Shown one piece after another: positions 1 to 33,093 of a stretch of DNA of 33,093 bases. The position numbers and the translations under genes are program-made. Location: positions 1 to 33,093 of the IMG/VR virus record IMGVR_UViG_3300017722_004904; one strand, written 5' to 3'. Within the stretch, counting starts at the first letter, position 1; the number at the start of each line of letters is the position of its first letter. The notes beneath the pieces are model-generated. The model was not told the origin of the DNA. It did no database searches and worked only from the letters and a program-made list of their open reading frames with translations. Source of the DNA: a virus (Duplodnaviria > Caudoviricetes).

Positions 1-1058
1 AAACTATCAGCTAGACTGGGACTAGCGTTATTTATTCTTTCAACGTAAGAAATTGTTGTTTTTTCTGTATTATCTTGGGCTGCTTTTCTTCTGCGTTCAC
101 GCTCGTCATTGGCTTCTTTTTGAACGTCGAGGTTGTTGTAGTTTCTTGTTACTTCGGTGCCGCCTTTTACCCTTAAACGAATATCGTTTTCAAAATCAGA
201 AGCTATTTTTTGCAGTCCTTTAACATCTGAAAAATCAACGCCTTGCTCCTTAGCAAACGACTTCATTTTTTGGGTTGGCGTTACGCCATCGGCTTCAAAT
301 AATTGGTTGTTTACATATTCTTTAAGCAGCTGCGGATTAATAGCGGTGGTCTTTACTCTTTTTGTGCCATCATCAGTTTGATTCGTTTCTGGCTGTAATT
401 TTGTTGAAGCTTCAAGCAATTCTTTGTCTCGATCAAAACGTTGTGTGAAATCGTATTTTTTCATTACGTTTTGAATTTGGTCGTAAGTTTCAAGATCTGT
501 GCTACCATCAGGATTTTTAAAGGCAATCATTGGCATCCCGTTTTCGTCTAACGCTAATAGTTTATTTGCAAATCCTTCTTGGTAATTCTGATCATATTCC
601 GGATTAGCAAATAGTCTACCTTCTGAAATTCCTTTTTTAACTGCCAAATCCCTTTCTGTCAATGATTTTGTCATTGACATCAAATTGTCTGGTAATCTAT
701 TTATGTTGTCTAGTTTAAGAGTTGCTTTAAGTCGGTCTTCATCTGAAGCATTAGGATTATTAATAACAGCCATTAATGGAACGTACTCTTTTTGAGCCTC
801 TAGCAACAAACGACCTTGTACTTCGTTCAAAGATTTTGATCCAGTATCGTAATTAGATAAGGGTTTTACATACTTATCCCAAAGCGCTTTTTTTTCAGCC
901 TCTTTTTTGTCGGCTTTTTGTTGGGCAATTTGATCAACCTGCCTTTTTTCGGCACGTCTTTGAAAACCAAGTTCTTCTTGGGCCAATATATCCTGAGATA
1001 CATCGCCTTGAAGCGGTTTTAGTTGACGGTAAGCGGTAAAAGTTCCTGGTGCTGCCAT
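1..1058 (-). CDS. Putative internal virion/ejection (cargo) protein, 3'-truncated by the window (>350 aa)
   Basis: Not in ORF track. ATG at 1058 overlaps the upstream stop (TAATG). Reads MAAPGTFTAYRQLKPLQGDVSQDILAQEELGFQRRAEKRQ... and the same frame is open at the window edge (...ERINNASPSLADS). Function inferred from position. Confidence 0.8.
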   Translation of the reverse strand, partial: MAAPGTFTAYRQLKPLQGDVSQDILAQEELGFQRRAEKRQVDQIAQQKADKKEAEKKALWDKYVKPLSNYDTGSKSLNEVQGRLLLEAQKEYVPLMAVINNPNASDEDRLKATLKLDNINRLPDNLMSMTKSLTERDLAVKKGISEGRLFANPEYDQNYQEGFANKLLALDENGMPMIAFKNPDGSTDLETYDQIQNVMKKYDFTQRFDRDKELLEASTKLQPETNQTDDGTKRVKTTAINPQLLKEYVNNQLFEADGVTPTQKMKSFAKEQGVDFSDVKGLQKIASDFENDIRLRVKGGTEVTRNYNNLDVQKEANDERERRRKAAQDNTEKTTISYVERINNASPSLADS

Positions 1059-1654
1059 TAATATAAAGGATTAGGTCTCCAGCCAATTGATTCTGGAACA
1101 CTGTTTTTAGACGAAGAGAAATCATTTTTTGTACTAGGTGTTTTAGCAGCTGCTGAATAATTATTAGCAAATGACATAGCTGCAGTTCCCAAGCCTCTTA
1201 TCCCACTCCACATATTCTGTTGTCCTACTTGCATTTGATTGCCAATACCTGCCAAATCCGCAATTTCACGCTCCTCTTTCAGTGAGCGAATGTTTTGGTT
1301 GTCATTTGCAATTGCGTAATCTCTTTTTACAATTTGATCATCTAGGTAAGCGCGAGACTCCATATTAGCGCGATTATTACTTGCTATTATGGCAGGCAAC
1401 ATTGCTGCACCACGGGATCCCATATTTCGGGCCGCCTCAATAGCGTTAGCCGATGCACGCTGACTTTCTTCACGCATCATGTCACTACCCACTGTACTAA
1501 TTGAAATATTTTCAAAAGCATTAGAGTTGTCTAAATCCTGACGGTTATAATTATTCAATGCGTTCTTAGCATCTTTTTGCTGTTTAGCGCCTTGAAAAGC
1601 TTGAAATCCAGCCATTCCTACACCGATTGCAGCAGTTGTGATAGCAGCGGCCAT
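1058..1654 (-). CDS. Putative ejection/internal virion protein (198 aa)
   Basis: Ala/Gly-rich hydrophobic N-terminus followed by Q/N/A-rich helical region, typical of small podophage ejection proteins; lies downstream of nozzle and GNAT-like genes. Confidence 0.7.
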   Translation of the reverse strand: MAAAITTAAIGVGMAGFQAFQGAKQQKDAKNALNNYNRQDLDNSNAFENISISTVGSDMMREESQRASANAIEAARNMGSRGAAMLPAIIASNNRANMESRAYLDDQIVKRDYAIANDNQNIRSLKEEREIADLAGIGNQMQVGQQNMWSGIRGLGTAAMSFANNYSAAAKTPSTKNDFSSSKNSVPESIGWRPNPLY

Positions 1655-1693
1655 AATATTTTATTTATGTTAATAATAGCAAAAAACTATAAT

Positions 1694-1766
1694 AAACACA
1701 AATGTAATAAATATTTAGTATCAATTGTTTATGTTTTAAATATAAAGTTTTTATACTTTTGAAAAA
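1694..1766. promoter_or_regulatory. Divergent promoter module, copy 1 (73 bp)
   Basis: -7 boxes TACATTTG (minus, 1699-1706) and TACTTTTG (plus, 1754-1761); palindrome TTTATGTT-TTA-AATATAAA at 1728-1746; 66/73 identical to 10139-10211. Confidence 0.8.
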
Positions 1767-1774
1767 TAAACGGA

Positions 1775-1848
1775 GAAACATTAGCTCAGTTGGTAGAGCC
1801 GTTAGCGAAAGCATAACGTGGTCTTGGGTTCGATTCCCAAATGTTTCA
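1775..1848 (+). tRNA. tRNA-like element (pseudo-tRNA) with non-canonical anticodon arm
   Basis: Acceptor GAAACAT/ATGTTTC; D arm GCTC-AGTTGGTA-GAGC; T arm TTGGG-TTCGATT-CCCAA; anticodon arm GTTAGC-GAAA-GCATAAC lacks U33 and folds best as a GNRA tetraloop; no encoded CCA. Confidence 0.75.
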
Positions 1849-2145
1849 CAAAATTGTTCATTGACGTATTACAAGTTTTTGTTTGGACCGGGGTTCGAAA
1901 CCCCGCCTCTCCACAAATCGCTCGCCACGATGTAAGTTTCTTTGTTCTTTAAAAATAAAGTGGTGGAGTCACCGAGTTATCGGTTGACCTAAATTTGAGT
2001 AGAGTATAAACTACGGTTAAGCCAATGCGAATAAAAACATGATTTGGTGGGTAGGCTATGCCTTCAAAAGAAGTTAGCCAAATGGGGAGGAATGGCTTTG
2101 ACAGCAATACACGAGTAGTACAGAGAACTTTTTTATTTTTTAAAC

Positions 2146-2193
2146 GGCAAATTAATTAGCCTTAACAACACTGAGCTTAGAGCTGCAGCGTAG
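2146..2193 (+). other. tmRNA proteolysis-tag reading frame (A)GKLISLNNTELRAAA*
   Basis: TAAAC immediately precedes the GGC resume codon; 15 codons ending GCT GCA GCG TAG; C-terminal Ala-Ala as in ssrA degrons. Confidence 0.85.
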
Positions 2194-2204
2194 TTACGAA
2201 ACTT

Positions 2205-2231
2205 GGGAGAGCGTAAATCTCCCTTTTTTTT
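2205..2231 (+). terminator. Intrinsic terminator of the RNA operon
   Basis: GGGAGA-GCGTAAA-TCTCCC followed by T8. Confidence 0.85.
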
Positions 2232-2250
2232 GATTTAAACCTTTATTTTT

Positions 2251-2577
2251 ATGATAAAACTATTCAACAAATTAATGTACTATTTTGGGTATGCTCCAAT
2301 AAAAATAAGCCATGAAGTAAAATACCATATCGTAGAACGAGAGATAAAGTTTCAAAAATTGAAAAAAGAAATATCAGTTCCTTACCATGATTTTACTTAT
2401 TTAACAGATATAGGTATCAAAGAAAGAGTTCTAAATGCAGCAAAAAATGAATTAGTAAAACAACTAGTTCACAATTCTGAACCATATATTCATTTTACTA
2501 GAATAGATGATGTGTTAAATAGAAAAATCAACTTTGAAGCTACATTTCTTGTAGGTACTAATCCAGATCTAAAATAA
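2251..2577 (+). CDS. Hypothetical protein (108 aa)
   Basis: ATG-started ORF filling the gap before a bidirectional terminator. Confidence 0.7.
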   Translation: MIKLFNKLMYYFGYAPIKISHEVKYHIVEREIKFQKLKKEISVPYHDFTYLTDIGIKERVLNAAKNELVKQLVHNSEPYIHFTRIDDVLNRKINFEATFLVGTNPDLK

Positions 2578-2625
2578 ATTAAGTATTGCATAGTGCTTAT
2601 AATTCGGAGGTTATTCTCCATCACT

Positions 2626-2655
2626 AAAACCAAAGTTATGACCTTTGGTTTTTTT
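2626..2655. terminator. Bidirectional terminator between convergent genes
   Basis: AAAACCAAAG-TTATGAC-CTTTGGTTTT plus T run. Confidence 0.75.
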
Positions 2656-3064
2656 ATGTTAAAACCATAACCATTTCATCTACTTTAATACTGCCATTAG
2701 AAAATCCTACCTCCGAGTAGGATTTTTTTAGGTTTTGATTTTTTACAACAGTGTAAATGTATTTACTGCCTTTTCTTCTAGCAAGTTCCGTTAACTCTAT
2801 GATCAATATTTTAATTGCTTCTTTGCGGCCTTCTTTGTCTTTGTACTCAAAATTTGAAATAATAAATTCACTCCACGCAACAGCACTATTGGTGAAATAA
2901 ATAAAACCAGCAACTACCGGAACTCCATCTATTTCAACCATTAATCCACCGGTTCCGTTTTCTGGCAAAAAATCGCGTGGAGGTGCAGGAAACCGAAAAG
3001 CTTTCCACCATCCACACAGCACATTATAATCTGATTCTACTAAATATCTTATTTTTATACTCAT
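2654..3064 (-). CDS. GNAT-fold virion assembly protein (positionally like T7 gp13 / P22 gp14)
   Basis: GNAT-like pattern (IR.L...DY; VAGFIY; LTELARRKGSKYIYTVV; YSEVGF); located between nozzle and ejection genes. Confidence 0.65.
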   Translation of the reverse strand: MSIKIRYLVESDYNVLCGWWKAFRFPAPPRDFLPENGTGGLMVEIDGVPVVAGFIYFTNSAVAWSEFIISNFEYKDKEGRKEAIKILIIELTELARRKGSKYIYTVVKNQNLKKSYSEVGFSNGSIKVDEMVMVLT

Positions 3065-3068
3065 TACC

Positions 3069-3806
3069 CTATTGACCTAAAGTAATACCTGATTTTACAG
3101 CATTAGTATTTACGGCAAATAGTTCTACTTGCTCATTATCATTATTTTCAAGATCTACTTGCATGTAGTAGCCTCTAATTTCTCCGCCTTCAATGCGTGC
3201 ATCTTTTTTAGAGAAACTAAAAAAACCAACGCTAGGAGGCGTAATAATTGTATCAACAGTAACAATGTTGTTAATGATACTAATAATCGTTCCTATGGCT
3301 TCATTTTCACCTCCGTTAAGCTGATATAGAACATCACCAGTACTGACAAAACTTGAAATAGAATTAAAAGTAATTTGATTGCCAATCACGTTTTGAATAA
3401 CTCCAATTCCTTGAACTGCATTACCATGAAAATCATTAGGGTTTTCATTTTTACGAATGTACGCAAAGTGACGGCTTTCTCTTTGGTCAAACTCAGTACT
3501 GCTAATAGTGCTGTTTGCCATGTTCGTATTTACGTTTACATGCCAAGGTCTATTTCCTTCAAGTACAATGGTTTTGAAAATTTTATCTTCTCCATTAGCC
3601 TCATTAAAAACCATACTGATTTTAGAAGGATATTTAGTCCCGTAAAATGTATTTTTATTTCCTTCTTCGTCATTATGCAAGTACAATTGTCCGTTTTGAA
3701 TAGAGTAAAAACGGTTATTTAGTTTTAGCATTAGATCAGGAATGAAGCTCCAAAATGAAGTCCAGCCTTTTGTTTTTTCGCTATGTGATAAAGTATGCTC
3801 TGCCAT
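3069..3806 (-). CDS. Tail nozzle/stabilisation protein, separate C-terminal subunit (245 aa)
   Basis: Begins TLSHSEKTKGWTSFWSFIP and contains NTFYG, KIFKTI and IRGYY motifs resembling the C-terminal part of crAss-like stabilisation proteins. Confidence 0.65.
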   Translation of the reverse strand: MAEHTLSHSEKTKGWTSFWSFIPDLMLKLNNRFYSIQNGQLYLHNDEEGNKNTFYGTKYPSKISMVFNEANGEDKIFKTIVLEGNRPWHVNVNTNMANSTISSTEFDQRESRHFAYIRKNENPNDFHGNAVQGIGVIQNVIGNQITFNSISSFVSTGDVLYQLNGGENEAIGTIISIINNIVTVDTIITPPSVGFFSFSKKDARIEGGEIRGYYMQVDLENNDNEQVELFAVNTNAVKSGITLGQ

Positions 3807-3823
3807 AATTGTATTTTTAAATA

Positions 3824-6800
3824 TTAAGAAACTGAACGTGTTTGATTAGTACATAAACGAATCAAATCCCAAGCGGTTCCTTGTATTCCAGTAACTCTTA
3901 CAATTACTGAAGTTGCAACATTGTAATCAGCTGCAGTATAAACGAACCAAATTAATTGTTGCTTTGTTCTTGTAACATCAGTAATACCAGTTTCTGCAAG
4001 AAAAACGGCTGCTCTTGTTGGTATAGTTCCTTTTGATGTCCCTATAAATTGGTCTGTCGCGGCAGCCTGCGCACCAGTAGGAACAGTAGGATTGCCATAC
4101 AAATCATCAAAAGGGCCTGAGTTTGAAACAGTCATTCCTGAAGTAGCTTTTTTAACTCCATTATGAATGATTTCCAATTTGTCTACAACTCCTTGCGCGT
4201 TAAAGTCCATAATAACAATTCCTCCCGCTGGGTTTTCTAAAGCAATAGTGTATTCTGTTACTCCTTCGCCTCCAGAAGAAGCCGAGGCGCTACAAGGAAT
4301 TGTTGGCAATGTTTCTTTTGGATTTACAGTAATGTTTATTGTGGCAGTGCTAGAACATGTACCATTGCTTACTTGATAAAGAATTGTATCTGTTAGCGTC
4401 TCGGTACCATTGTGAGTATAGGTAATTGTATTGTTTAAATTCACAATTGCGGTTCCATTTACCGGTGGCGTTACTATTGTAACAATAGGCGAAACAATAG
4501 CTTCGTCATTTGCTAAAACATTAATATCGCCTGAGTCTTCATTATCTACTGTTATGCTGTCGTTAACCAAAATTGGTTTTCTGTTGGTATAATCCCAAAT
4601 AAGATACAATATTTGATCAGGTTCCGTTCTATTAAAAAGAAAACTAGCTGATTTTGCCTCAAAGAAACCAGGTTCATTAATCTCAGAAATACTTAAAAAT
4701 GTTGCAGCTGATAATATCGCATCAATATCCAATTCTGAATAAACTACGTCAGATACTAAGTAGCCAATTCTATTACATTCTGAAAGTAAAAAAGATCCAG
4801 AAGCAAGACTATCTTTGAACGACTCAATTGTAAAAACCGAATTATTCAACGGGAACTTACCAACTCCCTCGATACCACTTTCAACAAAAAATTTACTCAC
4901 CGGTAAATCACTAAACAAATCGTCAGTACTGTATAATGAAGAATTACCCCACTTAAATCTATTGGTAATATTTTTCCCTTCGTCTTCCGGATCGTTTACA
5001 ACAATGCTTACTATTTTTAACTCTGATCCAGTTGGGCAGCTATTGGCAATTTCATAATTAATAGAGCTTGATACTGCCGTAATAGTTACGGTTACAATAT
5101 TCTCTAACAAGCTAGTTCTATTGAATGTAATATTCCCTATTCCGTTTACATTAGAAACTACGTGGTTTATACCATCAAATACTGCTTGTATTGTTGCATT
5201 ACCTGCAGTAATATTGTAATTAAGTACAACATCGCCACTAAGTCCATTCAACTTTAATTGATAAGTGAAACTACCATTTTGAGAATTTTTTATAATAGTA
5301 TTGTTGCATTGTAATTCTAGAATTTTTTCAGGCTCATTCCCAATAGAAACAAAATACTGTTTACTGTAAGGATCAAAACCGCCTAGTTTTTTTGAGTTAG
5401 GTTGTGTTCTAAAAATATCACGAAACCAATCTACCATGCCATCAACAATATCAGTAGTGCCATCAATTGACAAGCGAACGATACTCCCTTGCTTGGTATT
5501 AGCATAATACAATTGATAATCATTCTCAGCAAAACTCTCTGGGTTTTTGCCAATACCATTATCTCCTAAATAAGTAACCTCTGGACCAAGTACTTTGTCG
5601 TTAGAACTAACGTTTGAAGTGCCGTCAGCATTATAAAGCAATCCTTTTTCAAACATTACTTTTGAAGCCTTGTATTCTTTTAAAACTAAAATATCGTTAT
5701 CACGACTGTGTAATTTTTGTATTGACCCGTATTGTTTGTCCAACTCTTTGTAATTCAATGTAGCTGTATTAAAAACATTCAATCCATTAATGTTGCTGCT
5801 CTCTACATACGGTTCGCTATATATTAAATCAGCATAACGTCTGACTGCCTTGTATTTTTCTACTGTGACAATTGACGGTCTTAAATCAATGTTCAAATAA
5901 GGTTTATTAAAAGCATCTTTTACAATATAACTTTCAGCTCCGTTACCCATATTGTAACAATTGAAAAAGTCTAAGTCAATCTCTGCGGGCAACAAGTTAG
6001 TTTGGTTTTGTAAATTACCTTGATGTCTTCCGTTTAATATTTCAAATGTTTGAGCTGTTTGATAAAAAACTTCCTGATCTACTGCTTTTTTCTCTTCTGT
6101 CTCAAAAATGAGTATTCCTTCTGAAAAAACAACTTGAAAGCTAACTGTTGTACCAATATTCCTAGATGCGGTTCCGTCCCTATGAGACCAAACATAAAAC
6201 TGTTCGCCTTGTGGTGTAAATCCATATTCACGAGTAAAATCATCCCCAAATTTACCCAATGTAATTACTTCGGCATCATACCATTCTTTAATGCTGTCAT
6301 AGTTACTTTTTACTTTAAAATCTTTTTCATAAATTTCCTCATAAGCAATATTTCCTTTAGCTTGAAATTTTATAAAAATCTTCACAGAACTTCCCGCACT
6401 TAATTTATACGGAACAAAATCAGTACTAGCTACGCTACCAGTTCCAAAAGAAGGACTTGTATAAGTTTTTCCAGTGTAGCGCAAGTGTGAGGATCCTTCA
6501 AATGATTTTGAAACGGCACTTGTTAAATTCATATTAATACTCACTGGTTTGATCTTCATGTATCTTCCAGCTTCTTTGATAATGGTATCGGCTTCGGTAT
6601 CAACTTTTCGGTCGATAGTCGTTATTTCTAATACCCTAACTTTAACAACCTCTTCTAGTGGACCACTAACATCTGACTTGACAATTAATATATCACCTTC
6701 TTTAACTTTATCACGGTTTGAACCTTCTAGTTTGACCCAACGAAACAAGCCTTCAATATAAAAAATAGAGGCATATATAGTTTGGTATTCCAATGTTTTT

Positions 6801-8548
6801 TGCTTTACAACAATTTTATAGCGATCAGCAAATGCTGGAGGTAAATGATTTACGGAAACCTTTATCCTGTTTTTAAAAAGCAACAGTGATTGTGGAATAA
6901 ATATTGTGTTTTTTAATTGAGTGAGCACCGTTGTTTCGCGGTTAAAATCATCTAAGTAAACAAAACCTATTTCAAGGCTTCTATTCGTTTTTACGGATGA
7001 AGAAAAACCTATTTTATAATATGAAACAACAGTGCTGTTTTTAAAACTCCAATTTACATCTTGATTAGTGCTACCAACGGTAAAAACTAATGCAATTGAT
7101 TTTACAGCTATACTTGTGCTGCTATAGCTATCAATCGTAAAAGTAGTATTTGAAGTTAAAACAGCTCCTGGAATATCTGTTATTTTATAGTTCTTTAAAA
7201 ATACCTCGGTTATGTAGTCCTCAATAAAAAAAATAAAATCTTCATCTTGTGCTAATTCAGCAGCATTATTAAAATCTTTTAATAATAGGAAAGAAAAATT
7301 TTCGTTAAAATTACTTGGTGGTGTTTGAGTGCTGTCTAAACTTAAAAATAAAGTAATTCTGTTGTCCTTTTTTAAGGTGTTTTGACCAAAATCAAAACTA
7401 AAAACGTTATTAGTGACTCCCCCAGAATTTGTATAAGATACTGGAATAGAAACCCCTTGTAAGCTATCTGAAATTACAGAAAGATTGTAATTAAGTTTTA
7501 CTTTCTTGTTATTAGCATCTATTAAATTATAGCCCTCTTCAAAGTTACCCATTACAATTCTATTTCCAATAACTGTTTGTGCTTTTGCTTTTAAAGGGAT
7601 ATTATCAAATGATCTAAATAATTCTAGTTCAGGTAATACCATGTAATTTTTGTCATTTGAAAAAACAAAACTTCTTGCTTCATTGTTTCCCCATCCTTCG
7701 TCTAGTTTATTGAAGGTTTCAATAATGTAAAGATTATTGGAATTACTACCTTTTGCTACGCATTGAATATCCGTTACACGCTTATCTCCAGTATTAATTG
7801 TTACTCTTACAGAATTATAAGAGTTTACCATTCCAAGGTTATCAAGAACTTCAAAATCAAGTCTAAAAAGTCCAGGATAAAAAACATAATTAGAATAAGA
7901 AGACAAAGCAGAATACTCTCCATTCAAATATTTATAGCGGTAACTAAATGAAAGTAACTTTTCCTCAATACTATTGCCTCCATTGCTTATTAAAACGGGA
8001 GCTACTGCAGGAGCAAAACGAGGTGGTTTTTTTATTAAAAAAATATCCTCTTTATCAAAACCGTTTAATCCGTATGCCTTGGCCATTTCAATATTAAAAC
8101 ATAGCGGCTGCATATTATCATCGTTCATAGCGATTAAATCCCTTGAAGGATCTCCGCTTAAAATTTTGTTGATAGCAGTAACAAAATTAGTATCTTTCAA
8201 ATCAAATACGCGAGCACTGCCAATACGCGTGTCTTCTAAAACTTTTGATACAGCAGCATTAACAGCATCGTATTCTAAAAGGTAACTACCAATATCCGAC
8301 TTGATCAACCAATACAATTTTTGAGTTGCTTCGTCAGCAAAACCGCCAAGGCAAATAGGATTAGTTCCAAAATTAATATTGGTTAATTTTTTATTTGGCA
8401 ATGTATTTTGAACAGCGCCTACATCAGATCCTTCAGAATGTAATACCAAAACGTTTTCCGCATGACGGTAATCTCCATCTTGATGCAAACGTTCATCAAC
8501 GTCTTTATTCATTCTTCCCGAAAGAAAATTTCTTCTTAGGTTAGCCAT
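3824..8548 (-). CDS. Tail nozzle/stabilisation protein (P22 gp10-like) with C-terminal Ig/cadherin-like extension (1574 aa)
   Basis: N-terminal F..GRMNKDVDERL...GDYRHAEN; FSYRYKY..GEYSALS; NRIVMGNF; YGSIQKL; GIGKNPESFA; Big_9-like motif INVLAND...P.NGT...TITYTHNG. Confidence 0.8.
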   Translation of the reverse strand: MANLRRNFLSGRMNKDVDERLHQDGDYRHAENVLVLHSEGSDVGAVQNTLPNKKLTNINFGTNPICLGGFADEATQKLYWLIKSDIGSYLLEYDAVNAAVSKVLEDTRIGSARVFDLKDTNFVTAINKILSGDPSRDLIAMNDDNMQPLCFNIEMAKAYGLNGFDKEDIFLIKKPPRFAPAVAPVLISNGGNSIEEKLLSFSYRYKYLNGEYSALSSYSNYVFYPGLFRLDFEVLDNLGMVNSYNSVRVTINTGDKRVTDIQCVAKGSNSNNLYIIETFNKLDEGWGNNEARSFVFSNDKNYMVLPELELFRSFDNIPLKAKAQTVIGNRIVMGNFEEGYNLIDANNKKVKLNYNLSVISDSLQGVSIPVSYTNSGGVTNNVFSFDFGQNTLKKDNRITLFLSLDSTQTPPSNFNENFSFLLLKDFNNAAELAQDEDFIFFIEDYITEVFLKNYKITDIPGAVLTSNTTFTIDSYSSTSIAVKSIALVFTVGSTNQDVNWSFKNSTVVSYYKIGFSSSVKTNRSLEIGFVYLDDFNRETTVLTQLKNTIFIPQSLLLFKNRIKVSVNHLPPAFADRYKIVVKQKTLEYQTIYASIFYIEGLFRWVKLEGSNRDKVKEGDILIVKSDVSGPLEEVVKVRVLEITTIDRKVDTEADTIIKEAGRYMKIKPVSINMNLTSAVSKSFEGSSHLRYTGKTYTSPSFGTGSVASTDFVPYKLSAGSSVKIFIKFQAKGNIAYEEIYEKDFKVKSNYDSIKEWYDAEVITLGKFGDDFTREYGFTPQGEQFYVWSHRDGTASRNIGTTVSFQVVFSEGILIFETEEKKAVDQEVFYQTAQTFEILNGRHQGNLQNQTNLLPAEIDLDFFNCYNMGNGAESYIVKDAFNKPYLNIDLRPSIVTVEKYKAVRRYADLIYSEPYVESSNINGLNVFNTATLNYKELDKQYGSIQKLHSRDNDILVLKEYKASKVMFEKGLLYNADGTSNVSSNDKVLGPEVTYLGDNGIGKNPESFAENDYQLYYANTKQGSIVRLSIDGTTDIVDGMVDWFRDIFRTQPNSKKLGGFDPYSKQYFVSIGNEPEKILELQCNNTIIKNSQNGSFTYQLKLNGLSGDVVLNYNITAGNATIQAVFDGINHVVSNVNGIGNITFNRTSLLENIVTVTITAVSSSINYEIANSCPTGSELKIVSIVVNDPEDEGKNITNRFKWGNSSLYSTDDLFSDLPVSKFFVESGIEGVGKFPLNNSVFTIESFKDSLASGSFLLSECNRIGYLVSDVVYSELDIDAILSAATFLSISEINEPGFFEAKSASFLFNRTEPDQILYLIWDYTNRKPILVNDSITVDNEDSGDINVLANDEAIVSPIVTIVTPPVNGTAIVNLNNTITYTHNGTETLTDTILYQVSNGTCSSTATINITVNPKETLPTIPCSASASSGGEGVTEYTIALENPAGGIVIMDFNAQGVVDKLEIIHNGVKKATSGMTVSNSGPFDDLYGNPTVPTGAQAAATDQFIGTSKGTIPTRAAVFLAETGITDVTRTKQQLIWFVYTAADYNVATSVIVRVTGIQGTAWDLIRLCTNQTRSVS

Positions 8549-9399
8549 TAGAAATTAGATTTAGAACGCATTTCTCTACCGATGCGTTTCATATTAATAT
8601 TAGCTGCTGATTTTTTAGCTTCGAAACGAGTAGTTTTGAAGCGATCCAATGCACGCCTTTTTTCATTACCCGGCACATTCTGTCTTTTCTCAATAGTGGC
8701 GTAATAAGTCCAGTCTTTTAATACTTGTTCTAAGTATTTAGGTACTCTAATTTCTGTTTCTTGCAAGTATTCCCACTGCAAACCATCTGATTTGTATTTT
8801 AAAACAATTTCTTGGTCAATCAATTTAGAATCAAAAACAATTTTACCATTAATAGTATCGACTTTGTATTCTCCATTCACACTAAATACAGACCCATCTA
8901 AAAAGCCTTTAGGGTCATTGCAATTACTAACATATTCATAGGAAGTATGTGGCATATTATAAACATTTGAAGCGTCTGCAGTTACAATATTCCCATCATT
9001 ATCAAAAATAATTTTAGCATCGTTGTCTTGTAAAATTCCTATTGCAGTATTGATATTGTCATTTCTATCTAAAGGAAATAGTTTTCTGGTGGCTGTTAAG
9101 GAATCTACGACTACTACTGAAACACTAGCGCTACTCACATAATCTTGTGGCAGTACAATACAAGCATCATTACCAATAGTCATTTCAATAGCCAAAGTTT
9201 CTTTTGCTACATTTCTAATTAAATCTTTCAATCCCATCTTAGCATGGTAAATCAAGATATTCCTATTGGTGTTTTTAATATAACTGTCTTCTTCAAGTCG
9301 GTCCATCAAAAGGCCGTCAATTACTTCGCTCAAAGGTGTGTATTGGTAGTTACCGTGAGAGGCTTCGTCTTCGTGATATTCTTGGGGAGTTTGTGCCAT
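8548..9399 (-). CDS. Tail ring/tubular structural protein (283 aa)
   Basis: Between adaptor and nozzle genes; LPQDYV and VLKYKSDG motifs resemble crAss-like ring proteins. Confidence 0.65.
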   Translation of the reverse strand: MAQTPQEYHEDEASHGNYQYTPLSEVIDGLLMDRLEEDSYIKNTNRNILIYHAKMGLKDLIRNVAKETLAIEMTIGNDACIVLPQDYVSSASVSVVVVDSLTATRKLFPLDRNDNINTAIGILQDNDAKIIFDNDGNIVTADASNVYNMPHTSYEYVSNCNDPKGFLDGSVFSVNGEYKVDTINGKIVFDSKLIDQEIVLKYKSDGLQWEYLQETEIRVPKYLEQVLKDWTYYATIEKRQNVPGNEKRRALDRFKTTRFEAKKSAANINMKRIGREMRSKSNF

Positions 9400-10097
9400 T
9401 AGTTTCTATTTTTTTTATTCTCTTCATTTACATCTTCATTATTTCCCGATATTTGTAAATCTTGTTCTTTTAAGTTAATTCCAAACTTAACAAGTAACCT
9501 AGCCACAATATCATCCTCTTCTGACGGGTGCATATCAATGTCTTGAAAATCCTGAGCATCTGGATTAAACATTTCAACCCCGTTAAAATATGTATAGGTC
9601 CATTTAGGCATTAAAGGTTTGCGTAGGTAATATGCTGTTACATTTGTAGTGATGGTTGCAGGAAGTATTTCAACAGTATTTCCAATTCTAAATCCAATAG
9701 GAAACTTAACACTTGGTTGCGTATGTTTAAATCGTTTCAAATGATTAAATTCTTGACTGTCCTTACAAATACTTACTTCGTTTACTGAGTTGTAAAATAT
9801 TGATTCTAAATAAACTAAGTTGTCTGGAAGGGTAAATTTGTCAGATGTGTACTCCAATACATTTGGCGTTAGAAAATGTTGCATTTTGGCCCGAACTATG
9901 TCGGTTAGGTTCTCAACACCATTACCAATCAAGCCACGGTTTTGTCTATTGATGTATTTTGTAAGTTCAAAAGGGTATTCCTCAAATTTTTCTAGCATTA
10001 CATTGTAAAGAGCTTTATCAAAATCAGCAGGTTTAATGTTTCCACGAACCTCACTGTTTGCAAGCATCCTAACGGTCTGATACACGTTATCAATCAT
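9399..10097 (-). CDS. Head-tail adaptor / tail tubular ring protein (232 aa)
   Basis: MIDNVYQTV...RGNIKPADF, LPDNL and YLRKP..PKW motifs; first gene of the tail operon. Confidence 0.7.
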   Translation of the reverse strand: MIDNVYQTVRMLANSEVRGNIKPADFDKALYNVMLEKFEEYPFELTKYINRQNRGLIGNGVENLTDIVRAKMQHFLTPNVLEYTSDKFTLPDNLVYLESIFYNSVNEVSICKDSQEFNHLKRFKHTQPSVKFPIGFRIGNTVEILPATITTNVTAYYLRKPLMPKWTYTYFNGVEMFNPDAQDFQDIDMHPSEEDDIVARLLVKFGINLKEQDLQISGNNEDVNEENKKNRN

Positions 10098-10138
10098 AAT
10101 ACATTTTATTTATGTTTTTAATAGAAATTACCGATACA

Positions 10139-10211
10139 AAACACAAATATAATAAATATTTAGTATCAATTATTTATATTAAAAACATAAATTTTTTATA
10201 CTTTTGAAAAA
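10139..10211. promoter_or_regulatory. Divergent promoter module, copy 2 (73 bp)
   Basis: TATATTTG (minus, 10144-10151), TACTTTTG (plus, 10199-10206), palindrome TTTATATT-AAA-AACATAAA at 10173-10191. Confidence 0.8.
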
Positions 10212-10228
10212 ATCAAAAAATAAGCAAT

Positions 10229-10357
10229 ATGAAATTTAATGATAACCTAGATGATGAAAGAGTTGAGTTTACTTTAAAACTAATTATGCTATTCCTTTTA
10301 TACGCATTAGTGATAGTAATTTTATTTGCAGCGATATGCTTATTGTGGATCAAATAA
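10229..10357 (+). CDS. Small single-pass membrane protein (42 aa)
   Basis: MKFNDNLDDERVEFTLKLIMLFLLYALVIVILFAAICLLWIK*; first ATG after the plus-strand promoter; below the ORF-track cutoff. Confidence 0.6.
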   Translation: MKFNDNLDDERVEFTLKLIMLFLLYALVIVILFAAICLLWIK

Positions 10358-10542
10358 AAAGTGAAATTGATAAGAAGTTTAAAGAATCAAGAGGTAACTG
10401 CGGAATTTACTTTGCTGATTTATGTATTAAAATTAATATTGATTTTGAACACATTAGACCTTTTTTAGAACAACTCTATAAAGAGAAATATTTTATAATT
10501 AGAGAGGGGTTGAATGGCAAGATGATATTTAAGAAAAAATAA
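10336..10542 (+). CDS. Small putative winged-helix DNA-binding protein (68 aa)
   Basis: Pattern GIYFADLC.KINI....IRPFLEQLYKEKYFIIREGLNG. Confidence 0.6.
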   Translation: MLIVDQIKSEIDKKFKESRGNCGIYFADLCIKINIDFEHIRPFLEQLYKEKYFIIREGLNGKMIFKKK

Positions 10543-10559
10543 TAATAAATATAATAATA

Positions 10560-10715
10560 ATGAAACTAAATTATTTTATAGTTCATAAAAATAAAAGTCC
10601 AAAAAAAGCCAAATATTCCAAGCCATACAGCAAACTACAGTTGCAAAAAATGCAAGAGTGTACTCAGTTTTTTATTGACGAAACAAACAAGATTAAAAAA
10701 AAATTATCACAATAA
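10560..10715 (+). CDS. Small basic hypothetical protein (51 aa)
   Basis: MKLNYFIVHKNKSPKKAKYSKPYSKLQLQKMQECTQFFIDETNKIKKKLSQ*; ends at the terminator hairpin. Confidence 0.45.
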   Translation: MKLNYFIVHKNKSPKKAKYSKPYSKLQLQKMQECTQFFIDETNKIKKKLSQ

Positions 10716-10741
10716 AAAAGCCCCACTCAATAACGGGGCTT
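10714..10741 (-). terminator. Intrinsic terminator of the capsid operon (possibly bidirectional)
   Basis: AAGCCCC-N10-GGGGCTT preceded by an A run. Confidence 0.7.
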
Positions 10742-10781
10742 CTTCGTGACTGGGAAAGTCAAACCAAACGAAAATGGTATT

Positions 10782-11837
10782 TTATGTGTTTTTAGCTTCT
10801 GTAATTTTATTTTTTATCCACTCTGGATCATTGTAATATCTTGGCGAAACTTCTTTTCCGGTTACTTTTTTGTATTCCTCTTTCAATGCTTCCATGTCTT
10901 CTTTCGCTGCATCAGCAGTTTCAGTAGCAGGATTGTTTTGCGTGTCTGCATTTTCTGCGGTTGTAGTACTCATTTCTGCTAATACTTCAGCTCTAATTTC
11001 AGCTTCTGTTTTTACAGGAGGTAAACTAGCTTTGTATTTAGCAATAGCCTCAGCTTCAATTTCTTCAACTGTTTTTCCTAATTCAACCGTTTCTTTTTCT
11101 GTAACATTTGAAAGTATAGCATCTGCTTTTTCGCCAATGCGTTGCAATACAGAAGTAGAAGACTCGTTTTCTTTTGATAAAAACTCACCAAGCTTATCTA
11201 CACCTTTTTCACCTTCAGCGACACGTACAATTACACCTCCATTTTCATCAGCCCACAAAACTTGTGTTTGAAACTGGTCGTACTTCACAATTCCTTTTGC
11301 AAAAGCTAACGCGGCAATAAAACGACCTTCGTAACCCGGCATGGCCATTTGTTCTAACAATGTTTTGCTATGGTTTTTAGCATACTTCAATAACTCTGAT
11401 TTGCATTTGAATTGCTCCCAATTAGCAGCATCTAATGAAATCAAGATCATAGCCATAGCTTTTAATCTGAAACCATCTTTTTCATTGATAATAGAATTTG
11501 AGGCTTTTGTTAATCTTTCAAAATCAAAAATTTCTTCTTTTGCAGTAGCTTCTTCGTTTACTAAAACGTATTTTTCTTTATACCATGGGTGCGATTGCAT
11601 CAGGTTGTTTAAAACCTTGTCCTCTGGATTTACTCTGATTTCGCCGTCATCAAACCAAATTGGTTTTGGTTTAGCATCGCCTTTGTGATCTTCCTTGTAA
11701 AAAGAACTAGCACCAGGAACGTATTGAATTTCTTTTAAAAGTTTTTCTCCATCAACTTCTCTTGAAACTAGAATACTTCTTAATGGTAATTGAAACGCTC
11801 CGCTTGTTTTCCCTGATTTTAATTTGTAAACATTCAT
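10782..11837 (-). CDS. Protein downstream of MCP, probable head-associated/auxiliary protein (351 aa)
   Basis: ATG start at 11837 preferred because the longer ORF-track start runs into the terminator; acidic linker plus small C-terminal helical domain; function from synteny only. Confidence 0.7.
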   Translation of the reverse strand: MNVYKLKSGKTSGAFQLPLRSILVSREVDGEKLLKEIQYVPGASSFYKEDHKGDAKPKPIWFDDGEIRVNPEDKVLNNLMQSHPWYKEKYVLVNEEATAKEEIFDFERLTKASNSIINEKDGFRLKAMAMILISLDAANWEQFKCKSELLKYAKNHSKTLLEQMAMPGYEGRFIAALAFAKGIVKYDQFQTQVLWADENGGVIVRVAEGEKGVDKLGEFLSKENESSTSVLQRIGEKADAILSNVTEKETVELGKTVEEIEAEAIAKYKASLPPVKTEAEIRAEVLAEMSTTTAENADTQNNPATETADAAKEDMEALKEEYKKVTGKEVSPRYYNDPEWIKNKITEAKNT

Positions 11838-11855
11838 GCTTATAATTTTTAAGTT

Positions 11856-11890
11856 AAAAAAATACAGGAGCACCTTTTACAGCGCTCCTG
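11856..11890 (-). terminator. Intrinsic terminator after MCP
   Basis: Minus strand CAGGAGCGCT-GTAAAA-GGTGCTCCTG-TATTTTTTT. Confidence 0.85.
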
Positions 11891-11899
11891 CTATTATTT

Positions 11900-13249
11900 C
11901 TAGGCGTAAGCAGCGTTACGTCTTCCAATGAAGTACTCATTACCACCAACAAGTTGGTTTAATTGTTCTTGTGTAAAGTGAGACTCCATAGTGTCTTTTT
12001 TGTGATCTGTAAATCCAGGTCCAAAAAGCTTAACTTGTTTCTTTCTGTTTGTGAAACCAGATTTACGGTACTTGATAGTCAAGTAAGCCGCATCTTTAGA
12101 CTCACCATCTTGCATGATAGATTTGTTACCAGCAGGAACCATGATGAACGCAGGAGCCGTAGCTTTAAAGTGTTCAGCACCCATGAATTGTGGGTTGTCA
12201 AGAATTTGCAAAGCAGTAATAAAGAAAGTAATTCCTAAGATAGAAACCGCTTGGAAATCTAATGCCATAGCCATTTCTTTACTGTTATTGAAAATACCAT
12301 AGTTAGCACCATTTACAAATCCTGCATTAACGCCAGCCAACATAGTGTTGAACTTGAACATTTGCATGTGATCAGCATAGATTGTGTAACTAGTACAACC
12401 ACCTTGTTGCTTAATACGGTAAGCGATGTCTGCCAAATCATCGATGTTTTCGATATACTCATTAGCAACGTTTCCTCTTTCTTCAATTTGCTGAACAATA
12501 CCCTTCATACCTCTTGCTTTTCCGGCAACTGTTGAAGCGGCACCATCTGCTGATCTTCTGTGGAAGATATGCGTTATCTCGGCTAAGTTATCGAAATAAC
12601 GAGAATGGTTTGCCAACTCGTGATTAAACCACATCGGACCATCTGGAGTTTCCAACCAAGTATCATGTGCTCTATCAGAGTCATTAATGTCGTAGAAACC
12701 CTTGATGATATGCGTGTGATTTTTGTAGATTGTAGGATCCCAATGAAAACCTTGTGTAAAGTTTTCAGTTCCTTTTGCAAAACGGTTTGAACCACTAAAC
12801 AAAGTCACGTTTCCAGCAAAAGCAAAGGAAGCAGCAGTATCACTCAATGCAGTAAATACTTTTGAAGTAGAAACTGCTGTAACAATTGCCTGATCTTCAT
12901 TAGTACCGTCAGAAATGATAATTACGTCGTTAGGGCGCAATTGGTGGTCAGTTGGCGATGTAAACACGTTTCCTGCTACAGCTACATTCTTAGAAATAGT
13001 GTGCAAACGGTTTTGTTCTCCGTGTTGGATTTCATCTGAGGCGTAAGTCCCTTCGGAACCCGTCATACGTGTAAATCCTAAAATAGAACCTTTACCAAAT
13101 CTCATGTGAAACTTAGAGATAAGTTCAGGTTTGTAAATCATTGCATAGTCATACGGATCGATGAAGTTTGCAGAAGATTTAATTGTGTTAGCCGGTGCAT
13201 CAATAATTGATGGGCCTAACAAGTTGTTGTCGGTTAATTCGAAAGCCAT
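11900..13249 (-). CDS. Major capsid protein (449 aa)
   Basis: Size; position after portal and scaffold; followed by a strong terminator; HK97-like segments (YKNHTHIIK, GMKGIVQQIEERGN). Confidence 0.85.
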   Translation of the reverse strand: MAFELTDNNLLGPSIIDAPANTIKSSANFIDPYDYAMIYKPELISKFHMRFGKGSILGFTRMTGSEGTYASDEIQHGEQNRLHTISKNVAVAGNVFTSPTDHQLRPNDVIIISDGTNEDQAIVTAVSTSKVFTALSDTAASFAFAGNVTLFSGSNRFAKGTENFTQGFHWDPTIYKNHTHIIKGFYDINDSDRAHDTWLETPDGPMWFNHELANHSRYFDNLAEITHIFHRRSADGAASTVAGKARGMKGIVQQIEERGNVANEYIENIDDLADIAYRIKQQGGCTSYTIYADHMQMFKFNTMLAGVNAGFVNGANYGIFNNSKEMAMALDFQAVSILGITFFITALQILDNPQFMGAEHFKATAPAFIMVPAGNKSIMQDGESKDAAYLTIKYRKSGFTNRKKQVKLFGPGFTDHKKDTMESHFTQEQLNQLVGGNEYFIGRRNAAYA

Positions 13250-13271
13250 GATTGAATGGAATTAAGAGTTT

Positions 13272-14417
13272 TTAAATGTCAAACTGAATTCCAAATCCTT
13301 TTGGTTTATTGTTGAAAATGTCTTTTCCTTTATAGCTGTTTCCTGAATTTGGAATACGGTTTCTGTTGAAATTAACATTGTTCTCATTTTGCGTAATTCG
13401 CTCTGTAGTATCAGCAATAGCTTTATTTACAATGGCGCTTACTTCTTTTTCCCAGTTTTTAGGATCTAATCTCCAAATAGATTTTGCGAATCCTTGATGA
13501 TCAAAACCTTTTTCGGTTCTAAAAAGATTAGCTGCTGTTTGATCAATGTCTTCGGTCAACTCCAACATGCTTTTTCTGTCGGATTGATCGTATTCGTAAT
13601 CAAATGCGTAATTCTCTTTAACCCCATTATTATCAAACTCAATGCTTAAAGAAGTTTTGGCGACACTGTCCACCGCTACTTTCATGTCTTCAATATAGGC
13701 TTGACGTTGTTTTTGATGTGCTTCAAAAACAGTTTTTTCTACTTTTTGTCCGTTTTCTAACGTAATCATTTCCACATCTGGATTTTGATCACCTTCTTTT
13801 GCTAACGGTGCTTTAAATTTTTCTTGTGCAGCTTTTAGGCTCTCTCTGTATTCTTTTACAAATTTGTTGAGCTTTAAAGTATCTTTTGTGCTTAATTCAT
13901 CATCAGATAAATCAATGTTTAATTCATCTTCTATGTAAGCAATTAAATCCTCTTGTGAAGCTTCTACTCCAATTTCTTGCTTAACCTTTTCAATTGCCAA
14001 TTCTAAAACAGGTACTTTGTCAAAATCTCTTTGCAACTGTTGGTAATCGCTAATGCCTCTACCAGTTTCAGTATGATAATCCAAAATAGCTTTTAGCTCT
14101 GGATTAATATTTTCGTATGGATTTACTGTTGCTGTTTTTTCCTGAAACAACTCTTCAAAACTAGTTACCTCTTTCCCGTACTTAGATTTAAAAAAACCAC
14201 GAACTTTTTCTTCATCAATATCATCAGCCGGAGGAGTGTCAGCATTATTGTTTTGCTGTTCTTGGTTTGAATCACCTCCTGAATTTGAACCACCATCGTT
14301 AGCCGATCCAGAAGTGTCATTATCATCTACATTTTCGGCTTCCTCGCTTGCCGCTGCAGTATTAACTTCTTTTTCTTCTAAAGCGCCTTCCATGTTTTGT
14401 ATTCCAAATGCACCCAT
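13272..14417 (-). CDS. Putative capsid scaffolding protein (381 aa)
   Basis: Very acidic disordered N-terminus, helical body, ETGRGISDY motif; immediately upstream of MCP. Confidence 0.7.
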   Translation of the reverse strand: MGAFGIQNMEGALEEKEVNTAAASEEAENVDDNDTSGSANDGGSNSGGDSNQEQQNNNADTPPADDIDEEKVRGFFKSKYGKEVTSFEELFQEKTATVNPYENINPELKAILDYHTETGRGISDYQQLQRDFDKVPVLELAIEKVKQEIGVEASQEDLIAYIEDELNIDLSDDELSTKDTLKLNKFVKEYRESLKAAQEKFKAPLAKEGDQNPDVEMITLENGQKVEKTVFEAHQKQRQAYIEDMKVAVDSVAKTSLSIEFDNNGVKENYAFDYEYDQSDRKSMLELTEDIDQTAANLFRTEKGFDHQGFAKSIWRLDPKNWEKEVSAIVNKAIADTTERITQNENNVNFNRNRIPNSGNSYKGKDIFNNKPKGFGIQFDI

Positions 14418-14444
14418 TTTTATAGATTTTCGTTATAGTCTTTA

Positions 14445-14500
14445 CAAATGTAATCATATTTATTTATGATATGCAAATAAATTTATGTTTTAAACATAAA
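14445..14500 (-). promoter_or_regulatory. Capsid operon promoter with operator palindrome
   Basis: TACATTTG on minus strand (14445-14452); perfect TTTATGTT-TTA-AACATAAA at 14482-14500. Confidence 0.7.
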
Positions 14501-14532
14501 AAAGAGCAAGATTTTAAGTCTTGCTCTTTTTT
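14498..14532. terminator. Bidirectional intrinsic terminator
   Basis: AAAAAAGAGCAAGA-TTTTAAG-TCTTGCTCTTTTTT. Confidence 0.85.
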
Positions 14533-14551
14533 GATATGGTTTGTTGTATTT

Positions 14552-14857
14552 CTATTCTTTAAATATCGTCTGCAGGTGTGGCATGGCGTATTGATTCCGA
14601 CAATAATTATAGTTTAGATAATTGGGTACAGGTTCCGGTTCAGGCTCCTTTGCAACATCTAATTTAGCCTTGGGAATTTCAATGTTTCTGCGGACAACAG
14701 CATCAAACAACACTACTACAGTAATTTCATTTGATTTCTGATTAACAAATGTTTTTTCAATTTTTTCTTTTTCGTTTTTTAACTTAAAAGCCTTGACGGG
14801 TGTAAACGCTGAGAGCAAAAAACAAAACAATACCGATAACATAAATACTTTTTTCAT
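14552..14857 (-). CDS. Small exported protein, moron-like (101 aa)
   Basis: Signal peptide MKKVFMLSVLFCFLLSAFTPVKA; own upstream intergenic gap and downstream terminator. Confidence 0.7.
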   Translation of the reverse strand: MKKVFMLSVLFCFLLSAFTPVKAFKLKNEKEKIEKTFVNQKSNEITVVVLFDAVVRRNIEIPKAKLDVAKEPEPEPVPNYLNYNYCRNQYAMPHLQTIFKE

Positions 14858-14934
14858 TGGTTTTAGTTTTGATTAAAAATTAATTCGAAAACAAATACAT
14901 AAAAAAATTAATATAAAAAACATAAAAATTTATG

Positions 14935-17349
14935 TTAATCTGTAAACAACGAATTAAAATCAAAATTGTTTTCAAAGTCTATTGGTCCAGAGTCTTTTTT
15001 ACGCTGCTCTATCATTTCTGAGTTTTGAGTCGATTGCCTATCTAAGCGTTTGTCTTTCGCTTCTTCTTTGAACTGGTTTTCGCTCATTTTTACATTCGCT
15101 TTTACCTGCTCTAAGTAAACGTCTTGTTCAAACTTAATTTGTTCTCCAGGAACATCTATTTCCTTTTTCTTTTGGTACTCCATTAATCGAATACTGGATA
15201 AATTAGCTTCGGCCTCTACATCAATTTGTTTTTGGGCCACATAAGCTTGCGTTTTAGCTTGCGTGGCTGCTTGTGCAGATGCCATGTCGTTTTGGCTTTT
15301 TTCCTTGGCCATAATGGATTGCTCTTCCATTCTTTGCTTGATGCGTTTTCTACGACGGTATTTCATGTATTCCATTGCCAATTTCATATTAGTCATTGCA
15401 ATACGTTGAATTTCAATTTTATCCTCTACATCAATAGTACCCTCTTTCATTGCAATACCCAAATCGTCATAAAGTTCTTGTTGCTGTTTTTGTGAAGGAA
15501 CCATTTCTACAGTAAAACCAAACTCATGAAGGTTTCTATCGGATAAAGCTTCTAATGCTTCTACATTGTGCTTGCCTACGGCATTTTCATAAATTCGTTT
15601 TAAATAGCCGGCTTTGTCGTGCTTAAAAATAGAATGCAAACGCGACGAAATCAACTCGGCTATTTTTTTGTTAAAATCAGTAGCTGCCTCTACAATATGT
15701 TGCGTAGCTGTATTACTGGCTAATTGTGCCATTTGGTTTACCCCTAACAAAGCATCAGAAGGTAATGATCCGTCTCTTGCTGGGTTTACACCAGTAACAT
15801 CACGAATTAAATTGTAATAGTGTGCCCAAGTATTTAGTAAAGGAATCAAGGCGCTACCTTGTGAGTTGCCCATTGGTCTTGCTGGAGAACCTTCTTTTGA
15901 TCCTCCTTCACCCATATCAGTTCGTTGGGTAATAACCACCCCTTTTACGCTTAATAAACTAATGGCCATTTTCCATTTTTCATCTTTGTCACCGCCTTCT
16001 TCTTCATCATCGCCACCAAGATCAGCCAAACTATCCAAATCAATATTAATCAAATCAGGTTTTAACTCTGAGATCAAGTGCTGTATTTTTAAGTGCTGAC
16101 GCTGCAGCTGCTTACACATTGGTTGAATATCGCTAAGAAAAGAGTGCAATCTATTTTCATAAATATTGGTTGCAATAACTACAAATGAAGACTTGGCGCG
16201 GTTAAGATCATCACGCTCTAGGTTTTCGCATTCTTGGTAGCCATAAATTTCATCGGCACCAACTATGTAGTTTCCTTCATACCAAGTATCAAGCGTTTTA
16301 GACATTTTTAAACCTGCTAAATTTTCTGGAGGATTAAAGTTTTCGTCTTTTTTTGATACCTTAGTTACTTGCCCTTTTCTGTTTACGTTCTTTTTATACA
16401 CCATGGTTTTTGACGATTTATAAGTAAATCGCATTACGTGAATACGCATATCCAGTAGTTTTTCCATGTTGCATTGGTCAAAATCTGTTTCAAAAAGAGT
16501 GTTTGATACACTTTGCTTTTTAGCTATTTTTTGTAATGTAGCATTGTCAAAACCGCTCTCTCTTTTAATATCATTTATTGAAATAGTATCTACTACAAAA
16601 TGATAAAAAGCATCGCTAAAATCATTCTCTTCGACAAAGCTGTGCCCGTAGTTTTCTGGATTAATCGCCTTGATCATTACGCCATCATTTTTATCAATGA
16701 AGCATCGTCCTACTGCAATACCTATTTCTACAAGGTCCTTGTTTTTAACACGTTCTATCGTTTTCCAGTTATGGGTATTCTTTACATAATTGATCATTAC
16801 CTCTTCGGCAATTTCAATCATAGGCTTGTCTTTTATCTGCATGTAAAGATCTAACTCTTCCTCGTCTTCCGGAACAAATCCTTTGGGAGTTAAGTCAGGT
16901 AATCCAAGTTCCTTTGCACGCTCTAGCATAGGTCGTGCATACATCTTGCTTTTCATGATGTTAACACGGTCTTGTTTTAGCTTTAAAGAAACAGCATCAG
17001 CAGCACGAATATCTAAATTGTAATTGCTGTCTTGAATACCATTAGAAACAATACGGCAAAATTTTTGGGCTAAGTTCAATTGTTCCCAGTCTAAATTTAC
17101 ATAATCTAAATCGCCTGCATTTCTGGCAAACAAATCTTTGTCTGATTTTGTATCAGATTCAGCTCGAACAAATAATCTTTTTTCGCGGATCCAGTTTCTA
17201 CGCGTCATAAAATTACAGTTCTTTGATTCTATACCACCATTAAACCATTCACTTTCAATAAAGTGTGCCATTTGCAAACCGTAAGTGTTTTGTTTTTTTT
17301 CAGCATCAGGTGCTAATGGATCGGGTATTCTGTAGGTTTTTGAACTCAT
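14935..17349 (-). CDS. Portal protein (804 aa)
   Basis: Directly follows TerL; IRDVTGVNPARDGS and LGVNQMAQLASNTAT motifs; long C-terminal coiled-coil barrel. Confidence 0.9.
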   Translation of the reverse strand: MSSKTYRIPDPLAPDAEKKQNTYGLQMAHFIESEWFNGGIESKNCNFMTRRNWIREKRLFVRAESDTKSDKDLFARNAGDLDYVNLDWEQLNLAQKFCRIVSNGIQDSNYNLDIRAADAVSLKLKQDRVNIMKSKMYARPMLERAKELGLPDLTPKGFVPEDEEELDLYMQIKDKPMIEIAEEVMINYVKNTHNWKTIERVKNKDLVEIGIAVGRCFIDKNDGVMIKAINPENYGHSFVEENDFSDAFYHFVVDTISINDIKRESGFDNATLQKIAKKQSVSNTLFETDFDQCNMEKLLDMRIHVMRFTYKSSKTMVYKKNVNRKGQVTKVSKKDENFNPPENLAGLKMSKTLDTWYEGNYIVGADEIYGYQECENLERDDLNRAKSSFVVIATNIYENRLHSFLSDIQPMCKQLQRQHLKIQHLISELKPDLINIDLDSLADLGGDDEEEGGDKDEKWKMAISLLSVKGVVITQRTDMGEGGSKEGSPARPMGNSQGSALIPLLNTWAHYYNLIRDVTGVNPARDGSLPSDALLGVNQMAQLASNTATQHIVEAATDFNKKIAELISSRLHSIFKHDKAGYLKRIYENAVGKHNVEALEALSDRNLHEFGFTVEMVPSQKQQQELYDDLGIAMKEGTIDVEDKIEIQRIAMTNMKLAMEYMKYRRRKRIKQRMEEQSIMAKEKSQNDMASAQAATQAKTQAYVAQKQIDVEAEANLSSIRLMEYQKKKEIDVPGEQIKFEQDVYLEQVKANVKMSENQFKEEAKDKRLDRQSTQNSEMIEQRKKDSGPIDFENNFDFNSLFTD

Positions 17350-17355
17350 GGTTGG

Positions 17356-19632
17356 TTATTCTTTATAAGTTGATATGTTTCCTTTGTTGTTGTATTTTTG
17401 AAAAGGGTTTCTTCTTTTCTTTTTTGGAGGAGCTTTGATCTCGATTTTTTGGTTTCCAACCAATGAAAGTGAAGAGCTGATATAAGCATCAAAATCGGTC
17501 CTTTTTTCAAGATCTACCGTTTGCCATTGCGTGAGCGTTCTTGTAAAAGGCATGTTACCCATTTGCCCTTTAGGACGGTTTATTTCTTCCATAGCAACAC
17601 CAATATAATCTTCGATATAGGAATTAGTTGCATTAGCCTGAGCAATACCAATTTTGGCGTTTTGAGCCGGAACACCTCCAAGTTCTTCTTCAGCAGGAAT
17701 TAGATCTTTAAAATTTTTAAAAGGATTATTCATGCTGTAATGACGATAATCTCTGTTTTTTATCATTCTCAAAAATTCATAGTTGGATAACTCACAAAGC
17801 ATTGGCATAGAATAATATACCATAGCCATTAAAACATCTTCAAAAAACATTTCAATTTTTGGCGCTCGGTCCAAGTATTCTAAAATAAAAGTATTGTTAG
17901 GTAGACTTGTAGTATTCATTTTTGTACTTAAATGAATAGCACCACGAGAACCCTTGGTAGCTGATTTTGTAACGTTGTATGGATCGACTCCGAAGCAGCC
18001 AATATGTTCGGCCACTGGTGCCCAAGCAAAAACACCGTTAATGTGCTTTTTTTCTTTTATATTTTGAAATTCTTTTGGCGGGTGACAACCTTTAGCAATC
18101 CAGAAACGACCATTTGGATCAGGATTCCATTTTACTCTAGTGTCAGCCATACCGTTTTCCCATGAAAAATTACCGGTTTCAATTTCGTCCGGCATCATTT
18201 GATGGTTGTTGTAAAAAACTTGTTGTTCTAGCTTGATAGAGTTGAAAGCACAATTGCCAGATTCATCACGAAAAGCATCGTATATAGTATCAGGAAACTG
18301 ACGTTTGAATTCGTTTAGATCTTCGGGCTTATTTGCTAATGCTTCAGCTTTGTTTTTTAAATAGGTTTTCGAACCAATGCTAGTATATTTTCCTTCATCC
18401 GTTTTAACTGGTTTTTCTGGATCTTCTACAATAGTAAATCCGTATTCATCAAACATTCCTTCCAAACAGTTTTCTGCTGCAATAAAAATTCGATACAATC
18501 CTGAAGTAGTTTGCCCGTTACCGTCACGTTTGCTTACATCGCTATCGTTCCAAACATCTTCGTATTCAGCTCCTCCTTTATTTTTAGCATTTACAGTAGA
18601 AACTACCATAGATTTACCCGTGATACGAATACCTTTCGTATGTGAGGTTTTTACAATACCCCAATATTTATTAAAAGGAACATCAGGTGGGTACTTTCCA
18701 GATTCATCAAGCAATGATCTAAAAATGGCATCACCATCCATGGCATTTATTGCTGTGTTGTGCCAAGAAACTTTTGACCCTAAACCATCATCGCTAACAA
18801 TTTCGTTTTTCGCTCTACGTTTAGTAGGTACATCAAGAACTAATTCTTTTTTAGGAGTAGAGGTACCATCCCAAAGCGGTTGAAAAAAGCAAGGCAATCT
18901 TTTAAATCCTTTGATCAAACGATTAAAAATGTTACTTGAATCGTTTCCTGTTTTTGAAATAATTCCAAGTATTTTATCCTCGTTTATAGTAGAAGCCTCT
19001 AACAATTCTACAACAGCCAAATAAGAAGCGCCAATACGTCTGTTTTTTACATACTGCATTCCGAAGCAGCGATCATCAGCTTTACAAGCTTCCCAAAAAA
19101 TCATTAATTCATTTTGGATTACACGAAAATTAGGATAATCTGTATCTTCGCGTACCCACTGAATACCGTAATAGTAAGTACCTGGAATGTAAATAGGAAA
19201 TCCTTTTACATAAATCCACATTCCTTTTTCACGCCTATCATATTCATTTTCAATATATTCAGAATGTTTATTATATAATGAATTTAGGTATTTAGCTGCT
19301 TTGTCTGATTTTTCTTTTTCGGACCCAGTTAACTTTCGGTTGTAGTTAGCAATAGAGGTTTCTGTAAGTTCTTCCGGCAATGGCTCTCTGGTGAACTTTT
19401 GATTTAAAGCCGTTTTATTGTGATTAAGAATTTCTTCTTTTAGGGGTTGTTGTGGCAATCCAATGTTGATACCACTGATGTTGTAAATTTCTCCAAGAGT
19501 ACCATCTTTCGAAATAATAACGGTATCAATAGACGCGTCATAGCCGTACTTCCAAGACTTGGCCTTGTTTCTGGCTAAACGGTTTTTATCATCCGTTAAA
19601 TTTTCGACTTTTTCTCCTAGATAAAATATCAT
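17356..19632 (-). CDS. terL: Terminase large subunit (758 aa)
   Basis: Walker A-like KNRRIGAS, Walker B LLDESGK, VVST coupling motif, nuclease GVDPY. Confidence 0.92.
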   Translation of the reverse strand: MIFYLGEKVENLTDDKNRLARNKAKSWKYGYDASIDTVIISKDGTLGEIYNISGINIGLPQQPLKEEILNHNKTALNQKFTREPLPEELTETSIANYNRKLTGSEKEKSDKAAKYLNSLYNKHSEYIENEYDRREKGMWIYVKGFPIYIPGTYYYGIQWVREDTDYPNFRVIQNELMIFWEACKADDRCFGMQYVKNRRIGASYLAVVELLEASTINEDKILGIISKTGNDSSNIFNRLIKGFKRLPCFFQPLWDGTSTPKKELVLDVPTKRRAKNEIVSDDGLGSKVSWHNTAINAMDGDAIFRSLLDESGKYPPDVPFNKYWGIVKTSHTKGIRITGKSMVVSTVNAKNKGGAEYEDVWNDSDVSKRDGNGQTTSGLYRIFIAAENCLEGMFDEYGFTIVEDPEKPVKTDEGKYTSIGSKTYLKNKAEALANKPEDLNEFKRQFPDTIYDAFRDESGNCAFNSIKLEQQVFYNNHQMMPDEIETGNFSWENGMADTRVKWNPDPNGRFWIAKGCHPPKEFQNIKEKKHINGVFAWAPVAEHIGCFGVDPYNVTKSATKGSRGAIHLSTKMNTTSLPNNTFILEYLDRAPKIEMFFEDVLMAMVYYSMPMLCELSNYEFLRMIKNRDYRHYSMNNPFKNFKDLIPAEEELGGVPAQNAKIGIAQANATNSYIEDYIGVAMEEINRPKGQMGNMPFTRTLTQWQTVDLEKRTDFDAYISSSLSLVGNQKIEIKAPPKKKRRNPFQKYNNKGNISTYKE

Positions 19633-20009
19633 TAATCTTTATTTTTTTGGGCGTACCTTTTGGTTGGGTTTTTTACTGTAGTTACTTTTTCTTCTGGCTC
19701 GGATTCTAGCTTGGCAATAGCTTCAAATAATTCTGGAGCATTCAATTCCATTTCAAGCATGTTGATTTTCTCCATCATTTTGTTAGCGTTATCAAGGGCT
19801 CTATCACGCACATTGATAAAAGCAAACATTTGCTGTTCAGCGGTGACTACTAATGAATCTCCGTTTTCGCCTTCTTTTTTAACCTCTTTAAAATCAGGTA
19901 ATGGAGCCGTTACTGCTGTAAAAATTTGATTTACTAATGTTTGGTATTTATCCACTAATTCAGGAATAGATTTCCTTCTACTCTCTTGTAATTTGCTGTC
20001 TTTACTCAT
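19632..20009 (-). CDS. Putative terminase small subunit (125 aa)
   Basis: Helical protein translationally coupled to TerL; inference from position. Confidence 0.5.
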   Translation of the reverse strand: MSKDSKLQESRRKSIPELVDKYQTLVNQIFTAVTAPLPDFKEVKKEGENGDSLVVTAEQQMFAFINVRDRALDNANKMMEKINMLEMELNAPELFEAIAKLESEPEEKVTTVKNPTKRYAQKNKD

Positions 20010-20587
20010 GCTGCTAAAACATCTTTAGTACGGATCCAATACAAGGTTTTGTTTTTAAAGAAAAATGGTATTCCGCACGTTGGGTTAATAAATATTTCTT
20101 GTCCGTTTTCTACGTCATTCTCTTCTAAAAAAGCATTGCGGTATTTTACGGTAGCCTTTCCTTTTATTGTTTTTTCTTTGTCAGTACCGGTGATTAATCC
20201 TGATGTTTTTTTTGGCTTTTCAGTAATAAATGAAACCATCAAATTATCGCCATAGCCTTTCCATTCAGCAGCATCGTTCTCACGGTACAGCACAATCATA
20301 TCAGGTTCGATTTTATACCACGACTTTTCTTTGCCTACTAAATGAATGCTTTCCTGCACACCTTCCTTGTAGATTTGTCTGTATAAAATGGTAGCGTCAA
20401 AAATCACTTGATACCCTTTTTTTAATATTGTTTTGCCTTCTGCTGGAACATTTACAATTGTTCCAAATCGATTTGCTGCTCTATCTCTTGATATTTTTTT
20501 ATCTACAAATAGTTCAATATCGCCAACTTCAATTGTGTCATTAAAAGCCTTTTCGACTTCTAGTATAAAATGATTTATTCCTTGCAT
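20006..20587 (-). CDS. Tandem GroES-like protein (193 aa)
   Basis: Two GroES-like units: FILEV...GTIVNVP...KKGYQVIF and GDNLMV...KTSGLI...ATVKY...GQEIF...IRTKDVLA. Confidence 0.6.
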   Translation of the reverse strand: MQGINHFILEVEKAFNDTIEVGDIELFVDKKISRDRAANRFGTIVNVPAEGKTILKKGYQVIFDATILYRQIYKEGVQESIHLVGKEKSWYKIEPDMIVLYRENDAAEWKGYGDNLMVSFITEKPKKTSGLITGTDKEKTIKGKATVKYRNAFLEENDVENGQEIFINPTCGIPFFFKNKTLYWIRTKDVLAA

Positions 20588-20636
20588 TGTTTATGTTTTT
20601 GATATAATAGTTTATGTTTTATTAAGCATAAAAAAA

Positions 20637-21314
20637 CTATCGTTTAATATTAAGTATCGATTTCTTAAACCCAACCATACCAAATTCCTGCCCGCCCACA
20701 TTTAAGTATTGAGCCGAAATTATATCGCCTTTTCTATTTTGAAAATTTAAGTTAAGATTATAGGCTGCTTGATTGAGTTCTTTGTTTAATCCAATCGCTC
20801 CACCGGCCAAAACGCGAAAAACGGTTTCTTTTTGCTTAACTGGAACTTCAATTTCTTTCTTCTTGATGGTATATCCTGGTGTAACTTCTTTGACTTCACC
20901 TTGCACAATTCCTTCAATATTTATTATGATATTTTCATCTTCAAAATCTGTTGAGAATCTATTTAAACTTGCCACTTTATTAAATAGTATCTCTTTTTTT
21001 AAAGAGTCCGTTTCTTTTGCAAAATCAGCTTTCAATTTTTCATTCTCAGCAATCAGTTTTTCATCAATTGGGTTTTCAACTTGTAAAATTTCTTTACCAG
21101 TTGCAGTGCGTTCCATTTTGGAACTAACTGATTCGTGAACTGGCTTTTTAGGCTCGAATTTTCCTTTTACTTCAGGAACTTCTACTTTTTTTGAACTGTT
21201 CGGGATTTCCGAACGGTTGCACCCACGGAACCAAAGGACACAGAACAGCAAAATCCATCCTAGATATTTGATTGCTTCTTTTAAAAATTGACTATGTAAA
21301 TTTACCCGTACCAT
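20637..21314 (-). CDS. Membrane-anchored lysis accessory (spanin-like) protein (225 aa)
   Basis: N-terminal hydrophobic segment ending FRGC; C-terminal beta-strand-rich region; third gene of the lysis module. Confidence 0.5.
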   Translation of the reverse strand: MVRVNLHSQFLKEAIKYLGWILLFCVLWFRGCNRSEIPNSSKKVEVPEVKGKFEPKKPVHESVSSKMERTATGKEILQVENPIDEKLIAENEKLKADFAKETDSLKKEILFNKVASLNRFSTDFEDENIIINIEGIVQGEVKEVTPGYTIKKKEIEVPVKQKETVFRVLAGGAIGLNKELNQAAYNLNLNFQNRKGDIISAQYLNVGGQEFGMVGFKKSILNIKR

Positions 21315-21841
21315 TACGCTTCGTTTTTAGAGATAAAACCATTTGAACTTACTTTGATCACGCGAACATCTTGTGGTTGCGAAATTTTCCATGCTGTTCT
21401 TCGGATTCCGGCACATCGTGTTTTTTCGATACGGGTGATATTTACCATGTTGGATTGATTTCCACCAAGTACATGGTAGCAAGTATCATCCTCACCAACA
21501 TATATACCAACATGGCCACCACCATTGCGCTTAAAAGTCAAAATATCACCAAGCATAGCCACTGATTGCTTAGTGCCAAACTTGTTCCAGTTTAAAGCCC
21601 AAAGTGCATCCTTTGGAGTTATTCCTGTGGCTACATTGGCACGCTGGCAAACTATTGCCATAAACAAACCACACCATGCAATTTCATCTGCTGTGTAGAT
21701 TTTTTCTATTTTAAGATCCTTTGCCCAGCTCATAATGATGTTATTATGAATAGAGCCTATGATTTCCTTAGTACCCACAAGTTCTAGTGCTTTAACTAGA
21801 ACTTGCGGTGCTGTTACTTTTTTTAAATAATCGTAGTTCAT
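21314..21841 (-). CDS. Endolysin, NlpC/P60-CHAP type (TIGR02594-like)
   Basis: DEIAWCGLF (catalytic Cys), GGGHVGIY (His), LGGNQSN. Confidence 0.88.
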   Translation of the reverse strand: MNYDYLKKVTAPQVLVKALELVGTKEIIGSIHNNIIMSWAKDLKIEKIYTADEIAWCGLFMAIVCQRANVATGITPKDALWALNWNKFGTKQSVAMLGDILTFKRNGGGHVGIYVGEDDTCYHVLGGNQSNMVNITRIEKTRCAGIRRTAWKISQPQDVRVIKVSSNGFISKNEA

Positions 21842-21843
21842 AA

Positions 21844-22380
21844 TTATTCTGTTATTTCTTTTTTAGCTTCTTTGTAAAATCCGAGGATTTTTTTAATTGT
21901 TTTCCATAAATCAAAACCACATTTTGGAAGGTTCTCATGGAAAATAGAAAAGCCTTCTATTGCACAGAAAATCAAAACCACAATTGTCGCTAACTCAAAT
22001 TCTGCATCCGAAATTGGGGAATATTTGAATGTCTTCAGTAGTAGGGTTTTTTGCAACTTAATTAGCATATCAGGTACGTTGAGATAAACAATCAACTTTA
22101 CGCCAAACATCTTAGCTTTATTACTAGAGAAACCCTCTCCCTTTCCAAAAAACCATCGGTCTTTATGATCTGATTTTCTCCATTCGCAATAAGATGCAGC
22201 TAACCCACTTATCAAATCAGCAACAAAAAACCATTTTAAAAAATACCAAACATCTTCATAACTTACCACTTGCGAAACAACGGCAACCATTGGAACACTT
22301 GCAAGAAGTAAAAAAGGTTTTTTTAATAAAATGGATAATAGAGTAAATTTAGGTAAGGCAAATGCAAGTATTTTTTCCAT
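21844..22380 (-). CDS. Holin
   Basis: Several TM segments; DLISGL and EGFSIFHENL motifs of holin_4_1-like proteins; directly upstream of endolysin. Confidence 0.75.
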   Translation of the reverse strand: MEKILAFALPKFTLLSILLKKPFLLLASVPMVAVVSQVVSYEDVWYFLKWFFVADLISGLAASYCEWRKSDHKDRWFFGKGEGFSSNKAKMFGVKLIVYLNVPDMLIKLQKTLLLKTFKYSPISDAEFELATIVVLIFCAIEGFSIFHENLPKCGFDLWKTIKKILGFYKEAKKEITE

Positions 22381-22400
22381 GCGGTTTATTTGATTAGTTT

Positions 22401-22427
22401 AAAACAGCCACCAATTTGATGGCTGTT
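22401..22427 (-). terminator. Putative terminator after the tail spike gene
   Basis: AACAGCCA-N9-TGGCTGTT with a short T run on the minus strand. Confidence 0.55.
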
Positions 22428-22447
22428 ATTGTTGAGATTATTTTTTT

Positions 22448-23569
22448 TTATACTGTTGCAAAAAATTCAAAATTACCATTATGGTACTTTCTCATGACAT
22501 TAGAACTTCCTGCTTTAAAAATAGCACTAGCAAAAGTTCCCTGTATATTTAAAGCAGGTACATTAATAATAGAACTATTTTTAATTGGCCTATTTACAAA
22601 AACTGCCGCAGTAGCTACGTTTGATATATTTATATTAAACATATCATTAACATTAGCTTGTGTATTTTCAGCATAATTTATTTGAGTAAATGCAACATTT
22701 ACTTGAGCTTCTCCTAAAATACCATCAATAAAAACATCGTGAATCTTATTACCATCCTCACACAATAAAAGTATACCTCCGTATTTTACAGGAGGAGAGT
22801 ATGAACCTATTTGCCCCACAAATTGCGGTCTGTTGATGTTTTTTGCAATTATTTGGTAAATGTTAAAGTCTGTTCGGCTATTTTCGTAAATTGTAGAGCC
22901 TAAAAAATTAACATCATTCCTAATATTAAGATTAGTAATAGCTAATGTATCGTCAAAGCATACTCCATAGATACCATCTACCATAATGTTATGAGAGCCT
23001 CTTCTAATATTTACTCCGTCCTGATTGGGTTTGGAATTGTCTTGTAGTATTGTCAGGTTGTTTAATTTTCCATACCTTGACTGTTCTAAACATATCCCCC
23101 ACATTGCTGTATTCTTAAGAGTTATATTTTTTATTTCAAAATTTACAACGTTAGCCAACAAAATACCAATTGCACGCCATGACTCAGATCCAACATCAGC
23201 AGGGGTATCACTTCCCCAAGAAGAATCTCCGCCCTGAAAAATTCCACTACCATCTATTTTAATATTAGATATTGGAGTAGTACTTGCAACCGCAGCTCTA
23301 ATTATATTATCCCTTGCAGAATTATTCATTTTTATAAGCCCGTTATTAATCAAGGTCAAGTTGCTTTTAATTATAATTGCGGAATCTAATAGATACGAAC
23401 CATTACAGACTACCTCTCCAAAACCTCTTTCACTTACAAAATCAATAGCTTGATTAATTCTAAAAACATCAGACCCTAAAAACATTTCTGGAGTAATTTT
23501 AAAAATATGGCTATTTAAATCACCGACTGGAACTCCTACATATTGAATATCTGGATTGTATATTTTCAT
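22448..23569 (-). CDS. Parallel beta-helix polysaccharide depolymerase / tail spike (GH28 / pectin-lyase fold)
   Basis: INQAID...GEV...GSYLL N-cap; NQDGVNI and FDDTLAI resemble GH28 catalytic NTD/DD motifs; Asn/Ile ladder repeats. Confidence 0.8.
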   Translation of the reverse strand: MKIYNPDIQYVGVPVGDLNSHIFKITPEMFLGSDVFRINQAIDFVSERGFGEVVCNGSYLLDSAIIIKSNLTLINNGLIKMNNSARDNIIRAAVASTTPISNIKIDGSGIFQGGDSSWGSDTPADVGSESWRAIGILLANVVNFEIKNITLKNTAMWGICLEQSRYGKLNNLTILQDNSKPNQDGVNIRRGSHNIMVDGIYGVCFDDTLAITNLNIRNDVNFLGSTIYENSRTDFNIYQIIAKNINRPQFVGQIGSYSPPVKYGGILLLCEDGNKIHDVFIDGILGEAQVNVAFTQINYAENTQANVNDMFNINISNVATAAVFVNRPIKNSSIINVPALNIQGTFASAIFKAGSSNVMRKYHNGNFEFFATV

Positions 23570-23580
23570 CTTATTTTAAT

Positions 23581-26211
23581 TTAAACGTTTCTTCCTAATG
23601 CAGTTTCAAATTTTTCAATGGCAAGTCTTAAATTATAAATTTCAAGATCTGTTAAACCCTGCCCAATACAAGAACACCCAATTTGAGCATCTACACTATT
23701 ATACCAAGCGTTATTTAGATTCAAAGCGCCTTCGTAAATATTTGAATTTGGAGATCCATTACCAGACAAAGCAGTAGTTGATTTAAGCGATTTGTTGTAC
23801 AATGTTTTAGAAGTACCAAGTATAGACATCGCCATAAACCCATTATTTGAAGGAGCAGCTTGTAATTGAATATAGGATGATGTATAACCGTTTAAAACAA
23901 TACTGTTTGAAAAGGAATTTTGAATTGATAAATAATTATTACTCCCAGTATGCGCACCAAAAAAGTGCCTATCTCCAAAAACCGTAGGAGCCTGTGTAAT
24001 GTAGAATCCAAAAGAGATATTATTGGTCAAACCTAAAGCAGATGGATTTACAAAAGTATTCGCAAAAGTGTTCGTTAAATTACCTAATGCACCTTTACTG
24101 TTACGAACCCAACCACCTGAATATACCTGTCTATAAGCCTCGTTTAAATCTCTAGGATCTTTTAAATTCCATTTATGGTCTGAAGCTGTAATTCCAACTT
24201 TAGGATTAACCATTAATAATTTATTCCAAATATTAGAACTTTTTAAATCTAAAACCAACTGATTAATTGCCTCTTTATTTTGCAAACTTAAGTTACCTAC
24301 AACATCAATAAATAACTGTGCGTTAACATCGTAACCTGAAGATATTGAAGGAACAAACATCCCTGCTATAGCTGAAGCATATCCAGCTACAGGAACTGGA
24401 AAAATAATCCTTAAATTATTTGAGTTTAGCGATTCAATTTTTTCAGGAAAAATTATTTTTCCCGATTTTTCCCAAACACTTATTACTGGGTAAGGATTGT
24501 TTAAATTGTGATTAAAATCCCAAGTAACACTTACATCTAATTGTTCAATTGTTATTGACTTCAAATCTGTATCATGCGTGTGCGATGTAATTTCACCCGT
24601 AAGCTTTGCTTCAATTTCAGCCTTGGTTATGTCGCTGTTTTTTTGAGCGTTTGCATTTATAGCATTCAATTTTGATAATAAAGCATTGGTGAATGCGTTA
24701 GTGTCAGAATTGCTTTCGTAGGCCGTTTTTATTTGCGTAGCGGTCATTAACGCGTTCAACAAATCAGGATCCGATAGCTTGACGTAGGTAGCATTTACAC
24801 CTGCAGAGGTCGCTTTATAAAGTGCCCATTTCCCATCACCATCATCGGTAACAAATACGTTGTCTCCTTGCTTTACATTTAATGAGTTTCGAGCCGCAAT
24901 ATTTGCCACAGTAACTTCTGCAGCAACTCCTTGAATTAAGTTGTATAGCTTTTGAAGAGTATCTCCAGAAGGATCAACTCCATCTTTTAAAGCAGCTACT
25001 AAAGCAGCGTCAAGATTGTTTACTTCTATTTTTGTGTAGGTAGTTAATTTGTCGGCTTTTAAGTTTAAAGCGGATATATTTCCTGAATTATCAAAATTTT
25101 GTAAAGTTTGTAATCTTATGATTTCAGTATCTAGTAGTAGAGACTTTCCTGTTACTTTATCTACTTTTAGAGGAAGCTTAATTTCCTCCATTTCATACTC
25201 AAAATCATCAATACGAGTCATTACGTCCTTTCGTGTACTATCTATTTTTTGATCTAATGTATAAGCATTTCCATTATATCCAGCACGGTCTAGCTTTGCA
25301 TTATCAGAGGGAGTTGGACTTGATATTGAGTTGCCTGTAATATTGATTGAAGTTATTTCCAGTGTATTAGCTGACGGTACTGGCTTTACAGCAATATCAA
25401 TAGATTCTTGACCTTGAATTTTAGTAAATACACCATATTGATCAATAATAATTATGTCAGTACGATTAAAACCTAGTGTAGCGGGATTAATTGTAACATT
25501 ATAATTGTTAGGATTAGAAACCACATTTTGATTGATTCGTACTCTAAAATCATTAGCAGAAATACTTACACTGTCATTTTCTAGCAGCACAGGACCACGT
25601 GTCAATATCTCATTAGGAAATTCAACAGAATTTATTCTGTCATCAAGATTCTGAGCAGTACCAGGATAACCACCACGAGATAATTTGTCAGAAATATTTG
25701 CCTTTACATCAAAATAAACGCTATAAACAGTGCTGTTTATTAACTCCCCAAAGAAAAAGTTTTCAAAAGGCTCAACATCAAAAACAAAGAAATTACCTTC
25801 GTCAGCGATAGAAGTAATATTAAAATTGAAAAAATTATTGGGGTTCGATGGATTGTCTAACCTTAAAACTAGACTGCTTATTGTTGCTAATCTTTCAAAA
25901 AGAAGCGTTAAATCTATAGGCTGTAGAGATTCTTTGTTTAGAATTATTTTTGTAAAACCATTTGGATCAGTTTCGTTATTATCAGTAAAAAAATATCCTT
26001 TGTCAAAATAATCAATTTCAGGATCACTTCCGTCTGAAAATATATATTGTGTATTATTTATTCCGTTTACATTGTTTATCAATTGAATAATTGAATTTAA
26101 ACGGAAACTTTTGTTTTTCTTATAATCTTCAAAATCGGAGCCAAACAAATAATCCAACAAGCTAGGATATTCATTGTATTTAAAGATATCAGTGTTATTT
26201 GCTTTTGGCAT
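23581..26211 (-). CDS. Tail fibre / receptor-binding protein (876 aa)
   Basis: ATG at 26211 preferred; mosaic of fibre motifs (KVDKVTGKSL, ALNLKADK, DTLQKL, WDFNHNL) and a C-terminal lectin-like domain. Confidence 0.8.
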   Translation of the reverse strand: MPKANNTDIFKYNEYPSLLDYLFGSDFEDYKKNKSFRLNSIIQLINNVNGINNTQYIFSDGSDPEIDYFDKGYFFTDNNETDPNGFTKIILNKESLQPIDLTLLFERLATISSLVLRLDNPSNPNNFFNFNITSIADEGNFFVFDVEPFENFFFGELINSTVYSVYFDVKANISDKLSRGGYPGTAQNLDDRINSVEFPNEILTRGPVLLENDSVSISANDFRVRINQNVVSNPNNYNVTINPATLGFNRTDIIIIDQYGVFTKIQGQESIDIAVKPVPSANTLEITSINITGNSISSPTPSDNAKLDRAGYNGNAYTLDQKIDSTRKDVMTRIDDFEYEMEEIKLPLKVDKVTGKSLLLDTEIIRLQTLQNFDNSGNISALNLKADKLTTYTKIEVNNLDAALVAALKDGVDPSGDTLQKLYNLIQGVAAEVTVANIAARNSLNVKQGDNVFVTDDGDGKWALYKATSAGVNATYVKLSDPDLLNALMTATQIKTAYESNSDTNAFTNALLSKLNAINANAQKNSDITKAEIEAKLTGEITSHTHDTDLKSITIEQLDVSVTWDFNHNLNNPYPVISVWEKSGKIIFPEKIESLNSNNLRIIFPVPVAGYASAIAGMFVPSISSGYDVNAQLFIDVVGNLSLQNKEAINQLVLDLKSSNIWNKLLMVNPKVGITASDHKWNLKDPRDLNEAYRQVYSGGWVRNSKGALGNLTNTFANTFVNPSALGLTNNISFGFYITQAPTVFGDRHFFGAHTGSNNYLSIQNSFSNSIVLNGYTSSYIQLQAAPSNNGFMAMSILGTSKTLYNKSLKSTTALSGNGSPNSNIYEGALNLNNAWYNSVDAQIGCSCIGQGLTDLEIYNLRLAIEKFETALGRNV

Positions 26212-26241
26212 TTTAGTAATAATTAAAATATATATTAAAAA

Positions 26242-26296
26242 CAAAGATAATAGATTTTAACTATCAAACATAATATTTTTATATTTGTAACATAAA
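26242..26296. promoter_or_regulatory. Divergent promoters with operator overlapping the plus-strand -7 box
   Basis: TATCTTTG (minus, 26242-26249); TATATTTG (plus, 26280-26287) lies inside palindrome TTTATATT-TGT-AACATAAA (26278-26296). Confidence 0.7.
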
Positions 26297-26309
26297 TTTT
26301 TATGCTATT

Positions 26310-26876
26310 ATGGGAAAGATTAAAACACAAGATATACTATCTGAAACTACTCAAAAAATATTGACTGAAAATAATAGTTCAGTTTCTTTTAATAAGATAA
26401 AAAAAGAAAAGTACAGCAAAAAAGAATTTACAATTGATCGGGGTTTTGATTTGTTAGAGAGACTAATCATCGTAAGGCCTTACATTCAAAAAAAGTATGA
26501 TTTAACTATTGATTTGTTGGAATTGTTGCTTTACCTACATGGTAAAAAACTATTTACCCAAGCTGATTTTGCTGAAATACCAAAACAATTTTCATACGCC
26601 TCAATTAGAAACATACTTGATACTGGCCATGTTGTTATAGCGCAAGAAGGCGTTGATCTTAGCAAACATGTATATAAGTTAAGCGTACATGCCACGCACG
26701 GAATAGAAGATTTTTATGAATTACTAAGTGGAGAAAAAAAGTTTCCGGAATACACTTTAATGAACCCGCTTTCTAAAAAAAGGGATGCCGCTGCCATTGA
26801 TAAAAAAAGAATGCGATTGATCAAAAAAATCAATCTTCTACCTCCTCCTGAGAAGCATAAAAATTTGTACCTTTAA
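26310..26876 (+). CDS. Putative winged-helix (MarR-like) transcriptional regulator (188 aa)
   Basis: KKYDLTIDLLELLLYL...FTQADF...IRNILDTGHV...VYKLS pattern; lone counter-oriented gene with an operator on its promoter. Confidence 0.6.
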   Translation: MGKIKTQDILSETTQKILTENNSSVSFNKIKKEKYSKKEFTIDRGFDLLERLIIVRPYIQKKYDLTIDLLELLLYLHGKKLFTQADFAEIPKQFSYASIRNILDTGHVVIAQEGVDLSKHVYKLSVHATHGIEDFYELLSGEKKFPEYTLMNPLSKKRDAAAIDKKRMRLIKKINLLPPPEKHKNLYL

Positions 26877-27350
26877 GCAAGTCGTGCCTTAGTTTATTGA
26901 TTGGCTCCTTTTTTATTCGTTCTAAAATTTCCCTGAGTACCTTGGCGCGCTGCTCCTCGGAACCACGAAAAAAGAAAACTGGGCTTACTTGATAAGCCCC
27001 TCTTCCTTTGTATTTTAATAGTAATTCAAACTTAGCTAAATTAGAAAAACAACGGTGTATGGTAGTGGTAGAATATTCCTCCTGCCCTATTTTTTTTAAG
27101 AGTGTATTGAATTTTGTACGGATTTGAATACTATTGGTAACAAAGTTGTTATCATCCATTTCCTCTGTAATGAAGTCCAAAAATATCCTATCGGCTTTTG
27201 ATAATTTCATTAGCAGCAATAAAGAATTATGATAGCGCTTTGTAAAAGTAGCTTCTACCGAAATAGACGAGAACTTGAATAGCTCTAGCTTTTCAGTATA
27301 GCTTTTGGCTACATCTTTTGATAAGTACTTTATTACCTTTTTTTTTTCAT
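26830..27350 (-). CDS. RepL-like helix-turn-helix protein; start separated from the body by a frameshift in an A10 run
   Basis: C-terminal RGAYQVSPVFFFRG resembles RepL-family motif; frame is open upstream to 27357, but ATG 27350 plus A10 is 1 nt out of frame. Confidence 0.65.
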
Positions 27351-27395
27351 TACTTTTTTAATTCCATTTGAAATTAAGCTGATTTTCTATTTTTA

Positions 27396-27659
27396 TCATA
27401 ATATCAGTTCTATTTCGGTTTTTTCTTGAAGGAATAAACATTTTTTGCCTTGGTACCCTATCGGTACTCCACAGTGTTCGTAGTGTCGCACCATATCGCC
27501 AATTTTCACATGCTCTACTTTTGGACCTATCATAATTACCTTGCCTTCGCGGGGTTGTTTTACGGCTTCTCCTGGTAAAAATATTCCAAAAGCAGTTTGT
27601 GTTACTGCCTCTGAAATTTCTATGAGTACTTTGCTTCGTATTAAACTTTTGATTTCCAT
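27396..27659 (-). CDS. groES: Co-chaperonin GroES-like protein (87 aa)
   Basis: KVLIE...TAFGIFLP mobile loop, GKVIMIG, VKIGDMV. Confidence 0.85.
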   Translation of the reverse strand: MEIKSLIRSKVLIEISEAVTQTAFGIFLPGEAVKQPREGKVIMIGPKVEHVKIGDMVRHYEHCGVPIGYQGKKCLFLQEKTEIELIL

Positions 27660-27665
27660 TGTCTA

Positions 27666-27944
27666 TTATTGTATTACAATGTGAATATAGTCTACAGCTA
27701 ACTTTTTTATTTTGTGGCTGCCTCGGTGCTCAAACTCTAATCGCCTCATTGCGCGATACACAAAATCATTTTGTGCTTGATTACCCATGCGATGATCTGG
27801 ATCTACAAATACGGTAGCCGTTTTTGTCACAATAGAACTTGACTTACTAATTGCATTTTTACGCAATAAAAAAAGCTCTCCCTTAGTGAATAACTCTTGA
27901 ACGGCATCGTCTATCAGCCGTGTGGTTTGGCCGGAACGTCTCAT
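27666..27944 (-). CDS. Hypothetical protein with N-terminal P-loop-like RRSGQTT motif (92 aa)
   Basis: Coupled ORF in operon. Confidence 0.7.
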   Translation of the reverse strand: MRRSGQTTRLIDDAVQELFTKGELFLLRKNAISKSSSIVTKTATVFVDPDHRMGNQAQNDFVYRAMRRLEFEHRGSHKIKKLAVDYIHIVIQ

Positions 27945-28207
27945 GGCATGTTTTGTTTTACAATTTCAAGAAATTGAATCATTTGCATTTTATCAACAAA
28001 AAAGAAATCTTTCCCATCAATACTAAAAGTCATAACATTTAAGTTTTGAAACTGAGGGTTGTTGTGAGGATAAGAGCCTCCCATTTTTGTTTTTTTGGCA
28101 ATGTCTTTTTCGATATTTTTCACATCTTCCCAATCGCAAAAAATAACTATTGGCGCATCTCGTTTTGCAAAACAATTAGCTAATCCTTGTATAATTAAAT
28201 CTTCCAT
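27941..28207 (-). CDS. Hypothetical protein (88 aa)
   Basis: Start/stop overlaps with both neighbours. Confidence 0.7.
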   Translation of the reverse strand: MEDLIIQGLANCFAKRDAPIVIFCDWEDVKNIEKDIAKKTKMGGSYPHNNPQFQNLNVMTFSIDGKDFFFVDKMQMIQFLEIVKQNMP

Positions 28208-28482
28208 TACTTTTTTAGATTACGTTTTACAGTTTTTCCTTTGTTGCAGTCACAAGACTCACAATTGCATGGTTTTTTACTAACTGAATTTACTATTGCA
28301 GCATAATTCCCGTTTTCCCAGAAGGTGATTGCGCCGCCTACCGAAGTCCATATTTCAGCCTCTTTATCATATTCAAACTCAGTGATACCAGTTACATCAA
28401 TATTCATTTGGTTTGTTAAACAAGTAATTGTTTTTGCGTTAGAAAAATGTTTCCTAACCGCTTGTAAATTTGGCTTATTCAT
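28207..28482 (-). CDS. Hypothetical protein with C-terminal CxCxxCxC cluster (91 aa)
   Basis: Coupled ORF; PCNCESCDCN. Confidence 0.7.
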   Translation of the reverse strand: MNKPNLQAVRKHFSNAKTITCLTNQMNIDVTGITEFEYDKEAEIWTSVGGAITFWENGNYAAIVNSVSKKPCNCESCDCNKGKTVKRNLKK

Positions 28483-28859
28483 TACAAAAACTGTTTTAGG
28501 TTGGGTTTAAAGTAGTTTGGCCCTTTTAATACCTTACCGTCTTCACGGTAAATTGGTTTCCCGTCAGCGCCAAGCTTACTCATGTTGGAATCTTGAATTT
28601 CATAGAATACTTTTTCTATGATGTTGTGCATACCATGGTGGTTAATGGTGCCAAGCAAAATGTAAAGTTGATCACCCAGCGCATCAGCCACGCCAACTAA
28701 ATCATTTTCTTTTACGGCTTCGAGGTATTCCTCATTTTCTTCTTTCATCAATTCGAAACGAAGTGTACCTTTTTCTAAACCAGTTAACATTGGTTTTTTT
28801 GAAATGGGTTGTTTGAATTTCTTTTGGAAACTTCTTACTGCTGCTAATAATTTTTTCAT
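28482..28859 (-). CDS. MazG-like / PRA-PH nucleoside triphosphate pyrophosphohydrolase
   Basis: EENEEY, VADALGDQLY, SNMSK, REDGKVLKG motifs. Confidence 0.88.
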   Translation of the reverse strand: MKKLLAAVRSFQKKFKQPISKKPMLTGLEKGTLRFELMKEENEEYLEAVKENDLVGVADALGDQLYILLGTINHHGMHNIIEKVFYEIQDSNMSKLGADGKPIYREDGKVLKGPNYFKPNLKQFL

Positions 28860-29053
28860 ATACTCTTAATTTCTGTTTTAATTTTTTGTTCTTCTTCTGT
28901 TAAGTCTTGCAACTTTGACAAATAAATTTTTTCGTTTTGAATAACTCCACAGGACCTTAGATTAAATAACAGTTCTCTATTGGAATGTTAGGCATCAGTT
29001 CAGCCAAACTGAAGCAGATAAAAAGAATTTAATTTTAACCTAAACAATAAAAA

Positions 29054-29245
29054 ATGGAAAAAGTATTAGTAGCAAATGTGTCTTCTGGATTAATCGAAGA
29101 GCTTAGAAAAGGAAGTCATTCTTTAGAATTTGAATTAACAGAACTAAATAAACACCTTTCCGAAGGTTGGTCAATAAAGAATTACGATATTGTCCCAAAT
29201 CAAAGTACTAATACTTTTAGCATTATTTATCGGCTAACTAAATAA
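29054..29245 (+). CDS. Cassette-encoded small protein, DUF4177-like (63 aa)
   Basis: A-rich leader; LNKHLSEGWSI resembles the LN..G.EGWE motif. Confidence 0.7.
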   Translation: MEKVLVANVSSGLIEELRKGSHSLEFELTELNKHLSEGWSIKNYDIVPNQSTNTFSIIYRLTK

Positions 29246-29453
29246 TTAGAACTTATCTACCATTTCTTTGGTTGTCTTAAATATTGGAAGCCAAAGAAAT
29301 CGGTAAATAGTTACTGATTTAAAAAGATTGTTTGTTCCGCAATCATTCATAAATTTTGTGTGTTTTGAAAACATAATGTTGAATTTTAATTGTGTTTCTG
29401 ACTTTAAAACGGCGCAGAAACTAAACCGAAATATTGAACATAAAGAACCGAAT

Positions 29454-29580
29454 GCCTAACAGCTACTACAACGGATTTGGGTATTTGGCTTAATGGGGGA
29501 AATAGTTTGTATTTGGGATGATTTGGCAAATCCGAATAATGGGCTTAATTTAGTCCCAAACCCGCTGTAGTAGCGGGACG
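29454..29580 (+). repeat. attC-like recombination site
   Basis: R'' GCCTAAC (29454-29460); arms GCTACTACAACGGATTTGGG (29462-29481) and CCCAAACCCGCTGTAGTAGC (29555-29574) are 18/20 complementary; ends GGGACG; 133 bp in circular form. Confidence 0.8.
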
Positions 29581-29709
29581 ATATTTTTTTTCAATAATTA
29601 TAGTAGCAATATTCTTCGCTAACGATATTTCATCATCTATTGATTCTGTACAGTTTAATGGAAGTGAGTTTAATATTTCGCCAAATAATTTTGTTCCTTT
29701 CATAAAAAT

Positions 29710-30216
29710 CTATTTAAACATTCTACGTACATACTCCGCGATAAGCGCGGCATCAATCATTCCGTCATTATGGTTTTTTGATGAATTACCTGCATTGGTA
29801 ATTTTGAAATTGGCATTGGGCCAAAGGTTGACTGCTGCCATAGTTGAAGTCGCCTTAGTGTCATTGCCTTTTCCAGTAGCTTTCTTTTGGGTTTTTACGT
29901 GTTTCCAACATTCTTTTTGCCATTCTTTTGGTTTTATAAGGACAAAAGGAGTTTTTAAACCTATCATAATGCCCTCGATTAAGCCTACACAATGCGATAA
30001 AGAAGCAACGGCACTCTTGCCTACTCCAAAAATAATATCAGGACTTTCTAGCCCTATCTTATGAAAGTCTCTACTAGCTAGAATATCCACAATACCTTGT
30101 CGGTCGTATTCCTTGCCTATGAGTGGAGTACCTATCATTTCAACTACATTTGAGTTTTCGTCAATTACAACAAAAGCTCCTTGCTTTCCCGGGTCAATTC
30201 CTAGATAGTATTTCAT
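29710..30216 (-). CDS. RuvC-like Holliday junction resolvase
   Basis: LGIDPG, IGLES, PKEWQK, DGMIDAALIA catalytic pattern. Confidence 0.88.
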   Translation of the reverse strand: MKYYLGIDPGKQGAFVVIDENSNVVEMIGTPLIGKEYDRQGIVDILASRDFHKIGLESPDIIFGVGKSAVASLSHCVGLIEGIMIGLKTPFVLIKPKEWQKECWKHVKTQKKATGKGNDTKATSTMAAVNLWPNANFKITNAGNSSKNHNDGMIDAALIAEYVRRMFK

Positions 30217-30395
30217 TGTGTTTTGTTTTTAAAAAATTCAATTTTTTCTTCAAAAGACCAGCCATCAAATCTGACTTCTGAGGTAGATCCATTGTTTTTT
30301 GCAATAAATGAATCTAACAATACTATTTTTTGATCTTCTGGAGAAAGTAAATTAAACTCTACTAGCTGTTCAGTATTCAAATTTTCGTGTCTCAT
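30213..30395 (-). CDS. Hypothetical protein (60 aa)
   Basis: ATGA overlap with the RuvC gene. Confidence 0.65.
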   Translation of the reverse strand: MRHENLNTEQLVEFNLLSPEDQKIVLLDSFIAKNNGSTSEVRFDGWSFEEKIEFFKNKTQ

Positions 30396-30398
30396 GAT

Positions 30399-30610
30399 TT
30401 AATATTTATCATTATAATTTAGAACCATGTAGTCGATTATTTCAACGATATTATTTTGTACCTCTTTACTAAAATCTTCAATCTTTACTGAATGTATTTT
30501 TCAATATAAAATTGAGTTGAGTTAGTTCCAAAATTCGTTCTTTCTTCATCTTTTATTTGTAGCCAAAGCGCTTGTTTCACTATGTATTCTGAATAAAGCA
30601 ATATCCCCAT
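30399..30610 (-). pseudogene. Frameshifted ~70-aa hypothetical gene
   Basis: ATG 30610 overlaps the upstream stop and terminates at 30485; adding one A to the A5 run near 30500 gives an ORF ending at 30399, next to the following ATG. Confidence 0.55.
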
Positions 30611-30858
30611 CAGTTTATCATTTTAGGCTTACTAGACACATTTTTTGTTTTTAAAAGCCAATCAGGAGCCGTGAGGTAATATTCAGGTATTCCGTTTTCA
30701 ACTTCTTTTTTTTCAATGGAGCACAGTGATTTAGGAAACCATTCCAGTCTACTTGCTGCATAATCGTTAAGCATAGGTCCAAGTGTTACATCAACCAATA
30801 CGCCAAAGCTTTTTTCACTTTCGGCATGATACCCTACTCTTAATTTCAAATCAGGCAT
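30610..30858 (-). CDS. Hypothetical protein (82 aa)
   Basis: ESEKS...WFPKS...PDWL pattern of small phage proteins; coupled ORF. Confidence 0.7.
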   Translation of the reverse strand: MPDLKLRVGYHAESEKSFGVLVDVTLGPMLNDYAASRLEWFPKSLCSIEKKEVENGIPEYYLTAPDWLLKTKNVSSKPKMIN

Positions 30859-31499
30859 TATTGTAGCTTTTCAAGGTTTACTTGTCTTCCAATGTATTTA
30901 GCGGGATCTTCCTCGTACTCTTCAATAATTGAATTGAGATAAAAGAATTCGTGTGGCAATTTTGTAGCAAGTCTGCCTACGAACTTGTCAATCGAATTGA
31001 ATATGTTGATTAACATTTCGGGATCGGCACCAAAAACTCTTTCCAAATGTTTTTTTGCTTTTAACTCTAACCCTTTATTGGCTTTTAGTAAAAGGTTTTT
31101 CAAATATTTGTCGTACTCAATTGTTTCTATCAAGCTATCGTTAGCCTCTAAAGCCAATTGATTAAAAATCAATGATTTTAGAATATTGTTTTTATACTCT
31201 GAAACCTCTTCGCTGTACAAAACTTCTTTGTATGACTCGTCGCCAGCTGGATAAAAACTGCATTTACCTGAATTGATTGAATGTAAAATAAGTGCTGCAG
31301 GTGCGGGAACAATTTGATCTCCCTCGATTAATGAAAGAAAAACATTTGTCATGTCTTTTTTGTGAATAGTATAAAAATATCCATTTGGATGCATTACTAC
31401 ACCTTGGTATATCTCTTCCATTTTATACTCTCTTCTTTCTGGTACAAAACTTAATTCAGTATTTGAATCGCTTGTGTTTTCGTTTGTGTTGTTGGTCAT
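30858..31499 (-). CDS. Hypothetical protein (213 aa)
   Basis: Long ORF coupled to the downstream gene. Confidence 0.75.
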   Translation of the reverse strand: MTNNTNENTSDSNTELSFVPERREYKMEEIYQGVVMHPNGYFYTIHKKDMTNVFLSLIEGDQIVPAPAALILHSINSGKCSFYPAGDESYKEVLYSEEVSEYKNNILKSLIFNQLALEANDSLIETIEYDKYLKNLLLKANKGLELKAKKHLERVFGADPEMLINIFNSIDKFVGRLATKLPHEFFYLNSIIEEYEEDPAKYIGRQVNLEKLQ

Positions 31500-31701
31500 T
31501 GATTTCCCTTTTTTTATGTTTAATAATCTTCTCCCCTTTGTTATTCTTTCGTCCGCCTATATGGAAAAAACCACATCTGCATTTGTAAATTTGAGCAAGA
31601 GGGTCAATATGCTCGTTCTTTAAAAAATAATCTGCAGCAAACCATGTCTTGTGTTTTAATTTCCCAGCGCACCCATTCAAAAAATCTTTGGTACACGCCA
31701 T
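31456..31701 (-). CDS. Putative zinc-binding basic protein (81 aa)
   Basis: CAGK..H and YKCRCGFFH motifs. Confidence 0.65.
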   Translation of the reverse strand: MACTKDFLNGCAGKLKHKTWFAADYFLKNEHIDPLAQIYKCRCGFFHIGGRKNNKGEKIIKHKKREINDQQHKRKHKRFKY

Positions 31702-31706
31702 AATAT

Positions 31707-31823
31707 TTATTGGTTTTTAATAATCTCAATCAAACATTTAATTAAATCTCTAATAGCGTAGTAAGCGGGTTTTGCTATTACTAATACACAAATAATCCAA
31801 AAAGCTATTTGTAGTTCTTCCAT
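31707..31823 (-). CDS. Small membrane peptide (38 aa)
   Basis: MEELQIAFWIICVLVIAKPAYYAIRDLIKCLIEIIKNQ*; fills the gap between two genes. Confidence 0.55.
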   Translation of the reverse strand: MEELQIAFWIICVLVIAKPAYYAIRDLIKCLIEIIKNQ

Positions 31824-31826
31824 GGT

Positions 31827-32168
31827 CTAATCAATTAATGGGTGGGTCGAAACTAAAATCTCTCTCTGTGACAACAATCTAGAAAACAAGTCCTCAGGAG
31901 TAATAGCTTGCTGTTCTTCTAAACGTCCAAAATTCATATCAAAGCAATAATGCTCTATCTCACAAAATCCATCAGCAGTTCTAGGAAAAAACAATTGCAA
32001 TGCCTCTATCAAGGATTTAATCAATACAGAATTGTCGTAAAAAGGTATCGAACCATCATCTGCACCTAAAGCATTACATAAAGCATCATGGCGACCTCTA
32101 TCGTAATCCATCTGTATTCTAATACTCTCTATAACCTTAACAAAAAAATCTTCTGTAATTGTTCCCAT
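31827..32168 (-). CDS. Hypothetical protein (113 aa)
   Basis: First ORF after the 32195 promoter; IEHYCFDMNFG motif. Confidence 0.75.
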   Translation of the reverse strand: MGTITEDFFVKVIESIRIQMDYDRGRHDALCNALGADDGSIPFYDNSVLIKSLIEALQLFFPRTADGFCEIEHYCFDMNFGRLEEQQAITPEDLFSRLLSQREILVSTHPLID

Positions 32169-32194
32169 GAATCCCAGTTTTCGTTTCTATTCTA

Positions 32195-32227
32195 CAAATA
32201 TAATTTTATTTATGTTATAAACATAAA
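32195..32227 (-). promoter_or_regulatory. Promoter and perfect operator palindrome heading the leftward operon
   Basis: TATATTTG (minus, 32195-32202); TTTATGTT-ATA-AACATAAA at 32209-32227. Confidence 0.75.
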
Positions 32228-32242
32228 CTTTATACATCGAAA

Positions 32243-32283
32243 TTACCATCTACAGACAACTAAGTTACCATATACGGACAACT
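32243..32283 (+). repeat. Iteron-like 19-bp direct repeat with 22-bp period
   Basis: TTACCATCTACAGACAACT and TTACCATATACGGACAACT (17/19 identical). Confidence 0.6.
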
Positions 32284-32771
32284 TCAAAACACTTTTTAAA
32301 ATTTAATTAATTGTTAATCAATAATTTAAACCATTAAAACAGCCGTGGAATTGCAGAGTAATTACTTTGAGTAAAAATGTATTCCCGAATAAAACAAATA
32401 TTTTAACATAATTGTTTATTCAAAAAACATAAACCCCAACAAAATCAATACTTAAAAAAATATAAATTTTTTACATGACTTTGTTTTTAGGAGGGTATAT
32501 GGGTGATCGTGCGCCCGAAGCAATCGGGAAACTCGTTTTTTTCGGGGTATGGGGTTGTTTTTTTTAGTCAGTCTCTATATTTTTTTGACTTTTTTTTATG
32601 CAGTTCTTCAACTGATTTTGTGTACAACTGTTTAACTCAATCATATTAAGGTCACGATTAAACCTTGCAAAGCCTTACTGTATATGGAAACTTTGAAATA
32701 ATATTGATTTTTACCCGACAATATACACGACAACTACAAAACTCTATATAAAAACAACTATTCAACCCTTT

Positions 32772-32824
32772 GAGGTTTTAATATTTAAAATCATGTAGGG
32801 TTTTGTACTGAATATTAAAACCTC
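32772..32824. repeat. 14-bp perfect inverted repeat
   Basis: GAGGTTTTAATATT-N25-AATATTAAAACCTC. Confidence 0.65.
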
Positions 32825-32978
32825 GTAAACGTAATCCAGTTAAATAATTCGTTTTGTACTTACTACTGTTAGTACTTCACAGCCATAACAAAAAAAATCT
32901 TCTCCCAACATAAATGTTTTTGATTCTTTGATCTTGATTTGATGTTTATATATTTAATCGGGGTTTAATATGTATCGA

Positions 32979-33093
<115 letters not shown>

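Follow-up and report, generated by a model that had tools for sequence, protein, structure and literature searches.

A tRNA-like element with a predicted GAAA-capped anticodon arm precedes a permuted tmRNA in a Bacteroidota phage

The phage and its small RNA unit

The DNA analysed here (33,093 nucleotides, henceforth the window), a 33-kb piece of a freshwater phage, carries portal, terminase and virion genes. Its proteins matched those of phages phi18:3, phi46:3, phi13:2, Gundel_1, Panino and the Elemo phages, and it is related to phages of Cellulophaga, Tenacibaculum, Maribacter and Flavobacterium. Gundel_1 is filed in the Pachyviridae and, by protein matches alone, the window phage appears to be 'Pachyviridae-like'. 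In the likely Flavobacterium hosts, all three chromosomal tmRNAs checked (L250, L259, L260) were of the one-piece form, and RNase Z scored above the curated cut-off in both of the Flavobacterium genomes searched for it. The window also holds two GroES-like genes (20006-20587 and 27396-27659), both in one small phage.

On the strand opposite to the structural genes lies a compact unit of about 480 nt, in which a predicted promoter is followed by a tRNA-like element, a permuted tmRNA and a terminator-like hairpin (Table 1). A single promoter motif and a single terminator are predicted for the whole unit. The neighbouring open reading frame (2251-2577) gave no PHROG or Pfam match.

Table 1. Features of the small RNA unit and of the tRNA-like element within it (window coordinates)
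Feature	Position	Strand	Basis and remarks
Predicted Bacteroidota -7 promoter element (TAHHTTTG)	1754..1761	+	Sequence; predicted start near 1766
tRNA-like element	1775..1848	+	Acceptor, D and T arms intact; A73; no encoded CCA; no G3.U70
Acceptor stem	1775-1781/1841-1847	+	7/7 Watson-Crick
D stem	1784-1787/1796-1799	+	4/4 paired
Remodelled anticodon arm	1800..1818	+	5 bp, bulged A1813, 2 bp, GAAA at 1807-1810; from energies and pair probabilities
T stem	1824-1828/1836-1840	+	5/5 paired
6-nt spacer, discriminator to first tmRNA helix	1849..1854	+	Same length in L241, L125 and Panino; predicted cut region
tmRNA acceptor piece	1855..1913	+	Connector helix, T arm, 3' acceptor strand, discriminator A1913; RF04321 and family alignments
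tmRNA intervening segment	1914..2083	+	170 nt
tmRNA coding piece	2084..2204	+	5' acceptor strand, G3 pairs with U70; 3' end approximate
Predicted tag frame	2146-2193	+	GKLISLNNTELRAAA, then stop
Terminator-like hairpin with U tract	2205..2231	+	Closes the small RNA unit; hairpin conserved in relatives

The promoter motif follows the Bacteroidota -7 consensus, with a G at -5 (PMC6847099). The promoter lies only some 10 nt upstream of the tRNA-like element, and the motif is found at the same spot in four relatives (L224, L241, L242, L245), although it is a frequent motif, with 27 occurrences on the plus strand of the window. A scan for sigma-70 promoters, which is uninformative for Bacteroidota, returned 5 sites against 5.4 expected. 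The intergenic stretch that bears the promoter (1663-1766) is repeated at about 10095-10211 (85% alike over 117 nt), as it is in relatives, and is probably a promoter module that the phage has repeated.

The downstream partner was recognised as a permuted tmRNA of family RF04321 (1855-2193, 51.5 bits, gathering threshold 47), in the order acceptor piece, intervening segment, coding piece. Its acceptor stem has the G3.U70 pair and A73, the predicted tag ends in alanine, and the assignment of the tag frame is supported by the tags that ARAGORN reports for relatives. The original prediction had described the tRNA-like element as fused to this tmRNA; the two are indeed adjacent, but they are not directly joined, since the spacer separates the element from the helix that begins at 1855.

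Several other features of the tmRNA were recorded. The first 81 nt of the intervening segment (within 1914-1996) are nearly identical in the related locus L241, though intervening segments as a rule diverge freely, and short stretches matching 1935-1969 were seen in unrelated contigs; a separate structured element may lie here. The first bases of the tmRNA (1855-1865) have 10 nt in common with a motif of the host 16S-23S spacer (L321:726-736), located past tRNA-Ala and ahead of 23S rRNA, in the region of the boxA antitermination signal. Counts do not support a boxA-like reading of the tmRNA 5' end, as the motif was not more frequent in host genomes than its reversed control. Docking of a GAAA loop into an 11-nt receptor in the tmRNA was rejected, the receptor hexamer being absent from 1775-2230.

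A cloverleaf with a sealed anticodon arm

By direct reading of the sequence, the 74-nt element forms a cloverleaf in which every pair of the acceptor, D and T stems is present, and all the bases expected at the tRNA elbow (U8, A14, G15, G18, G19, A21, C48, U54, U55, C56, G57 and A58) are in place, as the original prediction had claimed for the arms. A73 is followed by CAA, and the variable region has 6 nt, against the usual 4-5. The departure from a tRNA is in the anticodon arm. When placed in the canonical register, the arm (17 nt, 1801-1817) shows a G instead of U at position 33, a G31.A39 mismatch and a nominal anticodon AAA. The element thus has the paired stems and conserved elbow of a decoding tRNA, and lacks U33 and the 5-bp stem with a 7-nt loop.

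The predicted fold is a cloverleaf closed at this arm by the GAAA tetraloop (z = -3.4 against 200 shuffles). The tetraloop register was computed at -22.6 kcal/mol and the open canonical one at -17.1, a difference of 5.5 kcal/mol, and the two pairs of the tetraloop stem (1805-1812 and 1806-1811) had probabilities above 0.99. That the arm would fold better with a GAAA cap, as was originally proposed, is hence borne out by the model, which adds two details, namely the bulge and an extension of the stem by the pair C1800-G1818. Taken with the missing U33, the predicted fold makes it likely that the element is a non-decoding tRNA mimic with a GAAA-sealed anticodon loop.

Annotation tools handle such a molecule in different ways. 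ARAGORN labels it tRNA-Phe(AAA), a forced call, while Rfam matches it to RF00005 (46.7 bits, gathering threshold 29) with an alignment that omits the anticodon arm. Mimics that keep the elbow and have no working anticodon are known, among them mascRNA/menRNA, the bacterial YrlA RNAs and the stable tRNA-like RNAs of T4. The element differs from these in that tRNA was its only Rfam match, with none to mascRNA/menRNA, YrlA or the T4/T5 tRNA-like RNAs at E <= 1; nor was there a match to RF02553 (YrlA / Y RNA-like) anywhere in the window at the same threshold.

Taken at face value, the ARAGORN call would describe a working if odd tRNA-Phe, with anticodon AAA or with an enlarged loop that reads frameshifts, serving phage genes rich in UUU. 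Codon use is compatible with this (269 UUU against 51 UUC in 6674 codons of 13 window genes), and A73 suits phenylalanine. We nonetheless consider it very improbable, given the lack of U33, the G31.A39 mismatch and the strongly favoured tetraloop. In addition, UUU is already decoded through wobble by the tRNA-Phe(GAA) of the host, and PheRS requires a GAA anticodon in a normal loop. Charging by another route also appears unlikely: tRNA identity rules permit charging without the anticodon through G3.U70, a long variable arm or G-1, and the element has none of the three.

Copies of the element in other assemblies

A second IMG/VR contig is identical to the window across 1600-2400, and sequencing run X1 contains the identical element at a depth of 84, but the former may share the source sample and the latter is possibly the source itself. 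Run X3, from another study, provided a low-depth contig that spans 1678-1842 and has the same arm; its single difference from the window lies outside the element. No further copy of the exact element was found in IMG/VR, and BLASTN against annotated phages returned only generic tRNA matches and the Panino tmRNA. Among 401 genomes of the genus of G001, the locus was present in G001 only; the other 51 matches were short, and the two of these that were inspected are host one-piece tmRNAs.

Two other runs show the locus in altered form. One contig of run X5 (depth 6, a single contig) carries a copy of the element that matches only 1770-1858, with two differences, one of which, at 1803, breaks a pair of the arm. 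The match ends 10 nt past the element, so that the tmRNA of the window does not lie behind it. Another X5 contig is identical up to 1776 and then runs into a different D arm. In run X4, a 62-kb contig of a close relative (90-95% alike) has 365 other bases in place of 1777-1846 and rejoins the window at 1847, retaining the last two bases of the element and the spacer.

The element is known solely from metagenome assemblies, as would be the case if it had arisen by a sequencing or assembly artefact. Such an origin is exceedingly improbable, considering the depth in X1 (even if that is the source), the same arm in the independent study X3, the two-difference copy in X5 and a distance of at least three edits between the arm and any canonical one. 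Sequencing error, an alternative raised in the original prediction, is for the same reasons very unlikely. It had also been proposed that an ordinary anticodon loop in close relatives would betray recent decay. Here the outcome was divided: ordinary tRNAs do occur at this place in relatives, but they are different genes, and an intact copy of the same gene was not found among them.

What related loci carry in the same slot

The comparison covered 10 different loci with a tmRNA of this family, the duplicates L126, L134, L136, L137 and L138 being excluded. In four of them (the window, L241, L125 and Panino), exactly 6 nt separate an upstream tRNA shape from the first tmRNA helix, and this spacing is the same in all four even though the bodies are unrelated: tRNA-Glu in L125, tRNA-Asp in Panino, and non-canonical elements in the window and L241. 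The last is a syntenic locus of Flavobacterium caseinilyticum with the tmRNA closest to that of the window; its element has a different body, an 18-nt arm without U33 and only 4/7 acceptor pairs, which looks like decay. In five other loci (L124, L130, L131, L132, L133), the tmRNA helix follows 3-10 nt after the end of a bare promoter motif, bearing in mind that L130-L133 are metagenome contigs of unproven phage origin and that L133 consists of the acceptor piece only. The tenth, L135, has neither tRNA shape nor promoter motif before the tmRNA.

Family members without a long U tract have other elements on the downstream flank, i.e. a GAAA-capped mimic (L146), a mimic without an anticodon arm (L130) or a tRNA-Thr (Panino). 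Of all the tRNA shapes that flank tmRNAs of the family, 4/7 are non-canonical. The armless one, just past the permuted tmRNA at L130:897-957(+), measures 61 nt and retains the acceptor, D and T arms of a tRNA.

The slot is also occupied where this tmRNA is missing. A tRNA-Met in L224 and a 110-nt mimic in L245 stand first after the same promoter and before a different, conserved non-coding stretch of about 150 nt that takes the place of the tmRNA and has no Rfam match. Among 22 syntenic loci (twin excluded; all 22 scanned by script and 14 with Rfam), tRNA-like genes were present in only four (L224, L241, L242, L245), and the number of tRNAs near this gene in syntenic relatives ranges from none to 15. 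Elsewhere among viruses, an ordinary tRNA stands directly upstream in 3/42 tmRNAs that look permuted by sequence pattern among the 120 loci listed, of about 1300 estimated. Two of four matches to the spacer pattern (L254, L255) were set aside as chance, having no tmRNA. Short A-rich trailers that start with CAA are common after host and phage tRNAs.

Two further RNA features were noticed in these relatives. A conserved tRNA-like RNA of 108-111 nt is found in related phage or prophage loci (L241:4683-4793(-), L245:4707-4816(-), L125:881-988(-)); it combines an acceptor of the alanine type (G3.U70, A73) and ordinary D and T arms with an anticodon arm enlarged to about 55 nt, and has an apparently shorter relative at L242:4328-4414(-). 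The second is a repeat made up of GACA, a 4-bp stem and a GGAAAGAC loop, present in 2-3 copies per cluster in L358 (G001), L357 (G003) and L242, many of them followed within a few bases by a tRNA or mimic. This repeat has no Rfam match and is absent from the window and from Panino.

Origin from tRNA-Phe

Within two edits, no canonical arm can be reached from the 24-nt middle segment of the element and, at three edits, only one with anticodon GAA. The arm aligns with the tRNA-Phe of the related phage G003, as do the arms of the mimics in L146 and L241, and also with the host tRNA-Phe. Because GAA alone is reachable and the arm aligns with the G003 gene, a phage tRNA-Phe(GAA) is the most likely ancestor of the element, in which case the GAAA tetraloop would consist of the former GAA anticodon together with A37. 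Origin from a tRNA-Met/Ile(CAU) was rejected, as it is unreachable within three edits. With a canonical phage tRNA-Phe(GAA) of RF00005 the element has in common its body, elbow, length and A73, and the slot in which relatives carry tRNA genes; it differs in U33, the 7-nt loop and the variable region, and is predicted to be unable to decode.

Such a descent could mean that the element is simply a decaying relic, a tRNA-Phe that has lost its use and is the last of a shrinking phage tRNA cluster, with a body that appears intact by detection bias. The edit distances and the alignment with tRNA-Phe agree with this account, and so do the fast turnover of the slot seen in X4, the varying number of tRNAs in syntenic relatives, the variant at 1803 that leaves a base unpaired, and the weak acceptor stem of L241. 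The distribution of changes is harder to reconcile with decay: at least three fall in the middle 24 nt, and none breaks a pair or an invariant base in the other 50. The same element also appears in a second genomic context (X5). Weighing these points together with the comparison described below, we judge the relic account possible but doubtful.

GAAA-sealed mimics in other phages

Viral sequences were searched with a pattern of tRNA D and T motifs around C-GAAA-G, using one hexamer of the same composition as control. The pattern gave 84 matches in 38 clusters, against 33 matches in 21 clusters for the control. Full cloverleaves were formed by 17/38 of the C-GAAA-G clusters (that of the window included), none of them with a canonical U33 loop; in 12 clusters at least three contiguous pairs close the tetraloop, and closing stems reach up to 7 perfect pairs. 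Only 3/21 control clusters were cloverleaves, two of which are ordinary tRNAs and one non-canonical. The comparison shows that GAAA-sealed mimics recur in unrelated phages, with the reservation that it has a single control hexamer and that descent from tRNA-Phe could itself favour GAAA. It also speaks against the relic account. We found no report of GNRA-sealed phage tRNA mimics, or of mimics flanking permuted tmRNAs, in a search of mainly open-access literature.

Other patterns came up in the same searches. L139 and 28 similar loci represent a large family of viral elements that failed the cloverleaf test; they show tRNA-like D and T motifs, an additional hairpin upstream and a loop of 8 nt, variable but with GAAAG at its end. 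Weak YrlA-like matches, below gathering, lie beside GAAA-type mimics in two other phages (L166:648-788 and L205:758-830), and a repeated unit led by GGGATGCTG was seen in L127/L166.

When 20 of the loci with GAAA mimics were scanned with Rfam, most of the mimics were in tRNA clusters or alone and one (1/20) was beside a tmRNA. This setting would suit a decoy, i.e. a released 74-nt RNA that binds host defence or stress enzymes reading the tRNA elbow or 3' end, with a sealed loop that avoids both cutting and the ribosome. Standing first after the promoter, such an RNA would presumably be abundant; it is retained although the tmRNA has no need of it (5/10 loci), and its near-identical copy in X5 has no such tmRNA behind it. 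Host anticodon nucleases have moreover been proposed to shape the anticodon loops of phage tRNAs, in that case decoding ones (PMC10264068). Those nucleases, however, read the very loop that is missing here. The acceptor stems of the mimics have nothing in common in sequence, and ordinary tRNAs occupy the same slot. We regard a decoy function as unlikely.

A possible role in RNA processing

The reading that we favour, though we put it at no better than an even chance, is that the element is a Phe-derived, non-decoding t-element, cut out by host RNase P and 3'-trimming enzymes so as to free the tmRNA acceptor piece. A host sigma factor would start a single transcript near 1766, RNase P would cut at 1775, and a second cut, by RNase Z or by an endonuclease with subsequent trimming, would fall within the 6-nt spacer. 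The 5' end of the acceptor piece would thereby fall within a few bases of its start in the promoter-driven relatives, and the same enzymes would excise the intervening segment of the tmRNA. As the parts that RNase P and RNase Z read, the elbow and acceptor stem would then be maintained by selection, with the anticodon arm under no such constraint, while the sealed loop would keep a probably uncharged RNA off the ribosome. What the structural model predicts is a fold of the tRNA type without the function of a tRNA. The changes confined to the 24-nt middle (at least three edits, with all elbow and stem positions intact) fit this proposal, as does the X4 replacement, in which the last two element bases and the spacer are retained.

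Processing of the tmRNA acceptor piece had already been suggested in the original prediction and, with the spacing fixed in 4/4 loci and RNase Z in both host genomes searched, it is still the most likely role, but in a weaker form. Given that the slot is interchangeable, the element is one filler among others and not a dedicated or required tmRNA factor. Nor is the GAAA cap a tmRNA-specific signal, because ordinary tRNA-Glu (L125) and tRNA-Asp (Panino) fill the slot, half of the loci have a bare promoter, and the X5 copy comes without the tmRNA. Since that promoter ends 3-10 nt short of the helix, the 5' end would be almost identical whichever route is taken.

Some observations weigh against the t-element proposal. 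Deleting the element would leave the simpler promoter-tmRNA layout of 5/10 relatives. With its own promoter only about 10 nt upstream, and so many relatives doing without it, punctuation explains why the shape is kept and not why the element is present. The X5 copy, the 4/7 acceptor stem of L241 and the rarity of upstream tRNAs before the other listed permuted tmRNAs (3/42, all ordinary) point the same way, and C at position 74 is known to slow Bacillus RNase Z. Finally, as CAA-led A-rich trailers are common after host and phage tRNAs, the 6-nt spacing may have been inherited with the tmRNA rather than selected.

Comparison with known systems and significance

The closest parallels are the t-elements of Haloferax volcanii, where cleavage by tRNase Z makes the 5' end of 5S rRNA (PMC4326828), and those at the ends of plant mitochondrial mRNAs (PMC1920247). 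The likeness lies in a non-decoding tRNA-like fold placed directly upstream of a stable RNA, whose 5' end a tRNase Z cut would make. Here, in contrast, the element belongs to a bacteriophage and has a full four-arm cloverleaf with a GAAA-sealed arm, 6 nt from the helix of its partner, and the cleavage is predicted. The partner itself resembles known permuted tmRNAs of RF04321 in score, G3.U70, T arm and alanine-ended tag, and differs from them in coming from a Bacteroidota phage whose likely hosts carry the one-piece tmRNA. A survey of 79 phage tmRNAs describes a tRNA inside one intervening segment and, in the sections consulted, mentions no upstream mimic (PMC11915505); other irregular tRNAs have been described (PMC5389517), and nuclease-evading loops have been reported in decoding phage tRNAs (PMC10264068).

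What is new at this locus is a slot of fixed spacing and interchangeable content beside a two-piece tmRNA, which makes the idea of tRNA-shaped punctuation directly testable. The four-part unit of about 480 nt is a self-contained test case whose readout is clear, and for which the natural slot variants (Glu, Asp, two mimics, none) are controls. On a more general level, anticodon-sealed mimics could be nuclease-proof punctuation in the small-RNA operons of Bacteroidota phages, recruiting host RNase P and RNase Z for the release of a two-piece tmRNA and of other RNAs, yet escaping both ribosomes and the defences that cut anticodons. They would then be the phage equivalent of t-elements and mascRNA, derived repeatedly from tRNA-Phe; we offer this as a tentative extension that is rather unlikely.

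The locus also flags a family of permuted tmRNAs in phages of Bacteroidota, whose likely hosts use the one-piece form. Annotation tools call elements of this kind tRNA-Phe(AAA), 'undetermined' or nothing at all, which distorts phage tRNA counts and the codon-compensation arguments built on them. If the processing role is true, phages would mature small RNAs by means of tRNA shape without decoding.

Follow-up and report, generated by a model that had tools for sequence, protein, structure and literature searches.

A circularly permuted tmRNA gene without pseudoknot 1 in a Flavobacterium-type podophage

Described permuted tmRNAs and the viral locus

Permuted tmRNAs are covered in Rfam by RF04321 (tmRNA_permuted) and by RF01849, RF01850 and RF01851, which represent Alphaproteobacteria, a betaproteobacterial group and cyanobacteria, respectively (PMC11915505). 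The coding pieces of two-piece tmRNAs typically keep pseudoknots 1 and 2 (pk1 and pk2), while plastid forms have few or none (PMC3985003). According to one review, tagging requires pk1, though a hairpin can substitute for it (PMC3968760). It should be noted that pk1 is typical of the bacterial two-piece lineages and lies outside the pairing definition of RF04321.

Permuted tmRNAs of phages are also already in print. Of the 133 phage tmRNAs counted by Buchholz et al. (2022), 53 were called two-piece, those of 13 crAss-like phages among them (PMC9004378, Table S1), and since Bacteroidota phages are thus represented, the earlier note on this DNA overstated the novelty of such a gene. These entries are automated ARAGORN calls, and the available portion of that paper gives neither a structural analysis nor an origin for the crAss-like ones. 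One entry listed there as ‘Permuted’, Cellulophaga phage phi4:1, looks like a false ARAGORN call, as RF04321 gives 15.6 bits at another place and the tag is implausible. A homologue in the Maribacter phage Panino is annotated merely as ‘transfer-messenger RNA SsrA’, in a paper that never uses the words ‘permuted’ or ‘two-piece’ (PMC11590407). We found no published analysis of the pk1-less family of Bacteroidota phages that is described below in a search confined to papers that need no subscription; the curated database of PMC11915505 (79 phage sequences) may hold members. The family is likewise undescribed in the available portions of PMC13120357, PMC12291355, PMC12656738, PMC8776804 and bioRxiv 10.64898/2026.10.21.760802.

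The window examined here, i.e. the whole 33,093-nt stretch of DNA that was analysed, is a linear virus record that is 46% complete and carries portal, terminase and virion genes. At 1849-2231 it contains a circularly permuted tmRNA gene that is under selection, as seen from covariation and the tag frame. The features of the locus are as follows:

1754-1761, + strand: TAnnTTTG element, which probably serves the precursor as the -7 box of a promoter of Bacteroidota type; the sole match in 1651-1860
1775-1848, + strand: tRNA-like gene with a non-canonical anticodon arm, abutting the acceptor piece; ARAGORN tRNA-Phe(aaa), Rfam tRNA 46.7 bits
1849-1913, + strand: acceptor piece, 65 nt, with the helix-2 3′ strands (1856-1883), T arm (1889-1905), acceptor 3′ strand (1906-1912) and A1913
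1914-2083, + strand: intervening sequence, 170 nt (17-266 nt across the family), predicted to be removed
2084-2128, + strand: tRNA-like 5′ part of the coding piece, with the acceptor 5′ strand (2084-2090), D loop (2091-2102) and helix-2 5′ strands (2103-2128)
2129-2145, + strand: unstructured linker of 17 nt in place of pk1, ending in the resume signal (2141-2145)
2146-2193, + strand: tag reading frame GKLISLNNTELRAAA*, defined by motif
2196-2223, + strand: predicted terminal mini-pseudoknot, in which 2196-2198 pair with loop 2212-2214 of the hairpin 2205-2210/2218-2223
2205-2231, + strand: intrinsic-terminator-like site, namely the hairpin of the mini-pseudoknot followed by the T tract 2224-2231

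The T arm, acceptor strands and helix-2 strands that had been read from this DNA before were all recovered at the same positions. The order of the tmRNA is reversed: the 5′ strand of the acceptor stem comes after the 3′ strand and the discriminator A1913. All seven pairs of the acceptor stem form, and pair 3, G2086.U1910, is of the G3.U70 type. Three pairs of strands make up helix 2 (1856-1859/2125-2128, 1866-1872/2115-2121 and 1879-1883/2103-2107). The coding piece is 148 nt long, and the proposed TAAAC-GGC resume site does open a tag with its resume codon at 2146. CCA is not encoded after A1913 in the window, and is encoded in 5 of 57 members of the family.

The earlier note had proposed both Infernal with permuted tmRNA models and ARAGORN as checks, and the two gave different answers. 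RF04321 matches 1855-2193 with 51.5 bits against a cut-off of 47 (E 3.2e-8), while RF01850 and RF01851 reach 18.2 bits (cut-off 84) and 18.7 bits (cut-off 70), respectively, and RF01849 is absent among the matches listed for the window. ARAGORN, with default as well as relaxed settings, missed the tmRNA of the window and reported the upstream tRNA alone. A wcaG match (19.5 bits against a cut-off of 42) was rejected as weak.

The locus shares with RF04321 and the bacterial two-piece lineages the order of the pieces, the 7-bp acceptor stem with G3.U70, the T arm, helix 2, the resume signal and an Ala-ended tag. It differs from the bacterial lineages in having no pk1, a predicted terminal pseudoknot of just 2-3 bp and no linked smpB, and in being phage-borne. 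The tmRNA of Panino (PP540027.1, 27557-27889) belongs to the same family, with the helix-end motifs, a spacing of 41 nt from D loop to resume codon, a 16-aa tag and an abutting upstream tRNA, but its intervening sequence is 39 nt long and it sits in a large tRNA cluster. The crAss-like phage cr10_1 (MT774382.1) also has the layout of the family (RF04321 49.6 bits, 42-nt spacing, tag GNNFVTDYTQLAVA), though it belongs to a phage order different from that of the window phage.

Covariation, tags and the missing pseudoknot 1

Five pattern scans of viral contigs, together with Panino, cr10_1 and the loci L325 and L411, yielded at least 113 permuted matches, at least 75 of them distinct. Of these 75, 5 were too short; among the remaining 70, 14 with proteobacterial ANDE..ALAA-type tags were set apart, which left 56 for analysis; L007, among these, has the same sequence as the window. 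A scan of genome contigs with an over-loose pattern, covering 8 of 64 parts, gave 2 true copies among 120 loci.

Covariation in related phages, which the earlier note had named as a check, was found in both the acceptor stem and helix 2, and the tag frame is conserved. Acceptor pairs 5 and 6 were scored in 52 loci, the two halves of which had been located by motif alone: all 104 cells are Watson-Crick, against a mean of 41 and a maximum of 56 with shuffled partners. Helix 2 was said to join the two pieces, and across the family the cognate duplexes are indeed the stronger ones, averaging -14.0 kcal/mol versus -9.4 kcal/mol for non-cognate duplexes (best of 5000 permutations, -10.8); the cognate partner is the single best in 14/56 members and among the top five in 34/56. 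The tag ends in [AVSTF]A in 52/56 members when read in the motif-defined frame, versus 1 and 2 in the other frames. Since the members of the family are related, shuffles overstate significance, and these figures are counts rather than probabilities.

A held-out set of metagenome loci, picked by the acceptor piece alone, behaves in the same way. The 5′ piece lies downstream in 16 of 18 new loci, 29 of 32 cells are Watson-Crick with the remaining 3 being G.U, the short spacing without pk1 is present in all 14 readable loci, and 11 of 14 tags end in [AVST]A. These loci, together with the covariation and frame conservation, refute at the family level the notion that the locus is a decayed or chance set of tRNA-like fragments without function. 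The silence of ARAGORN, the margin of just 4.5 bits over the RF04321 cut-off, the fold of the window precursor (z -1.84) and the degenerate look of the upstream tRNA would fit such a notion, to which we give next to no credence.

The first residue of the tag is Gly in 40/56 members and the last is Ala in 53/56. All listed members have an A at the position that corresponds to E. coli A86, on which the reading frame mainly depends (PMC2481249); the finder required this base. ARAGORN recovers only 36 of the 56 members, and phage tmRNAs are thus undercounted. The family occurs in more than one group of phages: in the 50 of 68 viral records that were covered, a homologue of the window capsid occurs in 4 (2 of the 10 near-complete ones). 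SmpB was found in none of the 50, of which 10 are at least 90% complete. The window itself was said to hold no smpB, and none appears among its 31 ORFs scanned against PHROGs, nor in the longer identical L007 record.

The distance from the D loop to the resume codon is mostly 37-46 nt in the family and 43 nt in the window. Elsewhere it is ~68-82 nt in those one-piece genes of Bacteroidota for which the tag call is plausible, 63-67 nt in the alphaproteobacterial forms, about 65 nt in the betaproteobacterial ones (counted by eye) and 52 nt in two cyanobacterial rows. Fold prediction gives no structure for the linker 2129-2145, not even a hairpin, and pk1 is thus absent.

The earlier note had left no room for any of pk1-pk4 and had placed a terminator after the tag. 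The absence of pk1 stands, but the 3′ hairpin is likely more than a terminator, since its loop (2212-2214) is predicted to pair with 2196-2198 in a tiny pseudoknot, of 3 bp in the window and 2-3 bp in the family. Among the 27 members that have the hairpin, 14 have a T tract after it. The loop dinucleotide is complemented just 3′ of the stop codon in 27/27 (shuffled mean 22.3, maximum 26), the pairing reaches 3 bp in 18/27 (shuffled mean 7.7, maximum 14), and the loop swaps CG, CT, CC and CA are each matched by the upstream partner. These pairs were counted by script, the MAFFT alignment being too gappy. Under a strict family-wide rule, by which some registers are spurious and some cases are missed, the mini-pseudoknot is predicted in 25/56 members (control mean 13.5, maximum 19) and in 7/13 held-out loci (mean 4.0, maximum 6). 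A few members (L127, L023) have an A+T-rich stem in the 3′ element with a separate terminator behind it.

The prophage copy, its host and the origin of the permutation

The capsid protein of the window is 46% identical to those of Cellulophaga phages phi46:3, phi18:3, phi13:2 and phi19:3, of which phi46:3 is classified under Pachyviridae, and the window phage is a Flavobacterium-type podophage. No tmRNA match was obtained in phi46:3, which is among its closest cultured relatives. The window also carries two GroES-like co-chaperonin genes (20006-20587 and 27396-27659).

A close copy of the tmRNA (L325), which is new and came from a genome scan, lies in Flavobacterium caseinilyticum AT-3-2 inside a prophage of ~69 kb that is integrated at a tRNA-Arg gene, in a host with its own one-piece ssrA and smpB. 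The prophage is colinear with the window: 21 of 34 window ORFs have matches in the 120 kb searched, and the capsid proteins are 85% identical. Window positions 1849-2231 are 78.6% identical to the prophage copy, compared with 66-78% for the flanking coding blocks; the acceptor piece is identical at 57 of 65 nt and the coding piece at 125 of 140 nt. The copy scores 45.1 bits with RF04321, just below the cut-off of 47. Two intergenic regions of the window, 10098-10781 and 14418-14551, are also conserved in the prophage (e.g. 10119-10210, 10709-10859 and 14488-14568), and these stretches are possible regulatory or RNA elements.

At one end of the prophage is tRNA-Arg(ACG), at ~273,050; at the other, next to a gene of integrase type, the 3′ end of that tRNA is repeated over 17 nt (342,500-342,516). 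Since the DNA immediately beyond belongs to a conjugative element that carries a serine recombinase and PRTRC genes (G001:C12 342,483-360,000), we infer the prophage edge on that side. The tmRNA of the host itself is an intact one-piece ssrA of 397 nt at 127,330-127,726 (134 bits, tag GENNYALAA), ~145 kb from the prophage edge, whereas the phage tmRNA lies mid-prophage among virion genes. Since integration is at tRNA-Arg and the host ssrA is intact, the phage tmRNA does not serve as the attachment site, nor does it stand in for a broken host gene. An attachment-site role was proposed for the tmRNA of Panino (PMC11590407), a 39-nt stretch of the T arm and acceptor end matches Flavobacterium sequence at ~85% identity, and the close relative that carries the tmRNA copy is temperate; nevertheless, with the prophage bounded by a repeat of the tRNA-Arg end and not of ssrA, the reading as an attachment site is contradicted for the lineage of the window, and we regard either role, attachment site or substitute for a host ssrA broken by integration, as very improbable.

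That Bacteroidota hosts use one-piece ssrA agrees with this host-type genome and with 38 of 41 sampled genomes, in which the tmRNA is one-piece. A permuted match was obtained in 1 of 151 Bacteroidota genomes (strict filters, 14 candidates scored per genome), and this match is the prophage itself; among 401 Flavobacterium genomes, F. caseinilyticum AT-3-2 is the only one with a full-length match.

We also considered where the permutation comes from, using 114 alignment columns, with FastTree on 126 rows and a quick IQ-TREE run on 52 hand-picked rows. The best trees place the family beside the Bacteroidia one-piece genes, away from the alphaproteobacterial, betaproteobacterial and cyanobacterial forms, with support of 0.914 (FastTree), SH-aLRT 91 and, after RY coding, 84 for 10 of 12 rows, though A+T bias may pull either way. 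At the positions flanking the D loop and T arm, 53, 49 and 54 of 56 members have the Bacteroidia bases; these bases and the Gly resume codon are shared with Flavobacterium one-piece ssrA (RF00023) and with phages phi38:1 and phi14:2, while the Flavobacterium gene differs in being 397 nt long and unpermuted, in having pk1 and a pseudoknot region downstream, and in its 9-aa tag. phi38:1 and phi14:2 (L258 and L259) carry one-piece tmRNAs whose tags are probably 30 and 38 aa, exceeding the ARAGORN calls. The T loop of the window, TTCGAAA, is canonical, unlike the alphaproteobacterial loop (GGCRG.. in 24/24 rows). Sharkady and Williams (2004) reportedly argued for convergence of two-piece tmRNA layouts.

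On these grounds we lean towards a permutation independent of the alphaproteobacterial, betaproteobacterial and cyanobacterial forms. The earlier note had claimed independence, and the best trees agree, but approximately unbiased (AU) tests leave a shared origin unrejected: p is 0.31 for a single clade of all permuted forms, 0.315 for the viral, betaproteobacterial and cyanobacterial forms together and 0.0585 for the viral and alphaproteobacterial forms, all 11 tests being non-significant, favoured groupings included. The permutation could instead have been inherited from a pool of two-piece tmRNAs that phages carry and that is linked to these bacterial forms, the tRNA-like part having later been tuned to Bacteroidota hosts. 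Such an inheritance is plausible, if short of even odds, and compatible with a tagging function. The 14 viral loci with ANDE..ALAA tags nest with or beside the family in the trees and have its helix-end motifs (12 and 14 of 14, versus 0 and 1 of 29 one-piece Bacteroidota rows); 8 of the 14 have pk1-length spacing and 6 are without it. In addition, the short-stem-first layout predicted for the 3′ element is, by eye, that of the 3′ pseudoknot in alphaproteobacterial, betaproteobacterial and cyanobacterial coding pieces.

These 14 loci are probably of the kind found in the Melnitz-type marine myophages, which, like the window phage, encode a permuted tmRNA (PMC9004378). They differ from the family in that the hosts or the relatives of these use two-piece tmRNA, the tags are proteobacterial, 8 of 14 keep the pk1-length spacing and the terminal pseudoknot is longer. 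L140, L148, L149, L184, L214 and L215 have ANDE..ALAA tags without pk1 and a longer, alphaproteobacterial- or betaproteobacterial-like 3′ pseudoknot, and are possibly intermediates or cases of parallel loss of pk1. A broader proposal, which we consider rather unlikely, is that an old phage lineage of two-piece tmRNAs runs across unrelated Bacteroidota phages and proteobacterial myophages, with an RNA of ~210 nt that is free of pk1 and a basic 15-residue tag that alters degradation, and that this lineage may have moved the permutation between bacteria.

The proposed precursor and its likely function

The element TAnnTTTG, which we take to be the Bacteroidota promoter consensus, immediately precedes the acceptor piece in 9 of the 56 members, compared with 14 occurrences in 1249 control windows. 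Twelve of the 56 have a tRNA flush against the acceptor piece, and in the window the tRNA-like gene at 1775-1848 likely supplies the 5′ end of the acceptor piece on processing. Its anticodon arm is predicted to be capped by GC-GAAA-GC, without a normal 7-nt loop. This odd tRNA is nearly identical in L411 and degenerate in the prophage copy, and may be a processing signal or have another role.

Within the intervening sequence, the first half (1916-1996) shares 94% identity with the prophage, more than either mature piece does, and has two hairpins; it was not found elsewhere in the viral contigs, and its fold is no better than that of shuffles (z -1.31). One member, L003, holds an intact tRNA-Arg(TCT) (1250-1324) within its intervening sequence, and a subgroup (L158, L161, L279 and L280) combines intervening sequences of 17-20 nt with tags of 36-37 aa and a longer 3′ structure. 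Right after the tmRNA terminator of the window is a 108-aa ORF (2251-2577, + strand) that is absent from the prophage and has no match in PHROG or Pfam.

We put at roughly 0.75 the probability that the locus yields a pk1-less permuted tmRNA in two pieces, charged by host enzymes with alanine, and that this RNA uses host SmpB to free and tag stalled ribosomes alongside the one-piece tmRNA of the host. Transcription would start at the promoter and end at the T tract, giving a single precursor that comprises the tRNA, both pieces of the tmRNA and the intervening sequence between them. By analogy with known two-piece tmRNAs (PMC11915505, PMC3985003), the host would process it with RNase P cutting at 2084, the 3′ end being trimmed back to A1913 and CCA added; its enzymes would then alanylate the RNA via G3.U70, with the two pieces staying paired, and host SmpB would deliver the RNA and set the frame at 2146, the tagged product going to proteolysis. 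To judge from the layout, opening of the loop may remove the need for a ring of pseudoknots, with a 17-nt single strand in place of pk1 and the pseudoknot of 2-3 bp capping the coding piece. The reported requirement of tagging for pk1 or a substitute hairpin (PMC3968760), neither of which is predicted here, speaks against this function.

The benefit to the phage would likely be extra rescue capacity in lytic growth; a part in RNase-based abortive infection, as suggested in the earlier note, is conjecture. However, host SsrA is stable throughout T4 infection of E. coli (PMC9697503), so that it is not evident why a spare copy would be needed, and the fact that the closest cultured relatives, such as phi46:3, manage without a tmRNA also counts against such a need. 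The tags of the family are unlike the host tag, and a different fate of the tagged proteins is thus possible: 15 aa in 31/56 members, R or K at position -4 in 46/56 and VA, SA or TA ends in 24/56, versus the GENNYALAA type. It is conceivable on this basis that the RNA, once made and charged, serves mainly to redirect trans-translation of the host, by competing for SmpB and either altering degradation through its longer basic tag (the products being spared or passed to another protease) or damping host tagging. Competition for host SmpB is implied by the lack of a phage SmpB in the records covered, and a tag-less form from phage DS6A inhibits tmRNA in E. coli (PMC11915505, PMC4131195). Yet the open frame with its Ala-type end fits a degradation tag and not a decoy, and the resume signal is kept, so that we hold a mainly redirecting role to be improbable. 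A tag-less decoy of the DS6A type is ruled out by the presence and conservation of the tag frame.

Tagging of stalled ribosomes by a pk1-less RNA would make the family a natural, selected test of whether trans-translation needs pk1, for a long time considered the only pseudoknot that it requires; the family is near the smallest design of a tag-coding tmRNA. It also bears on why phages carry a tmRNA despite the host copy, and on how often the gene has been permuted. Both questions are directly testable, given that a cultured Flavobacterium with a one-piece ssrA and an smpB of its own carries a close copy in a prophage.

What the first reader, a model, noticed from the sequence alone, without database searches (positions are those of the whole stretch)
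28856..29703. Integron-type cassette integrated into a phage gene at a G/AT secondary site; removal restores the ORF
Seen: the insert runs from G/TTAGGCAT (28987-28995) to an attC-like hairpin starting ATGCCTAAC (29452-29460, exact complement) and ending GGGACG (29580). Deleting 28988-29580 gives TGGAATG/ATATTTT and fuses 41 + 43 codons into one 84-aa ORF tightly packed between the RuvC-like and MazG-like genes. There is no target duplication and no integrase in the window. Known: integron integrases recombine between G and TT of GTTRRRY and can insert cassettes at non-classical GWT sites. Inference: a host integron-like recombinase wrote a cassette into the phage genome. This gives a route for phage-borne cassette spread, and it may knock out a phage gene or exert polarity on the operon.
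Basis: partly seen in the sequence, partly recalled or inferred. Interest (0 to 1): 0.88.

Follow-up and report, generated by a model that had tools for sequence, protein, structure and literature searches.

The report
Bacterial gene cassette splits phage gene
A 593-base mobile gene cassette of a kind that forms swappable gene arrays in Flavobacterium sits precisely inside, and breaks, a small gene of a freshwater phage, likely pasted there by a host recombinase that works like an integron enzyme but lacks the protein segment thought to define those enzymes.

Summary
Observation confirmed to the base. Fifteen uninterrupted homologues of the 84-aa gene align in register across the junction; one phage contig has the same GGAATG|ATATT empty junction. 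The same cassette (99.6%) starts at the same G behind another hairpin in a separate run. A 74% relative sits in a Flavobacterium array with compensating ends. The hairpin is a Flavobacterium repeat followed by G|TT in 108 of 124 copies. So this is a lone cassette at a G|AT secondary (attG-like) site, a known kind of event. The system is not a classical integron. The hairpin lacks extrahelical bases and has a 1/5-nt spacer. The co-oriented recombinase heading such arrays lacks about 42 residues of the IntI insertion, and 0 of 201 genomes had a match over the IntI cut-off. A HARP-like N-terminal fold is only suggestive. That this enzyme made the insertion is inferred. The broken gene looks dispensable; polarity is untested. 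This scan noted the same system, and similar phage insertions, earlier on other DNA.

The parts
29710..30216 (-). RuvC-like Holliday junction resolvase gene, upstream neighbour
   Evidence: PHROG 1770, E 4.6e-26
29581..29703 (-). 5' half (41 codons) of the interrupted phage gene; now runs 11 codons into the hairpin and stops at 29545 (52 aa)
   Evidence: 80% identical to residues 1-41 of the intact 85-aa P0001; ORF list
29580..29582 (+). Right crossover G|AT (the G closes the cassette; AT is phage target)
   Evidence: 108 of 124 host copies of this hairpin have GTT at this register and none GAT; intact homologue L242 reads GGAATG|ATATT across the empty site
29452..29580 (+). attC-like hairpin site: R'' ATGCCTAAC (29452-29460), arms 29462-29481 and 29555-29574, 1-nt left and 5-nt right spacer, two A/C mismatches that are G.T pairs on the bottom strand
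   Evidence: family in about 290 stored GTDB stretches; 75 of the 77 loci listed with titles are Flavobacterium
29054..29245 (+). Cassette cargo: 63-aa protein of unknown function, antisense to the phage operon; DUF4177-like is a lead only
   Evidence: 7 homologues at 62-98% identity, one from Flavobacterium with a UniRef name DUF4177; no significant Pfam, NCBIfam or PHROG hit; Atlas scores 0.89, below 0.9
28988..29580 (+). The 593-bp cassette
   Evidence: the same unit, 99.6% identical over 28987-29481, behind another hairpin arm in run X5; 74% homologue inside an array in genome G107
28987..28995 (+). Left crossover G|TTAGGCAT, complementary to the cassette's own R''
   Evidence: contigs in X5 and X8 begin to match exactly at 28987
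28856..28987 (-). 3' half (43 codons and stop) of the interrupted gene, intact but preceded by an in-frame stop and without its own ATG
   Evidence: 67% identical to residues 43-84 of P0001; sequence
28482..28859 (-). MazG-like nucleotide pyrophosphohydrolase gene; its start overlaps the stop of the interrupted gene
   Evidence: PHROG 671, E 9e-37; coordinates

Best explanation
This is a single gene cassette of a Flavobacterium integron-like array family lying at a G|AT site inside an accessory phage gene, likely excised as a circle from a host array and recombined into the infecting phage's DNA by the host tyrosine recombinase that heads those arrays and lacks the IntI insertion. Shown: the cassette boundaries, the empty junction in homologues, the array rule, the recombinase at the head of arrays with a conserved attI-like site, and the missing insertion. 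Inferred: a circular intermediate with the hairpin folded on one strand; a single crossover after the G of GWT, as in attC x attG recombination; this enzyme as the catalyst; its N-terminal domain (perhaps HARP-like) taking over hairpin recognition; and a neutral, probably silent outcome for the phage.
For: Target gene: P0001 matches both halves in register, 80% and 67%. 15 of 16 proteins found are full length, 79-97 aa; the 16th is the window's own truncated product. Of 26 loci examined, 21 (15 distinct contigs) are uninterrupted, 3 are this phage, and 2 could not be read; two contigs have G|AT at the junction. Cassette: the same unit starts at the same G in X5 behind the right arm of another hairpin. 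The G107 homologue has ends G|TTGGTGGT and ACCACCAAC against G|TTAGGCAT and ATGCCTAAC, a change on both sides that keeps the pairing. Array rule: in 93 of 190 consecutive site pairs the six bases before AAC are complementary to the upstream boundary, against 10 of 190 for the site's own downstream end; shuffles give mean 3.1, max 10. Enzyme: the best TIGR02249 hit in 3 of 5 genomes lies directly upstream of an array on the same strand. A co-oriented hairpin follows within 1.2-1.5 kb in 11 of 21 loci (antisense 1 of 21; upstream 1 of 31). A conserved site ending TATAWACWAG|TT lies 102-108 nt after the gene in 26 of 31 loci. The recombinase is in 20 of 24 genomes with this hairpin and 84 of 177 without (Fisher p 0.0009, not corrected for kinship, same sample assumed). 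W tolerance: three host loci show elements starting G|ATGG behind a hairpin or the attI-like site; the two read in full close on CCATC. The phage target is unlike the attI-like site (rank 669 of 2379 GWT sites), so it is a secondary site.
Against: No recombination was assayed. No empty allele of this very phage was found: the 23-nt left flank occurs only in its own record, no joint appeared in four runs of contigs, and two close phages lack the gene altogether. 4 of 24 genomes with the hairpin had no recombinase match. G005 has arrays and no match at E 1e-30; G004 has only a 53-codon remnant at one array head. 10 of 21 recombinase loci showed no hairpin within reach of my detector. The phage record is incomplete. 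HARP is weak: Foldseek ranks SMARCAL1 HARP first but at E 0.25, the wide search ranks SUI1/eIF1 folds first (Z 4.9, rmsd 2.6, 60 aligned; UvsW Z 3.8, rmsd 6.7, 57 aligned), and Pfam and PDB profile searches gave no HARP match. The CRGM hotspot motif of IntI1 attG sites is absent (positions +6 to +9 read TTTT).
Confidence: 0.75

Rival explanations
1. The cassette was inserted by a classical I2-bearing integron integrase (from a mobile integron or another resident of the cell), so this is an ordinary attC x attG event with no new enzymology.
For: The GWT target, the lack of duplication and the G|TT rule match IntI behaviour (Loot et al. 10.1101/2022.09.11.507474, passages and section 33). IntI1 recombined one attC from a Polaribacter phage (PMC9892861, figure legend). 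For some sites the extrahelical bases are dispensable (PMC5027507 passage).
Against: 0 of 201 genomes of the genus had a match over the TIGR02249 cut-off; all listed top matches stop near profile position 180 and resume near 238 (83 matches not listed; the sample includes incomplete genomes). The hairpin lacks the canonical spacer and extrahelical bases. The arrays are headed by the I2-less enzyme.
Confidence: 0.07
2. A recombinase encoded by this phage (in the unassembled third of its genome) or by a co-infecting element made the insertion, or the filled gene was picked up ready-made from another phage by homologous recombination.
For: The phage record is about 66% complete. The target gene is shared by many different phages. 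Other phages carry whole arrays of such cassettes (L005, L153).
Against: No PF00589 match in 5 of 5 phage records, including a complete 36-kb phage with an array. The cassette and hairpin have their closest relatives in Flavobacterium genomes. Transfer between phages would still need a first site-specific insertion.
Confidence: 0.13
3. The insert is a non-autonomous transposon or MITE-like unit, or an assembly chimera at a repeated hairpin, and the G|TT pattern is incidental.
For: The hairpin is a high-copy repeat that breaks contigs (many short contigs). The right junction is seen only in records that may come from one source.
Against: There is no duplication and no terminal inverted repeat at the outer ends. 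The complement of the left end lies inside the unit, 120 nt before its right end, as in cassettes. The array rule, the compensating ends, the left junction bridged in a second study, and one 32.8-kb contig at depth 84 spanning the whole stretch all fit a cassette. The two flanks join to one conserved gene, which a chimera would not give.
Confidence: 0.05

Closest known systems
SALINs and attC x attG insertion of integron cassettes at GWT genome sites (Loot et al., bioRxiv 10.1101/2022.09.11.507474; passages and section 33 read)
   Same: A lone cassette with no integrase nearby, crossover after the G of GWT, no duplication, gene disruption as an outcome, and a target unlike the attI site.
   Different: Here the target is a phage genome, the event is natural with empty homologues on record, the CRGM hotspot motif is absent, and the likely enzyme lacks the IntI insertion.
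CALINs and integrons in phage genomes (Qi et al. 2023, PMC9892861; part 2 of 7 and passages read), including Polaribacter phage P12002L
   Same: attC-type cassettes in a phage of Flavobacteriaceae-type hosts without a phage integrase.
   Different: In what I read they report clusters of two or more sites found with canonical attC models and tested with IntI1, not a single cassette splitting a gene, and they name no Bacteroidota enzyme.
Classical integrons (IntI such as VchIntIA, PDB 2a3v; attI; attC with R and L boxes, unpaired central spacer and extrahelical bases) (PMC7790495 and PMC5027507, passages read)
   Same: AAC...GTT cores, hairpin site at the 3' end of each cassette, tandem arrays, a fixed attI-like entry site next to a tyrosine recombinase with an intact catalytic set.
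   Different: The recombinase is about 42 residues shorter where IntI has its I2 insertion, has a 70-residue (or threefold) N-terminal extension and points towards the array. The hairpin has a 1/5-nt spacer and A/C mismatches instead of extrahelical bases.
XerA-like tyrosine recombinases (NCBIfam NF040815; PDB 4a8e, 5hxy)
   Same: Best sequence and fold matches of the array-head enzyme: 222 bits against a cut-off of 220 for one of three proteins.
   Different: XerA acts on double-stranded dif sites (recalled); here the gene heads cassette arrays and has an extra N-terminal domain.

Membership tests
Integron gene cassette (attC type) | Inverse core ending AAC and core starting GTT, with the cassette's left end complementary to its own inverse core | tested here: met
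   9 of 9 bases complementary; rule holds in 93 of 190 host pairs against 10 for the control
Integron gene cassette (attC type) | Crossover between G and TT, no target duplication | tested here: met
   GTT at this register in 108 of 124 host copies; same start base in X5 and X8; empty junction in L242
Integron gene cassette (attC type) | The site recurs in tandem arrays bounding unrelated ORFs | tested here: met
Integron gene cassette (attC type) | Unpaired central spacer of about 5-6 bases on each arm (PMC5027507) | tested here: not met
   1 nt on the left, 5 nt on the right; 191 of 306 detected sites have the right spacer 4 nt longer
Integron gene cassette (attC type) | Two or three extrahelical bases on one arm near L'' (PMC5027507) | tested here: not met
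   the 20-bp stem pairs without a gap; A faces C at two positions in 104 and 106 of 108 copies
Integron gene cassette (attC type) | Recombination of the folded bottom strand only | not testable with these tools
   folding energies of both strands are alike; A/C mismatches become G.T only on the bottom strand
Integron integrase IntI (for the host array-head enzyme) | Tyrosine recombinase catalytic residues | tested here: met
   R204, K229/K232, H294, R297, H320, Y329 invariant in 30 of 30; PF00589 E 2e-42
Integron integrase IntI (for the host array-head enzyme) | IntI-specific insertion carrying the I2 helix (PMC7790495) | tested here: not met
   query 251 to 270 against 2a3v 182 to 243, about 42 residues fewer; profile positions about 180-238 skipped
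Integron integrase IntI (for the host array-head enzyme) | TIGR02249 score over the curated cut-off of 265 | tested here: not met
   204, 210 and 218 bits for 3 of 3 whole proteins; 0 of 201 genomes
Integron integrase IntI (for the host array-head enzyme) | Adjacent fixed entry site (attI) heading the array | tested here: met
   conserved hairpin plus TATAWACWAG|TT 102-108 nt after the gene in 26 of 31 loci; it lies downstream of a co-oriented gene
SALIN / attG insertion | Single site with no integrase nearby | tested here: met
   one copy of each core 9-mer and of the left arm motif in the window; no PF00589 in the 48-kb record, 66% complete
SALIN / attG insertion | GWT at positions -1 to +2 of the target | tested here: met
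   G|AT; same bases in two intact homologues
SALIN / attG insertion | CRGM at +6 to +9 (IntI1 hotspots only) | tested here: not met
   reads TTTT
HARP-like domain (N-terminus of the host enzyme) | Sequence profile or fold match to SMARCAL1 HARP / UvsW / MotA | tested here: inconclusive
   Foldseek ranks 1-2 are 4o66 HARP at E 0.25-0.32; wide search best Z 4.9 for eIF2D SUI1, UvsW Z 3.8 (rmsd 6.7, 57 aligned), 6k4y_M Z 3.6 (rmsd 3.1, 56 aligned); model pLDDT 71

The most novel reading that the evidence does not exclude
Flavobacterium runs a second, independently built kind of integron. An XerA-like recombinase without the I2 helix uses an N-terminal HARP-like domain to recognise hairpins with a 4-nt bulge and G.T wobbles. 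It shuffles arrays behind a fixed entry site and also writes cassettes into infecting lytic-type phages at GWT sites, so that phages both lose genes to it and, in some lineages, keep their own entry site and arrays and carry cassettes between hosts.
Probability: 0.45. Interest if true: 0.85.

Novelty: new variant of a known kind. Interest (0 to 1): 0.6.

Why it matters
The I2 helix is described as the innovation that lets integron integrases recombine folded single-stranded sites (PMC7790495, passages), and Bacteroidetes are reported to have almost no complete integrons (PMC9024848, passage). Here a cassette from arrays headed by an enzyme without that insertion shows the same off-target rule (after the G of GWT, no duplication) in a natural phage gene, with both the donor cassette and the empty gene on record elsewhere. 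That gives a defined substrate pair, a hairpin and a secondary site, for testing whether I2 is really required. It also shows host cassette systems editing phage genomes during infection. The single event is probably neutral for the phage; its value is as evidence on mechanism.

Tried and rejected
Rfam: no match near a gathering score. blastn of the cassette against GenBank phages and PLSDB plasmids gave only short chance hits. Search for the empty allele of this phage failed: RuvC-based relatives L002 and L003 lack the gene and the MazG-like gene at this place; the left flank was found only in the phage's own record; no joint in runs X1, X3, X4, X5 (contigs drop rare variants); X9 and X12 laid nothing on the cassette. 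DNA of the closest intact homologues (P0001, P0009-P0011) could not be fetched. The idea that the phage target mimics the host attI-like site was rejected: it shares TAT at -10 to -8 (60 of 2379 GWT sites do), but ranks 669 of 2379 by a weight matrix; 3 of the 26 training sites were weak and probably spurious. The idea that host G|AT junctions are further secondary-site insertions was rejected for the 2 found among 201 genomes (against 88 G|TT): they are elements with GAT...ATC ends. HARP was not shown by Pfam (DUF5710 in 6 of 27 members, best E 0.002), by a PDB profile, or in the listed rows of the wide fold search (4o66 not among 50). The full-length model returned only recombinases in its top rows. 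Function of the cargo and of the target protein stays open. Promoters: no TAnnTTTG motif (recalled Bacteroidetes consensus) inside the cassette; sigma-70 matches at chance level. My hairpin detector has false positives (27 sites in 183 kb of shuffled DNA, 3 at the 4-nt offset) and needs GTT, so it cannot see the window's own site. Literature: searches gave no description of an I2-less cassette system in Flavobacterium; the library lacks most subscription papers, and I read no supplements (those of PMC9892861 list further phage sites and may bear on novelty; bioRxiv supplements are closed). PMC13616975 passages were irrelevant, PMC8618304 only lists Bacteroidota among phyla, and PMC11429910 is withdrawn, so the DNA-junction role of HARP is recalled, not read.

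Full report
Setting. The window is a whole 33,093-base virus record. Its terminase is 56% identical to those of Cellulophaga phages phi18:3, phi46:3, phi19:3 and phi13:2; phi18:3 is filed in Pachyviridae. A 48-kb IMG/VR record of the same phage (L001) differs at 1 of 1000 bases over the locus and is also filled. The runs that hold most of the stretch are freshwater metagenomes.

The observation. G28987|TTAGGCAT is the exact complement of ATGCCTAAC (29452-29460), expected about 0.002 times in 593 nt. The unit ends GGGACG|ATA. Removing it in silico gives an 84-codon frame between the RuvC-like and MazG-like genes, with no duplication. The insert reverses the local AT skew. One 32.8-kb contig at depth 84 spans the whole stretch in X1, which may be the source; a contig from another study (X4) bridges the filled left junction.

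The target gene is real and is split. A search with the 41-residue 5' half among longer proteins returned one hit, P0001 (85 aa). It matches the 5' half at 80% over residues 1-41 and the 3' half at 67% over 43-84, with the junction ...IEKEY HSNRELLFNL... in register. P0001 found 16 proteins: 15 of 79-97 aa, and the window's own 52-aa truncation. Of 26 loci from three scans, 21 rows on 15 distinct contigs are uninterrupted, 3 are this phage, and 2 did not show the motif. Two contigs have G|AT at the junction; L242 reads GGAATG|ATATT, as the reconstructed site does. The G|AT is thus simply the Tyr-His codon pair read on the other strand. No empty allele of this very phage was found. Two related phages (RuvC 87% and 76%) lack both this gene and the MazG-like gene here, so the gene is accessory. 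Its function is unknown.

The insert is a mobile cassette. In run X5 a 526-nt contig matches 28987-29481 with 2 differences, and its first 27 nt are different, ending in what reads as the right arm of another hairpin. A contig in X8 also begins to match at 28987 (only 3 letters lie before it). Among 401 genomes of the genus, G107 holds a 74% homologue of the whole cassette body. It lies between two hairpins, with ends G|TTGGTGGT and ACCACCAAC against the window's G|TTAGGCAT and ATGCCTAAC: both ends changed and still pair. The cargo is a 63-aa protein with 7 homologues and only a DUF4177-like lead. It faces against the phage operon, and I found no promoter motif for it, so it is probably silent here (inference).

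The hairpin belongs to Flavobacterium arrays. Its left arm occurs in about 290 stored GTDB stretches (estimate); 75 of the 77 loci listed with titles are Flavobacterium and 2 a Bacteroidota MAG. Of 154 copies, 124 had a recognisable right arm; 108 of these have GTT exactly where the window has GAT, and none has GAT. In 77 loci a general detector found 306 sites. For 93 of 190 consecutive pairs the six bases before AAC complement the previous boundary, against 10 for the site's own downstream end and a shuffled mean of 3.1 (max 10). This is the signature of units that were circles and opened between G and TT. The anatomy is not canonical. Canonical attC has a spacer of 5-6 nt on each arm and two or three extrahelical bases (PMC5027507, passages). 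Here the spacer is 1 and 5 nt, the 20-bp stem has no gap, and two A/C mismatches are conserved (104 and 106 of 108), which pair as G.T only on the bottom strand. Rfam has no match.

The likely enzyme. In 3 of 5 genomes the best match to the integron-integrase profile lies directly upstream of an array on the same strand. These proteins score 204-218 bits against a cut-off of 265. They are about 42 residues shorter than VchIntIA between its residues 182 and 243, the region that holds the IntI-specific insertion (position recalled; role of I2 from PMC7790495 passages). They keep the catalytic set and are closest to archaeal XerA. In 201 genomes of the genus none had a match over the cut-off and 104 had this recombinase. 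A co-oriented hairpin follows it in 11 of 21 loci with enough sequence (antisense 1 of 21, upstream 1 of 31). A conserved site, a small hairpin then TATAWACWAG|TT, lies 102-108 nt after the gene in 26 of 31 loci; I read it as the attI equivalent. The recombinase is present in 20 of 24 genomes with the exact arm motif and 84 of 177 without (p 0.0009, uncorrected for kinship). Against this reading: 4 of those 24 lack a match, G005 has arrays without it, and G004 has only a remnant. The N-terminal 70 residues (three copies in a 584-aa form) model as two strands, helix, two strands, helix. Foldseek ranks the SMARCAL1 HARP domain first but at E 0.25; the wide search prefers SUI1/eIF1 folds and lists UvsW lower; profile searches gave nothing. 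HARP is therefore a lead, weaker in my tests than earlier notes of this scan state.

The target is a secondary site. Scored with a matrix of the attI-like sites, it ranks 669 of 2379 GWT sites in the phage. It fits the GWT consensus of attG sites but not their CRGM hotspot motif (Loot et al., passages and section 33). That this system accepts A in place of T is supported by host elements that start G|ATGG behind a hairpin or the attI-like site (2 against 88 G|TT in 201 genomes, plus L218).

Mechanism. Shown: boundaries, empty junction, array rule, gene order, missing insertion. Inferred: during infection of a Flavobacterium-like host, the cassette was excised from an array as a circle, its hairpin folded on one strand, and the host recombinase joined it after the G of a GAT in the phage gene. 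The 5' half now ends 11 codons into the hairpin; the 3' half has no start. The coupling with the MazG-like start is broken, but any polar effect is untested. Near identity to the X5 copy and an intact 3' half point to a recent event. Its presence in two studies suggests that it is tolerated.

Comparison and novelty. Lone cassettes at GWT sites (SALINs) and attC clusters in phages are published (10.1101/2022.09.11.507474; PMC9892861, part 2 of 7 and passages). So the event works like attC x attG insertion, but neither the site nor the enzyme passes the membership tests for classical attC and IntI. Seven searches found no paper on an I2-less cassette system in Flavobacterium; PMC9024848 (passages) names only Salinibacter as a complete integron in Bacteroidetes. 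The library is incomplete and I read no supplements. This scan noted the same recombinase system several times on other DNA, and similar phage insertions; these notes are leads, not support. I had seen the missing insertion and the HARP-like motif.

Verdict. A real, well-bounded cassette insertion (about 95%), made most likely by the I2-less host recombinase (75%). New variant of a known kind; interest 0.6.

Noticed in passing
L153:600-2150 (- strand) and L005:1030-2442: Two phages, one a complete 36-kb genome with no tyrosine recombinase, carry arrays of three or more cassettes that begin just before the same small 60-aa gene on the other strand. The L153 array starts ...AACGAG|TT, like the end of some host attI-like sites. 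These phages may keep their own entry site.
   Followed up: partly
L153:1811-2152; L158:2422-2637; L005:1638-1832 and 2073-2372; L180; L181: Many phage-borne cassettes have their ORF antisense to the cassette direction, with N-termini read through the hairpin (for example NKALSQTAVSDR), so they face the phage's own transcription.
   Followed up: no
L245:148-280, L246:198-235, L218 (attI-like site): Short hairpin elements with GAT...ATC cores instead of GTT...AAC sit at cassette positions in host arrays; two start with the same G|ATGGTAGGCAATCCC.
   Followed up: partly
L012, L074, L112, L117 (after the hairpin): Four host hairpins are followed by G|TC and a shared sequence (TCAGGCTGTG... or TCAAACTG...) instead of G|TT. 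No transposase-sized ORF lies right behind it in L074, where a 351-aa ORF with an SxxK motif (serine-hydrolase or beta-lactamase-like by eye, untested) follows.
   Followed up: partly
window 28988-29066 and 29372-29460: The non-coding leader and trailer of the cassette are shared at 76-95% with cassettes carrying other genes in several Flavobacterium genomes, which suggests families of cassette backbones.
   Followed up: no
window 29047-29230 and 29262-29300: Two further inverted repeats inside the cassette: 25 nt at 88% flanking most of the ORF, and a perfect 10-nt pair after its stop that is partly kept in the G107 homologue.
   Followed up: no
G001:C1:2413979-2414797 (L162); G092; G036: A second size class of the recombinase (about 560-610 aa) has three N-terminal modules; some genomes hold two copies of the gene.
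   Followed up: partly
window 26310-26876 (+) and 26830-27219 (-); 27396-27659 (-): A convergent, overlapping pair of possible helix-turn-helix genes at the border of the structural and replication modules, and a GroES-like gene (PHROG 3188, E 4e-14).
   Followed up: no
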